A program made the position numbers and the translations under genes. The notes under the pieces are model-generated. The model worked only from the letters and a program-made list of their open reading frames with translations, was not told where the DNA came from and searched no databases. From the sequence record SRR31156797_632: a DNA stretch of 57,618 bases; one strand, given 5' to 3'. Positions 1-57,618 of this stretch are shown piece by piece. Within the stretch, counting starts at the first letter, position 1. The number at the start of each line of letters is the position of its first letter.

Positions 1-90
1 TAAAGAAAACTTCCTTATGAAAAATAATTAAACGGGTCATGCATTGCACAAAACAGGGCATAATAATCAACTATTTTCAGATTCCAAACC

Positions 91-113
91 AACACAGGGC
101 GATTCCCTGCGTT
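91..113. repeat. REP-like imperfect palindrome (aacacagggcgattccctgcgtt)
   Basis: caggg/ccctg stem with aac/gtt outer arms; a second acagggc half-copy at ~53-59; intergenic. Confidence 0.4.
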
Positions 114-154
114 AATACTATTGAGCTTCAGCGCAAAAAAAACACGACTCAAAA

Positions 155-187
155 TAAAAAGGCTGGCACAGAAAATTGTACCAGCCT
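155..187 (-). terminator. Rho-independent terminator for the 207-782 gene
   Basis: aggctggcaca-gaaaat-tgtaccagcct stem preceded by an A-tract on + (U-tract on -), ~20 nt past the stop. Confidence 0.7.
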
Positions 188-206
188 CTCTTAAATAAAA
201 ATATTT

Positions 207-782
207 TTAAATGTAAATATTCACACCACCACCAATGAAATGATAACCATCATCGGTTACATTGATCATTGCTTCGAAAATAAAGGCAAGGTTTTTTCTT
301 AGTCCAATCTCCAGGCTAATAGGTACCCAGCCTATGAACTGAGTGTCTTTACCATCTTTTTCACCCTGATCGTCATATTTATCAATGAAATTGATATCAA
401 CATCAAACCCAGAAGATATTCTCACATCACTCTTTATGGGATATGTTCCCAAAATATTTGCATCAAGACCAAAATCTCCAAAATGGTGGGCACCACCCAT
501 TACTGAGAAGTAACGTCCAATGGCAAATTCAACATCACCCCCAATATACTCATCATACTCACTTAAGAACCCAACCTTGAAACCAAGATCAATTCCTTTT
601 TTGAGCCCATATCCTGCATGACCAAAAAGCATAAATTCTGTGCTTCCATTAGTCAAAACAGAAGGTTCTACACCAACACTCCACTTTTTAGGTTTCAATG
701 TTTGCCCGGTGCTGAATAATTGACCAAATGAAATAGATGAGATGAGCATCAAAGCTCCAAATAAAATTGCTATTCTTTTCAT
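207..782 (-). CDS. Hypothetical outer-membrane beta-barrel protein
   Basis: Signal peptide MKRIAILFGALMLISSISFG; amphipathic Gly/aromatic strands; ends GGGVNIYI. Start moved from GTG 803 to ATG 782. Confidence 0.65.
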   Translation of the reverse strand: MKRIAILFGALMLISSISFGQLFSTGQTLKPKKWSVGVEPSVLTNGSTEFMLFGHAGYGLKKGIDLGFKVGFLSEYDEYIGGDVEFAIGRYFSVMGGAHHFGDFGLDANILGTYPIKSDVRISSGFDVDINFIDKYDDQGEKDGKDTQFIGWVPISLEIGLRKNLAFIFEAMINVTDDGYHFIGGGVNIYI

Positions 783-816
783 AAATTCAAGGTTTAATTT
801 CACATATATGAATCAA

Positions 817-824
817 CAAAGATA
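817..824 (-). promoter_or_regulatory. Bacteroidota housekeeping-sigma -7 element (TATCTTTG)
   Basis: CAAAGATA on + matches TAnnTTTG, upstream of the 782 start. Confidence 0.55.
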
Positions 825-841
825 ATTGTCATTAGTTTGAA

Positions 842-1315
842 TTAAGTTAATTCTTGGTTAATTTTAACCAGTAGCTTAAGGGCATTCTCAAAATTCTCAA
901 AATCCTTTTTATTGAGCGCATTTAAATTAACAGCCGGGTATTTAAAAACTTCCCCTCTATCTTTTCGGTATACAATCAACATCTTTTTCAATCCAAACAA
1001 TTTGGGTTCAATTTTATAATCATGAACTTCTTCAGACTTAATTTTAAACGCCTTTGCCTCTTTGTTTAAAGGTGCTAATCCAAAATATTTTATGACCAAT
1101 GATTTTTTATCAATTTTAAGTTTGAGGTAATTAAAACCCATAAAATTTAAAACAAGGTATAAAACAGCAATAAAAACCACAAAACTTACAATAATTTCAA
1201 ATCCAGCTTCAACCTTAAACATAAATAAAGGTGCCATAGTAAGCACGAATATGAAAGGGATAGCAAAGAAAATAAGCTTTATTCTCCTGGCATTTTTGCG
1301 GTTTTCAATTTCCAT
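842..1315 (-). CDS. Hypothetical membrane protein (2 TM plus soluble domain)
   Basis: 157-aa ORF with two hydrophobic segments, 3 nt downstream of the proline dehydrogenase. Confidence 0.7.
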   Translation of the reverse strand: MEIENRKNARRIKLIFFAIPFIFVLTMAPLFMFKVEAGFEIIVSFVVFIAVLYLVLNFMGFNYLKLKIDKKSLVIKYFGLAPLNKEAKAFKIKSEEVHDYKIEPKLFGLKKMLIVYRKDRGEVFKYPAVNLNALNKKDFENFENALKLLVKINQELT

Positions 1316-1318
1316 AGT

Positions 1319-2482
1319 TTATTCTTTTTTACGTCTTTTTTGCTCTTTCAAAATTAATGATAATTCTCTACCTGTTTGCCCGGCTACAGATGTATTTTCC
1401 TCAGCTCTTCTTATCAGGTAAGGTGCTACATGACGCACAGGGCCATAAGGAATATATTTAGCAACATTGTAACCTTCAGCAGCTAGATTGTAACTAATAT
1501 GATCACTCATTCCATACAACTGTGAAAAATAAAGTCTGTAATCATCCTTTTTCAATCCTTTTTCCGCGATTAATTGGGCAAGTAAAAGGCTACTTTCTTC
1601 ATTATGAGTACCATTAAAAATATGTAATATTTCAAGATTGTCCATTGACACACGTAAGGCATCATTATACATTTTATCTGTAGATGCTTTATCTGGATTG
1701 ATTGGTGATGGATAACCTTCTTTTTCTGCACGGTCACGCTCTTTTTCCATATAGGCTCCACGTACAAATTTCACTCCTGCATAAAAGTTCTTTTCTTTTG
1801 CCTTAGCTATAAGGTTTTTCAAATAATCCAAACGATCAGTTCGATACATTTGCAAGGTATTGAAAACCACTACATCTTCTTTATTGTACTTTTCCATCAT
1901 ATTTTCAACCACCTCATCAATAGCCTTTTGGTACCAGAAATCTTCAGCATCAATCAATAAACGAACTTTACTTTTCGCAGCAGCTTCAGATAGTTTATCA
2001 ACTCGGTCAGCAAATGCTTTATATTGCTTTTCATCATTTTCATCTACTTTTTCATTGAAAGAAAACTTCCGCAGCACACGTACATCAATCATTGCTGTTG
2101 GCTTGAATACTGCAAAAGGAATATTTTCATGTTTCCCTGCATTTTCGATGGAATTCAATGTTTCCTGAAATGCTGCATTGATTCCTTCTTCACTACTTTT
2201 ACCTTCTACAGAATAGTCCAGAATAGCTTTTACATTAGACTTTGAAAGCCTTTCCACAACAGGTTGACATTTATCAATAGTTTCTCCTCCTACAAAATGC
2301 TTATAAATTGTGGGTTTGATAGCCCAGCCAATTGGCAAGCGGGTTTTCAGTGCAAATTGTAACAAAACCTTTCCCATTTTAACCATCCACGGTTTTTCAA
2401 TTGTTTTGAATAATAATTTTGCACGACGCAAATCTGTTTTAGATTTATCCTGAAAAGCTATCTTTGTATTATTAAAATCCAT
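1319..2482 (-). CDS. Monofunctional proline dehydrogenase
   Basis: FVGGET, LIDAED, GVKFVRGAYME, QLYGM, YIPYGP and YLIRRAEEN motifs of the PRODH barrel; no P5C dehydrogenase domain. Confidence 0.95.
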   Translation of the reverse strand: MDFNNTKIAFQDKSKTDLRRAKLLFKTIEKPWMVKMGKVLLQFALKTRLPIGWAIKPTIYKHFVGGETIDKCQPVVERLSKSNVKAILDYSVEGKSSEEGINAAFQETLNSIENAGKHENIPFAVFKPTAMIDVRVLRKFSFNEKVDENDEKQYKAFADRVDKLSEAAAKSKVRLLIDAEDFWYQKAIDEVVENMMEKYNKEDVVVFNTLQMYRTDRLDYLKNLIAKAKEKNFYAGVKFVRGAYMEKERDRAEKEGYPSPINPDKASTDKMYNDALRVSMDNLEILHIFNGTHNEESSLLLAQLIAEKGLKKDDYRLYFSQLYGMSDHISYNLAAEGYNVAKYIPYGPVRHVAPYLIRRAEENTSVAGQTGRELSLILKEQKRRKKE

Positions 2483-2499
2483 AACGGTATATTAAAAAA

Positions 2500-3546
2500 A
2501 TGATTATCACTCAAAAACCTAACGATATAATTGCTTCATATTTAGAGAAGCAAAATTATAGTTCTTATTTCATTCTAACAGACTCAAACACTTTTACAAA
2601 GTGCATGCCTGGAATAGCGGAATCATTGTCGAAATATGATTTTCAAACTTTGAAAATTCCGGCAGGCGAAAATACAAAAAATATAGATACTTGCATACAT
2701 CTATGGAAACAGCTCAATGAAAAAGGAGCCGACCGCCATAGCTTGCTAATCAACCTGGGAGGCGGAATGATTACAGATATTGGAGGTTTTGTTGCAAGCA
2801 CTTTTAAAAGGGGAATGCATTTTATGAATATCCCTACTTCTATGCTAGCCATGATTGACGCTTCTATCGGAGGTAAAAATGGAATCAATTTTGAATCATT
2901 TAAGAATCAAATTGGGACAATTAATCAGCCTCAGGAAGTGATAATTGCTCCCGTTTTTCTTGAAACACTAGATAGAAAAAACTATTTATCAGGATTTGCA
3001 GAGGCATTAAAGCACGCACTTTTAAACGGAAACGAAACTATTAAAAATACTATACCTTTCGTAAATCCTATTTACAATGATGATGCTTTTGTGAACTTCC
3101 TTGGAAAAAATATCGCCATCAAGGAGCGTATTGTTGAAAAAGATCCAACTGAGAAAGCAGACAGGAAAGCCCTTAATGTTGGTCATACAATTGGACATGC
3201 ATTAGAATCACTTTCTCATCAAAAAGGGAAGCCCATTTTACATGGTGAAGCTGTGGCCTGGGGTATGATAGCTGAGTTAAAACTAGCCGAAGTAGTATTG
3301 AAGAATGAATTTGAATTATTAAATGAGATAGAGCAGTTTATTTCTGAGAATTATGACAAACCACCTATGGATGACCAGGATTTTCCAGAATTACTTAACC
3401 TAATGAAACAAGACAAAAAAAATTACAAATCAGAAATCAACTTTACTTTGCTGAAAGATGCTGGCGATTATGTCATCAATCAAACTGCCAATGAATCTCA
3501 AATTATTGACTCACTCAAATACATCTGCGAATTATGCAAAAACTAA
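2500..3546 (+). CDS. aroB: 3-dehydroquinate synthase
   Basis: GGGMITDIGGF, PTSMLAMIDASIGGKNG, LNVGHTIGHALE, HGEAVA, DKK. Confidence 0.96.
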   Translation: MIITQKPNDIIASYLEKQNYSSYFILTDSNTFTKCMPGIAESLSKYDFQTLKIPAGENTKNIDTCIHLWKQLNEKGADRHSLLINLGGGMITDIGGFVASTFKRGMHFMNIPTSMLAMIDASIGGKNGINFESFKNQIGTINQPQEVIIAPVFLETLDRKNYLSGFAEALKHALLNGNETIKNTIPFVNPIYNDDAFVNFLGKNIAIKERIVEKDPTEKADRKALNVGHTIGHALESLSHQKGKPILHGEAVAWGMIAELKLAEVVLKNEFELLNEIEQFISENYDKPPMDDQDFPELLNLMKQDKKNYKSEINFTLLKDAGDYVINQTANESQIIDSLKYICELCKN

Positions 3547-4754
3547 CATATAAGGCATCTACAAAAAAAGCCAAAGTAATTTTACCCGGGTCTAAAAGTG
3601 TAAGCAATCGATTATTAATGATAGCCGCTGTAGGTAATTTTTTGCCAAACTTTAAAAATCTCTCAAAATGCGATGATGTAAATACCTTATTTGAGATATT
3701 ACATTCCAATAGTAATAAATTCAATGTACATGATAGTGGAACGGCATTAAGATTTATTATCGCCTATTTTGCAGGAATTATGGGTGAATGGCATATTACA
3801 GGAAGTGATAGAATTCAGCAAAGACCTGTAAAACCGCTTGTGGATAGGTTAAAAACTGCAGGAGCCAATATCGTTTACGATAAAAATGAAGGCTATGCTC
3901 CCTTAACAATTACAGGAACGAAAATGAAAGGAGAGACTATTGAAATTGATATCTCTCAAAGTAGCCAATATGCATCAGCCCTATTGCTCATTGCACCCAT
4001 GTTTGAGAATGGATTAAAACTGATTTTACAAGGGGAAAAAAGATCATTGCCTTATATTGACTTAACCGTTGAATTAATGGAGCATTTCGGCATTAAAATC
4101 GTTCGTATGAATGACGAAATAGCCATAATGCCAGGTCAAGAATACAAACCTCAATCATTCGAAGTTGAAGCAGATTGGAGTGCATCAGCTTTTTGGTATG
4201 AGCTTGCAGCCTTAATCCCAGGATTTTCAGTTAAAATGCTGGGGCTCGATCCAAAATCAAAACAAGGTGATAAAGCTGTAATTGAACTGTGGAAAAAAAT
4301 TAATGTAGAAACACATATCGGCATCAACCATATAACCATAACAAACAAACCTTCAAACACAAAAGCTATCTATCAAGCAGATATAAGTCAAACCCCGGAT
4401 TTATTTCCACCATTAGCTATGACTTGCATTGGTCAAAAACGTACTTTTGAAATAACCGGAACGGCCAATCTAGCTTTAAAAGAAAGTGACAGAGCTTTGG
4501 CTATTCAGAATATTGCCAAGCAAATGGGAGCTGAAATGATCATTGAGAAAGATCGTATCACATGCTCAAATTATGCAGCCGTAAAAAAGAACAAAATTGA
4601 AGTAGACACCATCAATGATCACCGAATTGCAATGGCAGCAGCGCCAATAGCTGCGCTAACTCAAGAAATTTATCTGAACGATCCAGGTGTGGTGAGCAAA
4701 TCTTATCCGGAATTTTGGAATGATATTGCTAAGATTGGATTTAAGTTTTCGTAA
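3534..4754 (+). CDS. aroA: EPSP synthase (3-phosphoshikimate 1-carboxyvinyltransferase)
   Basis: LPGSKSVSNR, SGTALRF, SSQYASALL, KESDR, DHRIAMA, KSYPEFW; overlaps the aroB stop. Confidence 0.96.
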   Translation: MQKLTYKASTKKAKVILPGSKSVSNRLLMIAAVGNFLPNFKNLSKCDDVNTLFEILHSNSNKFNVHDSGTALRFIIAYFAGIMGEWHITGSDRIQQRPVKPLVDRLKTAGANIVYDKNEGYAPLTITGTKMKGETIEIDISQSSQYASALLLIAPMFENGLKLILQGEKRSLPYIDLTVELMEHFGIKIVRMNDEIAIMPGQEYKPQSFEVEADWSASAFWYELAALIPGFSVKMLGLDPKSKQGDKAVIELWKKINVETHIGINHITITNKPSNTKAIYQADISQTPDLFPPLAMTCIGQKRTFEITGTANLALKESDRALAIQNIAKQMGAEMIIEKDRITCSNYAAVKKNKIEVDTINDHRIAMAAAPIAALTQEIYLNDPGVVSKSYPEFWNDIAKIGFKFS

Positions 4755-4770
4755 AACTATTGAAAGCTTA

Positions 4771-6141
4771 TTACTCTGAAGAACTATCATTTTGAAATGA
4801 TAGCCGCTTTTTCTGTTCCTCAATTTCTATACTTTGAGATTGAATTTTTTCTTTCAATGCTTTTATCTCTTCATTTTTCTTGGAGAGCACAAAATTAGCT
4901 AACTTTTTGCTTCTTAATCTTCTCAAAACAGCAATTGCAATTACAGCAATTATAATAGCTAACAACCCAATAGCAATCATCGCATTTTGTTGTTTCCTGA
5001 TTAAAGCTGCTTTTAAATTGTCTTTGGTTTTTAATAATTCAATCTCTTTTTCTCTTTTTGAAATACTATATTCGGCGATAAGCTCAGCCTCATGTGAGGT
5101 TAACTCTTCCTTGTGAAGACTATCATTCAACACTTTATATTTTTCAAGAACAGCAAGTGCGTTAGAAGTCTGTCCCAGTCTTTTATAGATTGGATAAGTA
5201 GCATTATAAACATCAATTAAAACATAAGAAAAATTATGCCTTTCAGCAATTTCCATTGCTTTATGAGCATAATTTAGAGCAACGTGAATATTACCAATTT
5301 CTTGGTATAGCTCCGCTTTATGTATATACGCTACACTTAAATCTCTGGCCGATCCTCCTTTTTCCAAACCTTCAACCGCCAGGTCAATATAGAATAATGC
5401 CGAATCTCTATAATCTTTTGCATAATAATAATCCGCAAGGTTTCCATAACATTCATATAGATAATTATTAATGCCAAGCTGTTTATATATTTCAATAGCT
5501 TTTAAAGTATAGTGTTTAGCAGAATCATATTCATCAAATTCACTAAAAATCAATCCTTTATTTTGAAATGATATGGCAATTCCAATTTTAAAATCTGCTT
5601 CGTTGAAATATTCCAAAGCCTCATCATAATGAATCATTGCCTCTTCATATTTTTGAGCAAATAACATAAGGTTTGCAATGGTAGCTAGCACCTTGCCAAC
5701 ATTAAGAAATTCGTTATTATTCTCATAGTAATCTTTAACCTCCTGATAAATCAACAAAGCCTTTTCTATTTGATTGGTTTCAGTATATACATTGGCTTTA
5801 TTTGCAATAACAGTAATTAAAAGTGAAGAATCCAAAGTGGGGTTAAATATGCTCTCAGCCTTGTTCAAGTAATAAAATGCTGAATCATATTTGGTTTGAC
5901 TATAATAAGTCATTCCTACTGCTTGAAAGCTTTGCAACTTCAATTTATCATCTTCCAAACTTGCAGCAATATCCATAGCTTTGTTAGCATTCAAAAAAGC
6001 TGAGTCCAGATTTATATAAATCTGATTATATGTTTTCTGAATATATAATTCGGCTTTTTGAAATAAAGCACTATCGGTTTGACTGAAAATTGAAGTACAC
6101 GTAAATACTACGAATACAAAGAGAATCCTAAATTTCAGCAT
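4771..6141 (-). CDS. Exported TPR-repeat protein with C-terminal TM and coiled coil (sensor-like, no output domain)
   Basis: Signal peptide, TPR-like helical repeats, AEYSISKREKEIELL linker, TM, short coiled coil, then stop. Confidence 0.8.
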   Translation of the reverse strand: MLKFRILFVFVVFTCTSIFSQTDSALFQKAELYIQKTYNQIYINLDSAFLNANKAMDIAASLEDDKLKLQSFQAVGMTYYSQTKYDSAFYYLNKAESIFNPTLDSSLLITVIANKANVYTETNQIEKALLIYQEVKDYYENNNEFLNVGKVLATIANLMLFAQKYEEAMIHYDEALEYFNEADFKIGIAISFQNKGLIFSEFDEYDSAKHYTLKAIEIYKQLGINNYLYECYGNLADYYYAKDYRDSALFYIDLAVEGLEKGGSARDLSVAYIHKAELYQEIGNIHVALNYAHKAMEIAERHNFSYVLIDVYNATYPIYKRLGQTSNALAVLEKYKVLNDSLHKEELTSHEAELIAEYSISKREKEIELLKTKDNLKAALIRKQQNAMIAIGLLAIIIAVIAIAVLRRLRSKKLANFVLSKKNEEIKALKEKIQSQSIEIEEQKKRLSFQNDSSSE

Positions 6142-6362
6142 CTTATGGCATTTTAATCTTACGAATTTAACATTTTATTATGATTTGCCAAACAGAATCT
6201 ATTTTTTAGTAATTCCTAAAGTTTATCAAAAAATAAATCTCAATTTGAACAAAATATCATAAAAATAAGTTACACTTTTAATTATGAGTAGTTTATTATA
6301 TGTGTCTTTTTAAATAACAATTGGTAGATTACTCAATTGAAATTAAACCAACAACCAAAAAA

Positions 6363-6827
6363 ATGATTGAACAATTAAAAAGCATTCTGGAAGATTTAAG
6401 AAAAGAAGTAAATCAGAATCTAAAAACAATTAAACGAAATAGGGAAGCCATTGAATTATTAAAAATAGCTAATGAGTCTATTGAAATTAAAAATCAAATT
6501 GATAACCTATACAAAACAAATAAAACTCTACTTATTGTAAATGATGCTAATTTGAAACTTCAAAATGGGATTAATCAGTTTATTTCAAGTCAGCATAGTA
6601 ATTTAAATGCAAAGAAAAGTGATATGAAAGTTCCGGTTCCGAAAAAAGGTGGAAAAATTGATTTCTTCAAATTAACTGTTGATGGGGAAATTCCATTTAA
6701 TGAATATCATCCAAAGTTTAATGATGAAATGTTCGTCCAAGAATTACTTGATTACTACATTAAAATAGAAGATTATGAAGAGTGTAGTAAGATTCAAAAA
6801 GTAAAATCGATGAAACAGGATGCATAG
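6363..6827 (+). CDS. Hypothetical coiled-coil protein with UVR-like C-terminal motif
   Basis: ATG at 6363 preferred over TTG 6321; C-terminus LDYYIKIEDYEECSKI resembles the UvrB/C motif. Confidence 0.6.
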   Translation: MIEQLKSILEDLRKEVNQNLKTIKRNREAIELLKIANESIEIKNQIDNLYKTNKTLLIVNDANLKLQNGINQFISSQHSNLNAKKSDMKVPVPKKGGKIDFFKLTVDGEIPFNEYHPKFNDEMFVQELLDYYIKIEDYEECSKIQKVKSMKQDA

Positions 6828-6837
6828 GAATTTCATT

Positions 6838-9279
6838 CTAATAAGGATCCATATCAGGACTTATGAGGACACTTTTAATCCCCTCGGTGTTCAACACTTC
6901 AATTATTGATTTCCTTACTTCATTCTTAATTTGAAGTGTTTGTTTTGATCGCTCCATTTTCACAATTATCTCCTTAATATAATATTGCTGAATTCTCTCA
7001 ATTACAGGTGATTGAGGACCCAATACAATCGCTCCACTAATTTTTCTGCATTTCGTTGCTAACATACTAGCAGCCTTACTGCATATATATTCTTTTTTAT
7101 GTTTTAAGGTGATAGTTATAATTCTTGTAAATGGAGGGTATCGGAATTGATTACGTTCCTCTAATTCTTTCTCGGCGAAAGTGGCATAATTACCGCTTTG
7201 TAAAAACTTAATAACAGGGTGTTCTGTTTGTGACGTTTGAATTATCACTTTGCCATTGTCTCCGTGTCTGCCGGAGCGCCCAGCCACTTGCATTAACAAC
7301 TGCATGCTGCGCTCGTGTGAGCGAAAATCAGGAAAACTAAATAAATTATCCGCATTTAAAACGCCCACCAGGTTAACATTTTTAAAATCAAGACCCTTGG
7401 TCACCATTTGCGTTCCAACGAGAATATCTATCTCACCTTCATCAAATTTTCCGATAATTTGTTCATGACTATTTTTCCTGCGTGTAGCATCCTGATCAAA
7501 CCTTGCAATGCGAGCATTTGGAAAAATACTACCAAGCTCCTCCTCTATTTTCTCAGTGCCAAATCCCATTGGTTTTAATTCTGCTGTACTACATTCTTCA
7601 CACTTATCTTTATTTCGTTTAGTAAATCCACAATAATGACAAACAAGATTATTCTCTCTTTTATGATATGTTAGGCGCACATCGCAATGGGGACAAATTG
7701 GAATATGACCACACTCAAAACACTGCAAGTAAGGTGAAAAACCACGTCGATTTTGAAAAAGAATTACCTGTTTTCCTTCATCCAAACTATCCTGAATAGT
7801 ATTATGCATTTCAGGTGTCATATGTGCCTCAACTTTATGTCTTCGCCACCATTTTGCATAATCCGATATAATAATTTCAGGTCGCGTAAAATTACCAAAT
7901 CGCTCAGTCAACTTAACAAATCCATATTTACCAGCCTTATGATTAGCCAGGCTTTCAAGCGAAGGAGTGGCAGTGGCCAGCAATAGTTGAGCTTTATAAA
8001 TAGATGAAAGCACTACAGCAGCATCGCGGGCATTATATCGCGGTGCAGGATCTTGTTGCTTATAAGATCGATCATGTTCTTCATCAACTATAATGCATCC
8101 CAAATTTTTATACGGTAAAAATATAGCTGACCGTGGACCTATTATGACTTTAAACTTCTCGTTTTTACGGACAGCATGCCATAATTCAACTCGCTGAGCA
8201 GCATGAATGCGCGAATGATAAACCCCTACATACTCACCAAAAACTTTCCGAAACCGTTTCACCAACTGACCAGTTAAAGCAATTTCAGGAAGTAAAACCA
8301 AAGCTTGTTTTCCTTCTTTTATGGCTTTACTTATTAAATGAAAATAAATCTCTGTCTTACCACTTGATGTAACGCCATAAAGCAATGTAGGCTTTAACTG
8401 GTTCCAATTAACTGAAATTTCGTCAAATGCTTTTTTTTGAGCTTCTGATAATTGTGGAATAGGTTCCGGATGAATATCGTTACTTTCAAATCTTTCAACC
8501 TTAATTACGTTTTCTTTTAACCAATCTTTTTCAATTAAGGCTTTAATTACTGCATCAGATGTTTTGATCTCTTTCTTTAGGTCCGCTCGTGCAATTCTTT
8601 TGGGGTTCTTCCAAAAATAATCAATGACTTTTTTCTGAGCCGGAGACCGCCGTAAATCATCAAAATTTAGTTTCCCCTTACCTGCTTTTGCAGTATTTAA
8701 CTCCAACACTCTTTGAGTTTTTGGCTTATATTGCTCAGCAACTGATTCGCGCACTCCAATCAATTTCGCTTCAACCATTTGTCTGGTAATTCGAATGGCT
8801 GCAGCAGGAGAAAAAATAGTTTGTAAATCCTTAATAGAAATCTCCTTCGCACCATTAATAAAAGTAAATGCCTGATCAATTTCTTGCGATTGCAATGTTA
8901 ATGGTACCTCATCTGCAATCGCATACAACCGGGTCTCACTATGAATCTTCATCATGGCGGGCAATGCAGCTTCGCATACCTCACCCAAAGTGCACATATA
9001 ATACTCCGACATCCATTGCCAAAACTGAATATTTTGAGGATGAATTACCGGTTCTGTGTCAAGCACATCAATAATAGGTTTCGTATTATAATCCGGTTTT
9101 TTTGCTGAAATAGAAATAACAATACCAGCGTAAATCTTTTGTTTGCCAAAACTAACTAACACACGGCTACCAACCTTTACCAACTCTGCTTTCTCAGTAA
9201 TATCGTAGGTAAAAGTTCCGGAGGCAGCTAAAGGAAGTGTAACCTCAGCGAACACTTTTGTATGTATTTTGTCTGACAT
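6838..9279 (-). CDS. priA: Replication restart helicase PriA
   Basis: GVTSSGKTE, LLPEIALT, DEEH, NRRGFS, four CxxC pairs, GTQMVTKGLDF, QVAGRSGR. Start moved to ATG 9279 to avoid overlap with the divergent gene. Confidence 0.97.
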   Translation of the reverse strand: MSDKIHTKVFAEVTLPLAASGTFTYDITEKAELVKVGSRVLVSFGKQKIYAGIVISISAKKPDYNTKPIIDVLDTEPVIHPQNIQFWQWMSEYYMCTLGEVCEAALPAMMKIHSETRLYAIADEVPLTLQSQEIDQAFTFINGAKEISIKDLQTIFSPAAAIRITRQMVEAKLIGVRESVAEQYKPKTQRVLELNTAKAGKGKLNFDDLRRSPAQKKVIDYFWKNPKRIARADLKKEIKTSDAVIKALIEKDWLKENVIKVERFESNDIHPEPIPQLSEAQKKAFDEISVNWNQLKPTLLYGVTSSGKTEIYFHLISKAIKEGKQALVLLPEIALTGQLVKRFRKVFGEYVGVYHSRIHAAQRVELWHAVRKNEKFKVIIGPRSAIFLPYKNLGCIIVDEEHDRSYKQQDPAPRYNARDAAVVLSSIYKAQLLLATATPSLESLANHKAGKYGFVKLTERFGNFTRPEIIISDYAKWWRRHKVEAHMTPEMHNTIQDSLDEGKQVILFQNRRGFSPYLQCFECGHIPICPHCDVRLTYHKRENNLVCHYCGFTKRNKDKCEECSTAELKPMGFGTEKIEEELGSIFPNARIARFDQDATRRKNSHEQIIGKFDEGEIDILVGTQMVTKGLDFKNVNLVGVLNADNLFSFPDFRSHERSMQLLMQVAGRSGRHGDNGKVIIQTSQTEHPVIKFLQSGNYATFAEKELEERNQFRYPPFTRIITITLKHKKEYICSKAASMLATKCRKISGAIVLGPQSPVIERIQQYYIKEIIVKMERSKQTLQIKNEVRKSIIEVLNTEGIKSVLISPDMDPY

Positions 9280-9328
9280 GCAGCGCAAGTTAATAGAATT
9301 AACTTTCTTTACCGAACAATTTTTCAAA

Positions 9329-10255
9329 ATGAATAAACGCCTTCTTGCACATTTAGCGCTCATTGGAGCGAATCTAATCTATGGAGTAAACTATTCCATT
9401 GCTAAATGGATTATGCCTGACTACGTCGATCCGTTTGGATTAGTTGTAATGCGTGCTATTGGAGGTGTTTTATTGTTTTGGCTATTTGCCTTTACGGCAA
9501 AAAAAGAAAAGGTTGCCCTTAAAGATATGGGACGCTTGATTTTGAGTGGAATGTTTGGAGTGGCATTCAATCAAATGATGTTTTTGGCCGGATTGAACTA
9601 CACAACTCCCATTGATGCTTCCATTATTATGACCTTAAACCCTATTGTGGTATTAATAGCAGCCTTAATATTATTAGGTGAAAAAATTACCTGGAGAAAA
9701 ATCGTGGGGATTATACTTGGAGGTGCTGGAGCTGTGCTTTTGATTCTTTCAACCGGAAAAATCTCATTTGATTCCGATCATTTTGTAGGTAACTTATTAA
9801 TGCTTGGTAATACAAGTTCTTATGCTATTTACCTTGTTATTGTGAAGCCATTGATGAAAAAATACCATCCAATAACAGTAATAAAATGGGTTTTCTTATA
9901 TGGTTCCATAATAATAATTCCTTCTGGAATTAATGAGTTTTCAAGTACCGCATTTGAAACCTTTACATTGGAAGTTTGGTTATCTGTTGGTTACGTGGTT
10001 ATCTTTACAACTTTTCTGGCGTACTTACTCAACATTATTGCGTTGAATTGGGTAAGTCCAACACTTGCCAGTACCTATATTTATTCACAACCTGTAATTG
10101 CAGGAATAGTAGCTATTATTATGCTTCAGGATGAAATAACCTGGGTGAAAGTTATATCGACGGCATTGGTATTTGCAGGAGTTTACTTTGTAAATTTGGC
10201 CGGTATTAAAAAAGAAAAAAGTAATAGGCGAGTAGCTAATAAGGGCCCGAATTAA
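9329..10255 (+). CDS. DMT/EamA family transporter
   Basis: About 10 TMs; IYGVNYSIAK, GLNYTTPIDAS, GNLL, YIYSQPV; start at ATG 9329. Confidence 0.9.
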   Translation: MNKRLLAHLALIGANLIYGVNYSIAKWIMPDYVDPFGLVVMRAIGGVLLFWLFAFTAKKEKVALKDMGRLILSGMFGVAFNQMMFLAGLNYTTPIDASIIMTLNPIVVLIAALILLGEKITWRKIVGIILGGAGAVLLILSTGKISFDSDHFVGNLLMLGNTSSYAIYLVIVKPLMKKYHPITVIKWVFLYGSIIIIPSGINEFSSTAFETFTLEVWLSVGYVVIFTTFLAYLLNIIALNWVSPTLASTYIYSQPVIAGIVAIIMLQDEITWVKVISTALVFAGVYFVNLAGIKKEKSNRRVANKGPN

Positions 10256-12320
10256 AGAGCAAAGTTACGGTTGTAATTCCTTTATCAGATTTCAATGAAA
10301 TTTCAGCATCCATAACTTTAATATATGTTTTACAGATAGCCAACCCTAATCCGGCGCCTCTTTCATCTTTGGTCCCTTTACCTAATGTTACTCCAGGTTC
10401 AAAAATCTCTTTTAGTTTATTCGACGGAATCTCAACACCTTTATTCACTATTTGTAATTGAATTCTATCGTCCAGCCGTTCAGTTCTAATAATTATCTTT
10501 TCATTCTCGTTACTAAATTTTAAAGCATTTGAAATGATGTTTTTAATAACAAACTCTGTCATACTAACATCTTCAAGCAGTTCAATTTCTTGATCAATAT
10601 TCAAATCAATAATCAAATTTTTACGCTTTATGCTTTTCTCAAATTGTATTAAGATATCCTTAATCATTACTTCTAACACAATGATTTCCTGGCTAGCTTT
10701 TAGATCATGAATATTAACATGAGCCCATGTCATTAGGTTATTGAGAAGAAACAAAGTATGATAAACTTCAAATGAAAGATCTTCAACCATGGACTTGCCT
10801 TGATCATTATTGAAATCCTCATTCTCAAGCATATTCATCAATGTATAAACAGACCCCAATGGGCTTCGCAAATCATGGCTAATAATGCTAAACATAGCAT
10901 CTTTAGTGAAATTTAACTCCTCCAGTTTTGACTTTTGGGCTGAAACAGCTTCGTTCAGTTTTTGCAACTCCTGATTCTTTAAATCAATTTGATCCTTTTG
11001 AATCGATAAAAGTTGATTCTGTCTGTTTTTTGATCTGATACCTATATAAAAAAGGACCATTATAAAAAGTAAAATTAAAATCACTCCTCCGGCAACAAAA
11101 AATGAAAACCGCTGGCGTGTTTGCTTTAATCGTAGTGATTTGTTTTCCCGTTCTGATTCAGATAATCTGTATTTGGCCTCTAGGCCTTCAATAATCATTT
11201 TATTTTCAGCCATATTCAGGCTATCGCGCAATCCATTATAAAGCTTAAAATATGTCAATGACTTTTGAAAATCTCCAACTGTGTCATAAAGTAAATGAAG
11301 CTGCTCATAGGTTCGACCAATATCAGCCGGTATTTTATTCTTTTTTGCAATGTCAAGTGCTTTTTTATAATGATACGTAGCATTTGAAACTTGTAAAAGC
11401 TCTGAATAATACAATCCTAGACCAAAGTTTCCAAAAAACTCTGCCTTACTAAAGTTATTATTCTTTCCAATTTCAAGAACCTTTTTAAAATAATCCAAAG
11501 CCTCATCTGTATTTCCCAGTTCAAGGTTTCTTAACCCTAAATTGTGATAGGCAGGAGCAGCGCTTACCTCTCCAAATGCTTCTGTGTACAATCTCGCACT
11601 TTCCTTTAACTTTTTGGTTGAAATTTCATATTCACCTTGCTCAGCGTAAATAATAGATTGATTATTATAAATTTTACCTAAAAGTCCAATATAATTATGC
11701 TCCAGGGCAATATCTTCAGCTTTTTGATAATAAAACAAAGCCTTTTCACCCAAATTATTATTTCTAAATATCTCTCCCACAGACACACACAAGGAAGCTT
11801 GTGCTTCAGGATTTTGCATACGATCCATATACTTTAACAATTCTGTTGCGTATTGCATCGCTTCTTTATACCTACCACTTTCATCATAATAATGTACCCT
11901 GGCAAGATTGTATTTCATTAAAAAACTTGAATCCGGATTAAACGATTTTATATATGTTTCAACTTTATTTAAATATGGGCCAGCCTCTTTAAGATTTCCC
12001 ATTTTCAATAAAATTTTTGCTTTGGACAAATCCAATATTGCCTGTTGTCGATTAGATAGATCATCTATCTCAGCGGCAAAATCATAGTATTTGATGGCTT
12101 TATCAAAAGATTTTGCAATAATTGAAATTTCAATTGCTTTCTGATATGTCTCAAATAATTCCTCAGTATCTAAACTAGTGAAATCCATTGATTCAATAAT
12201 ACGCAGCGCATGCTTAACATCATTGTTTTGATAATAAATATCTAGTGAATCAACTTGGTTATTACCATAGATATTAATTGAAATCAGTAATACTAGGATG
12301 ATTCTTAGGGCACTACGCAT
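10236..12320 (-). CDS. TPR-repeat sensor histidine kinase
   Basis: Signal peptide, TPRs, TM, SHDLRSP H-box, NIISNALKF N-box, GAGLGL G-box; 20-bp convergent overlap with the DMT gene. Confidence 0.92.
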   Translation of the reverse strand: MRSALRIILVLLISINIYGNNQVDSLDIYYQNNDVKHALRIIESMDFTSLDTEELFETYQKAIEISIIAKSFDKAIKYYDFAAEIDDLSNRQQAILDLSKAKILLKMGNLKEAGPYLNKVETYIKSFNPDSSFLMKYNLARVHYYDESGRYKEAMQYATELLKYMDRMQNPEAQASLCVSVGEIFRNNNLGEKALFYYQKAEDIALEHNYIGLLGKIYNNQSIIYAEQGEYEISTKKLKESARLYTEAFGEVSAAPAYHNLGLRNLELGNTDEALDYFKKVLEIGKNNNFSKAEFFGNFGLGLYYSELLQVSNATYHYKKALDIAKKNKIPADIGRTYEQLHLLYDTVGDFQKSLTYFKLYNGLRDSLNMAENKMIIEGLEAKYRLSESERENKSLRLKQTRQRFSFFVAGGVILILLFIMVLFYIGIRSKNRQNQLLSIQKDQIDLKNQELQKLNEAVSAQKSKLEELNFTKDAMFSIISHDLRSPLGSVYTLMNMLENEDFNNDQGKSMVEDLSFEVYHTLFLLNNLMTWAHVNIHDLKASQEIIVLEVMIKDILIQFEKSIKRKNLIIDLNIDQEIELLEDVSMTEFVIKNIISNALKFSNENEKIIIRTERLDDRIQLQIVNKGVEIPSNKLKEIFEPGVTLGKGTKDERGAGLGLAICKTYIKVMDAEISLKSDKGITTVTLLFNSGPY

Positions 12321-12350
12321 AAATATTGATTTAAATAAAACTTGAACCTA

Positions 12351-13724
12351 TTAGTCAGTAAAAATTTGACCTTGAACTATTAATTTATTACCCAAAAACA
12401 AAGATTTACCTTGGATCAATTGATTAACGCTTGATTTATCATGGGTTTGGCCAAAATCCAAAATAAGCGGATATTTTAAAAAGAAATGATGCAAAGCCGG
12501 TGTTCTGGCATCAAATGAACTCATTTTATTTCCTGTAATGAGCTCATTGAGCAATAAAACCAGGGGATCTCTTTTAGAAGCAAAGTAAAGATGATCATTA
12601 TACTGTGTAACAAATAAAGATTTGTCCTTTTCATTTTCCGGGAAAACGATGTTTAATAAACCTTCGGGTATAACTCTGGCTATAGTATAATTCTCTTGTG
12701 GGATTTCATTTCCAATACTCAGATTTTCATAGTCCACAAAAAACCTGCTTCCTGAAGCAAAAGGTGCTGCATCAGGTTTTAATTTAACTACTGCAAATTG
12801 AGAAGATATTCCGTTAAAATCGCAATAAATATTTCTGAACGACCCATCAAACCATGCATCCAAAATGGTGGATACTTTAATTTGATAACGTTCTTCAATT
12901 TCCCATAATTGTTGTTCAATATTTTTCACATGCTTCTCTAGCATACAGTCATTACTTGTAAAATTAGACTGCCATGCTGCAACAGTTGATATAGGAAGAG
13001 ATTCATTAAAGTTTGCTTTACCGGAGCCGTCACAAATAAACTGCACACTATCCAGTAAAAGATTATAAAAAATAACCCCTTGAGCAGAATGATAATCAAC
13101 CTCATACGATTTCGCATTGATATCCAGCACACTAAATACCTGGGATTTGTTTTTTAAATATTTCTGAAGTTTATTCCAGTTTCCTTTAAGCATAGGGCTT
13201 TCAATGCTTGTGATACTCCCTTCATAATGGAAATCAAATCCCGAAATAGCTTCAATTATTTCCCCTTTATTGCATAATGCTATTACATTTTGGCTCTTTG
13301 CCATAAAGAAAGACTCACCATTGGATTTGACTTGGTATAAATTTTTTATTTTTTCAACAGATGATAACGTATCATTATCAATTTCATAATCTTCACTAGT
13401 TAATATCCAATAAACTTTTGATAAATCGTTTTGACGAGTCAAGTGCCATGATGATATAATCGTATTTTCCAGAAATAGTTTTTTAAGCAGAGAAGAGTCC
13501 GATATTTGCTTATTGGGATCAAATTGGGCCAATGAACCATTTACTTCATTTATAATTCGATCTAAATCTTCTAAATTTCCATCGTAATAAGCCACAGCAT
13601 TTTCCTGAAGGAAACTTTTTAATTGTTTCTTTTGAAGTTTTGAGTAATTCACCAGGTAGTATACGCCAGCAGAAATGGCCGCTACAATTATTAGTAAAAG
13701 CAGAATTCTTAGTAAAGCTTTCAT
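12351..13724 (-). CDS. Hypothetical membrane-anchored protein (possibly DUF3352-like)
   Basis: N-terminal TM anchor, 457 aa; family assignment is weak. Confidence 0.6.
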   Translation of the reverse strand: MKALLRILLLLIIVAAISAGVYYLVNYSKLQKKQLKSFLQENAVAYYDGNLEDLDRIINEVNGSLAQFDPNKQISDSSLLKKLFLENTIISSWHLTRQNDLSKVYWILTSEDYEIDNDTLSSVEKIKNLYQVKSNGESFFMAKSQNVIALCNKGEIIEAISGFDFHYEGSITSIESPMLKGNWNKLQKYLKNKSQVFSVLDINAKSYEVDYHSAQGVIFYNLLLDSVQFICDGSGKANFNESLPISTVAAWQSNFTSNDCMLEKHVKNIEQQLWEIEERYQIKVSTILDAWFDGSFRNIYCDFNGISSQFAVVKLKPDAAPFASGSRFFVDYENLSIGNEIPQENYTIARVIPEGLLNIVFPENEKDKSLFVTQYNDHLYFASKRDPLVLLLNELITGNKMSSFDARTPALHHFFLKYPLILDFGQTHDKSSVNQLIQGKSLFLGNKLIVQGQIFTD

Positions 13725-13771
13725 AAAATGCTTTTTTATGACAATTTTAATTTCCTATTCTCACATTCAAT

Positions 13772-13819
13772 CAAAGATAACTTAATTTATGGTTATGAAG
13801 AAAAGCATTACTAAGTTTG
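13772..13819. promoter_or_regulatory. Divergent pair of -7 promoter elements
   Basis: CAAAGATA 13772-13779 (TATCTTTG on -) and TAAGTTTG 13812-13819 on +. Confidence 0.55.
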
Positions 13820-13840
13820 TATTTAATTAACCTGTTTATT

Positions 13841-14431
13841 ATGGAAAAAGTCAACTGGAAACCGGGAACATTAATTTATCCATTACCTGCAGTAATTGTA
13901 AGTTGCGGGCACACCGAAGAACAATTTAATTTAATTACTATAGCATGGACTGGAACTGTGAATTCTAATCCGCCAATGTGTTACATTTCAGTTCGAAAAG
14001 AAAGACACTCCTACGATATTTTAAAAAACACAGGTGATTTTGTCATAAACCTAACCACCGAAAAGATGACCAAAGCCACCGATTGGTGTGGTATAAGATC
14101 AGGTCGCAATTATGATAAATATAAAGAAATGAATCTCACCCCCGGAAAGGCCGAAATTGTTGGAGCTCCTATTATTGTAGAATCTCCGCTAAACATTGAA
14201 TGTAAAATAAAAGATATTATACCGCTAGGATCTCATGATATGTTTTTATCAGAGGTTGTAAATATAAAGGCTTCAGAAGATTTCTTTGATGAAAAAGGTG
14301 CTTTTAGGTTGGACAAAGCAAACCTCATTACCTATAGTCATGGTCAATATTATAGTTTAGGTAAAAAACTGGGAAAATTTGGATTCAGCGTACAGAAAAA
14401 GAAAAAAAGAAAGCACCGCCCGAAAAAATAA
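13841..14431 (+). CDS. Flavin reductase family protein (DIM6/NTAB, flavoredoxin-like)
   Basis: YPLPAVIVSC, TIAWTG, RHSY, FVINL, CGIRSGR, ECK, GSHDMF; ATG 13841 lies downstream of the -7 element. Confidence 0.9.
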   Translation: MEKVNWKPGTLIYPLPAVIVSCGHTEEQFNLITIAWTGTVNSNPPMCYISVRKERHSYDILKNTGDFVINLTTEKMTKATDWCGIRSGRNYDKYKEMNLTPGKAEIVGAPIIVESPLNIECKIKDIIPLGSHDMFLSEVVNIKASEDFFDEKGAFRLDKANLITYSHGQYYSLGKKLGKFGFSVQKKKKRKHRPKK

Positions 14432-14526
14432 ATATATCAAATATTGTAACTTTTTGATCAAAAAATAGTAATGCTAATTTGATGTAGAATTATTTGTTTG
14501 TATCTTTCATAAAAAAATTGAAAACT

Positions 14527-15414
14527 GTGCGAAAAACAAACTTAATTATCCTTGCTTTAATATTGTTAGTTAGCTGCAATACAAGTCAGCAAAATAAAAT
14601 AGACACAAAAAATGGTGAAATTGACTCTGCTTCGATCCATGATCAAAAGCTAGTAGAAAAGATTTTCTACAATGTTCCTGCACCATTAGAAATGGCAAAA
14701 TTAGCCAAAGATGCCGGTATGATTTTTAATCCGGAGTTAACAAACCCCATTGAAAATAAACAATATTATATTGATCAAACTTCACAAGCTCTAAACCTTG
14801 GAGTATATGGAGCAGATTTAAGTTATGCCCGTATATTTGATCAGGTTCAGGAGTCAATAAGTTTCTTGTCGGTTATCAGGGAATTAACAGATCAGCTTCA
14901 GATTCCACAAGATGAAAAAACAATGAACCTGGAGTTAATGGAGAAAAACATTGGAAATCGTGATTCATTAATGCACATAATCACCAAAATGTATGGTGAC
15001 GTTGATATTTATCTGAAAGAGAATAATCGTGGATTAATAGCAGTTATGATCATATCTGGCGGATGGATTGAAGGAAATTACCTTGCCCTTGCAACTATGG
15101 ATAAGGATAACCCTAACAAAAAAGTACTTCAAAGAATTGGCGAGCAAAAATACTCTTTGGAGAGCCTTATCAAACTTATTGAACCTCATGTTAAAACAGA
15201 TCACAAATCAGCTGAAATATTAAATGATCTTAAAGAGCTATACAAACTATACGAAGATGTAACAATCACTACTATAAACCAAGGGGTTGAAACCAATAGC
15301 GATAAAGGAACCACAACATTAAAAGGTGAAACAACCGTTGAAATCGATAATGAAACATTGATGAATATCAGCGATTATATAACCGGATTAAGAAATAAAA
15401 TTACAAAGCCATAA
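14527..15414 (+). CDS. Hypothetical helical lipoprotein
   Basis: GTG start, lipobox LLVSC, motifs QALNLGVYGADLSY and GGWIEG. Confidence 0.75.
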   Translation: MRKTNLIILALILLVSCNTSQQNKIDTKNGEIDSASIHDQKLVEKIFYNVPAPLEMAKLAKDAGMIFNPELTNPIENKQYYIDQTSQALNLGVYGADLSYARIFDQVQESISFLSVIRELTDQLQIPQDEKTMNLELMEKNIGNRDSLMHIITKMYGDVDIYLKENNRGLIAVMIISGGWIEGNYLALATMDKDNPNKKVLQRIGEQKYSLESLIKLIEPHVKTDHKSAEILNDLKELYKLYEDVTITTINQGVETNSDKGTTTLKGETTVEIDNETLMNISDYITGLRNKITKP

Positions 15415-15467
15415 AATTTTTGGTCTTAACAAACGAAAACATTATTATTGTATAAAAATAGAGAACA

Positions 15468-15911
15468 ATGAAAAACGCCTTCATTATATTATTGACCGCT
15501 TTCTTATCGTTCACAATGGTTAGTGAAAGTCAGGCTCAATGCAGAAAGTTTACAAAAAACACATGCGTACCAAAACTTGACCCTTTTATTTTTAATGGTC
15601 AGGTAAATAGTGCATTGCTTAACGAAGGAGATATTGCTGAATTGATGCTTACATTTTATGCTGATCAGGAATACCGCGTTTTAATTTGTGCCGAAGACCA
15701 GCTTGGCAGTGTTGGATTCAGATTAAAAGATACCAACGACAAGGTATTATTTGACAACAGAAACCATGACATGGCAGATTTCTGGGATTTTACCTCAAAC
15801 ACAACTCAGCAAATTATTGTTGAAATGGAGGTCCCCGAATCAGCTACCATGGATGAAAAACTCAAAAATGGATGTGTAGCCATATTAGTTGGTTTCAAGG
15901 AAGCAGAATAG
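15468..15911 (+). CDS. Hypothetical secreted beta-rich protein
   Basis: Signal peptide ending SQA-Q; four Cys in the mature part; co-oriented with the lipoprotein. Confidence 0.75.
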   Translation: MKNAFIILLTAFLSFTMVSESQAQCRKFTKNTCVPKLDPFIFNGQVNSALLNEGDIAELMLTFYADQEYRVLICAEDQLGSVGFRLKDTNDKVLFDNRNHDMADFWDFTSNTTQQIIVEMEVPESATMDEKLKNGCVAILVGFKEAE

Positions 15912-15933
15912 AATCAATAGATTAGAATATTTT

Positions 15934-15968
15934 AGTGCCATTTTTTCTAGAAAATGGCACTTTTTTTT
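15934..15968 (+). terminator. Rho-independent terminator
   Basis: agtgccatttt-ttctag-aaaatggcact followed by a T run. Confidence 0.9.
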
Positions 15969-16034
15969 GGCAGTAAAGAAAATTCATCTTTTCTTTGCAT
16001 GACACTTCAAATAACCAATCTCTGGTGATTGCTT

Positions 16035-16137
16035 ATTTGAGTTATGAAGAAGAGTGGAGAGAACAGGCTCTGTGAAACTCTGGCAACCGGCGAAAGCAAG
16101 GTGCCAATACCTGCCCAAGAGGAATAATAACTTAAAT
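16035..16137 (+). promoter_or_regulatory. SAM-I (S-box) riboswitch aptamer
   Basis: P1 ATTTGAGTTAT/ATAACTTAAAT; P2 GAGT-GGAGAG...CTCT-GTGAA-ACTC with kink-turn; P3 TGGCAACC...GGTGCCA; pseudoknot CAGG (16064-67)/CCTG (16110-13); minimal P4; upstream of met genes. Confidence 0.93.
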
Positions 16138-16146
16138 CGAAAGGCA

Positions 16147-16248
16147 ATGAAAATTAAAAATTTCAATTTACCATCGCAGTTAAAATTACGTTACCAGGCA
16201 TTTACTCTTTGTACATCTTGCTGTAGCTGTATGCGAATGCATAGATAG
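16147..16248 (+). CDS. Putative Cys/Met-rich leader peptide (33 aa, MKIKNFNLPSQLKLRYQAFTLCTSCCSCMRMHR)
   Basis: ATG 9 nt after riboswitch P1; 4 Cys and 2 Met in the last 12 codons; precedes the sulfur amino-acid operon. Confidence 0.6.
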   Translation: MKIKNFNLPSQLKLRYQAFTLCTSCCSCMRMHR

Positions 16249-16266
16249 ATTCTTATCTTAATTCCA

Positions 16267-16294
16267 TCGGGTGCACTAACCCGAAATTCATTTT
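16267..16294 (+). terminator. Candidate attenuator hairpin
   Basis: tcgggt-gcacta-acccga stem 18 nt after the leader stop, followed by an imperfect U-rich tail (aattcatttt). Confidence 0.45.
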
Positions 16295-16321
16295 CACTAA
16301 TTCATTTTTTAAGTATAAACT

Positions 16322-17473
16322 ATGATCAATCTTGTAGTTAATAAGATTGGCGGATCAATTTTAAAATCCCCCAGTCAATTAAATAAAACTGTTTCAATAA
16401 TCTTAGCTAGTCAATCAGTATCAATTTTTGTGGTTTCAGCTCTTTATGGAGTAACGGATCAACTCATCAATGCAACAAAACGAAAGTGCTATAAAAAACA
16501 CTTGCAAAGCATTAAAAACACGCATCTAAAATGGCTTACTGACTCAAGTTCAACAAAAAACTTAAAGGAAGCAATTATTAGCCTGCAGCGAATTTCTAAA
16601 AATCTGGAAACTGATTTGCAGTACTTCAAAACAAACCAAAACCCACACATATATGCACGAATTGTAAGTGCAGGAGAGCGATTAGCTTCAGTTATTATTA
16701 AGTACTATGTTAATTGTAACGCAGAAATATTATTGCCGGAGAAAATAGGGCTGCAAACATCTAATAATGCATTTAAAAGTGAATATTTAACAAATGCATC
16801 ACTTAGTAAAAAACTCACTATCTCCTATAATCAAAAGTACATTATGCCCGGGTTTTATGGCATAAACGAATTTGACCAACATTGCCTCACCGGGAGAGGG
16901 GGATCAGATTATACAGCAGCATTTCTGGCGAAACTATTTTCAGCAGAAAAGCTCATTTTTTGGAAAGACTCAAATGGAATACAAACTGCTAATCCAGAAA
17001 TTGTAACTAATGCTGAAAATGTTGCAGACATTAATCTACATGTGCTAAACCAGATGTCCAAAGCGGGATCGAAAATTTTGCATCCCAAAGTAACATATAC
17101 ACTACATAATTTCAGCGGGCATATATCATTCAGAAATCCAGTATTTGGCGACCAAATTTTAACAAATATTCACACGCAAAAAAGCTCTTCAGGTAAAGCC
17201 ATTATCATTGATGCTCCATCAATGGAGAATAATAAAAAATGCACTATTTCAATCATTACGCGGAATAAAACAGCTGCGCTAATAGCTATTCAACAGCTAA
17301 AAAATATTTTCAGCGGGATACATATTCTTGATATATCAGAACAAATAGTATCATTTGAAACAAGAGAAAAAAATAGAGCACAAGTAATTAGAAATCTGCA
17401 CGACTCATTCCATCTCAAACGTTCGTTTTCATTGCAAAAAGAAACTATCTCGCAAAATCATCTAACCCTTTAA
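16322..17473 (+). CDS. Aspartate kinase (divergent, short C-terminal regulatory region)
   Basis: KIGGS, VVSALYGVTD, SAGERLAS, PGFYG, GRGGSDYTAA, WKD..GI.TANP, GSKILHP. Confidence 0.85.
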   Translation: MINLVVNKIGGSILKSPSQLNKTVSIILASQSVSIFVVSALYGVTDQLINATKRKCYKKHLQSIKNTHLKWLTDSSSTKNLKEAIISLQRISKNLETDLQYFKTNQNPHIYARIVSAGERLASVIIKYYVNCNAEILLPEKIGLQTSNNAFKSEYLTNASLSKKLTISYNQKYIMPGFYGINEFDQHCLTGRGGSDYTAAFLAKLFSAEKLIFWKDSNGIQTANPEIVTNAENVADINLHVLNQMSKAGSKILHPKVTYTLHNFSGHISFRNPVFGDQILTNIHTQKSSSGKAIIIDAPSMENNKKCTISIITRNKTAALIAIQQLKNIFSGIHILDISEQIVSFETREKNRAQVIRNLHDSFHLKRSFSLQKETISQNHLTL

Positions 17474-17599
17474 AAATATGAAACTGAAACAACCCTACAG
17501 AGCAAGAGAGGCCGGATTAATGTGTAACGTCTTTGAAAGACTTCAATACAAATAGCTTTAATAAATAACTAAATTAATATAAACAACAATTTATATAAC

Positions 17600-18862
17600 A
17601 TGAAATTTGAAACTAAACAAATACACGCTGGATTTCGCAATGATGTTCAAACAGGAGCTCGCGCAATCCCACTCTATCAAACAGCAGCATACCAATTTGA
17701 CAGCTCAGAGCATGCGCATAAACTATTCGGGTTAGAAGAGTCCGGTAATATTTATACAAGAATTGGGAACCCAACTACAGCAATTTTCGAAGAGCGCATC
17801 GCAGCTCTTGAAGAAGGAGTTGCCTCATTGGCAGTTTCTTCCGGACATGCAGCGCAATTAATCACTATTGCAACCATTGCAGCTCAGGGAGATAATATAA
17901 TAACATCGCCATTTCTTTATGGAGGAAGCCACAACCAGTTCAAAGTAACCTTTAAACATTTGGGCATTGAAGTTCGATTTGCTAAAGACCTGAAACCTGC
18001 ATCATTTAATCAACTCATTGATGATAAAACCAAAGCCATTTATACAGAATCAATTGGAAACCCATCATTCAGAGTACCTGATTTTCAGGGCTTAGCAAAT
18101 ATTGCCAAAGAAAATGATGTTCCATTGATTGTTGATAATACATTTGGTGCTGGTGGATATTTTTGCCAACCGTTTCAATATGGTGCCAACATTGTTTTAC
18201 ATTCTGCAACCAAATGGATTGGAGGCCATGGAAATAGTATGGGAGGGGTTATTGTGGATAACGGGCAATTTGACTGGAACAATGGCAGGTTTCAATTATT
18301 AAGTACTCCTTCGGAAGGTTACCACGGATTAATTTTCACAAAAGAATTTGGAAACCTGGCATTTATAGCAAGGGCAAGAGCAGAAATGCTTCGTGATTTA
18401 GGTCCTGTGCAAAGTCCATTCAATAGCTTTCTTTTATTACAAGGTCTGGAAACACTCTCTTTAAGGGCAAAAACGCAAGCAAACAATGCTCTTTCATTGG
18501 CAAAATGGTTAGAACTGAATCCAAATATTGAGTCAGTAAACTATCCAGGACTTGGCTCCCACCCAACCCATAGCGAAGCAAACAAATATCTAAAGAATGG
18601 ATATGGTTGTGTATTAAGCTTCAATGTAAAAGGGGATTTTAAGAAAGCTTCTGCAGTGATTGATAATTTCAAACTAGCAGCGCACATGGCTAATGTGGGC
18701 GACAATCGAACATTGGTTATACAACCGGCAGCAACTACTCATCAACAACTAAACACTGCCGAGCAGATCAAAGCAGGTATTTCACCAGCACAAATTAGAG
18801 TGTCAGTTGGTGCTGAACATATAGATGATATTATTGCAGATTTTGAACAGGCATTGCAATAA
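17600..18862 (+). CDS. metY: O-acetylhomoserine aminocarboxypropyltransferase (sulfhydrylase)
   Basis: IYTRIGNPT, VDNTF, PLP lysine HSATKWIGGHG, ANVGD, TTHQQL. Confidence 0.93.
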   Translation: MKFETKQIHAGFRNDVQTGARAIPLYQTAAYQFDSSEHAHKLFGLEESGNIYTRIGNPTTAIFEERIAALEEGVASLAVSSGHAAQLITIATIAAQGDNIITSPFLYGGSHNQFKVTFKHLGIEVRFAKDLKPASFNQLIDDKTKAIYTESIGNPSFRVPDFQGLANIAKENDVPLIVDNTFGAGGYFCQPFQYGANIVLHSATKWIGGHGNSMGGVIVDNGQFDWNNGRFQLLSTPSEGYHGLIFTKEFGNLAFIARARAEMLRDLGPVQSPFNSFLLLQGLETLSLRAKTQANNALSLAKWLELNPNIESVNYPGLGSHPTHSEANKYLKNGYGCVLSFNVKGDFKKASAVIDNFKLAAHMANVGDNRTLVIQPAATTHQQLNTAEQIKAGISPAQIRVSVGAEHIDDIIADFEQALQ

Positions 18863-18886
18863 GTACATTGATTTTTTTAGCAATAA

Positions 18887-18930
18887 TGAGGGAAAGCGGA
18901 ATACTTAAAAAGAGTATTTCGCTCCTCTCA
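18887..18930. other. Intercistronic stem-loop between metY and metX
   Basis: tgaggg..agcggaatactt / gagtatttcgct..ctctca; no U-tract. Confidence 0.6.
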
Positions 18931-18935
18931 AAATC

Positions 18936-19958
18936 ATGAAAATTATGAGTACCACAACAAAATCAACTACACTAAAAAAAGTAGTATTAGAAAATATCCA
19001 AACCGATGTAGGAACATTGGAGCGTATCCATATTGCTTACCAAACCTGGGGAAAACTAAATAAAGAAAAGGACAATGTCATCTGGATCAACCATGGACTA
19101 ACAGCTGATACAAATGCCAAAGAATGGTGGCCAAACATGATTGGTCCGGGCAAAGTATTTGACACGGATCTTTACTATGTAATCTGCCCGAATATACCCG
19201 GCTCATGTTACGGTTCAAGTGAACCACATGAGATAAAACTTAAAAGAAATAATAAGTATACAGTAAAGTTGGGGCCTAAAGAAATAGCAAGGATATTTCA
19301 TTTAATGGCAAGAAAGCTTGAATTCAAGCAAATCTATGGTCTTTCCGGAGCTTCAATAGGAGGATTTATTGCATTGGAGTGGGCAATTTTGGCAAAAAAA
19401 TATATTCGTAACCTACTTCTAATTGCCACCAGTTATTATGCATCACCATGGAACAAAGCCCTTAATGAAACACAACGAATGGTTTTGGATAATCAAAATG
19501 TGCAAGAAGGTCTGGCTGCAGCACGTGCGATTGCTTTACTTAGTTATCGTACACCGCAAAAATATAATCAAACTCAGCAAGGTTTTAACTCAGATAATAT
19601 TGCAAAGGCGGCCTCATACCAAAGATATCAAGGTGAAAAACTAGTAAAGAGGTTCTCTTTAGCATCTTATCAGTTTTTACTGGATTTCTTTGATTTACAC
19701 GATGTAAGCCAACATAAAAATGATTTAAGAGAAGTCTTATCAAATATTAAATCAAATACTTTAATAATCAGGATTTGTTCTGACCTACTTTTCCCACCTG
19801 AGGAACAACTTCACATGCACAAACTGATACCGGATAGTAAGTTATTTAATGTAAAATCTGATTATGGCCATGATGCATTTTTAGTTGAAACAAAAGAGAT
19901 ATCAAATGCCATTCAAACATTTTTAATTCAATCAAAATCATCAAACCATGACAAATAA
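18936..19958 (+). CDS. metX: Homoserine O-acyltransferase (MetX alpha/beta hydrolase family)
   Basis: HGLT, WWPNMIGPG, GSCYGS, nucleophile GASIGG, SDLLF, GHDAFL. Confidence 0.92.
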   Translation: MKIMSTTTKSTTLKKVVLENIQTDVGTLERIHIAYQTWGKLNKEKDNVIWINHGLTADTNAKEWWPNMIGPGKVFDTDLYYVICPNIPGSCYGSSEPHEIKLKRNNKYTVKLGPKEIARIFHLMARKLEFKQIYGLSGASIGGFIALEWAILAKKYIRNLLLIATSYYASPWNKALNETQRMVLDNQNVQEGLAAARAIALLSYRTPQKYNQTQQGFNSDNIAKAASYQRYQGEKLVKRFSLASYQFLLDFFDLHDVSQHKNDLREVLSNIKSNTLIIRICSDLLFPPEEQLHMHKLIPDSKLFNVKSDYGHDAFLVETKEISNAIQTFLIQSKSSNHDK

Positions 19959-21144
19959 ACAATTGAACATAGGAATTTTTGGCTTTGGTAATGTTGGGCA
20001 AGGACTTTACGAAGTATTGCAGAAATCACCATCTACCAAAGCATCAATCAAGAAAGTAGTCGTTAAGCAAAAAAACAAAGCAAGGAATATTGATAAGGAG
20101 TTGGTCTCATTCAATGCGGAAGATATTTTACAAAACTCAGAAATAAATACGGTAGCCGAATTAATTGACAATGCTGATGACGCACTTAAAATTGTAACCG
20201 ATGCGCTCAAAGCAGGAAAAAATGTTGTTTCAGGGAATAAAAAAATGATAGCCGAAAACTTATCAAATTTGCTTGAATTACAAGTCGAAACAGGTTCCAG
20301 TCTTTTATATGACGCATCAGCATGTGGAAGTATTCCTGTTATTCGCAACCTCGAGGAATATTACGATAATGATTTACTTAAAGGAATAACAGGCATTCTT
20401 AATGGGTCATCAAATTACATTTTAACGCAAATGCACCGACATAATGCATCGTACGACAATGCTTTAAAAGAAGCTCAGGAAAAAGGATTTGCAGAAAGTG
20501 ATCCAACTTTTGATGTGGATGGATATGATGCAATGTATAAGCTCATTATCCTGGCACTGCATGGATTTGGAACCATTGTGAAACCTATTGATATTTTCTT
20601 TACGGGTATATCAAATATTAAGGCTACCGATATTCAACTAGCGCGAGAAAAAGGTAAAAAAATAAAACTTATTGCCAGAGCATTTAAGGTGGAAGATGGA
20701 AAAATTGCCTTATTAGTTGCTCCTGCTTTTGTTGGAACAGAAAGCTACATTTATAACGTTGACGAAGAATTCAACGGTGTAATCATTGAGGGTGAAGCAT
20801 ATGATGAGCAACTCATGTTTGGTAAAGGTGCTGGCAGCCACCCTACCGGATCAGCGGTCTTATCAGACATTACGGCAATGAGTTACAATTATAAATATGA
20901 ATACAAAAAACGGAAGTTTTTCACACCCCCGGAACAAACCAATGATGTGAACATTAAGATTTATTTCAGGTATAATGACACCAGTGTTCCTGATTTATTA
21001 CCATTACAAAGCATTGAAGAACAATATGCAGGTCCTGAATATCAATTCACGATAGGCACCGTAAAGCTATCTGATTTATTGAAAACTAAAGATATATTGC
21101 GTAAATTTGAGGTCTTTACTGCACTTCACCATTATAAGAGCTAG
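19948..21144 (+). CDS. hom: Homoserine dehydrogenase
   Basis: GFGNVGQG, SGNKK, GSIPVI, GILNGSSNYIL, AQEKGFAESDP, GKGAG. Confidence 0.95.
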   Translation: MTNKQLNIGIFGFGNVGQGLYEVLQKSPSTKASIKKVVVKQKNKARNIDKELVSFNAEDILQNSEINTVAELIDNADDALKIVTDALKAGKNVVSGNKKMIAENLSNLLELQVETGSSLLYDASACGSIPVIRNLEEYYDNDLLKGITGILNGSSNYILTQMHRHNASYDNALKEAQEKGFAESDPTFDVDGYDAMYKLIILALHGFGTIVKPIDIFFTGISNIKATDIQLAREKGKKIKLIARAFKVEDGKIALLVAPAFVGTESYIYNVDEEFNGVIIEGEAYDEQLMFGKGAGSHPTGSAVLSDITAMSYNYKYEYKKRKFFTPPEQTNDVNIKIYFRYNDTSVPDLLPLQSIEEQYAGPEYQFTIGTVKLSDLLKTKDILRKFEVFTALHHYKS

Positions 21145-21147
21145 TAA

Positions 21148-21193
21148 AAGACACCCAAAAGCAGCTGCCAATTTAAGCAGTGGGTGTTTTCTC
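21148..21193 (+). terminator. Putative terminator or stem-loop between hom and metH
   Basis: aagacaccca...tgggtgtttt outer stem with inner ctgc/gcag. Confidence 0.5.
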
Positions 21194-21278
21194 TAAATAA
21201 CAACTTTTTTTAAATTAATATAACTTAGAAAAGTTGCAAGATTGTAAGTTTAAGCGTAATTAAAGACAGACTAATTAT

Positions 21279-24200
21279 ATGGCAAACAAAGCAGACATTT
21301 TCAAAGCCGTGCAAGAGCGTATTCTTGTGCTCGATGGTGCCATGGGGACCATGCTCCAGGCCTACAAGTTCGAAGAGGAAGACTATCATCATGAATCAAT
21401 TCCCGAAAGTGGAGAAAGCTATAAGGGAAATAATGAGTTATTGAATATCTCCCACCCTGAAGCTGTCCATGAAATTCATAGAAAGTATCTGGAAGCAGGA
21501 GCAGATATATTGGAAACCAATACATTTAATGGAAATGCTATTTCTCAAGCCGACTATGGTTTAGAAGATATCGTTTATGAGCTAAATTACCAGGGAGCAA
21601 TACTGGCACGTAAAGCTGCTGATGAATTCAGCACACCTGAAAGACCTCGTTTTGTGGCTGGCTCTATGGGACCAACAAACCAAACAGCTTCATTATCGCC
21701 GGATGTAAGCAACCCTGGATTTCGAAAGGTCAATTTCGATCAGCTTGTTGCAGCTTACAAAACCCAAGCGGAAGCATTGATTGATGGCGGTGTGGATGCA
21801 CTCCTTATCGAGACTATTTTTGATACTTTAAATGCCAAAGCAGCCCTATTTGCTATAGAGGAAGTCAATGAATCAAAAGGTACGAGTATCCCAATAATGG
21901 TAAGCGGTACAATCACTGATGCCAGCGGTCGGACATTGAGCGGACAGACTTTGGGAGCTTTCTACACATCAATGAAACACGGCAACATACTCTCATTTGG
22001 ATTAAACTGTGCTTTAGGTGCTGAACAATTAACCCCATACATTGAGGAACTTTCAAACATGGCCTCATGTTACACCAGTGCTCATCCAAATGCAGGATTG
22101 CCTAACGAGCTTGGCGAATACGATCAATCAGCTCGTGAAATGGCCGACTTAATTGAAAGCTTCCTACAAAAGGGTTTTGTAAATATCATTGGAGGTTGCT
22201 GCGGAACGAGACCTGATCATGTGAAAGCTATTGCTGAAGTAGCGGCGAAATATTCACCTCGCAAAATTCCTGAGTATAAGCCAGCCACTAAATTCAGTGG
22301 TTTAGAAATATTGGAAATTACTCCGGAAACAAACTTCGTAAACATTGGTGAACGCACCAATGTAGCCGGTTCTAAAAAGTTTGCCAGACTAATTCGTGAA
22401 GAAAAATACGACGAAGCATTGGATGTAGCTCGCAATCAGGTTGATGGTGGCGCTCAGATTATCGATGTTTGTATGGATGATGCCATGCTGGATGATGAAA
22501 AAGCTATGGTTAAATTCCTGAATCTGATTGCCTCAGAACCCGATATTTCTAAGGTGCCGATCATGATTGATTCATCACGTTGGAATGTAATAGAAGCAGG
22601 ATTGAAGTGCGTACAAGGTAAATCTATCGTAAACTCCATTAGTTTAAAAGATGGTGAAGAAGAATTCATTAAAAGAGCAAAAACCATTAAACGTTATGGT
22701 GCGGCCACTGTAGTAATGCTTTTCGATGAAACCGGACAAGCAGATGTTTTCAAACGGAAAATAGAAATTGCTGAACGCTCTTACAAAATATTGACAGAAA
22801 AAGCAGGTTTTCCGCCTGAAGATATCATTTTCGACCCTAACGTGTTGGCTATTGGTACAGGTATGTCAGAGCATAACGGCTATGCAGTAGATTTCATAAA
22901 AACCTGTACATGGATCACTGAAAACCTGCCACACGCTAAGATCAGCGGAGGAATCAGTAACCTATCATTCTCATTCAGAGGAAATAACACAGTACGTGAG
23001 GCTATTCATGCGGTCTTTCTCTACCATGCAATTAAAGCGGGCCTGACGATGGGTATTGTAAACCCTTCTCTACTTCAGGTTTACACCGATATTGAGCCGG
23101 ATTTATTGAAACTCACTGAAGATTTAGTATTAAATAGAAGGAAAGATGCCACTGAGCGACTTATGATTTTTGCTGAAAATGTAAAAGAAAGTAAAGAAAC
23201 TGAAGCTCAAAAAGAGGCATGGCGTGAAAAAGAGCTGGATGAAAGATTAGAATACTCGCTTTTAAAAGGAATAACTGCCTATTTAGAAGAAGATCTGGCA
23301 GAAGCAATTACCAAATATGACCGTGCATTGGAGATTATTGAAGGTCCATTAATGAACGGAATGAATATCGTGGGTGATTTGTTTGGAGAAGGACGTATGT
23401 TCCTGCCTCAGGTTGTAAAAACAGCCCGCGTAATGAAACAAGCTGTTGAAATTCTTGAACCGACAGTTAAAGCACAGGAAACCTCCACAGGTGATATTCG
23501 CAGTAATGGTAAACTATTGCTGGCGACAGTAAAAGGAGATGTACATGACATCGGGAAAAACATTGTTGACGTAGTACTCTCTTGTAACAGTTACGAAGTA
23601 ATCGACATTGGTGTAATGGTTCCTGCAGAAAGGATTTTGCAAACGGCCATCGACGAAAAAGTAGATGTGATAGGATTGAGTGGATTAATCACCCCATCTT
23701 TAGATGAGATGGTAGACGTTGCCACTAAAATGGAAGAAGCCGGATTTAAAGTACCACTTTTAATTGGAGGTGCAACAACTTCGGAGCTTCATACAGCAGT
23801 TAAAATTGCACCAAATTATAGTCAGCCGGTAGTGCACGTTAAAGATGCTTCGCGCAGTGTGGGTGTTATGAAAAAATTACTTGGCGACAACAAAGAGGCT
23901 TATGCCAAAGAGGTAGAAGAACAATACGAAAACATTAAGCAAAAATATGCAGAGAAAAACACAACAAAGCTAATTGATCTGGCTGAAGCTCGCCAAAATG
24001 CACCAATAATTGAGTTTAATGAAACAAACGTATACAAGCCAAATCTAATTGGAATCAAAACCTATGAAAATGTGAGTATTGATATCCTTCGAGAATACAT
24101 AGATTGGACATTCTATTTTGGAGCCTGGGAAATGCGTGGACGCTATCCCGGAATTTTAGAAGACCCGGTTCATGGACCGGAAGCCAAGAAGCTATTCGAT

Positions 24201-24935
24201 GATACATTAAAAATGCTGGATAAAATTGCAGCAGATGGATCGCTTACTTGTAATGGGGTAGCAGGTTTCTGGCCGGCAGCCAAACAGGGTGATGACATTT
24301 TGGTATACGAGGATGAAAGCAGGGAAAAGGTACGATTGGTATTAAATCAACTCCGCAACCAGCAAGAAAGAGACGATGCTAATTTATGCCTATCTGACTT
24401 CATTGCTCCGGCTGACAGCGGAACTAATGACTATGTAGGTGCGTTTGCAGTAACCGGTGGTATTGGACTTGAAAAACTCGAGGCGCACTATCGCGAACAA
24501 CATGATGATTACCACGTAATTATGGTGAAAATCTTAGCTGATCGTTTGGCTGAAGCTTTTGCTGAATATTTGCATGAAGAAGTACGTAAAAAACTTTGGG
24601 GATATGCACCGAATGAAAATCTGGACCTGAAAGGAATGTTAAAAGAGCAATATCAGGGTATTCGTCCGGCAGCTGGTTATCCTGCCTGCCCAGACCATGA
24701 TGAAAAAGGTAAAATATTTGAGCTACTTGATGCTGAAAAAATAGGTATAACCCTTACAGAAAACATGGCCATGTATCCAAATGCGTCGGTAAGTGGACTA
24801 TATATGGCACATCCAGATTCGAAGTACTTTAACCTGGGCAAAATAAATGACTCCCAAATTGATGATTACGCAAAACGTAAAAATCAAACCAAAGAACAAG
24901 CGCTGAAATATTTGAAGCAAAATTATATCGGATAA
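21279..24935 (+). CDS. metH: Cobalamin-dependent methionine synthase
   Basis: [32 protein letters not shown]12-binding [19 protein letters not shown]; 1218 aa. Confidence 0.98.
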
Positions 24936-24948
24936 ACGACTAACTATA

Positions 24949-24976
24949 AAAGCCTTGCAATTGCGAGGCTTTTTTT
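24949..24976 (+). terminator. Rho-independent terminator after metH
   Basis: aaagccttgc-aatt-gcgaggcttt plus T run. Confidence 0.88.
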
Positions 24977-25132
24977 GCTTAGTTCCACTACCCGGTTTTA
25001 TTGAAAACAAAATCACCAACACTCTTTCGGAGAGGTTCATTTCGAGAGGCAAAAAATTCAAACTTAATAATGCTGAATGATCACAAAAAGCTCTACCTGC
25101 AAAACATTGTTATCCCCTATTTATAAAGATTT

Positions 25133-25356
25133 CTCGCCACGAACGCTACGAATTATCACTTTGCGAACATTGCGCTTTCATTGCGAACCTTGTGTTAAAA
25201 AAATGCAACATTGTTAAGGCAAAACCTGAAGCAATCTTTCACAAACAACCTGATTAATAAATTGAGACAGACTGGCTTCGCCCGATTGCATCGGGATCTT
25301 TGTGACGTCTTCGATTGAATTTAATTGCAAAAGCCTAGCCAGCAGCCAAAAGACTA
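25133..25356. repeat. Cluster of degenerate REP-like and short periodic repeats
   Basis: gccacgaacgctacgaatt; ttgcgaac..ttgcg..ttgcgaaccttgtgttaa; gaagcaatct...agactggcttc; palindrome cccgattgcatcggg; agcctagccagcagccaaaagac. Confidence 0.55.
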
Positions 25357-25403
25357 CATTTCAACCAATTACACCCACCTCACTAGATATTTTACAAAAA
25401 AAA

Positions 25404-25454
25404 TTTGGTTCGTATAATTTATTTTCATATTATTGTGATATCATTTTGATATCA
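25404..25454 (+). promoter_or_regulatory. Promoter with tandem palindromic operator TGATATCA-TTT-TGATATCA
   Basis: TTTG (25404-07), 20 nt, TATTATTG (25428-35), then two TGATATCA boxes at 25436-25454. Confidence 0.7.
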
Positions 25455-25476
25455 TTATAAATTAAATCTTAAAATC

Positions 25477-26331
25477 ATGAACGAAGAAAAAACCTACAAA
25501 GCAGCAAACGGATACGGAATGTTAACTATCATTCTAATTCTGTTCCTTGGATCAATAGCAGGAATAATTTTCCTAAAAATGGTCCCATTAGTCGTTGTCA
25601 CCATTCTAGCGATGTTTTTAAGCATTGGATTCGTAATTGTAAACCCCAACGAATCATCAGTGCTAGTACTTTTTGGAGCATATAAGGGTACCATTAAAAG
25701 ATATGGCTTTTGGTGGGTAAACCCGTTTTTTGTTAAAAAGAAAATCTCACTTAGAGCACGTAACTTCGATAGTGATCCAATCAAAGTAAACGACAAGGTT
25801 GGTAACCCAATAAAAATCGGGGTTGTATTAGTTTGGAAAGTAGATGAAACATTCAAAGCAGCATTTCAGGTTGATGATTTCCAGCATTTTGTATTGGTTC
25901 AAAGCGAAGCAGCCTTGCGTAAAATTGCAGGGGCCTATCCATACGACAATTTCGAAGATGAAGATGCAGACCTTACATTACGCTCAGGTGGCGAAGGGAT
26001 CAACAATGAACTCGAAAAAGAAATATCAGAACGATTAGAACTTGCAGGTATACATGTTATAGAAGCACGGATTAACTATATCGCGTATTCAGAAGAAATT
26101 GCCAGCGCTATGCTTCGCAGACAACAAGCTGCCGCCATTATTGCAGCCCGTGAAAAAATTGTAGACGGTGCCGTAGGAATGGTTGAGATGGCTCTAGAAA
26201 AATTTGAAGACAAAAAAGTTATCACACTTGACGAAGAAAGCAAAGCTGCCATGGTGAGTAATTTAATGGTAGTTCTGTGCTCTGATGAATCGGCCAGACC
26301 AATTGTCAATGCCGGAACATTGAATCATTAA
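25477..26331 (+). CDS. SPFH/band-7 domain membrane protein
   Basis: 2 N-terminal TMs; VNPNE, KVND..GNPI, QSEAALR, IEARI, YSEEIASAMLRRQQA. Confidence 0.92.
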   Translation: MNEEKTYKAANGYGMLTIILILFLGSIAGIIFLKMVPLVVVTILAMFLSIGFVIVNPNESSVLVLFGAYKGTIKRYGFWWVNPFFVKKKISLRARNFDSDPIKVNDKVGNPIKIGVVLVWKVDETFKAAFQVDDFQHFVLVQSEAALRKIAGAYPYDNFEDEDADLTLRSGGEGINNELEKEISERLELAGIHVIEARINYIAYSEEIASAMLRRQQAAAIIAAREKIVDGAVGMVEMALEKFEDKKVITLDEESKAAMVSNLMVVLCSDESARPIVNAGTLNH

Positions 26332-26333
26332 TT

Positions 26334-26392
26334 GATCTTAGATATGGGATCTTGGATCGATCTAAGATCTAAAATCCAATATCTAATATCTA
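26334..26392. repeat. Inverted heptamer repeat array (NATCTAA-like)
   Basis: ttagata-tgggatc-ttggatc facing gatctaa-gatctaa-aatccaa-tatctaa-tatcta. Confidence 0.7.
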
Positions 26393-26444
26393 TTATTTAC
26401 TTGCACAAAGTTAAATTATAGACAATACAATATAGAATTTAAAT

Positions 26445-26624
26445 ATGGCTAAAAAGCAATTTGTGCTTCGACTGGAAGAGGAGAAAATGAAAGCTTTGGA
26501 AAAATGGGCTGCGGACGAGTTCCGCAGTACCAACGGCCAACTAGAGTGGATATTAACCAAAGCCCTGAAAGAGAATGGCCGGTGGAAGAAAAATAAAACG
26601 AACGAAGAACAAAATGACGCCTGA
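26445..26624 (+). CDS. Arc/ribbon-helix-helix DNA-binding protein (59 aa, not in ORF track)
   Basis: Translated by hand: MAKKQFVLRLEEEKMKALEKWAADEFRSTNGQLEWILTKALKENGRW...; beta-strand FVLRL plus RS.N pattern of the Arc family. Confidence 0.9.
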   Translation: MAKKQFVLRLEEEKMKALEKWAADEFRSTNGQLEWILTKALKENGRWKKNKTNEEQNDA

Positions 26625-26660
26625 TTACTGCTAAACAACGCACCAAATAACCCTAAAACC

Positions 26661-27257
26661 ATGAGTACAGATAAACTTGGCATCGATATTTTAAAAGAAT
26701 ATGCTAAAAAAACAGGACGGGACTTTGAAACGCATGAAGAGGAACATCGTTTTGTAACAAATGCTGTTCAACGCCTTCATGGTCGTAAAATATATTTCAA
26801 AAACAAAATTAATCAGCCTGAATTATTTGTGGCATATTCTGACCCGAAAGGATTCGATTACCAAAAATTATTTAGCGGTGTTTTACTACCATTAGAAATA
26901 CCGACAAATATTGAACTTACTGCTGCTCCAAGATTTGGTCCAGGTATTTTCAGCAAACCAGCTATTACAAAAACAGGAAATAGAAATTTCGATAAAAAAG
27001 TGAAAATCACCGGAAACGATGATTTTTATGCGGCTAAAATATTTGGGAATCCAAAAATTCAGCAAGCAATTATGCCTTTCCTCAAAAAATACCCTGACAA
27101 CAGGATCTTTGTCAACAAGCTAAATATGAAACATATAAAACCATTAGAAAATAAATCCTATATCGGAGTATTTAGCAAGAAATGGGTAATTGAAGGTGCT
27201 CTAATTGAGGAATTATTTGATTTCATCCTGGTATTTAAAACCTTAAACCATGAATAA
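26661..27257 (+). CDS. Hypothetical protein
   Basis: 198-aa ORF overlapping the next start; no recognised motif. Confidence 0.7.
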   Translation: MSTDKLGIDILKEYAKKTGRDFETHEEEHRFVTNAVQRLHGRKIYFKNKINQPELFVAYSDPKGFDYQKLFSGVLLPLEIPTNIELTAAPRFGPGIFSKPAITKTGNRNFDKKVKITGNDDFYAAKIFGNPKIQQAIMPFLKKYPDNRIFVNKLNMKHIKPLENKSYIGVFSKKWVIEGALIEELFDFILVFKTLNHE

Positions 27258-28353
27258 TATAAAAGTTCTTTGTTACGTAATTCTTGTTGCAGTTTTCACA
27301 AGCTGTAACAATTCAAATCATGAACAATCCATTGAGGGCAAATCCCTCAATGGATTAACTCAAAAGCAAGACTCACTAATTGCTTCACAGCTCATGGTAT
27401 TTCCGGAAAACACCCAAATCGCCATGGCATTTATTAAAAATGGTGTTGTAACCTATCATGGTTTTATCATGAAAGATACATTGATAGACATTCAAAATAG
27501 CGATAGTGTTTTTGAGATTGGATCAATTTCAAAGGTATTTACCTCTACCCTCTTGGCTCATTTTGTAAAAAGCGGACAAGTAAAATTGAATGACCCTATA
27601 AATGAACATTTACCATTCAAAATTAAAGACGATATTCAATTCAACTTTCAGGAATTGGCCAACCACACTTCAGGATTGCCGCGTATGCCAGGAAATTTCC
27701 AACCATTTGCCATGAAAAACATGTCGAATCCATTTAAAGAATATGGTGAACAGCCACTGTCAGACTATTTATCAAATTATGTAAATGAAGAATACAATCC
27801 AGAACAGGGTTATGCCTATTCAAACCTGGGAGCCGGATTGCTTGGTTATACTTTAGAGCAAATTTCAGGAAGAACCTATGAAGAATTGCTTGACTCACTA
27901 ATTACCAGCCCATTGAAAATGGATAAAACCACAACTGAACGCGAAAAAATAAAAGATCATTTAGTGAAAGGTCGAAACGCGTTGGGTGAACATACACCCA
28001 ATTGGGATTTGAATGTATTGATGGGCGCCGGAGGTATTGTTTCATCAATAGAAGATTTAACGAAGTTTGCAATGGCGCAATTTGATACAACCAACATGGT
28101 TTTGAACTTAACCAGAGAAAAGACCCATTTTCATAGCGACAATTTATCCTTAGGCCTGGGATGGCACTTGATTAAAAAACATGATTATGAATATGTTTGG
28201 CACAATGGAGGAACAGGCGGCTATTCTTCATCCATGGGATTAGATATAGCAAATAAAAATGCAGTAATCATCCTAACAAATATATCAGCCTACCAAAACA
28301 GCTCAAAAAGGATTAGTACAATTACTTTTGATTTATTGAAAACATTACAATAA
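27250..28353 (+). CDS. Serine hydrolase, beta-lactamase/class C-like family lipoprotein
   Basis: Lipobox FTSC; FEIGSISK (SxxK), HTSGLP, YSN, HNGGTGG. Confidence 0.9.
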   Translation: MNNIKVLCYVILVAVFTSCNNSNHEQSIEGKSLNGLTQKQDSLIASQLMVFPENTQIAMAFIKNGVVTYHGFIMKDTLIDIQNSDSVFEIGSISKVFTSTLLAHFVKSGQVKLNDPINEHLPFKIKDDIQFNFQELANHTSGLPRMPGNFQPFAMKNMSNPFKEYGEQPLSDYLSNYVNEEYNPEQGYAYSNLGAGLLGYTLEQISGRTYEELLDSLITSPLKMDKTTTEREKIKDHLVKGRNALGEHTPNWDLNVLMGAGGIVSSIEDLTKFAMAQFDTTNMVLNLTREKTHFHSDNLSLGLGWHLIKKHDYEYVWHNGGTGGYSSSMGLDIANKNAVIILTNISAYQNSSKRISTITFDLLKTLQ

Positions 28354-28399
28354 AATTTCATAACTTGCATAAAACCAGATTTATTATCCTTATTCAAAG

Positions 28400-29023
28400 A
28401 TGGTTAAGCAATTTATGGCATATATGGTTTTATTCATATTGCTTCCGACCTTAATGATAGGTCAGGAGAAAGCGAAACCTACATTTAATCTTGGAGTAAA
28501 TGCTATTAGACCTACGATAAGCGCAAGTATTAATTATCCGGTAATCAATAACATACAAGTACAACTTTATTCTGACATTGGTTATTTCGAGAAAACTTTT
28601 GTCACAAGTGGTTCCAGCACATTACATGAGCACTTTTATGGAGTTGGACTTATTCCTGAAGTAAAGATTTATCCCATTAAAAGAAAAGCTGATGATAATG
28701 GATTTTATATCTCATTTTATTCAGGGTTTTGGGGAATATTGAAACAGGAAGACTTTGACAATGATCCTGAAAATACCGAAATAGTTAATAAAACAGGGCT
28801 CATCACCTGGCAATTTGGAATTGGTGCCGGTTACAAACTTAAAACGTATAAAAACTGGTATATCAATCCTTATATAGGATATGCTCCTACAGATGTCACT
28901 CCCAATTTAACAGTCAGATATGATGAAACCGGAGGTGTAGTTTCCGGATTTAATGGACTTCGTTATATTCCAATGACTTTAAGATACGAACTCAAAATAG
29001 GGTATTCCTTCGAATTTAAATAA
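28400..29023 (+). CDS. Outer-membrane beta-barrel protein (DUF3575-like)
   Basis: Signal peptide; GIGAGYK, INPYIGY; C-terminus LKIGYSF. Confidence 0.65.
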   Translation: MVKQFMAYMVLFILLPTLMIGQEKAKPTFNLGVNAIRPTISASINYPVINNIQVQLYSDIGYFEKTFVTSGSSTLHEHFYGVGLIPEVKIYPIKRKADDNGFYISFYSGFWGILKQEDFDNDPENTEIVNKTGLITWQFGIGAGYKLKTYKNWYINPYIGYAPTDVTPNLTVRYDETGGVVSGFNGLRYIPMTLRYELKIGYSFEFK

Positions 29024-29032
29024 TGCTGCAAA

Positions 29033-30196
29033 CTAACTTCTCCGCAGAATTTCATTACGATTATTTATAAAGAATAAGACAGCAACTGTTCCTGTGTAAA
29101 AAACTAATCCCCATTTTAATAATCCCGGCATATCATACTTATATATTAACCAGGCTGTCATTATATTCATAATCCCGCCTGTTACAATGAGTGGAAGTAA
29201 ATATTTACCTAAATTTTGATAGCTAAATAAAGCCAACACGACCAATCCCGGAGCCACCATAAACAAAATGCGATCAACGACAAAGGGATACAATGGCATG
29301 AGCACCATACTAACCAGGATTGCGCTTATTATTGCCCAAATCTCTTTACTGATAGAATAGTTTTTAATAACTGTTTTGAGAGCAAGTAATCCAATAACTA
29401 CCAATATCCAATAAAAGTCAATAATACGGAAAATTTGTGCCACATTTCCTGCATCATAATACACAAACCCAACCCGATCTTGCTGAGCAAACAATCGGCT
29501 GATTATTGAATCATTGAAGAGTTCATATGTTAGAAATTGGGTAATCAAAAAAGTAAGTATAAATACTGAACCGGTTACTGTGGTAAAAATAATCTGCTTG
29601 CGACTTTTTAAAAGAATGAGGAATTGATAAATAAATAGAAAAATAAAACTAAATATGACACTCTCTTTGGCTAAAAGCCCTATAGCAGAAGCAATACTCA
29701 ATAAAATCCAGGGAACTAATCTAAATTCTTTCTCCCTTCCATATTTTATAGCTTGATCAATAATTACCAATCCAATCAGCCAACCCACAGCATCAACTAA
29801 TATCATTAATGAGAAAATAGCAAATGGCTGACAGAGCACATATATCAACATACCGTAAATGGCTAATCTTTGATCACCAAATAACCTAAAAACAATACGA
29901 TACATTAAAAATCCGCATCCAAAATAAGCCAAGATCGTTTGTAAAAGAAAACCATACTGCGCATGCAAACCTGTTAAGTATTCCAGGGCTCCCGGAAGAA
30001 TCAAAACCAATGGCTTCGATAAGCGTGATTGCATGTTATATCCGCCCTCTAACCCAAACATTTCTCTGGCAGCGCCTACAAAGCTTGGCGAATCAAACAT
30101 ATCCCAGCGGAGGAAATCGAACAAATACCAATAGACAAATCCCAGAATAGTTAGGATACCGAAAATAAGGAGTTGTATTTTGAGTTTTTTATTCAT
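29033..30196 (-). CDS. Polytopic membrane protein, GT-C-type glycosyltransferase-like
   Basis: About 11 TMs, periplasmic DSPSF after TM1, SR..KP, LAKES. Confidence 0.6.
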   Translation of the reverse strand: MNKKLKIQLLIFGILTILGFVYWYLFDFLRWDMFDSPSFVGAAREMFGLEGGYNMQSRLSKPLVLILPGALEYLTGLHAQYGFLLQTILAYFGCGFLMYRIVFRLFGDQRLAIYGMLIYVLCQPFAIFSLMILVDAVGWLIGLVIIDQAIKYGREKEFRLVPWILLSIASAIGLLAKESVIFSFIFLFIYQFLILLKSRKQIIFTTVTGSVFILTFLITQFLTYELFNDSIISRLFAQQDRVGFVYYDAGNVAQIFRIIDFYWILVVIGLLALKTVIKNYSISKEIWAIISAILVSMVLMPLYPFVVDRILFMVAPGLVVLALFSYQNLGKYLLPLIVTGGIMNIMTAWLIYKYDMPGLLKWGLVFYTGTVAVLFFINNRNEILRRS

Positions 30197-30313
30197 TGAA
30201 TATGATTATTAACCAAAAATAAGAAAAGGAAAAAATAAAACCCCATAATTTTCAATTTGATGCATACAATATATTATTTTCGATACGTTTATTAGTTTTT
30301 AAAACACATCAGC

Positions 30314-31135
30314 ATGAAATCACTTTACTTATTTACCCTTATTACCATTTGTCTGCTCACCCAAGGTGCTATAGCACAAGAAATTACAGGCGATGTTATT
30401 TGCAACACATCTAAAAAACCAATTGCCTATGTAAATATTGGTATCCCAAATAAAAATAACGGAACCGTTTCAGATATTGATGGAAAATTTAATCTTTCAA
30501 TTGGTGCAATTCACATAAATGATTCACTCAAATTCTCTTGTATAGGCTACGATAGCAAAGTCATTAGCATTAAAGATTTGGTTGCACACAAGCATAATAA
30601 TATAGAACTCAATGAGAAGATTACAGAAATAAAAGAAATCACAGTATTACCAAAAGAATATAAACATAAAACATTAGGTATAAAAACTGAATTCAGAATG
30701 ATGAGTGCCGGATTTCGTGAAAATAAACTGGGTTATGAATTAGGGATTCTAATGAAAACACGGAAGCAAATGATTCTAAAAAAGATTCACATTAATTTTT
30801 CTTATTCCTCATACGATTCAATCTTTTTCAGATTGAACGTTTATGAAGAAACAGGAAAATTGAATTTTAGGAATATTATGCCCGAACCTTATTATTTATC
30901 TCTTGCATCTAAAGACCTAAAAGCAACCACAACAATTGATATTTCTCACCTAAACATCATTTCTGACAAAAATCTGTTAGTTACACTAGAACACATCAAA
31001 AATCTGGGCGAGGGACAATTATATTTTTGCGCCGCACCCGCCAGAAAAACCATTTACAGAAAAACCAGTCAAGGAGAATGGGAAACCGTTCCGGTAGGTA
31101 TAAGCATTAGCGCTGAAGCGATGGTGGAGAAATAG
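30314..31135 (+). CDS. Secreted protein with carboxypeptidase-regulatory-like N-terminal domain
   Basis: Signal peptide; KPIAYVNIGI, GTVSDIDGKF, FSCIGY. Confidence 0.85.
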   Translation: MKSLYLFTLITICLLTQGAIAQEITGDVICNTSKKPIAYVNIGIPNKNNGTVSDIDGKFNLSIGAIHINDSLKFSCIGYDSKVISIKDLVAHKHNNIELNEKITEIKEITVLPKEYKHKTLGIKTEFRMMSAGFRENKLGYELGILMKTRKQMILKKIHINFSYSSYDSIFFRLNVYEETGKLNFRNIMPEPYYLSLASKDLKATTTIDISHLNIISDKNLLVTLEHIKNLGEGQLYFCAAPARKTIYRKTSQGEWETVPVGISISAEAMVEK

Positions 31136-31149
31136 CATTGGTTATTTAT

Positions 31150-31413
31150 TATATGCGATTCCTCCGGAATCGAAGGTCCCTTAGAAACGAAAACGTTTCT
31201 ACAGAGATGTGATCCCTCCGGGATCAAGAGGGAAAACAAATATCAATTCATCATTTATGCTATCAAAATTGGCTTTTACCTCATTTAAGATCTTAACCCC
31301 AGAGGGGTTACATATCTGTAAAAAGTCTGTCACAACTGAATAACGCGACTTCGGAGGAGTCGAATATGTTATTCTTTATCTACCTTGAGTAATTATGCCA
31401 CTCCGCTGGGATC
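31150..31413. repeat. Array of five REP-like hairpins in nested inverted orientation
   Basis: cgattcctccggaatcg (31156), tgatccctccgggatca (31210), taaccccagaggggtta (31294), cgacttcggaggagtcg (31346), degenerate ccactccgctggg (~31398); shared ATATG/CATAT-like flank. Confidence 0.8.
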
Positions 31414-32071
31414 AATCTTGTGGCTCTGATTCAGAAGTGAAATCCTGAGCATCAAAACGAATTCCACCAGTTATTTTATAATTCACTGGTTTACCATTAA
31501 GGGTAACAGCGTTAGGAAATTTTAAATTTCGCAATGCATATACAACTTCCATTGCCATATCATCATTATAGGTTTGTAAAATTTCGATATTGGTAATTTC
31601 ATTTTCCGCATTTAAAATAAACTGATAGGATACTGTCCCTTGAATGCTTTTAACTTTATTCAGAATTGGATACCGTACATTCATTTTACTTAGACACTCC
31701 CCTATATCAGGACGCTGCATACCTTCTTTATAATTATAATAAACCTTATCATATTCCTTCCAAGGCATATTATGAATCACACTATAATCAGCAGAATCAG
31801 CGGTGGTCATATCATCATTAGAATAATACCACATACCTGTTTTTTTATTGTCTTTGTATTGGCCATGCACAATGACTTTACCATTAAAAGTAGCCGAAAA
31901 ATTCCCATCTTTTATCTTTTGCTCACCCGATTTGTAATTTATAATTAATAAAATAGTGTCTACTCCCTGGTAATACTCTTCAAGCGCCAGTTTATCTAAA
32001 TTGCCAGTAGATTGTGCCATAGAAAGCATTGGGATAAGGGCAAGAGTAAAAGCTATCAAAATGTTTTTCAT
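31412..32071 (-). CDS. Exported protein with MORN-like repeat and TonB C-terminal domain
   Basis: Signal peptide; GQYKDNKKTGMW; YP....IQGTV...F.L; A..NGKPV. Confidence 0.8.
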   Translation of the reverse strand: MKNILIAFTLALIPMLSMAQSTGNLDKLALEEYYQGVDTILLIINYKSGEQKIKDGNFSATFNGKVIVHGQYKDNKKTGMWYYSNDDMTTADSADYSVIHNMPWKEYDKVYYNYKEGMQRPDIGECLSKMNVRYPILNKVKSIQGTVSYQFILNAENEITNIEILQTYNDDMAMEVVYALRNLKFPNAVTLNGKPVNYKITGGIRFDAQDFTSESEPQD

Positions 32072-32153
32072 AACTGATTTATTTATAGTTCAGCAACAAA
32101 TATATTTATTTTGATGGACACTAAGCAATTAAAAGACCTAACACTTTGTTAAA

Positions 32154-32777
32154 TTAGTGTATTCTAAAATTAATAGGGATTTTCATTTTGTGGTTAACAG
32201 GTTTCCCATTAAAGGTGCAGGGTTTAAGTTTCAAATTTGAAATAACACGTAAGGCCTCAGATTCAAGCAGAATGTGATCTGATGCAAGTACCTTCAAATT
32301 AATGGGCTTTCCTTCCTTATTCAACACAAATTCTATAAAAACTTTTCCTTCAACATCAAAATATTTAGCTGCAGGTGGATATTTTATATCAGATGCAAGT
32401 TGCTTAAATATCTCGTTCGCACCTGAACAATTAAGATCAATTAATCCTCCGTCATAAATCGAATCATGCACATAACCTACAGAATTATGAATATTGGTAA
32501 AATCAAGACTATAAACAATATTGCCGACTTCATTATAGACTTTCCATATACCAAACTGGTGATTATCTCTATACTCTCCTTTCACATGCAAGGCACCATC
32601 TTCAAAATATTTAAATGTCCCGTGAAAAATTTTAAGCGCAGATGTTTTATATTCAATTTCACAAATAAGCTTTCCATTTCTTTCATATTGTCTAATATAT
32701 CGTTTCTTATCATCATCTTGAGAAAAGCCAATCTGGGATAAAAATAAAAGTAGAATAACAGTGCAATTTACCTTCAT
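32154..32777 (-). CDS. Exported protein with MORN-like repeat and TonB C-terminal domain (paralog)
   Basis: GEYRDNHQFGIW; IKYPPAA..VEGKVFIEFV; PCTFNGKPV..IPINF; TATCTTTG -7 element at 32799-32806. Confidence 0.85.
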   Translation of the reverse strand: MKVNCTVILLLFLSQIGFSQDDDKKRYIRQYERNGKLICEIEYKTSALKIFHGTFKYFEDGALHVKGEYRDNHQFGIWKVYNEVGNIVYSLDFTNIHNSVGYVHDSIYDGGLIDLNCSGANEIFKQLASDIKYPPAAKYFDVEGKVFIEFVLNKEGKPINLKVLASDHILLESEALRVISNLKLKPCTFNGKPVNHKMKIPINFRIH

Positions 32778-32882
32778 AATTATAAAACGTTACTTTACCA
32801 AAGATAGTATCACAGAACTTTCACCCAAATTCATTTCCTAATAACACTTTCACATCTTTTTATCCACATCAGTAAACTTTCG

Positions 32883-32892
32883 CAAACGTTTG
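32883..32892. promoter_or_regulatory. LacI-type palindrome CAAACGTTTG upstream of phhA
   Basis: Perfect 10-bp palindrome with central CG, 53 nt before the start. Confidence 0.35.
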
Positions 32893-32945
32893 TTGTTGGA
32901 TAGGTACATCATTACGGTAGACAAATTCGTAATTATCAAATAAGT

Positions 32946-34673
32946 ATGGAAAGCAACGAAATACTTGACAAACTACCCGATCACCTGCGCGAGCTGATTA
33001 TCGATCAACCTTACAACGCATATACCCCGCAAGATCATGCCATTTGGCGTTATGTGATGCGTCAAAATGTGCAATACCTTCCAAAAGTTGCACACCACTC
33101 CTACCTTGAAGGACTCAAAAAAACGGGAATTTCTATTGATGAAATCCCTCACATGTATGGTATGAACCGCATCCTAAAAGAAATTGGATGGGCTGCTGCC
33201 AGTGTGGACGGTTTTATTCCACCAGCAGCATTTATGGAGTTTCAGGCCTACAATGTATTGGTTATAGCAGCAGACATACGCCCTATTGATCAGGTTGGAT
33301 ACACTCCTGCTCCTGATATTATTCACGAAGCAGCGGGTCATGCACCCATTATTGCAGACGAAGAGTATGCCAATTATCTGCGTCGATTTGGTCAAATCGG
33401 TGCCAAAGCTTTTGCTACTAAGGCTGACCACGATATGTACGAAGCCATCAGATTACTTTCCATTTTAAAAGCTAATCCATATTCCTCTAAAGAAGATATT
33501 GAAAAAGCAGAAAAAGAGATTGAAAAACTTGAATATGCTGCCACCAAAGAATCAGAATTGACACAAATTCGAAACCTGCATTGGTGGACTGTCGAATATG
33601 GTCTGATTGGAGACCTTGAAAACCCAAAAATATATGGCGCAGGACTTTTATCATCAATTGGTGAGAGTTATAGCTGCTTGCAAGATCATGTCAAAAAGTT
33701 GCCTTATACATTAGATGCAGCTAAAACTAGTTTTGACATTACCACGCAGCAGCCACAACTTTTTGTTACACCAGATTTTAATCATCTCACCACCATACTT
33801 GAAGAGTATTCCCAAAACATGGCATTCATGGCCGGAGGATTATGTGCAGTGCGCAAAGCTATTGAAAGCGGTATTACTGCGACTATTGAACTAAACACCG
33901 GGATACAAATTTCAGGCACTTTTACAGATAAGATAGAGCTTAATGGAACCATTATTTACGTGCGCACAAACGGTGAAACAGCACTGGCTTACAACAATTC
34001 AGAAATTGAAGAGCAGGGCAAGCCGAATCATAAAGATGGCTTTGGTTTTCCAGTGGGTAAAGTATACGAATTTGACAGACCCTTACACCAGGTCAACCAA
34101 CAAATAATTGAAGATGCATTGGACGACGAAGGGTTTCTGCACCTGCATTACAAGTCTGGTGTTGAATTGAAAGGAAAACCATATCGATATATTGTGCGTG
34201 AAGGAAAATTAATCATCATCACATTTAAAGAATGTTCTGTAAAAATAAGAGATAAAGTGCTTTTTGCTCCTGAATGGGGTATTTACGATTTAGCCATAGG
34301 GCAAAATGTTGCCTCAGGTTATCCGGGGCCGGCTGATAAGGTGGCATTTGGATACAAGTTCCCAAAACCCAAGTCCCAAACACACAAAATTAACCATTCA
34401 GATACTGCTAAAGCCAACCATACCCGATATGCACAAATAAAACAAATCAGAAACGGGGAAAAAGTAGAAGAATCAATTGAAGATCTTTGGCAACAAACAA
34501 TACAAAACACACCTGAAGAATGGTTGTTAATGCTTGAGCTCTTTGAGCAGGCAAAAAAGAACGGGAATGTTGAACTGACAAATGAAATCAAGGTTTACCT
34601 GCACAAATTAGCTCATAATGAACAATATAAAAAACTCATTGAAGATGGACTTTATCTCATTGAGAATAATTAG
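32946..34673 (+). CDS. phhA: Pterin-dependent aromatic amino acid (phenylalanine) hydroxylase, long form
   Basis: YTPAPDIIHEAAGH iron ligands, WWTVEYGLIG, YGAGLLSSIGE; C-terminal extension of roughly 280 aa. Confidence 0.9.
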   Translation: MESNEILDKLPDHLRELIIDQPYNAYTPQDHAIWRYVMRQNVQYLPKVAHHSYLEGLKKTGISIDEIPHMYGMNRILKEIGWAAASVDGFIPPAAFMEFQAYNVLVIAADIRPIDQVGYTPAPDIIHEAAGHAPIIADEEYANYLRRFGQIGAKAFATKADHDMYEAIRLLSILKANPYSSKEDIEKAEKEIEKLEYAATKESELTQIRNLHWWTVEYGLIGDLENPKIYGAGLLSSIGESYSCLQDHVKKLPYTLDAAKTSFDITTQQPQLFVTPDFNHLTTILEEYSQNMAFMAGGLCAVRKAIESGITATIELNTGIQISGTFTDKIELNGTIIYVRTNGETALAYNNSEIEEQGKPNHKDGFGFPVGKVYEFDRPLHQVNQQIIEDALDDEGFLHLHYKSGVELKGKPYRYIVREGKLIIITFKECSVKIRDKVLFAPEWGIYDLAIGQNVASGYPGPADKVAFGYKFPKPKSQTHKINHSDTAKANHTRYAQIKQIRNGEKVEESIEDLWQQTIQNTPEEWLLMLELFEQAKKNGNVELTNEIKVYLHKLAHNEQYKKLIEDGLYLIENN

Positions 34674-34703
34674 ATATTAAAAGAAAAGGAAAACAAATAA
34701 AAC

Positions 34704-35405
34704 ATGAATAAGTCAGTAAAAGGACCACAAGACCTTATGCACCTTATCAAAGATGGCCAGACCATTATGGCTGGGGGATTTGGTTTATGTGGAATACCAG
34801 AAAAGATGATCGAAGCCATTGCAGCCTCAGACCATACAGAATTTACAGTTATTTCCAATAACATTGGAGTTGACAATTTCGGTTTAGGAACATGGTTAAC
34901 AAAAATGCAAATCAAAAAAATGATGGCTTCTTATGTAGGTGAAAATAAGGAATTTGAAAAACTGCTTTTTGAAGATAAAGTAGAACTTGAATTTATTCCA
35001 CAAGGGACTTTAGCAGAAAGAATAAGAGCTGGTGGTGCAGGAATTCCTGCTTTTTTCGTGCCAGCTGGTGTAGGAACAGAAATAGCTGAAGGAAAAGAGT
35101 TACGGGAGTTTAACGGTAAAACCTATGTGATGGAAACAGGTTTAACTGCTGACATTGCTTTAGTTAAAGCATGGAAAGGCGATACTATGGGCAATTTGAT
35201 TTTCAATGCCACAGCAGATAATTTCAACCGGGGAATGGCTATGGCCGGAAAAATAACCATTGCTGAAGTTGAAGAATTGGTGCCTGCCGGAGAATTAGAT
35301 CCTAACCATATTCATGTTCCCGGAATTTTTGTACAACACATTTTCCAGGGAGAAAATTACGAGAAACGAATTGAACGATTAACCCTTGCTGAAGAAGAAG
35401 CTTAA
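34704..35405 (+). CDS. scoA: 3-oxoacid CoA-transferase subunit A
   Basis: GGFGLCGIPE, SYVGEN, PQGTLAERIRAGGAGIPAF. Confidence 0.92.
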   Translation: MNKSVKGPQDLMHLIKDGQTIMAGGFGLCGIPEKMIEAIAASDHTEFTVISNNIGVDNFGLGTWLTKMQIKKMMASYVGENKEFEKLLFEDKVELEFIPQGTLAERIRAGGAGIPAFFVPAGVGTEIAEGKELREFNGKTYVMETGLTADIALVKAWKGDTMGNLIFNATADNFNRGMAMAGKITIAEVEELVPAGELDPNHIHVPGIFVQHIFQGENYEKRIERLTLAEEEA

Positions 35406-35415
35406 ACTAGAAATT

Positions 35416-36072
35416 ATGGCACTTACAAAAGAACAAATAGCAATGCGTATTGCCCGCGAACTTCAGGATGGATACTATGTGAACCTGGGAATCGGAATTC
35501 CAACACTCATTGCCAACTATATACCTGATAATATTGAAATCATGCTTCATTCAGAAAATGGAATTATTGGAATGGGAGCCTATCCTACTAAAACAACTGT
35601 TGATGCAGATTTAGTAAACGCCGGAAAACAAACCGTTACACTGAAAACCGGAGGAGCATTTTTCGATTCGGCGACCAGTTTTGCCATGATTCGCGGTGGT
35701 CACATTGACCTTACAGTATTGGGAGCTTTTGAAGTTTCAGAAAATGGTGATATCGCCAGCTGGAAGGTTCCGGGTAAACTCATCAAAGGAATGGGTGGCG
35801 CCATGGATTTAGTTTCGGCTGCTGAAAACATCATTGTAGCCATGCAACACACCAATAAACATGGCGAATCAAAAATATTGAAACAATGCACCTTGCCTCT
35901 AACAGGCGTGCAATGCGTGAAAAAAGTGGTTACTGATTTGGCTGTAATGGAGGTTACTCCAAAGGGGTTTGTGCTAAAAGAGAGAGCGCCTGGAGTATCT
36001 GTTGAGGAAATACAGAAAGCGACTGAAGCTGAACTTATTATTGAAGGTGATATACCAGAAATGAAATTTTAA
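35416..36072 (+). CDS. scoB: 3-oxoacid CoA-transferase subunit B
   Basis: VNLGIGIP, catalytic SENG, GMGGAMDL; start at ATG 35416. Confidence 0.92.
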   Translation: MALTKEQIAMRIARELQDGYYVNLGIGIPTLIANYIPDNIEIMLHSENGIIGMGAYPTKTTVDADLVNAGKQTVTLKTGGAFFDSATSFAMIRGGHIDLTVLGAFEVSENGDIASWKVPGKLIKGMGGAMDLVSAAENIIVAMQHTNKHGESKILKQCTLPLTGVQCVKKVVTDLAVMEVTPKGFVLKERAPGVSVEEIQKATEAELIIEGDIPEMKF

Positions 36073-36092
36073 AAACATAAACACACAATACA

Positions 36093-37250
36093 ATGCCACA
36101 TTATCATAGACTGGGAACCATCCCGCAAAAAAGACACACAATATTTAAAAAACCTGATGGCGGACTTTATGCAGAGCAACTAGTCTCCACAGAAGGGTTT
36201 TCTGATATTTATTCTTTAACATACCATTGCAATCCACCTACTGAGGTGCTTGCCATTGACGAATCATACTCCATTGCTCCTGAAATAGCTGATGCCCACA
36301 ATATGCAGCACCGCAGCTACAAAGGATTCAATGTAAAACCAGAAGCAGATTATCTCAAAAGCCGCGTACCGGTTTTGGTAAACGATGATGTGTGTTTGCA
36401 CCTTGCAGCACCTTCGAAAAGCATGGATGACTATTTCTTTAAAAATTCCGAAGCAGACGAAATCATCTTTGTGCACGAAGGCTCAGGAATTCTTAAAACA
36501 CCTTATGGTCAGAATTATTTCAAATATGGTGACCATATTGTAATTCCGCGCGGAACAATTTACCAATTAGAATTCAAGGATGAAAACAATAGATTGTTCA
36601 TTATAGAATCTTTCAGTCCTATTCGCTACCCGAAACGTTATGTAAATGAAATGGGACAGTTGCAAGAGCATACACCATATTGTGAACGTGATATCATTCC
36701 ACCTCACAACCTCATTACAAAAGAGGAAAAAGGTGACTTTCTTGTAAATATTAAACGTGATAACCGCATATTCCCTTACCATTTAGCCAACCATCCATTT
36801 GACGTAATTGGATGGGACGGTTATCATTATCCGTATACTTTTTCAATTCATAATTTCGAGCCCATAACCGGTCGTATCCATCAACCACCACCGGTGCATC
36901 AAACTTTCGAGGCTGCTCAATTTGTGGTTTGTGCATTCGTACCTCGCAAATACGATTATCATCCGAACTCAATTCCAGCACCTTATAACCACAGTAATGT
37001 AGACTCTGACGAAGTACTTTATTACGTAGATGGTGATTTTATGAGTCGCAAATCAGTTGAAAAAGGAATGATCACGCTGCACCCGACAGGCATACCACAT
37101 GGTCCGCATCCCGGAACAGTTGAAAAAAGTATTGGTGCTGAAGCTACTGAAGAGTTGGCCGTAATGGTGGATACATTTCGTCCATTAAAGATTACCAAAC
37201 AGGCATTGGCTCTTGAGGATGAAAGTTATTATAAATCATGGATAAAGTAA
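36093..37250 (+). CDS. hmgA: Homogentisate 1,2-dioxygenase
   Basis: HPFDVIGWDG, HQPPPVHQTF, PYNHSNVDSDE, HP.GIPHGPHPG. Confidence 0.93.
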   Translation: MPHYHRLGTIPQKRHTIFKKPDGGLYAEQLVSTEGFSDIYSLTYHCNPPTEVLAIDESYSIAPEIADAHNMQHRSYKGFNVKPEADYLKSRVPVLVNDDVCLHLAAPSKSMDDYFFKNSEADEIIFVHEGSGILKTPYGQNYFKYGDHIVIPRGTIYQLEFKDENNRLFIIESFSPIRYPKRYVNEMGQLQEHTPYCERDIIPPHNLITKEEKGDFLVNIKRDNRIFPYHLANHPFDVIGWDGYHYPYTFSIHNFEPITGRIHQPPPVHQTFEAAQFVVCAFVPRKYDYHPNSIPAPYNHSNVDSDEVLYYVDGDFMSRKSVEKGMITLHPTGIPHGPHPGTVEKSIGAEATEELAVMVDTFRPLKITKQALALEDESYYKSWIK

Positions 37251-37261
37251 AGAACAACAAA

Positions 37262-38371
37262 ATGAACACACAAAATAATCAAACAGACTTTCTACCAATT
37301 AACGGGACAGATTACGTAGAATTTATAGTAGGAAATGCCAAGCAGGCAGCTCACTATTACCAGACAGCATTTGGTTTTCAGCCATTGGCTTATAGTGGTC
37401 TTGAGACAGGAAATAAGGAAAAAACATCCTATGTATTGCGTCAGGATAAAATCACATTTGTATTTTCTACACCACTAACAAAAGAAAGTGAATTAAACGA
37501 CCATATAAGGCTGCATGGTGATGGGGTTAAGTATGTTGCACTTTGGGTTGATGATGCTACCTCAGCTTATCATGAAACAATGAAACGTGGTGCAAAAAGC
37601 TACACAGAACCGTATACCCTTTCAGATAATGATGGGAAAATTGTAATTAGTGGTATTTACACTTATGGAGAAACCGTTCATTTATTCATTGAAAGAAAAG
37701 ATTATAATGGGACATTTATGCCTGGCTTTAAACCCTGGAATCCTCACTACAAACCAACTGATGTTGGCTTAAAATACGTAGATCACATGGTTGGAAATGT
37801 AGGTTGGGGCGAAATGAATAAATGGACCGATTTTTATAAAAATGTAATGGGTTTTTCGCAACTGGTTTCATTTGATGATAAAGATATCTCGACGGAGTAC
37901 ACAGCACTAATGAGTAAGGTGATGACCAATGGAAACGGTCGCATTAAATTCCCTATCAATGAACCCGCCGAAGGAAAAAAGAAATCGCAGATTGAAGAAT
38001 ATGTAGATTTTTACAATGGCGCCGGAGTACAACACGTTGCTATGGCGACGGACAATATCATTGAAACTGTTACAGAATTAACTAATCGTGGCGTTGAGTT
38101 TCTGAACATTCCGGAAACCTATTACGAAACGTTATTTGATCGTGTTGGAGAAATTGACGAAGACCTGAAACCACTGAAAAAACTCAATATTCTGGTTGAC
38201 CGTGATGATGAAGGTTACCTTTTGCAGATTTTCACGAAACCGGTACAAGACAGACCAACTGTTTTCTATGAAATTATTCAACGCAAAGGCGCCAAATCAT
38301 TCGGTAAAGGAAACTTTAAAGCACTGTTTGAATCAATTGAATTAGAACAAGAAAGACGAGGAACACTATAA
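37262..38371 (+). CDS. hppD: 4-hydroxyphenylpyruvate dioxygenase
   Basis: DHMVGNV, PINEP, SQIEEY, GVQHVA, LLQIFT, EIIQRKG..FGKGNFKALF. Confidence 0.97.
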   Translation: MNTQNNQTDFLPINGTDYVEFIVGNAKQAAHYYQTAFGFQPLAYSGLETGNKEKTSYVLRQDKITFVFSTPLTKESELNDHIRLHGDGVKYVALWVDDATSAYHETMKRGAKSYTEPYTLSDNDGKIVISGIYTYGETVHLFIERKDYNGTFMPGFKPWNPHYKPTDVGLKYVDHMVGNVGWGEMNKWTDFYKNVMGFSQLVSFDDKDISTEYTALMSKVMTNGNGRIKFPINEPAEGKKKSQIEEYVDFYNGAGVQHVAMATDNIIETVTELTNRGVEFLNIPETYYETLFDRVGEIDEDLKPLKKLNILVDRDDEGYLLQIFTKPVQDRPTVFYEIIQRKGAKSFGKGNFKALFESIELEQERRGTL

Positions 38372-38379
38372 TACAGTTT

Positions 38380-38418
38380 TGAGTATTGAGTGTGAGTATT
38401 GAGTGTGAGTTTTGAGTG
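38380..38418. repeat. Tandem repeat, 3 x 13 bp (TGAGTWTTGAGTG)
   Basis: tgagtattgagtg x2 plus tgagttttgagtg. Confidence 0.85.
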
Positions 38419-38457
38419 AAATGTTAATTCAAACACGAAATACAATATAAATTAAAT

Positions 38458-38547
38458 CCACAAAGGTCAGTTTAAAGGCACAAAGAACACAAAACAAAAA
38501 GCAACATTTTTGTGAGTTTTGGGCAAAATTCAATGCACCTTGTGGTT
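38458..38547. repeat. Imperfect inverted repeat built of CACAAAG-like units
   Basis: ccacaaagg..ggcacaaagaacacaaaa facing ttttgtgagttttgggc..accttgtgg. Confidence 0.7.
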
Positions 38548-38552
38548 AAATA

Positions 38553-38586
38553 AATCTAAGATCAGATATCCAAAATCTAATATCTA
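38553..38586. repeat. Heptamer array (NATCTAA-like), same family as 26334-26392
   Basis: aatctaa-gatcaga-tatccaa-aatctaa-tatcta. Confidence 0.7.
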
Positions 38587-38592
38587 TTTAAT

Positions 38593-39855
38593 ATGAACAT
38601 ACAAAAATCGTGGATCACAGTACCAGAACACAGTGACTTTCCACTACAAAATATACCTTTCGGAGTAGTCAAAAAAGAAGATGGCTCAATTGTCAATGCT
38701 ACTATTATCGGCACTACGGTAATAGATTTGGCTGCACTATATGAATTAGGATATTTATCAACCCTGAGCATTAAAGAAAATGTATTTGCTAATGCTACAC
38801 TAAATGAATTTATATCGCTTAGCAAAGATAAATGGCAATCACTGCGGAACCGAATCATTGAACTATTTGAAGCATCAAATACCGAGCTTCAGCAAAACGA
38901 CATGCACAAAAAACAGGTTTTAATTCCTGTCACAAGTGTCGAAAATCTATTGCCTGTTGAAGTGGGCGATTACACTGACTTTTACTCTAGTGAAGAACAC
39001 GCCACCAATGTTGGAACCATGTTTCGCGATCCTAAAAACGCATTGCTCCCCAACTGGAAACATATTCCGGTAGGTTACCATGGTCGTAGTTCATCGATTG
39101 TGGTTTCAGGCACAAACATACACCGACCCATGGGCCAAACCAAACCAAAAGATGCAGATAATCCTATATTTGGTCCGACCAAACTATTCGATTTTGAACT
39201 GGAAATGGCATTCGTAACCGGAGCAAAAACCAATTTGGGAGATCGAATTGCAGTGGAAAACGCCGATGATGCTATTTTTGGCATATTACTCTTTAATGAT
39301 CTATCTGCCAGAGATATGCAAGCATGGGAATACGTACCATTAGGACCTTTTTTGGCTAAAAGTTTTGGTTCGGTAGTTTCGCCATGGATTGTAACACTTG
39401 ATGCCCTTGCCCCTTTCAAAACTAAGGGACGTAAGCAAGAACCGGAAGTATTACCATATTTGAAAACCAAAGGAGATTATCACTACGATATCAATCTGGA
39501 GGTATACATTCAACCGGAAAACGGAGAAGAAGACCTTGTGTGCGAATCAAATATGAAATACCTTTACTGGAGTATGAACCAACAATTGGCACACCAAACG
39601 GTAAACGGATGTAATATAAACGTGGGCGACATGTATGCTTCGGGAACCATCAGTGGACCTGATAAAAAATCATACGGCTCAATGCTGGAACTCACATGGC
39701 GTGGATCAGAGCCCATCAAGCTATCCAATGGTGAAGAACGTAAATTCATCAACGATAATGATTCAATCATCATGCGTGGATTTGCCGAAAAAGATGGCTT
39801 GCGCATAGGATTTGGTGAGAGCAGAACCAAAGTATTACCTGCAAAAGATTTTTAA
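38593..39855 (+). CDS. fahA: Fumarylacetoacetase
   Basis: DFPLQNIPFG, GDYTDFYSSEEHA, PVGYHGRSSS, DFELE, NDLSARD.Q.WEYVPLGPF, SGTISG. Confidence 0.96.
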   Translation: MNIQKSWITVPEHSDFPLQNIPFGVVKKEDGSIVNATIIGTTVIDLAALYELGYLSTLSIKENVFANATLNEFISLSKDKWQSLRNRIIELFEASNTELQQNDMHKKQVLIPVTSVENLLPVEVGDYTDFYSSEEHATNVGTMFRDPKNALLPNWKHIPVGYHGRSSSIVVSGTNIHRPMGQTKPKDADNPIFGPTKLFDFELEMAFVTGAKTNLGDRIAVENADDAIFGILLFNDLSARDMQAWEYVPLGPFLAKSFGSVVSPWIVTLDALAPFKTKGRKQEPEVLPYLKTKGDYHYDINLEVYIQPENGEEDLVCESNMKYLYWSMNQQLAHQTVNGCNINVGDMYASGTISGPDKKSYGSMLELTWRGSEPIKLSNGEERKFINDNDSIIMRGFAEKDGLRIGFGESRTKVLPAKDF

Positions 39856-39856
39856 A

Positions 39857-40717
39857 ATGAAACATATCAATCCCAAAGATATTCCAGTACCGGAGTTATT
39901 TGCCACCCTCTTAGGTGCAATAGCTCCTCGTCCTATTGCATTCGTAAGTACAGTAGATGAAAAAGGGAACCACAATTTGGCCCCTTTTAGCTTTTTTAAC
40001 ATGTTTGGAGCCAACCCTCCAACCATTGTGTTTTCGCCATCGCGGAAAGGGCGTGACAATACTACTAAACACACTTACGAAAATGTAAAAATCATTCCGG
40101 AAGCAGTCGTTAACGTCGTAAATTACGAAATGGTGCACCAAACAAGCCTCTCAAGCAATGATTTCCCACGCGACGTAAGCGAATTTGAAAAGGCAGGTTT
40201 CACGCCAATTGAAAGTGAATTGGTTAAACCAATGCGAGTTAAAGAATCGCCTGTGCAAATGGAATGCAAAGTAGTACAAGTTATAGAAACCGGGGATCAG
40301 GCCTCGGCTGGCAATTTAGTGATTTGTGAAATTATCAAAATACACATAAAAGAAGATATTTTAACTCCAGAGGGAAAAATAAATCAACACAAAATTGATT
40401 TAGTTGGTCGGCTAGGAGGAAACTATTATTGCAGAGCTTCAGGGAGTGCTTTATTTGAAGTAGCCAAACCCGGAGCAACTCCAGGCATGGGCGTTGACAG
40501 CTTACCAGAAAATGTAAGAAACAGTAAGATTTTAACTGGGAATGACCTTGGCCAATTGGGCAGCTTAAAACACCTCCCAACTCAACATGAAATTGAAGAA
40601 GCTAAAAATGATGAACAATATCTTAAAGTAAAAAATGATGAAATAAAGGTTCACCTATTAGCCCAGGAGCTCATAGGTCAAGGTGAATTAGTAAAAGCTT
40701 ATTCTATTTTAATGTAA
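39857..40717 (+). CDS. Flavin reductase family (DIM6/NTAB) protein with C-terminal extension
   Basis: APRPIAFVST, NLAPFSFFN, KHT..N, V.ESPVQMEC, GRLGGNYY; starts 1 nt after the fahA stop. Confidence 0.9.
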   Translation: MKHINPKDIPVPELFATLLGAIAPRPIAFVSTVDEKGNHNLAPFSFFNMFGANPPTIVFSPSRKGRDNTTKHTYENVKIIPEAVVNVVNYEMVHQTSLSSNDFPRDVSEFEKAGFTPIESELVKPMRVKESPVQMECKVVQVIETGDQASAGNLVICEIIKIHIKEDILTPEGKINQHKIDLVGRLGGNYYCRASGSALFEVAKPGATPGMGVDSLPENVRNSKILTGNDLGQLGSLKHLPTQHEIEEAKNDEQYLKVKNDEIKVHLLAQELIGQGELVKAYSILM

Positions 40718-40767
40718 AGTTTTAACGAAAGATGCTATTTTTATACCCATAAGAATAGTATCTTTTT

Positions 40768-41706
40768 ATGATCAAATTGCATGCTTCACCCTTGCAGGGC
40801 TTTACTGACTTTAGATTTAGAAATGCCTTTCACAAGTATTTCGATGGCATAGACTATTATTATGCTCCATATATTCGATTGGGTGGAAAGCTTGAGATTA
40901 AAAAGAAAGACCTCCTGGATATTGATCCCGAAAACAACAAGGGTTTAAAACTAATTCCACAAATCATGACTAATGATCCGCTGGAATTCACTTTTGTCGC
41001 CAATCAGGTTAAAAAAATGGGCTACAAGGAGTTAAACTGGAACTTGGGGTGCCCCTATCCTATGGTAGCTAAAAGAAAACTAGGCTCAGGTTTAATTAAA
41101 GATGCCCAAAGAATTGATCGAATATTAAATGATGTTTTTTCTAGCACTGATATTCAAATAAGTATTAAAATTCGACTTGGCTACGAGCAGCCTAATGAGA
41201 TTATCGGAGCCTTAAAGGTTCTCGAAAATCATCCGGTTAAAAATATTGCCATACATCCTCGTATTGGCAAGCAGCTTTACAAAGAAGATGTAGATTTAGT
41301 TGCTTTTAAGGAGACGCTACAAAACACAACTCACACTGTGATATTCAATGGTGATATTTCATCTGTCAACGAATTAAGAATGCTTCAAAGCCGCTTTCCT
41401 CAAATTGGACATTGGATGATTGGTCGTGGATTAATTGCTGACCCATTTTTACCTTCTATGATAAAAGCTGATGATGCTCACCATCCACCTCATCGCATTG
41501 AAATATTCTCAAAATTTCATGATACATTGATGGAGACCTATCAGCAACAACTATCGGGCGATGCACATCTTATTATGAAAATGCATCAATTTTGGGAATA
41601 CTTTATCCATTCGTTCCCCGGAAAAATTAAAATGCTTAAAAAAATTAAGAAATCACGCAAAATTGCAACCTACCAAAAAGCCGTTCTGGAAATTCTACAC
41701 AACTAA
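40768..41706 (+). CDS. tRNA-dihydrouridine synthase family protein
   Basis: SPLQGFTD, NWNLGCP, GSGL, KIRLG, HPR, NGDI, MIGRG. Confidence 0.9.
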   Translation: MIKLHASPLQGFTDFRFRNAFHKYFDGIDYYYAPYIRLGGKLEIKKKDLLDIDPENNKGLKLIPQIMTNDPLEFTFVANQVKKMGYKELNWNLGCPYPMVAKRKLGSGLIKDAQRIDRILNDVFSSTDIQISIKIRLGYEQPNEIIGALKVLENHPVKNIAIHPRIGKQLYKEDVDLVAFKETLQNTTHTVIFNGDISSVNELRMLQSRFPQIGHWMIGRGLIADPFLPSMIKADDAHHPPHRIEIFSKFHDTLMETYQQQLSGDAHLIMKMHQFWEYFIHSFPGKIKMLKKIKKSRKIATYQKAVLEILHN

Positions 41707-41707
41707 C

Positions 41708-43702
41708 TTATTTCAAGTAAGTTCTTAGTATTTGCTCCAATAACTCCTCATCAATTGGTTTTGAAAAAAAATCATCGCACCCGGCAGCAAAAGCTTTATC
41801 CCTGTCTTCTTTTGTTGAATAGGCTGTTTGAGCAACAATAGGTAAATCTCTAAACATTTTCTTAATTTCCTTTGTAGCTTCATAGCCGTCTACTTCTGGC
41901 ATTTTTATATCCATTAACACCAATGAGATGTCTGGATTTTGTTTACATATTTCAATAGCTTCTTTACCATCCTTTGCATGTATTGTTTTACAACCCATAC
42001 AAAACTGCTCTTTTATTAAGGTTTCGATAAACAAAAAATTAATCTCTTCATCTTCGGCAATTAATATAATTGGTGTTTTTTGCTGATCGCCTTCTCCCTT
42101 CTTTGTAGCACATTGAATTTCAGCAGATTGTATAAATGGAAGCTTCAATGTGAAAACAGAGCCTACACCCAATTCTGATTCCAGTTCAATGGTTCCACCT
42201 AGAAGTACAGTATTTTCTTTGGCTATTGATAGTCCCAAACCCAATCCCCCAACATTTTTGGCAATATCAATATTATTACGGGCAAACCGCTCAAAAATTA
42301 TCTTTTGTTTTACCTTGGGAATGCCAATACCAGTATCTTTTACATAAATATTTAACCGTTCATCAATAATCCTATATCCCAACTCCACATGTCCCTTATT
42401 GGTATATTTGAAAGCATTTTCCAGTAAATTACTCAGCACTTTTTTAAGTTTACTTTCATCTGTCTGAATTACACTTTCTTCATCTTTGAGTGATTTGATC
42501 AAGTACAAAGGGGTATTATTCTCTTTGGCTTTTCCATCAAACACAGAAAACAATTCCAATAATAAATCATTCAGGCACACATCTCGAGTTACCAGTTTCA
42601 CTTGTTGGGTATTCAGCTGTGAGATTTCAATAATATCATCTATAATTCGCAATAACTGTTTCCCGCTATTATTAACAATATTTATATAATGCGTACGCTT
42701 TTCTACAGATAAATCCTCCTTATTTAATAATTTACTGAATCCCATAATGCCATTCATTGGTGTCCGAATCTCATGTGACATATTGTTAATAAACTCTGTT
42801 TTAAGCTTACTGCTCTCCTCTGCTTTTTCTTTTGCACGAATTAATTCTTCTTCCCTCATCTTTTCATGTGTCACATTCCGACCAAAAAATGAAGCTCCAA
42901 TAACTTTTCCGTCACTCAGAATTGGATTAAAAGAAATTTGTATATATACATAGCTTTTAATATCTGTCTGCACCTTATCTTCTATATAAAACTTTTCATT
43001 GTTAAGCACACGTGTATAACGCTCGCGGTAAATTGGTTGAATGACTTTGGGTAAATGCGCTACCACATCATCGCCAACCTTAAGTTCATAACCGAATGAT
43101 TGTTTAAAATCTTCTTTAAATCTATTATTGATAAAAGTTAATTTATAATCTGTATCAATTGCCCAAATGCTATCGTCCGTATTTTCAATAATGGCATTTA
43201 TATTCGCGATATTTTTGCTGGATTTTTCTCTCTCACTTTTTAGTCTTAGCTCTATTAATTTCTGATCAGTAATATCATGATGGGCACCCAGCATTCTAAT
43301 GGGTTTTCCCGCTTCATCTCTAATAGCAATTCCCCTACACTTAATCCAAACAGTATACCCTTCTGCATGGTTGTACCTGATAACTTGTTCGTATAATTTA
43401 GAAGGGTCTTTCAAATGTTCTCCCACCAGCTTATGAGCTTGCTGTAGATCATCTTGATTAATAATTGATTGCCAGGCCGATGGTGAATGTGCCATTTTCT
43501 TTGGGTCATATCCTAGAACTTGCCAAAACTTCTCGTTCATCCATTCATGATCCGGATTTTCAAGATCCCAATACCACATGCCGTCCAACGATGACTGTTG
43601 AATAAAATCAAAAATGGAATCATCGGATTTGATTAAATCATACAATTCTTTTCTCAAATAATGATCATCTTTAGGACTATCCATAATGCTGTAATTTACC
43701 AT
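41708..43702 (-). CDS. Cytoplasmic hybrid histidine kinase (PAS-PAS-HisKA-HATPase-REC)
   Basis: DGMWYWD PAS, SHEIRTPMNG, NLLENAFKYT, GLGLGL, LMDIKMP, KP. Confidence 0.93.
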   Translation of the reverse strand: MVNYSIMDSPKDDHYLRKELYDLIKSDDSIFDFIQQSSLDGMWYWDLENPDHEWMNEKFWQVLGYDPKKMAHSPSAWQSIINQDDLQQAHKLVGEHLKDPSKLYEQVIRYNHAEGYTVWIKCRGIAIRDEAGKPIRMLGAHHDITDQKLIELRLKSEREKSSKNIANINAIIENTDDSIWAIDTDYKLTFINNRFKEDFKQSFGYELKVGDDVVAHLPKVIQPIYRERYTRVLNNEKFYIEDKVQTDIKSYVYIQISFNPILSDGKVIGASFFGRNVTHEKMREEELIRAKEKAEESSKLKTEFINNMSHEIRTPMNGIMGFSKLLNKEDLSVEKRTHYINIVNNSGKQLLRIIDDIIEISQLNTQQVKLVTRDVCLNDLLLELFSVFDGKAKENNTPLYLIKSLKDEESVIQTDESKLKKVLSNLLENAFKYTNKGHVELGYRIIDERLNIYVKDTGIGIPKVKQKIIFERFARNNIDIAKNVGGLGLGLSIAKENTVLLGGTIELESELGVGSVFTLKLPFIQSAEIQCATKKGEGDQQKTPIILIAEDEEINFLFIETLIKEQFCMGCKTIHAKDGKEAIEICKQNPDISLVLMDIKMPEVDGYEATKEIKKMFRDLPIVAQTAYSTKEDRDKAFAAGCDDFFSKPIDEELLEQILRTYLK

Positions 43703-43806
43703 TCATCATAAGACAATACAATTTACGTAATTTATAACATAACAGGAAATATTTAATTTTATCAACATATACATTTTAATTGTATCTTTCATTTTAAAAA
43801 TTGATT

Positions 43807-44427
43807 ATGCGAATAATTAAGTTAATAATTTTTGGTTTTTTGTTAATAAGCGTCCTTATAAGCTGCGAATCAAAACAAGTGCAATTCTCTGAAGATCAAA
43901 TTGCATTAATTATGGCAGATACAGGAGCAATGCGAGTTTGGCAAATTACAAATTCTAAAGATTCTATTTTACTCCGACAAAAAAGTGATCGCGTAGTGCC
44001 TGATACTACGGATGAAGTGCTACAAACAATGATTCATCGGCTTTATAAAACTGTAACTGATAGTATCTCACTTGGAGTAGGTATCTCCGCTCCTCAAGTT
44101 GGTATACTGAAACAAATAATTTGGGTGCAACGATTTGACAAGAAAGGCGTTCCATTCGAAGTCTATCTCAATCCAAAAATCAAACAATATTCAAAACTCA
44201 CACAGGAATGCCGTGAAGGTTGTTTATCAATTCCCGACAGAATTGATACACTCAATTCACGTGCTTATGCAATACTAATTGAATATTATACCCAACAGGG
44301 CGAGTACAAAATTGAAATGATTGAGGATTTTACAGCTGTCATTTTTCAGCACGAAATTGATCATCTGAACGGAATATTGTATACTGATCATTTGAAAGAG
44401 GACATGATGCAAGCTTACAATAATTAA
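43807..44427 (+). CDS. def: Peptide deformylase with N-terminal lipoprotein signal
   Basis: GVGISAPQVG, EGCLS, QHEIDHLNG; N-terminus MRIIKLIIFGFLLISVLIS-C. Confidence 0.88.
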   Translation: MRIIKLIIFGFLLISVLISCESKQVQFSEDQIALIMADTGAMRVWQITNSKDSILLRQKSDRVVPDTTDEVLQTMIHRLYKTVTDSISLGVGISAPQVGILKQIIWVQRFDKKGVPFEVYLNPKIKQYSKLTQECREGCLSIPDRIDTLNSRAYAILIEYYTQQGEYKIEMIEDFTAVIFQHEIDHLNGILYTDHLKEDMMQAYNN

Positions 44428-44438
44428 AGTACAAAATT

Positions 44439-45491
44439 ATGAAGATTGATCCACATTTAGAACAAATGGTTAATAATGAGCAGCTAGTGGGAATATTGAA
44501 TACCATTTTTGATGGCATATACATTACAGATGTGGGTCGCAATATTGTTTTTTGGAATAAAGGAGCAGAACAAATTACAGGTTACAAAGCTGAGGAGGTA
44601 ATGCACAAAAGGTGTTCAGCAAACATATTAAACCACATTGATGAAAATGGAAAATTACTTTGCCAGGCAGAATGTCCATTAACCAATTGTATCAAAAAAG
44701 ATACAACAGTCAAAGAAAAAGTCTACCCCAAACACAAAAGCGATAGAAGGTTTCCGGTATTTACGCATGTAGCGCCCTTAAAAAACGATAAAGGTAAAAT
44801 AGTTGGTGCAATTGAAGTTTTCAGAGATATTTCCAAAGAAGAAGATTACAAAATTCTGCAGGAAAAATTCAACACTTTTGTAAAACGATTTATTTCTAAG
44901 AACACCTATGATGAAATTGTGAGTCAGGTTACCGAAGGTAAATCAGAAATGAATGAATTAAAAGACCTCACAATCCTATACCTTGATATTGTTAATTTTA
45001 CTACTATTTCAGAACCTCTATCACCCAACGAAGTAGCTGACTTGCTCAACAATTTGTTTGGCATATGTGATGTCATTACCCGCGAATTCTATGGTGATAT
45101 CGACAAATTTATTGGAGATTCTATTATGGCTACCTTCATAGATGCCAATGATGCTGTAGGGGCAGCGCTTAAAATTGTAGAAGCATTAAAACATTTCAAC
45201 AAAGATTATACACTGAAAAGCAATTCAGAAATCAAACTGCACATTGGAATAAACAGCGGAACGGTTGTACAGGTTGAAGTGGGCACAAAAGATCGTAAAG
45301 ACTTTACCGTAATTGGAGATGTAGTAAACACTGCAGCGCGTATTCAAAGTATTGCAGAACCAAATATTGTTTTTATTTCCGAATCCACATTAGCAAGATT
45401 AGACCAAAAAGACAGTTTTTTATTTGCAGGCGAAAAGGAATTAAAAGGGAAAAAGGAGAAGGTGAAGGTTTATAAACATAATTCCAGATAG
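44439..45491 (+). CDS. PAS-domain class III adenylate/guanylate cyclase
   Basis: PAS (WNKGAEQITGY), LDIVNFT, DKFIGD, HIGINSG, DFTVIGDVVNTAAR. Confidence 0.92.
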   Translation: MKIDPHLEQMVNNEQLVGILNTIFDGIYITDVGRNIVFWNKGAEQITGYKAEEVMHKRCSANILNHIDENGKLLCQAECPLTNCIKKDTTVKEKVYPKHKSDRRFPVFTHVAPLKNDKGKIVGAIEVFRDISKEEDYKILQEKFNTFVKRFISKNTYDEIVSQVTEGKSEMNELKDLTILYLDIVNFTTISEPLSPNEVADLLNNLFGICDVITREFYGDIDKFIGDSIMATFIDANDAVGAALKIVEALKHFNKDYTLKSNSEIKLHIGINSGTVVQVEVGTKDRKDFTVIGDVVNTAARIQSIAEPNIVFISESTLARLDQKDSFLFAGEKELKGKKEKVKVYKHNSR

Positions 45492-45554
45492 ATCAATTTA
45501 TTGGTTTAAAAATAATAGATATTTTACTATTTTTATCAGCCTAAATTTATAGCT

Positions 45555-46307
45555 ATGAGGGTAGTATTTTTTTTCACGTTGATTATTATTTGGGGAAACA
45601 TAGTTGCAAACCCATATGATTTAAGACCTAAAAAAGATAACAATTCGGTTCTTCTTTCAAATAGCCAAAATCAGTTTGTAAGTTTACTAAATCTCCAAAA
45701 GAAACGGTCTAAATACATAATTTGGGGATTATCCGCGGATTTACACCAAACTATTCTGAATGAAACATCTTCAAAAAGTTTTAATCCTGAGGTGTCATTT
45801 TCTATAGATGCTTTTCTCCAATTTGAACGCTTTTATTATGGGTTATTTCTAACATTTTCAGATATTACAGCAAAAAAAGACATTACTATTGATGAGTCAA
45901 CAAATACTTCAATTGCCAAGGAGAGCAATGTGGAATATTCAATAAATTTATTAAAAATGGGGTATTCTGTAATTTTTAAAGAACACTTTAGATTAATTCC
46001 ATTCATACATGTAGGAATTGGAGAATTATACGCTTTAAATTACAATACGGGTAATATTAATAGTGACAAAAAGCTATTTGTAAATTTCACCAGCGGCTTT
46101 GGAATAAAAACCCATTACATAATTTATCAGTCTAAAAAACACAAACAACATGGAATATATTATTTACCAACAACAATAGGAATTAAATTTGACGCTGGTT
46201 ATAACTACCAATTTACAAACATCCAAATACCATTAAAAGGAAATTTGGGATATTTTAGCTTAGGATTATTCGTGGGACGATCATTTGTAAATCAATACAA
46301 ATGGTAA
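45555..46307 (+). CDS. Putative OM beta-barrel protein, paralog 1 of 3
   Basis: Signal peptide; GYSVIF..IPFIHVGIG; FDAGYNYQF; SLGLFVG. Confidence 0.7.
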   Translation: MRVVFFFTLIIIWGNIVANPYDLRPKKDNNSVLLSNSQNQFVSLLNLQKKRSKYIIWGLSADLHQTILNETSSKSFNPEVSFSIDAFLQFERFYYGLFLTFSDITAKKDITIDESTNTSIAKESNVEYSINLLKMGYSVIFKEHFRLIPFIHVGIGELYALNYNTGNINSDKKLFVNFTSGFGIKTHYIIYQSKKHKQHGIYYLPTTIGIKFDAGYNYQFTNIQIPLKGNLGYFSLGLFVGRSFVNQYKW

Positions 46308-46360
46308 AAATTAATAGTCTAAAATGATTTGATATTATATCTAATAAAAATAAAATTGTA

Positions 46361-47107
46361 ATGAAACATCTACTTACATTAACTCTAATTATTCTTTCCT
46401 CAACGATATTCTCAAATCCATTGGTTACGGGGCTTGAAGGTTATGAGAAATTGACACTAACATCTGAAGGTTATCAAAAACAATATCAACGTTTTTCGCC
46501 ATTTAAGAAAAGAAGTAACCTAAAATATGGAATGGTCGGGTTTTCAGGAGGTGTTTCTTTTTTAACGCCAACCGGAAATTCCTATAATAATTTCACTACA
46601 GAGCCAAGCCATATCTTTGAGTTTTTATTACAATACAACAAGCTTTTTATGGGTGTCTCAGGTTCAACACCCGTTTTGAAAGCAAGAAAAAACACCTTCC
46701 AGAATGAAACTAATAATATACTTATTGAAGAAGGTGATGAAATAAACTATAATTGGGTTTTATTTAAATTTGGATATAGTGCCATATTTAAAGATAAATT
46801 TCGATTGACACCTTATATTCACTATGGTATTGGAGATTTTGATTCTAAAAGTATAGATTCGGAAGAAGAAATTAAAGATGACGTCATTTATTCTGGATTG
46901 ACTTTCGGAGGTGGGATAAAGGCTCAATATATAATTGTAGAAACCAAACCAATGAATATTTATAATAATTTAATACCGGGCACAGTTGGAATCAATTTTG
47001 ATGCAGGTTACAATTACCAATTTGCTGATTATTCTTTGCCATTTAAAGAGCATACTTTTTACGCAAGTTTAGGAATATTTGTAGGATTCTCATTTAAAAA
47101 CAGGTAA
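46361..47107 (+). CDS. Putative OM beta-barrel protein, paralog 2 of 3
   Basis: Signal peptide; GYSAIF..TPYIHYGIG; FDAGYNYQF; SLGIFVG. Confidence 0.7.
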   Translation: MKHLLTLTLIILSSTIFSNPLVTGLEGYEKLTLTSEGYQKQYQRFSPFKKRSNLKYGMVGFSGGVSFLTPTGNSYNNFTTEPSHIFEFLLQYNKLFMGVSGSTPVLKARKNTFQNETNNILIEEGDEINYNWVLFKFGYSAIFKDKFRLTPYIHYGIGDFDSKSIDSEEEIKDDVIYSGLTFGGGIKAQYIIVETKPMNIYNNLIPGTVGINFDAGYNYQFADYSLPFKEHTFYASLGIFVGFSFKNR

Positions 47108-47171
47108 TACAAATAGTTGTAAATAATTCTCCCTCCTGCATATTACTTTTTAAAGAAGATATTTTATAAAA

Positions 47172-47924
47172 ATGAAAACTAATAATCTCCTTATTCATTT
47201 ATTTCTCTTTTTGGTTGTAATAAATTCAAAATCATTTGCAATTAATCCTTTAGAAGAAAAAAACGATCTAATATATCGTAAAAACCAAGATCTATATAAT
47301 AAATGGAGTTTATCTACAAATAAAGAAAACCCCAATTATATAATGATAGGATTATCTGGAAAAACTCACTATTTCTTCCCTGTTAATTTATCAAGAGAAA
47401 TCAATAATCCTATTATCGCCCCGTCTTTTGAACTTTTTATTTATTATAATCGATTTCACCTTAGTCTTTCAACAGCATCTTCAAAAATAACAACCAGGGA
47501 GGATATTATATTTAACATCTCTGAAAATGAATATATTGAAGATGGCAGCACACTTAAATATTCACTAGCAACCATTAAAGCAGGTTATAGTGTTATTTTC
47601 AATAACCGAATTAAAGTAATCCCTTATGCTCACTATGGGATTGGTGACCTTTTCACCGACAATTATATAGTAGGAAATGAAAAAAAAACAAAATCAATCT
47701 ATGAAAAGATTTCTGTCGGTACTGGTTTAAAGGCGCAATATTTCATATTTGAAAAAAAACCGGGTAACTACCAAGGTGTATTGGTCCCAAAAACACTTGG
47801 CATTACTCTTGATTTCGGATACAACTATCAATTTTCAAGTATAGCAATTCCTTTCAAAGGTCATATGGGATATATAAGCATCGGAATTTTTGCAGGTTTG
47901 TCATTCAAAAACAATAATAACTAA
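47172..47924 (+). CDS. Putative OM beta-barrel protein, paralog 3 of 3
   Basis: Signal peptide; GYSVIF..IPYAHYGIG; LDFGYNYQF; SIGIFAG. Confidence 0.7.
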   Translation: MKTNNLLIHLFLFLVVINSKSFAINPLEEKNDLIYRKNQDLYNKWSLSTNKENPNYIMIGLSGKTHYFFPVNLSREINNPIIAPSFELFIYYNRFHLSLSTASSKITTREDIIFNISENEYIEDGSTLKYSLATIKAGYSVIFNNRIKVIPYAHYGIGDLFTDNYIVGNEKKTKSIYEKISVGTGLKAQYFIFEKKPGNYQGVLVPKTLGITLDFGYNYQFSSIAIPFKGHMGYISIGIFAGLSFKNNNN

Positions 47925-47926
47925 AT

Positions 47927-48643
47927 CTACACTCCCCTCACCTTCTTCAACTGTTTAATAAAGCCTTTTTCGAGGAAACTATTTTCATCTAATTGGCACA
48001 TTCGCTCATACATAGGCTTTGTCACAGTAAATGCAAGGATATCAGGCGGTAGATACTGACGCATGGCCATATCAGTTGCTCCAATAACAGCTTGTGGTTT
48101 ATCTAAATCCTCAAATAACGAAACAGACAACATACATCCTGATCCGAACGGAGCAATAACAGGCATTGGATCATACTTGGTAGCGAAGTATTGGGCACCT
48201 ATCATTAGCATACTCAACTGATCAGGGTTTACAAAAAAAGTAATGGTCTTAGCAAATTCATAAACCTCCTCTTTCAAAGGTCCGTATAAAAGAAATTCAT
48301 GTTCCGGCTTATATTCATTTGATTCACGAATCCATTCATCCATTAAGGCATGATTGGCTTTAAGGCCTTCTTCATCAGCCAAAAAACTTACAAACTCATC
48401 ATGCGGACGAAGATGTTGATTAAATAAATGCGCAGATGCACCACCGCATCCATAGTTATCTTTGGTTAGGATAACTGTTTTTCCTTCGAGCCATTTATTA
48501 TAAAATGCAAACATACAAGCCCTACCTTGTTTATTTGGAGTTATTGTTGGCTCAAATTGTTTTGTGTCGGGAGCATCATAAAAGGCAATTAATGGAAGCT
48601 CAATACCTGTTTTTTCAAGTAAATAGTTAGGATTTGGATTCAT
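47927..48643 (-). CDS. DUF169 family protein
   Basis: ACM, GCGGA, FFVNPDQLS, PFGSGC, AVIG..D. Confidence 0.75.
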   Translation of the reverse strand: MNPNPNYLLEKTGIELPLIAFYDAPDTKQFEPTITPNKQGRACMFAFYNKWLEGKTVILTKDNYGCGGASAHLFNQHLRPHDEFVSFLADEEGLKANHALMDEWIRESNEYKPEHEFLLYGPLKEEVYEFAKTITFFVNPDQLSMLMIGAQYFATKYDPMPVIAPFGSGCMLSVSLFEDLDKPQAVIGATDMAMRQYLPPDILAFTVTKPMYERMCQLDENSFLEKGFIKQLKKVRGV

Positions 48644-48726
48644 GATAAATTCTAATTAAATGCTTTGTAATTTAATCAGAATTATTTGAAAATTTAATGA
48701 TATGGTTATAAAAATGCTTAAAAGAA

Positions 48727-49584
48727 CTATGCATGTTCTGCTTGAGCAAATATTTCTACCATTTGTTTTAATGTGCGATGATTTCTGCCGGTTACTTTTA
48801 AAAAATCACTTTTCACATCAAGAGCACCCTGATAGATTCCTTCATAAACACCTCCTATTATACTTCCAAAAAAATCACCATAGGCAGCGATCCTATCTTT
48901 CAGATACTCTTCCGTTGAAACTGCTCTATATTTTAAGTCCAGATCAAGCTGCCTGTTTAGTTCAGCAACCAACTCTTGTTGTGTAATAGGTTCGCCACAT
49001 AAATTATACACACCACCATTTAACTTATCGTCCCTAACCATGTTTACATAGGCTAAAGCAAGTTCTTCCCTACATGTGTATCCGCATTTGCCTGCACCGG
49101 CCGAATTGACAACTTCACCTGCTTCTTGATAATCATCCAATGCTTCAAAATCTGCTTCAATATACAATCCGTTACGACCAATAATATAATCTAATCCACT
49201 TTCTGCAATATCCTTTTCTGTTTGCCTGTTTGATTGAATAATATCATCAAAATGGCTTTGACTTTCATCTCCAAAAATACTGGTATAAATAAGTTTTTTT
49301 ACCTCTGCTTTTTTTGCTCCATTAATAATATTACGGTGTTGATCAATTCTTTTATCAGGCACATCATTTCCTGAAATAATAATTAACACATCGACATCCT
49401 TAAGATTTTCTTCAAAATCTGATTGATTGTTATAATCGCCAGTGCGAATCTCTATGCCTAAATGTTTGGCTTTTTCGGGATTTCTGGCTAATCCAACTAC
49501 GTTGAAATCCCCATATGCAATAACTGCCTTTTCAATAATGGCAGACCCCAGTTGCCCACTGGCTGAAGTTACCCCTATTCTCAT
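48727..49584 (-). CDS. NAD(P)H-binding NmrA-like/QorB-type oxidoreductase
   Basis: SASGQLG, GDY, QH.NII.GA, YTS, RNGLY. Confidence 0.85.
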   Translation of the reverse strand: MRIGVTSASGQLGSAIIEKAVIAYGDFNVVGLARNPEKAKHLGIEIRTGDYNNQSDFEENLKDVDVLIIISGNDVPDKRIDQHRNIINGAKKAEVKKLIYTSIFGDESQSHFDDIIQSNRQTEKDIAESGLDYIIGRNGLYIEADFEALDDYQEAGEVVNSAGAGKCGYTCREELALAYVNMVRDDKLNGGVYNLCGEPITQQELVAELNRQLDLDLKYRAVSTEEYLKDRIAAYGDFFGSIIGGVYEGIYQGALDVKSDFLKVTGRNHRTLKQMVEIFAQAEHA

Positions 49585-49792
49585 GGTATTGGTTCCTTAG
49601 TTAGTAAATTCCCTTATTTCTTAAAAAGTAAAACTTCTATATGAAGTTCCTTTCACCCATTTATTTAGGCCAAGTTAAGGCTGTTTAACTAAAAGTCCAA
49701 AAAAAAATTATTTTAACCAATTAGAAATCAATTATCATTAACCTTCAAAAAATTGTAACTTAAACCAGTTTTTAATCAAACTTCAAAAAGCC

Positions 49793-50482
49793 ATGAAACA
49801 AATTGCCATTCTTCTTGTCATTTCAATATTAAGCTTTGCATTCCATAGTTGTGGAACTTCAAAAAGTTATGTTTCATCTTCAAACTATGACTATGAAACT
49901 CCCGGAGATTTTTTAGCTAGTGTTGATGGAATAATTCCAGAGGATGAAATGAACCAGATTGAGAAGAAAATAATCTACTCTGCCAGTCTTGAACTTATTG
50001 TAAAAAATCCTGATACTATCAATAATCGAATTAGTGATATAGCAAAAAAATATGAAGGTTATGTTAGTGAAATTGGCACCTATTATACCAAAATTAGAGT
50101 CAAAAGCAACTACCTTGATCTAGCCATTAAAGAAATTTCGGTGCTGGGTAAATTGAAAAGCAAAAGCATGTCAGGTGAAGATGTCACAGAATCGTATCTG
50201 GATTTTAAGATCAGATTAGATAATGCTGAAAAAGCACGTAAACGCTATCTTGAATTATTGGCAAAAGCTGAAAATGTAGAAGCTGCACTTTTGGTTGAAA
50301 AAGAACTGGAACGACTCAACACCACCATTGATATGCTAAAAGGTAAAATGAACCGAATTAACCACCTTACAGCTTACTCAACCATTACAATCGAATTAAA
50401 TGAACGAGTAAAATATGGTATAGTTGGTTATGTGTTCTACGGCCTATATCATGGAGTGAAGTGGTTGTTTGTTAGAAATTAA
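49793..50482 (+). CDS. DUF4349 domain lipoprotein
   Basis: Lipobox FHSC; KIIYSASL, EDVTESYLD, YSTITI; C-terminal TM. Confidence 0.85.
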   Translation: MKQIAILLVISILSFAFHSCGTSKSYVSSSNYDYETPGDFLASVDGIIPEDEMNQIEKKIIYSASLELIVKNPDTINNRISDIAKKYEGYVSEIGTYYTKIRVKSNYLDLAIKEISVLGKLKSKSMSGEDVTESYLDFKIRLDNAEKARKRYLELLAKAENVEAALLVEKELERLNTTIDMLKGKMNRINHLTAYSTITIELNERVKYGIVGYVFYGLYHGVKWLFVRN

Positions 50483-50770
50483 TTATTCCGGCAAAAACTC
50501 TACTTTGTTTTTATAAAAAGCTACATAATCTTTAATCTGACTAGCTTCTGCTTTAGGATTGGCATAATACCAGGCAGCTTCTATTTCCTTTACATTACCA
50601 TCAACCAGATTGAAATATGAGGCAGTGCCTTTCCATGGGCACACAGTTTCAAGGGAATTATCTTCCAGTAACTCTTTATTGACAGATTTTGGTGGGAAAT
50701 AGTGGTTATTTTCAATTACTATCGTTTCATTGCTATCAGCTATTACTTTATCATTCCATAAAACTTTCAT
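50483..50770 (-). CDS. DUF427 domain protein
   Basis: VIA.S, E.NHYFP, CPWKGTASY, AAWYY, YVAFY; start at ATG 50770. Confidence 0.9.
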   Translation of the reverse strand: MKVLWNDKVIADSNETIVIENNHYFPPKSVNKELLEDNSLETVCPWKGTASYFNLVDGNVKEIEAAWYYANPKAEASQIKDYVAFYKNKVEFLPE

Positions 50771-50939
50771 ATTACTTCTATTTAATTGATTTAGAAATAG
50801 AACAAAAAAGACATACAATGAGTTCTAAATATATATTCATAACCTGAAAAAGTAGATTAGCATAATATTCAAAGTCACTGGTAAGAATAACCACAATTCG
50901 ATTGTAAAATTTCTTAATTTGGGTTAATAAAACAAATTA

Positions 50940-52574
50940 ATGCAAGGCCTAATAAACATATGGGATAATATATCATACCTTGGCGCAGATGGCGATATTG
51001 ATGATTACAAGCAAAAAAGTACGATTTTGCTTAACAGGCTTCTAATGGCTTATATATTGTTTTTTCTCGTGTTAGCTCCTATTGCTTATTTTAGACTTAG
51101 TACACCAATCGCATTTTTGATATCTGGAAACAACATTTTACTTTCTTTTATATTCTTATTACTGAATGGTATTGGTAAGGCGCACATTTCCAAGCACATT
51201 ATACCTGTTTTATTTCCATTAGCTATTACGTTAGGCTCAGCTTACGCAAAGTCCATTGGATTCACCAATGAGTTAATTTTATATTTGGCTCCTAAATTGA
51301 TTTTAGCTGTAATGATTGCTCTCCCGGTATTGTTGTTTGGATATGCACAAATTAAACAAACTATCATTTATACAGCAATTGCTTTAGCCATTTTCCTGCT
51401 TTATGATAAAGTCAATATGCTTTTTGGAGTAGAAATTGAACTTTTAAAGTTTAATCCTGAAAATTACCTACTGTTTGAAATAGTATTAACCTTACTCATC
51501 CTTGTTCTTATAGCTAGTGCCATGTTTTTACAATTCTTGAATAATCAATATGAAGAAAAACTGCATCGAGCGCATAGATTATTAATGAAATCTAAAAACA
51601 TCATTGAGCAAAAAAGTAATGCAGTGGAAGAAACAAATGAAGAGCTTACAGCATCAAATACTAAGCTCAATCAAATGAATAAGGAATTGGAAAGTACTTT
51701 GGATACAATAAGCGTTCAAAACACAAGATTGGTTTCCCAGAAACTTCGTATAGAGCAAATTTACAGGGAACTCAACGAAAGTATTGAATACGCAAGTCTT
51801 ATACAAAATGCAATAACATCCGATAATGTTTTAGTTGATGTTTTCCCTGAGCATTTCGTAATTAATAAGCCAAAAAATGTTGTTTCCGGTGACTTTTACT
51901 GGATGAAAAAAATAGAAAACAGAATTATTCTTGCTACAGCAGACTGCACGGGCCATGGTGTGCCGGGTGCATTTATGAGTATGCTTGGAACGACCTTATT
52001 TAATGAAATTGTAAACAAAGACAATATTGCAAGACCAAATATCATCTTAGATAGCTTAAGAAGTAAACTCAAGAAAGCTTTGCACCAAACAGGTGAAGCA
52101 AACGAAAACAAAGATGGAATTGATGTATCACTATGCACTATAAACACTGATAGCATGGTTCTGACTTTCTCGGGTGCCCATAGGTCTATTTATATTATAC
52201 GTAGTAAAGCGGATACTGACCAAATGACTGATATGCAATGTTATAAAAGACTAAATTATAAAGATTTTGTGCTATGTCAAATCAAAGGAAATACCCAACC
52301 AATAGGTATTGGTGTAAAAGAAATTCCATTTGATACAAAGGTTATACAACTAGCAAAAGGCGACTGTATTTATACTTTTACAGATGGTTTTACCGATCAA
52401 ATTGGCTCAGAGAAAAACAAAAAACTCATGACCGGGTACTTTAAAAACTTACTACTTGAAAATTGCCACTTACATATGACTTCACAACAGAATAAACTAG
52501 AAAATATATATAAAGATTGGAAAGGATCTGAAGAACAAACAGATGATATTCTAGTCATTGGCATTCGGGTTTAA
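50940..52574 (+). CDS. Membrane-bound PP2C/SpoIIE-type phosphatase
   Basis: About 5-6 TMs, coiled coil, VSGDFY, ADCTGHGVPGA, DGID, TDGFTDQ, DDIL. Confidence 0.92.
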   Translation: MQGLINIWDNISYLGADGDIDDYKQKSTILLNRLLMAYILFFLVLAPIAYFRLSTPIAFLISGNNILLSFIFLLLNGIGKAHISKHIIPVLFPLAITLGSAYAKSIGFTNELILYLAPKLILAVMIALPVLLFGYAQIKQTIIYTAIALAIFLLYDKVNMLFGVEIELLKFNPENYLLFEIVLTLLILVLIASAMFLQFLNNQYEEKLHRAHRLLMKSKNIIEQKSNAVEETNEELTASNTKLNQMNKELESTLDTISVQNTRLVSQKLRIEQIYRELNESIEYASLIQNAITSDNVLVDVFPEHFVINKPKNVVSGDFYWMKKIENRIILATADCTGHGVPGAFMSMLGTTLFNEIVNKDNIARPNIILDSLRSKLKKALHQTGEANENKDGIDVSLCTINTDSMVLTFSGAHRSIYIIRSKADTDQMTDMQCYKRLNYKDFVLCQIKGNTQPIGIGVKEIPFDTKVIQLAKGDCIYTFTDGFTDQIGSEKNKKLMTGYFKNLLLENCHLHMTSQQNKLENIYKDWKGSEEQTDDILVIGIRV

Positions 52575-52604
52575 AACCCTCTTTAAACATTTGAAAGACT
52601 ATTA

Positions 52605-53957
52605 TTACTCATGCGGTATCTTAATGTGAAATATGCTTCCCTTTCCTAATTCTGATTCAGCATAAATTTCTCCTGCATGCTGATCAATAAACTCTTTACA
52701 AATTATTAAACCTAAACCAGTACCGGTTTCTCTATCTGTTCCCGGGGTGGATTTATTATTCTCCACATCAAATAACTTTTCTTTCATTTCATCCAAAATA
52801 CCAACACCACTATCCTGAACTTCAATATGTACCAGTTTTTCTGCTAGTCTCTTCTCTAAATATGCTTTTACTGTTACACTTCCTCCTTTAGGAGTAAATT
52901 TTATGGCATTTGAAATAAGGTTTTGAATTACTGTATTTAACATTCTTTCATCGGCAATTAATACTAAGGATTTATCAATTTCTTCACACAATTGAATGGA
53001 TTTATTTTCAGCACTTTCTTTCAATAGATTTACAGAATTATCGATAATCTTAGATAGCAGTACTTCATTAGGTTCGTATTTAATTCTACCCAACTGTACT
53101 CGTGACCATGTAAGTAGGTTTTCCAGTAATTTATATATTTTCTGAGAACTACTATTTATTGTTTGCAGCATACTTTTTATCTCACCGGGCTCAAGCTCAT
53201 CAAATTCATCCAAAAGCAATTCAGTAAAACCCAAAACAGGGTTAAACGGATTTTTCAAATCGTGCGCTACTATAGAAAAAAACTTATCTTTTGTTGCATT
53301 TAATTCTTTTAGCTCTGACTCACTATCCTTTATTCTTTGCAGGTTACCTTTTAACTCTTCCCTTGTTTTTACCAACTCCACATTCTTTTTTCTTAACTCA
53401 ATCAATGAATTTCTATAAGCATTTTGAGTTTTGGTTCTGGTGTATTCAGAGATTAAAATAAAAGTACTGGCAATTGGAAATGCAATTAAGAATCGAACCA
53501 TAAATTGATCAGGGTAAACATTAATATTCCAATTGAACGGATTAAAAAAGAAAAATATAATCAGTAAATATATTCCCATATTATAGAGTAATCCTTTTTT
53601 ATAATCAGTCATTAATGTTGCCATAGGTGAAAAGACAAAAAACCATAATACCCCAGAATTTTGAATCCCGATTACAGCAAACAACAATAGACAAACTATC
53701 AAAAAAGAAAAAATTATAATGTGGGCTGAGATTTTATAATTTTTGGTTGCCAAAAAAACTATCATACTGCCAAAAGTTGCCAGAGATAGCATCAAAAGTG
53801 CTGATATGTAAAGATTAGATCTGTCATAAAAAAATCCTTCGATTAAAAAGTAAAAAGAAGTAAACATTCCAACAGACCCAAACAAAAAAATTAAAAGTGA
53901 CTTGCGACTATCTTCGTTGCCAACCTTTCGGTTAATATTAAAGAATATTCCCTTCAT
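52605..53957 (-). CDS. Membrane sensor histidine kinase
   Basis: About 6 TMs, AHDLKNP, NLISNAIKFT, DSGVGI, GTGLGL. Confidence 0.93.
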   Translation of the reverse strand: MKGIFFNINRKVGNEDSRKSLLIFLFGSVGMFTSFYFLIEGFFYDRSNLYISALLMLSLATFGSMIVFLATKNYKISAHIIIFSFLIVCLLLFAVIGIQNSGVLWFFVFSPMATLMTDYKKGLLYNMGIYLLIIFFFFNPFNWNINVYPDQFMVRFLIAFPIASTFILISEYTRTKTQNAYRNSLIELRKKNVELVKTREELKGNLQRIKDSESELKELNATKDKFFSIVAHDLKNPFNPVLGFTELLLDEFDELEPGEIKSMLQTINSSSQKIYKLLENLLTWSRVQLGRIKYEPNEVLLSKIIDNSVNLLKESAENKSIQLCEEIDKSLVLIADERMLNTVIQNLISNAIKFTPKGGSVTVKAYLEKRLAEKLVHIEVQDSGVGILDEMKEKLFDVENNKSTPGTDRETGTGLGLIICKEFIDQHAGEIYAESELGKGSIFHIKIPHE

Positions 53958-54228
53958 TTTTCTTTTGTAAAGAAATGATTATTTCATATGGTTAAATTTA
54001 GATTTTTTATAGCAAAGAGCAAAGCAAATCAATCAATAGTTATTCTTATTCAATCAGATAAAGGCATTAATTGACTCAATTTATCATTATTAAGATGCTA
54101 ATAAGCACAATTAATCGCTTTTCTATGTTTAAGATAGATTAACTGGCTATTTTATTCTATATATACAAGAATGCATTCAAAGTGCGTTATTATTAAAACA
54201 CCATAATATTCATTTAAATCCAATTGCT

Positions 54229-54906
54229 ATGAGAGTCCTAATCACCATTTTAAGCATCCTTTTTCTAGGGCAATTAAACGCTCAAGAGTTTGAGTTTAAA
54301 GCCCCGGATTACAAGAAGATTAAAAAAGTTACCAGTAAAAAATCTTCCGATTTCTATTATCCCAAACTTCTGGAGCGCTATCAATCCTATGATTCCACAT
54401 TAACGGTTGATGACTACAGACATTTGTACTATGGTAATATTTTTCAAAAAGAATTTCAACCATACTGGTCATCTCCGGTGGGCGAAGAGATTAACAAATA
54501 CTACAGAAGCCAATCAATTGATGAAAAAGATTATGATAAAATTATTAAGCTAATAGATGTATCGTTAGCTGATTTTCCATTTGACCTGAGGAACATGAAC
54601 TTTAAAGCCTATTTATATCAAAAGAAAGGCGATGATGCTATGGCCGGTAAAATAATGTCGCAATACAATGCCATTATCAATGCAATGATCTCAACCGGAG
54701 ATGGCAGAACATGTGAAAATAGTATTCATGTTATATCAGTAAATCATGAATATTTGCTTCTCAGCCTTTTCGAACTTCAAATGACTCAACAGTCGCTCAT
54801 TGGTAGTTGCGACTATATGCAAGTTGCAAAAGGAAACCACGACATTGAGGGTGTGTATTTCAATGTGGGTAAAATTCTAGAAGCACAAAGTAAGTTATTT
54901 AAATAA
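54229..54906 (+). CDS. DUF4919 family secreted protein
   Basis: Signal peptide; FYYPKLLERY, YRHLYYG, STGDG, VISVNHEY. Confidence 0.8.
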   Translation: MRVLITILSILFLGQLNAQEFEFKAPDYKKIKKVTSKKSSDFYYPKLLERYQSYDSTLTVDDYRHLYYGNIFQKEFQPYWSSPVGEEINKYYRSQSIDEKDYDKIIKLIDVSLADFPFDLRNMNFKAYLYQKKGDDAMAGKIMSQYNAIINAMISTGDGRTCENSIHVISVNHEYLLLSLFELQMTQQSLIGSCDYMQVAKGNHDIEGVYFNVGKILEAQSKLFK

Positions 54907-54918
54907 TACGAAATGATC

Positions 54919-55000
54919 AAGTCTCGATGTGTTTAAGATTCATCGGTTTAATTGGGGTTTAATTGTTTTCAAGTGATTATGAACACATCGAGGCTTTTCT
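54919..55000 (+). other. Long stem-loop (terminator-like or structured RNA element)
   Basis: 17-bp stem aagtctcgatgtgttta/tgaacacatcgaggctt (two G-U pairs on +) closing 44 nt that hold two GGTTTAATTG copies. Confidence 0.6.
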
Positions 55001-55158
55001 ATTGTTTAATGTGCTACTACAAAAACACAAACATTAATTAATCTTAAAGGCTCACTATCAAAAAATTAACAAAACTTTCACAGACGCCAAGAACTTCTTG
55101 ATTATATTTTTGTTTAACTATCAGTAAAAAATAATAAACAAAATCATCGGGAAATATA

Positions 55159-57453
55159 ATGAAACGTCTCAAAAAAATATTAAAATATACCCTTCTTTCC
55201 ATATTTACACTGGTATTGGTAACTCTTATATCAGCAGTTTTAATAATTTCTCCGATTTGGGCAGGAAATACCGATCTTAAAACATCTAAAGAACGTATGG
55301 ATGCTTTCCCAAAGAATGGGTTTCCTATTGACAATTCAGCTAAAATATATTGGAACAAAAACCTAATCCCATTCATTGAAGCACAATCCGATGCTGATGC
55401 AGCTTTCCTGCTGGGAGCCATTAATGCACATTTGCGTTTAGGCCAAATGGAACTACTTAAAATGGTTGCCATGGGTCGTTTGGCAGAAATGGCAGGCCCG
55501 CTTGTAACGGATATTGACCATGGATTGCGAATTTTGGATATTGATAAAGCTGCCGAAGGTATGGTACAAAATCAAGATGATCAAACCCGCGAATGGGTGC
55601 AATCATTTGTAGACGGAATCAATTGGTATGTTGCGCAAATGGACGAAGACCCGGTTGAATACAGCGCACTTCGTATTCCAAAAACAAAATGGACACAAGT
55701 AGATGTGTATCGACTCGCACGTTTAGCCTCTGCAGACTTAACCTGGGGTATTTACATACAAGCCTTATTAAACCAAAAAAATCCGGGTTCAGATAAAATT
55801 TGGGCATTCTTACTTGAAAAAGGACAAAAATCGATTCCTTCGTTCACGAAAAACTCAGGAGAGAACCTTTCTCAAATTTTCAATCATATTTCAAAATCCG
55901 GCAGCAACTCTTTGGTTGTCTCAAAAGACAAAAGCTTTAATGGTCATGCACTCATGGCCAACGACCCCCATCTGGGTATTTTTGCACCAAACATGTGGTT
56001 TTTAGTAGGAATCAAATCACCTAGCTATCATATGGTGGGAATGCAAATACCGGGTATCCCGTTTATAGCACTTGGAAGAAATCCTGACATTGCGTGGGGA
56101 GGCACCAACATGCGCTCCATCAGTTCACATTTAATTGAATTGAATGATGAACAAGTACAAAACGCCACTACCTATACCGATACCATTGATGTGCGTTTTT
56201 GGTTTAATAAAAAGGTGGATGTGCGCGAATCTGAATATGGACCCATTATTTCCGATTTACCATTTTTATCGCACCTCAAAAAACCGATTGCCATACAATG
56301 GCTCGGCCATGAACCCACCAACGAACTGATATCATTTTTAAAAGCCAGCCGTGCCAGCAACTTTGATGAATTTCGAGCAGCTTTTAAAGGTTATACTGTT
56401 TCCGGACAGAATATGGTGTATGCTGATAATGAGGGAAATATAGGCCTTATCCCAGCCTACTCGCAACCGCTATTGAACGATCCAGACCAAACCCTGGCAC
56501 TTACAAAACCTACTAGTAATGCTATTGTAAGTAAAAGAGATTCCTATGATTTACCATTTTCTTTTAACCCCGAAACCGGTTTCATAGCCTCTGCCAATAA
56601 TTTGCCTTATCCTATGGAAATTCCCATTGCTTTTGAATACTCCGGTTATAATCGCATGCAACGTATGCACGAAATAGCTGAAAGCACTGATTCAATAACC
56701 ATGGAAATGTTGAAAGATGTGCAAACTGATGTTACATCTTACGAAGCTTTAAATCTCAGAAATCAAATCGTAAAACAACTCGATCAGCAAGTTGAGTTGC
56801 TTAGAAAAGAATACCCAACTTATTGGCTCACATTTGAAAAATGGAATGGTGAATATGATGTAAATTCCAAAGGGGCTGTTGCCTTTGAAACCATGATGTA
56901 TTATTTCACCCTCGATCTTTTAAAGGATAATTATCCTGAAAAATATATGCAGAACTATTTTATGAATGATGATCGCTGGAAAGTTTTACTTCCTAAACTT
57001 TTAGTGAGTGAAAAACCTGCACAGCTGAAGGATCGCTTATTAAATGCCATGAAAAAAGGTCAAAAAAACTTTGAGAAATATGAGAAATGGGGAGATATGC
57101 ACCGTTTAGCATTTGGGTCACCACTAGCCAGAATACCATTATTTAGAAAAAAATATCGTTTGGCCGATATTGGTTTAGGTGGAACAACTAACACCCTAAT
57201 GAAAACAGCGCACCCATTTTCACCTGAAAAACACACTATAACTTACGGCTCCAACTCACGCCACATTAGCAACATGGAAGATATTGACGAGAACTATTTT
57301 GTGCTGTTGGGCGGCCAGGACGGCTGGGTAAAAAGCCCTCACAACGATGATCAGCTCAAGTTATGGCAAAAACATGAGTACATTAAAATGCCGCTGCGAA
57401 TTGAATCTGTGAAAAAAAAATTTGATTATTATGTAACAGAAATTAATAAATAA
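55159..57453 (+). CDS. Penicillin acylase family Ntn-hydrolase
   Basis: N-terminal TM; IPFIEA, RL.QME, GRLAE, G-SN nucleophile (SGSNSLVV), MANDPHL, QNMVYAD, SANN. Confidence 0.92.
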   Translation: MKRLKKILKYTLLSIFTLVLVTLISAVLIISPIWAGNTDLKTSKERMDAFPKNGFPIDNSAKIYWNKNLIPFIEAQSDADAAFLLGAINAHLRLGQMELLKMVAMGRLAEMAGPLVTDIDHGLRILDIDKAAEGMVQNQDDQTREWVQSFVDGINWYVAQMDEDPVEYSALRIPKTKWTQVDVYRLARLASADLTWGIYIQALLNQKNPGSDKIWAFLLEKGQKSIPSFTKNSGENLSQIFNHISKSGSNSLVVSKDKSFNGHALMANDPHLGIFAPNMWFLVGIKSPSYHMVGMQIPGIPFIALGRNPDIAWGGTNMRSISSHLIELNDEQVQNATTYTDTIDVRFWFNKKVDVRESEYGPIISDLPFLSHLKKPIAIQWLGHEPTNELISFLKASRASNFDEFRAAFKGYTVSGQNMVYADNEGNIGLIPAYSQPLLNDPDQTLALTKPTSNAIVSKRDSYDLPFSFNPETGFIASANNLPYPMEIPIAFEYSGYNRMQRMHEIAESTDSITMEMLKDVQTDVTSYEALNLRNQIVKQLDQQVELLRKEYPTYWLTFEKWNGEYDVNSKGAVAFETMMYYFTLDLLKDNYPEKYMQNYFMNDDRWKVLLPKLLVSEKPAQLKDRLLNAMKKGQKNFEKYEKWGDMHRLAFGSPLARIPLFRKKYRLADIGLGGTTNTLMKTAHPFSPEKHTITYGSNSRHISNMEDIDENYFVLLGGQDGWVKSPHNDDQLKLWQKHEYIKMPLRIESVKKKFDYYVTEINK

Positions 57454-57520
57454 TACAATAGCAAACAAAGAAACCATCGCTGTCGTGATATTAACTTCCT
57501 CGAAATCATTGCCTAACACT

Positions 57521-57543
57521 GGCGCAAGCTTGCAGCTTGTGCC
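57521..57543. repeat. REP-like palindrome (ggcgcaagct-tgc-agcttgtgcc)
   Basis: 10-bp stem, intergenic, no U-tract. Confidence 0.55.
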
Positions 57544-57618
57544 TCCAACAATAACAACTTTCTTCATATAAAGTGCCACCCCCGGTAACGCGGATTTAGC
57601 TTCGCTGAACTCATCGCT

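Follow-up and report, generated by a model that had tools for sequence, protein, structure and literature searches.

Riboswitches and leader-peptide attenuators are textbook systems and are taught as alternatives. Here, we analysed a leader in which a riboswitch and a leader ORF are fused, an arrangement that recurs across a bacterial order and is not a one-off. The leader lies in SRR31156797_632, a stretch of 57,618 nucleotides (hereafter, the window). Several described systems share some of its properties; all sources are cited for the accessible parts of their text. Classical leader-peptide attenuators, including the Cys-codon ORF uORFC-8-2 before cysS, also have a short leader ORF, with end-product codons clustered near its end, upstream of a biosynthetic operon (PMC8632094). 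Unlike these, our ORF sits behind an aptamer that probably controls initiation, its clustered codons are for Met (and Cys) and there are no conserved alternative hairpins ending in an intrinsic terminator.

In tandem SAM-I/T-box(Met) leaders, which precede metX and metY, the inputs (SAM and tRNA-Met charging) and the targets are those considered here (PMC9481103). Low SAM together with uncharged tRNA-Met is the only state in which these leaders are predicted to allow expression. The tRNA sensor there is a T-box RNA, whereas here a translated ORF is predicted to take that role. Beside our aptamer there is no T-box, and RF00162 is the sole Rfam family to reach its gathering score in the window. 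The term 'leader peptide' is absent from the accessible text of PMC9481103. The Salmonella mgtA leader also unites a ligand-responsive RNA and an ORF with special codons; a Mg2+-responsive RNA is combined with the proline-codon uORF mgtL, acting via Rho, and how fast those codons are translated alters the result (PMC12360218). The ligand, codons and phylum differ from ours. Furthermore, mgtL is inside the sensing RNA, whereas our ORF comes right after the aptamer.

Two further groups of leaders are relevant. Polycysteine leaderless ORFs of mycobacteria (bioRxiv 10.1101/834739) and predicted Cys leader peptides of Actinobacteria (PMC1262725) place runs of sulfur-amino-acid codons near the stop of a short ORF, before sulfur-metabolism genes. 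As here, there is no conserved terminator hairpin; the Mycobacterium Cys leader ORFs of PMC1262725 are described without one, and Rho has been proposed. In contrast to our ORF, these are leaderless, contain Cys codons only and, in the accessible text, have no riboswitch. At tnaC and speFL, which work with Rho, the uORF retains its ribosome right before the stop, beside an untranslated spacer, as we propose below (PMC12360218). What stalls the ribosome in those uORFs is a ligand in the exit tunnel rather than the supply of codons, and the accessible text describes no riboswitch. The original prediction, made from the same DNA, knew of no earlier description of the present architecture. Our literature search, with most subscription journals outside its coverage, found no paper with a SAM-I aptamer followed by a Met-codon leader ORF. 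Within that coverage, the exact design appears new, but related designs are published, namely the mgtA/mgtL and SAM-I/T-box(Met) arrangements.

The features of the locus are listed in Table 1. Over the full RF00162 model (positions 1-108), the aptamer scores 68.2 bits (E = 8e-14), where the gathering threshold is 44.4. Scoring above the gathering threshold across the whole covariance model, it is by sequence a standard SAM-I element and is predicted to bind SAM. Its position, upstream of genes for aspartokinase, metY, metX, hom and metH, is as expected for SAM-I leaders. On its 5' side, the leader's transcription unit is bounded by the terminator of the upstream gene; no promoter was identified for the leader. 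The usual SAM-I platform, a terminator/antiterminator or start-site sequestration directly after P1, was not found. The leader ORF is there instead. Elsewhere in the order, canonical terminators directly 3' of the aptamer were detected in leaders L180 and L184 by scan and in L183 by eye. When Rfam was searched with 16120-16340 at a loose threshold (E up to 1), no family fitted; the chance matches had a best E of 0.17 and were far under gathering scores.

Table 1. Features of the leader and the operon in the window (positions count from the first nucleotide of the 57,618)
Feature	Position	Strand	Basis or remark
Intrinsic terminator of upstream 147-aa gene	15934-15961	+	canonical; 12-pair stem then T8
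SAM-I (S-box) riboswitch aptamer	16039-16133	+	Rfam RF00162
13-nt A-rich linker, P1 to leader start codon	16134-16146	+	predicted mostly unpaired
Leader ORF, 33 codons, ATG at 16147, MKIKNFNLPSQLKLRYQAFTLCTSCCSCMRMHR	16147-16248 (stop 16246-16248 included)	+	translation
Met/Cys-rich tail, codons 22-33, CTSCCSCMRMHR	16210-16245	+	translation, codon counts
CGAATGC core (Arg-CGA, Met, first base of next codon)	16234-16240	+	leader alignment
Small predicted hairpin, 6 pairs; 5' arm is last sense codon plus stop	16243-16258	+	MFE fold
Spacer, leader ORF to first gene, 73 nt	16249-16321	+	C 0.21, G 0.08; fast-evolving
Hairpin, 6 pairs (4 G-C), then AATTCATTTT, T-rich run 16285-16310	16267-16284	+	weak terminator-like site
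Aspartokinase-like gene, AA_kinase domain only, without ACT domains	16322-17473	+	Pfam
metY-type O-acetylhomoserine sulfhydrylase, Cys_Met_Meta_PP	17600-18862	+	Pfam
metX-like homoserine O-acetyltransferase, Abhydrolase_1 (alpha/beta hydrolase fold)	18936-19958	+	Pfam
Homoserine dehydrogenase, Homoserine_dh	19948-21144	+	Pfam
B12-dependent methionine synthase MetH, five domains	21279-24935	+	Pfam

Every element of the originally described layout was recovered. The aptamer had been placed at 16035-16137, in close agreement with Rfam, and no terminator had been seen beside it; indeed, 16134-16266 contains no terminator-like site. The 3' strand of P1 precedes the ATG, as claimed, but a small correction is needed. 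Rather than -10 to -20, it occupies -21 to -14 (16126-16133 in the Rfam alignment). The 33-codon ORF, 13 nt after the aptamer, is present. All four of its Cys codons and both internal Met codons (C22, C25, C26, C28, M29 and M31) do fall within the last 12 codons, and the Cys residues are arranged C-x-x-C-C-x-C. For comparison, Cys and Met account for 0.70% and 2.36%, respectively, of the 15644 codons in 40 long ORFs of the window. The GC-rich hairpin exists, and the aspartokinase-metY-metX-hom genes are borne out by Pfam, with metH next. We conclude that the combination of aptamer, Met/Cys-tailed leader ORF and methionine operon is real.

Cys/Met bias in relatives had been named as a test that could refute the prediction. 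We examined 151 genomes of the order, 47 of which contain SAM-I aptamers, yielding 53 leaders (G264 is not counted). Leader ORFs were defined by an ATG within 30 nt of the aptamer and a length of 12-60 codons. Such an ORF occurs in 33 of the 53 leaders and is lacking in 16; in the 33, the frame opens from an ATG at +2 to +16 after the aptamer. At least two Met codons are among the last 10 in 18 of the 33 leader ORFs, compared with 21 of 745 background ORFs (2.8%) from the same loci (binomial p = 9e-20). The other 15 have fewer than two. Overall, Met makes up 56 of 330 tail codons (17%) but only 13 of 649 body codons (2%; p = 5e-17). Cys is also enriched, though less strongly than Met, with 28 of 330 tail codons versus 21 of 649 in the body (about 2.6-fold, p = 6e-4). 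Hence, the bias is present in relatives and, of the originally proposed Cys/Met signal, Met is the common denominator and Cys is not.

The position of the Met codons is also constrained. In the last 30 nt, 56 ATGs are in frame, against 3 and 7 in the other two frames. Consecutive tail Met codons are spaced by two codons in 19 of 27 pairs (M-x-M) and, in 11 of 18 cases, a single codon separates the last Met from the stop (M-x-M-x-stop). Otherwise, the order-wide peptides, 18-44 codons long, have nothing in common but a Met/Cys/Arg tail. A Met/Cys-tailed leader ORF occurs in 21 of the 53 sampled SAM-I leaders (~40%) of this order, which is large and has the Bacteroidales among its members. To judge from these sequences, the pairing of aptamer and leader ORF is widespread in Bacteroidales-type bacteria. 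Across the order, the genes controlled are of the metY-type, aspartokinase, HcyBio, metH, metA and metX families. Because all make homocysteine or methionine, they fit cognate-codon sensing. In a phylum-level sample, none of the 30 best-scoring SAM-I matches had an ORF with a Met-rich tail; another platform is used.

Given an aptamer directly before a conserved ORF with a Met/Cys tail, the cell probably checks both SAM and charged tRNA-Met before making the enzymes. We hold with moderate confidence that the leader is a composite of two sensors in series, with SAM gating translation of the leader ORF and its Met/Cys codons reporting tRNA charging. In the first step, SAM binding would close P1, most likely blocking ribosome loading on the leader ORF. 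In the second, by analogy with leader peptides, ribosomes would slow or stall at the terminal Met (M-x-M) and Cys codons if charged tRNA-Met or tRNA-Cys ran short. With a ribosome kept at the ORF's end, the aspartokinase-metY-metX-hom-metH operon would stay on. Conversely, if the leader is empty (high SAM), or the ribosome is quickly released (ample Met), expression would be cut off in the structured spacer. In order of likelihood, the cut-off could be Rho termination, from which a stalled ribosome shields, weak intrinsic termination, or a mechanism in which the first gene's start region is opened.

The bacteria considered here, Bacteroidia, initiate without Shine-Dalgarno pairing and depend on an open, A-rich stretch upstream of the start codon. 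In Flavobacterium, positions -20 to +20 tend to lack pairing, and initiation is favoured by A at -3, -6, -12 and -13 (PMC6847099). Four other leaders from the same order have the start of the main metH-like gene at +13 to +22, overlapping the upper part of the leader-ORF start range (+2 to +14, median +11). We count these start positions as indirect support for SAM gating of leader translation. Counting against it, predicted pairing from -13 to +16 of the leader ATG is the same when P1 is enforced, and the end of P1, at -14, is at the edge of the region needed by the 30S subunit. If correct, the two-sensor reading would have several implications. First, it would provide a methionine-specific leader peptide, none of which we found described. 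Second, it would show how a riboswitch can act in Shine-Dalgarno-blind bacteria, by gating a leader ORF rather than hiding a ribosome-binding site. [quoted passage not shown]

The original prediction placed the output step at the GC-rich hairpin, where read-through was to be controlled. This hairpin is not conserved in sequence or position in relatives, as seen in leaders L162, L164, L166 and L170. In a related contig, it has one compensatory change at the base and two broken pairs at the top. Folding with and without a ribosome footprint had been suggested as a check. In silico, all six pairs form whether the ribosome mask is set at M29, M31, the stop, the start or nowhere; the hairpin is thus unresponsive to ribosome position. 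A strict hairpin-plus-U-run site is found in only 8 of 32 Met-rich leaders. Since the hairpin is unconserved and always paired, and the strict site is so infrequent, read-through of an intrinsic terminator is unsupported. Likewise, we found no mutually exclusive, ribosome-position-dependent hairpins ending in an intrinsic terminator in the window. In sum, the conserved ORF and the Met bias of the two-input interpretation stand, while Cys as the shared signal and read-through at the GC hairpin are not supported.

RNA reaching from 12 nt ahead of the stop to 60 nt past it is more stably folded than its shuffled versions, with a mean z of -1.54 for 32 leaders and -3.19 for the window. For tail-to-downstream duplexes, z is +0.35 in the window (not significant), with a modest overall mean of -0.84. 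Within the family, leaders L162, L164, L166 and L175 do show a helix between tail and downstream RNA, with a single change from G-U to A-U, on which we do not rely. Among the leaders compared, no consistently placed RNA partner of the CGAAUGC core was found. Separately, the Met-codon repeats are partly self-complementary and give small local hairpins in several leaders. The hint of Rho is one of composition; the window's spacer is low in G relative to C (Table 1), and spacers in its family are C-rich and G-poor. In addition, the frequent M-x-M-x-stop ending and the spacer lengths of 64-375 nt would fit the geometry of uORF-Rho systems, in which a ribosome is held beside an untranslated spacer.

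We consider it unlikely that the leader ORF is an expression platform of the riboswitch and nothing else. On this account, SAM would set ribosome loading on the ORF, whose translation would shield from Rho or open downstream structure and so extend translational control to the whole operon; there would be no tRNA sensing and the tail would have another cause. Consistent with this, the leader ORF begins at the position at which main genes under direct control begin, we found no conserved antiterminator/terminator set, and a link between riboswitch-controlled translation and Rho is described for E. coli (accessible text of PMC12360218). However, the contrast in Met content between tail and body, the preference of ATGs for one frame, the M-x-M pattern and its set position relative to the stop are all left unexplained. 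That every controlled gene makes homocysteine or methionine also fits sensing of cognate codons.

Conservation of the ORF in relatives had been named as a further refuting test. The window's family comprises 13 genomes, including the closest relatives found, eight of which have SAM-I (one each). All eight leaders carry an ORF of 33-39 codons at the same place, whose ATG lies +9 to +15 past the aptamer and whose R-M-R core (CGA-ATG) is in frame. In the nine leaders aligned, CGAATG is invariant and in frame, and the next C is present in eight; the central Arg codon is CGA without exception in the aligned family leaders. The neighbouring kinase, found in five family genomes, is 32-64% identical to that of the window. 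Pairwise differences at first, second and third codon positions number 1, 1 and 7 between the window and L164, and 6, 3 and 18 between the window and L175. We also compared X4 and X5, two related metagenome contigs taken from DNA sequencing runs; a search of sequencing runs for the stretch listed no RNA run containing it. Among the differences listed for X4 (18 of 22), the 102-nt ORF has three, each a synonymous third-position change, and the 73-nt spacer has 14 substitutions and two indels. In X5, third positions account for eight of the 10 ORF differences listed, and the whole spacer has been replaced. Hence, the ORF is conserved with a coding type of evolution, which indirectly indicates translation. 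One of four pattern-search matches, G325, was false and lies inside a gene. A locus search based on the aspartokinase, in genomes and metagenomes, gave only distant kinases (23-33% identity), with no SAM-I in the 20 of 160 loci scanned.

The family peptide is conserved at the amino-acid level along its length (LP[ST]..K.R.QAFT..), not just at Met/Cys codons. Plain codon sensing requires neither whole-peptide conservation nor a fixed CGA codon. Both therefore count against it in its plain form. A nascent chain with Arg-Met-Arg at the peptidyl-transferase centre might instead stall the ribosome alone, or in response to methionine, homocysteine or SAM as a small molecule in the exit tunnel, much as TnaC or SpeFL does. 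Such an arrest peptide is improbable. In its favour, besides the conservation and the invariable CGA, R-M-R has the same form as the Arg-Leu-Arg of drug-dependent stalling peptides (accessible text of PMC8632094). The putative stall site is also near the stop, as in tnaC and speFL (accessible text of PMC12360218). Against it, the order-wide peptides vary in length and share just the Met/Cys/Arg tail. We also think unlikely, but raise, an extension of the two-sensor reading. Here, the family's chain, with R(CGA)-M-R close to the stop, may be a programmed arrest peptide whose stall is adjusted by the CGA-AUG pair or by a sulfur metabolite inside the ribosomal tunnel. In that case, the leader would combine three signals, with SAM read by RNA, Met-tRNA by codons and a metabolite by the peptide, and leader ORFs would be the riboswitches' way to operon-wide control in Shine-Dalgarno-blind Bacteroidia.

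Purifying selection over the whole family peptide, and the four Cys of the window's C-x-x-C-C-x-C, could also suit a free functional micro-protein, such as a Cys-rich peptide that binds metal or sulfur, whose only link with the operon would be co-expression. This is very improbable. Leaders L168 and L169 of the family, and L178 and L179 outside it, retain the R-M-R core and the position, although they contain just one or two Cys and their N-terminal halves are unrelated. Moreover, a profile search of 1.84 billion proteins with the leader peptide alignment returned a single match, an irrelevant 1453-aa repetitive protein. The search also indicates that annotation pipelines miss these ORFs.

Equally hard to credit is an untranslated frame, its conservation that of an extended RNA expression platform and the ORF incidental; CGAATGC is conserved at the nucleotide level and the self-complementary Met-codon repeats could be structural, but substitutions are synonymous and concentrated at third positions, the frame is open from ATG through tail in 33 of 53 leaders with tail ATGs strongly in frame, and neither a conserved partner of the core nor a fitting Rfam family was found.

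In the tails, a pyrimidine follows each AUG and the CGA-AUG pair is recurrent. Together with the M-x-M-x-stop ending, these features are testable clues to how stalling may be tuned.

The original prediction placed a SAM-I aptamer, a short ORF ending in Cys and Met codons, and a hairpin in front of a methionine operon. Rfam, translation and gene content confirm this description. The aptamer is unremarkable within RF00162, the one Rfam family that passes its threshold anywhere in the 57.6-kb window. In the leader ORF, the four Cys and the two internal Met are confined to the last 12 codons. Codon shares in a set of 40 long window ORFs are 0.70% for Cys and 2.36% for Met. The ATG lies 13 bases past the P1 3' strand. 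As a small correction, P1 covers positions -21 to -14 of this ATG rather than -10 to -20. The proposal that SAM and sulfur amino acid supply act as two inputs is supported in its core, judging from sequence comparisons; the mechanism is a candidate only.

Features of the methionine leader region in the window
Feature	Position	Strand	Remarks
SAM-I aptamer, full-length	16039-16133	+	Rfam RF00162, 68.2 bits against a gathering score of 44.4
Leader ORF, 33 codons	ATG 16147, TAG 16246-16248	+	translation MKIKNFNLPSQLKLRYQAFTLCTSCCSCMRMHR
Hairpin, 6 pairs, T-rich tail	16267-16284	+	downstream of the leader ORF
Operon, five genes			after the hairpin: aspartokinase-like, metY-type sulfhydrylase, metX-like acetyltransferase, homoserine dehydrogenase, MetH
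Canonical terminator	15934-15961		closes the upstream gene

The closest named relatives of the window metY protein are Salinivirgaceae MAGs. Scans of two sequence collections with a kinase alignment yielded distant kinases only, and SAM-I was found in none of 20 loci scanned from the 160 returned. Within the 13-genome family that includes the closest relatives found, RF00162 matched once in each of eight genomes. All eight leaders carry an ORF of 33-39 codons, starting +9 to +15 past the aptamer. Six encode clear homologues of the window peptide, with the consensus ..LP[ST]..K.R.QAFT..[ST]C..CMRM... In the other two (L168, L169) most of the peptide is divergent, yet an Arg(CGA)-Met-Arg core is still encoded in frame near the stop. 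A pattern search of 401 genomes of the order identified the 39-codon type in two further genomes outside the family (L178, L179); one further match was false. Ahead of the SAM leader, the window (15468-15911) and locus L170 of genome G414 (621-1064) both have a gene for 147 aa that matches no Pfam family. Hence, local synteny is conserved between the two. The kinase is absent from G414, where metY comes after the leader ORF and a spacer of 375 nt.

We then used an unbiased sample of 151 genomes drawn evenly from the order. RF00162 gave 54 matches in 47 genomes, and we read all 53 leaders other than that of the already known G264. A short ORF, defined by an ATG at most 30 nt from the aptamer and a length of 12-60 codons, was present in 33. 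Four instead had a main metH-like gene at +13 to +22, and 16 had neither. Canonical terminators directly follow the aptamer in L180 and L183, among these 16, and in L184, among the 33. Eighteen of the 33 short ORFs have at least two Met in the last ten codons, compared with 21 of 745 background ORFs of 15-45 codons from the same loci (binomial p = 9e-20). In three others the tail combines a single Met with three or four Cys, so that 21 of the 53 leaders are Met/Cys-tailed. Met takes up 17% of codons in the tails (56/330) and 2% in the ORF bodies (13/649); for Cys the shares are 8.5% and 3.2%. Both the conserved short ORF and the bias at its end were thus found where the original prediction had placed them. 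A frame-blind RNA motif is excluded, since the last 30 nt hold 56 ATG triplets in frame and only 3 and 7 in the other frames.

Genes behind the Met/Cys-tailed leaders belong to the metY, aspartokinase, HcyBio, metH, metA and metX families. An HcyBio-type homocysteine biosynthesis gene opens the operon in L204, L205 and L223, behind tails reading M-R-M-R (L204, L205) or C-M-C (L223). The family was assigned by Pfam (PF01837) for L204, and by eye from similar N-termini for the other two. Among the 30 best-scoring SAM-I matches of a phylum-wide sample (L233-L262), no ORF had a Met-rich tail. These have a different, strongly conserved expression platform, with a recurrent AUG-rich stretch directly after P1 and a pyrimidine-rich box ~30 nt later. 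They apparently represent another, more GC-rich lineage.

The leader ORF appears to evolve as coding sequence. Pairwise differences in a 25-codon core fall mostly at third positions; by codon position they number [1,1,7] for window-L164, [6,3,18] for window-L175 and [3,0,7] for L166-L175. Two related metagenome contigs, X4 and X5, show the same pattern on a shorter time scale. For X4, 18 of 22 differences from the window were listed. Among these, three fall in the 102-nt ORF, all third-position and synonymous, while the 73-nt spacer has fourteen substitutions and two indels. For X5, third positions account for 8 of the 10 listed ORF differences, and the spacer is exchanged for unrelated sequence. 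Hence, the peptide is probably under purifying selection and the spacer behind it free to change. Among 1.84 billion representatives, a profile of the leader peptides matched just one sequence, a long repetitive protein, and thus no annotated counterpart. These ORFs are therefore missed by gene callers. The pairing of SAM-I with a Met/Cys leader ORF is widespread, unannotated and readily testable.

Tails share a common build. In the order sample (L180-L232), 19 of 27 pairs of neighbouring Mets show M-x-M spacing, a distance of two codons, and just one pair is contiguous. Of 56 tail AUGs, 50 have C or U as the next base; the next codon is CGN in 18 cases and UGY in 10. Arg codons before a tail Met are CGA in 7 of 11, and in 11 of 18 tails a single codon separates the last Met from the stop. 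The central Arg of M-R-M (window 16234-16240) is CGA in all nine leaders compared (window, L162, L164, L166, L167, L168, L169, L170, L175). The remaining Arg positions, by contrast, are variable, and in window genes only 14% of Arg codons are CGA. Within the family, amino acids are conserved along the whole leader peptide. This conservation and the constant CGA do not fit simple codon sensing. If CGA-AUG is a slow codon pair, this may explain its constancy. No conserved RNA partner for the CGA-AUG core was found when tail and downstream pairing were examined in the leaders. R-M-R in the family is built like Arg-Leu-Arg, a motif of peptides whose stalling depends on a drug (PMC8632094). Hence, by analogy, the nascent peptide could contribute to stalling.

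How might SAM act on this ORF? SAM would close P1, whose end lies at position -14 relative to the leader AUG, and thereby hinder ribosome loading. The best support comes from main-gene starts. Leader ORFs of the order sample start +2 to +14 past the aptamer (median +11), and the directly controlled main genes of the same order overlap the upper part of this range. These metH-like genes (L186, L195, L196, L214) leave no room for a terminator, and apparently represent direct translational control in bacteria not using Shine-Dalgarno sequences. Bacteroidia ribosomes initiate without Shine-Dalgarno pairing. They need low structure from -20 to +20, and depend on A at -3, -6, -12 and -13 (PMC6847099; see also PMC7797042 and PMC13000453). 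When P1 was enforced in silico, 16126-16133 paired and predicted pairing from -13 to +16 was unchanged. Hence, any effect of P1 would be steric or on a standby site.

Scarce charged tRNAs would, by analogy, slow ribosomes at the tail Met and Cys codons, and a stalled ribosome would keep the operon on. Shielding from Rho is the likeliest candidate for the output step. Candidate stall sites lie two to four codons from the stop, and spacers are 64-375 nt long, C-rich and G-poor in the window's family. This geometry recalls the Rho-dependent uORFs tnaC and speFL (PMC12360218) and Mycobacterium Cys leader ORFs, which are without terminator hairpins (PMC1262725); hence the ranking. Weak intrinsic termination would come second. 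Compared with shuffles, sequence around the stop and beyond it is more structured (mean z = -1.54 for 32 leaders; z = -3.19 for the window alone). Strict terminator-like sites exceed expectation, with 8 of 32 leaders having one where 0.04 per leader would be expected, but they are limited to a quarter of leaders. The tabulated hairpin stayed fully paired under every ribosome mask in silico and is not conserved in the closest relatives. In a related contig, its base has a compensatory change and two of its top pairs are broken. Exposure of the start region of the first gene would rank third. The 5' arm of a small predicted hairpin (16243-16258) consists of the last sense codon plus the stop, and ribosomes terminating or stalled there would open it.

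The design combines two known kinds of regulator in a new variant form. By analogy, the leader ORF would work like a classical leader peptide. However, the alternative hairpins that define classical attenuators were not found, and it is therefore not filed with them. In function, the tandem SAM-I/T-box(Met) upstream of metX and metY comes closest, with the same two inputs and a predicted logic of 'low SAM and uncharged tRNA-Met' (PMC9481103); here a translated ORF takes the place of the T-box. In architecture, the mgtA leader with its uORF mgtL is nearest (PMC12360218). Cys-codon leader ORFs are already known (PMC8632094; PMC1262725; bioRxiv 10.1101/834739). In a search of full-text literature, mostly outside the subscription journals, no paper described a Met-codon leader ORF behind a SAM-I aptamer, and for Bacteroidia no leader peptide of methionine genes was found either.

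The first gene (16322-17473) encodes a 383-aa aspartokinase-like protein with an AA_kinase domain only and no ACT regulatory domains. Such an ACT-less kinase occurs in five of the 13 family genomes, at 32-64% identity to that of the window. Only eight proteins (P0002-P0009) of similar build stood out among the matches listed from 5.8 billion proteins. Feedback may have shifted from the enzyme to the RNA leader.
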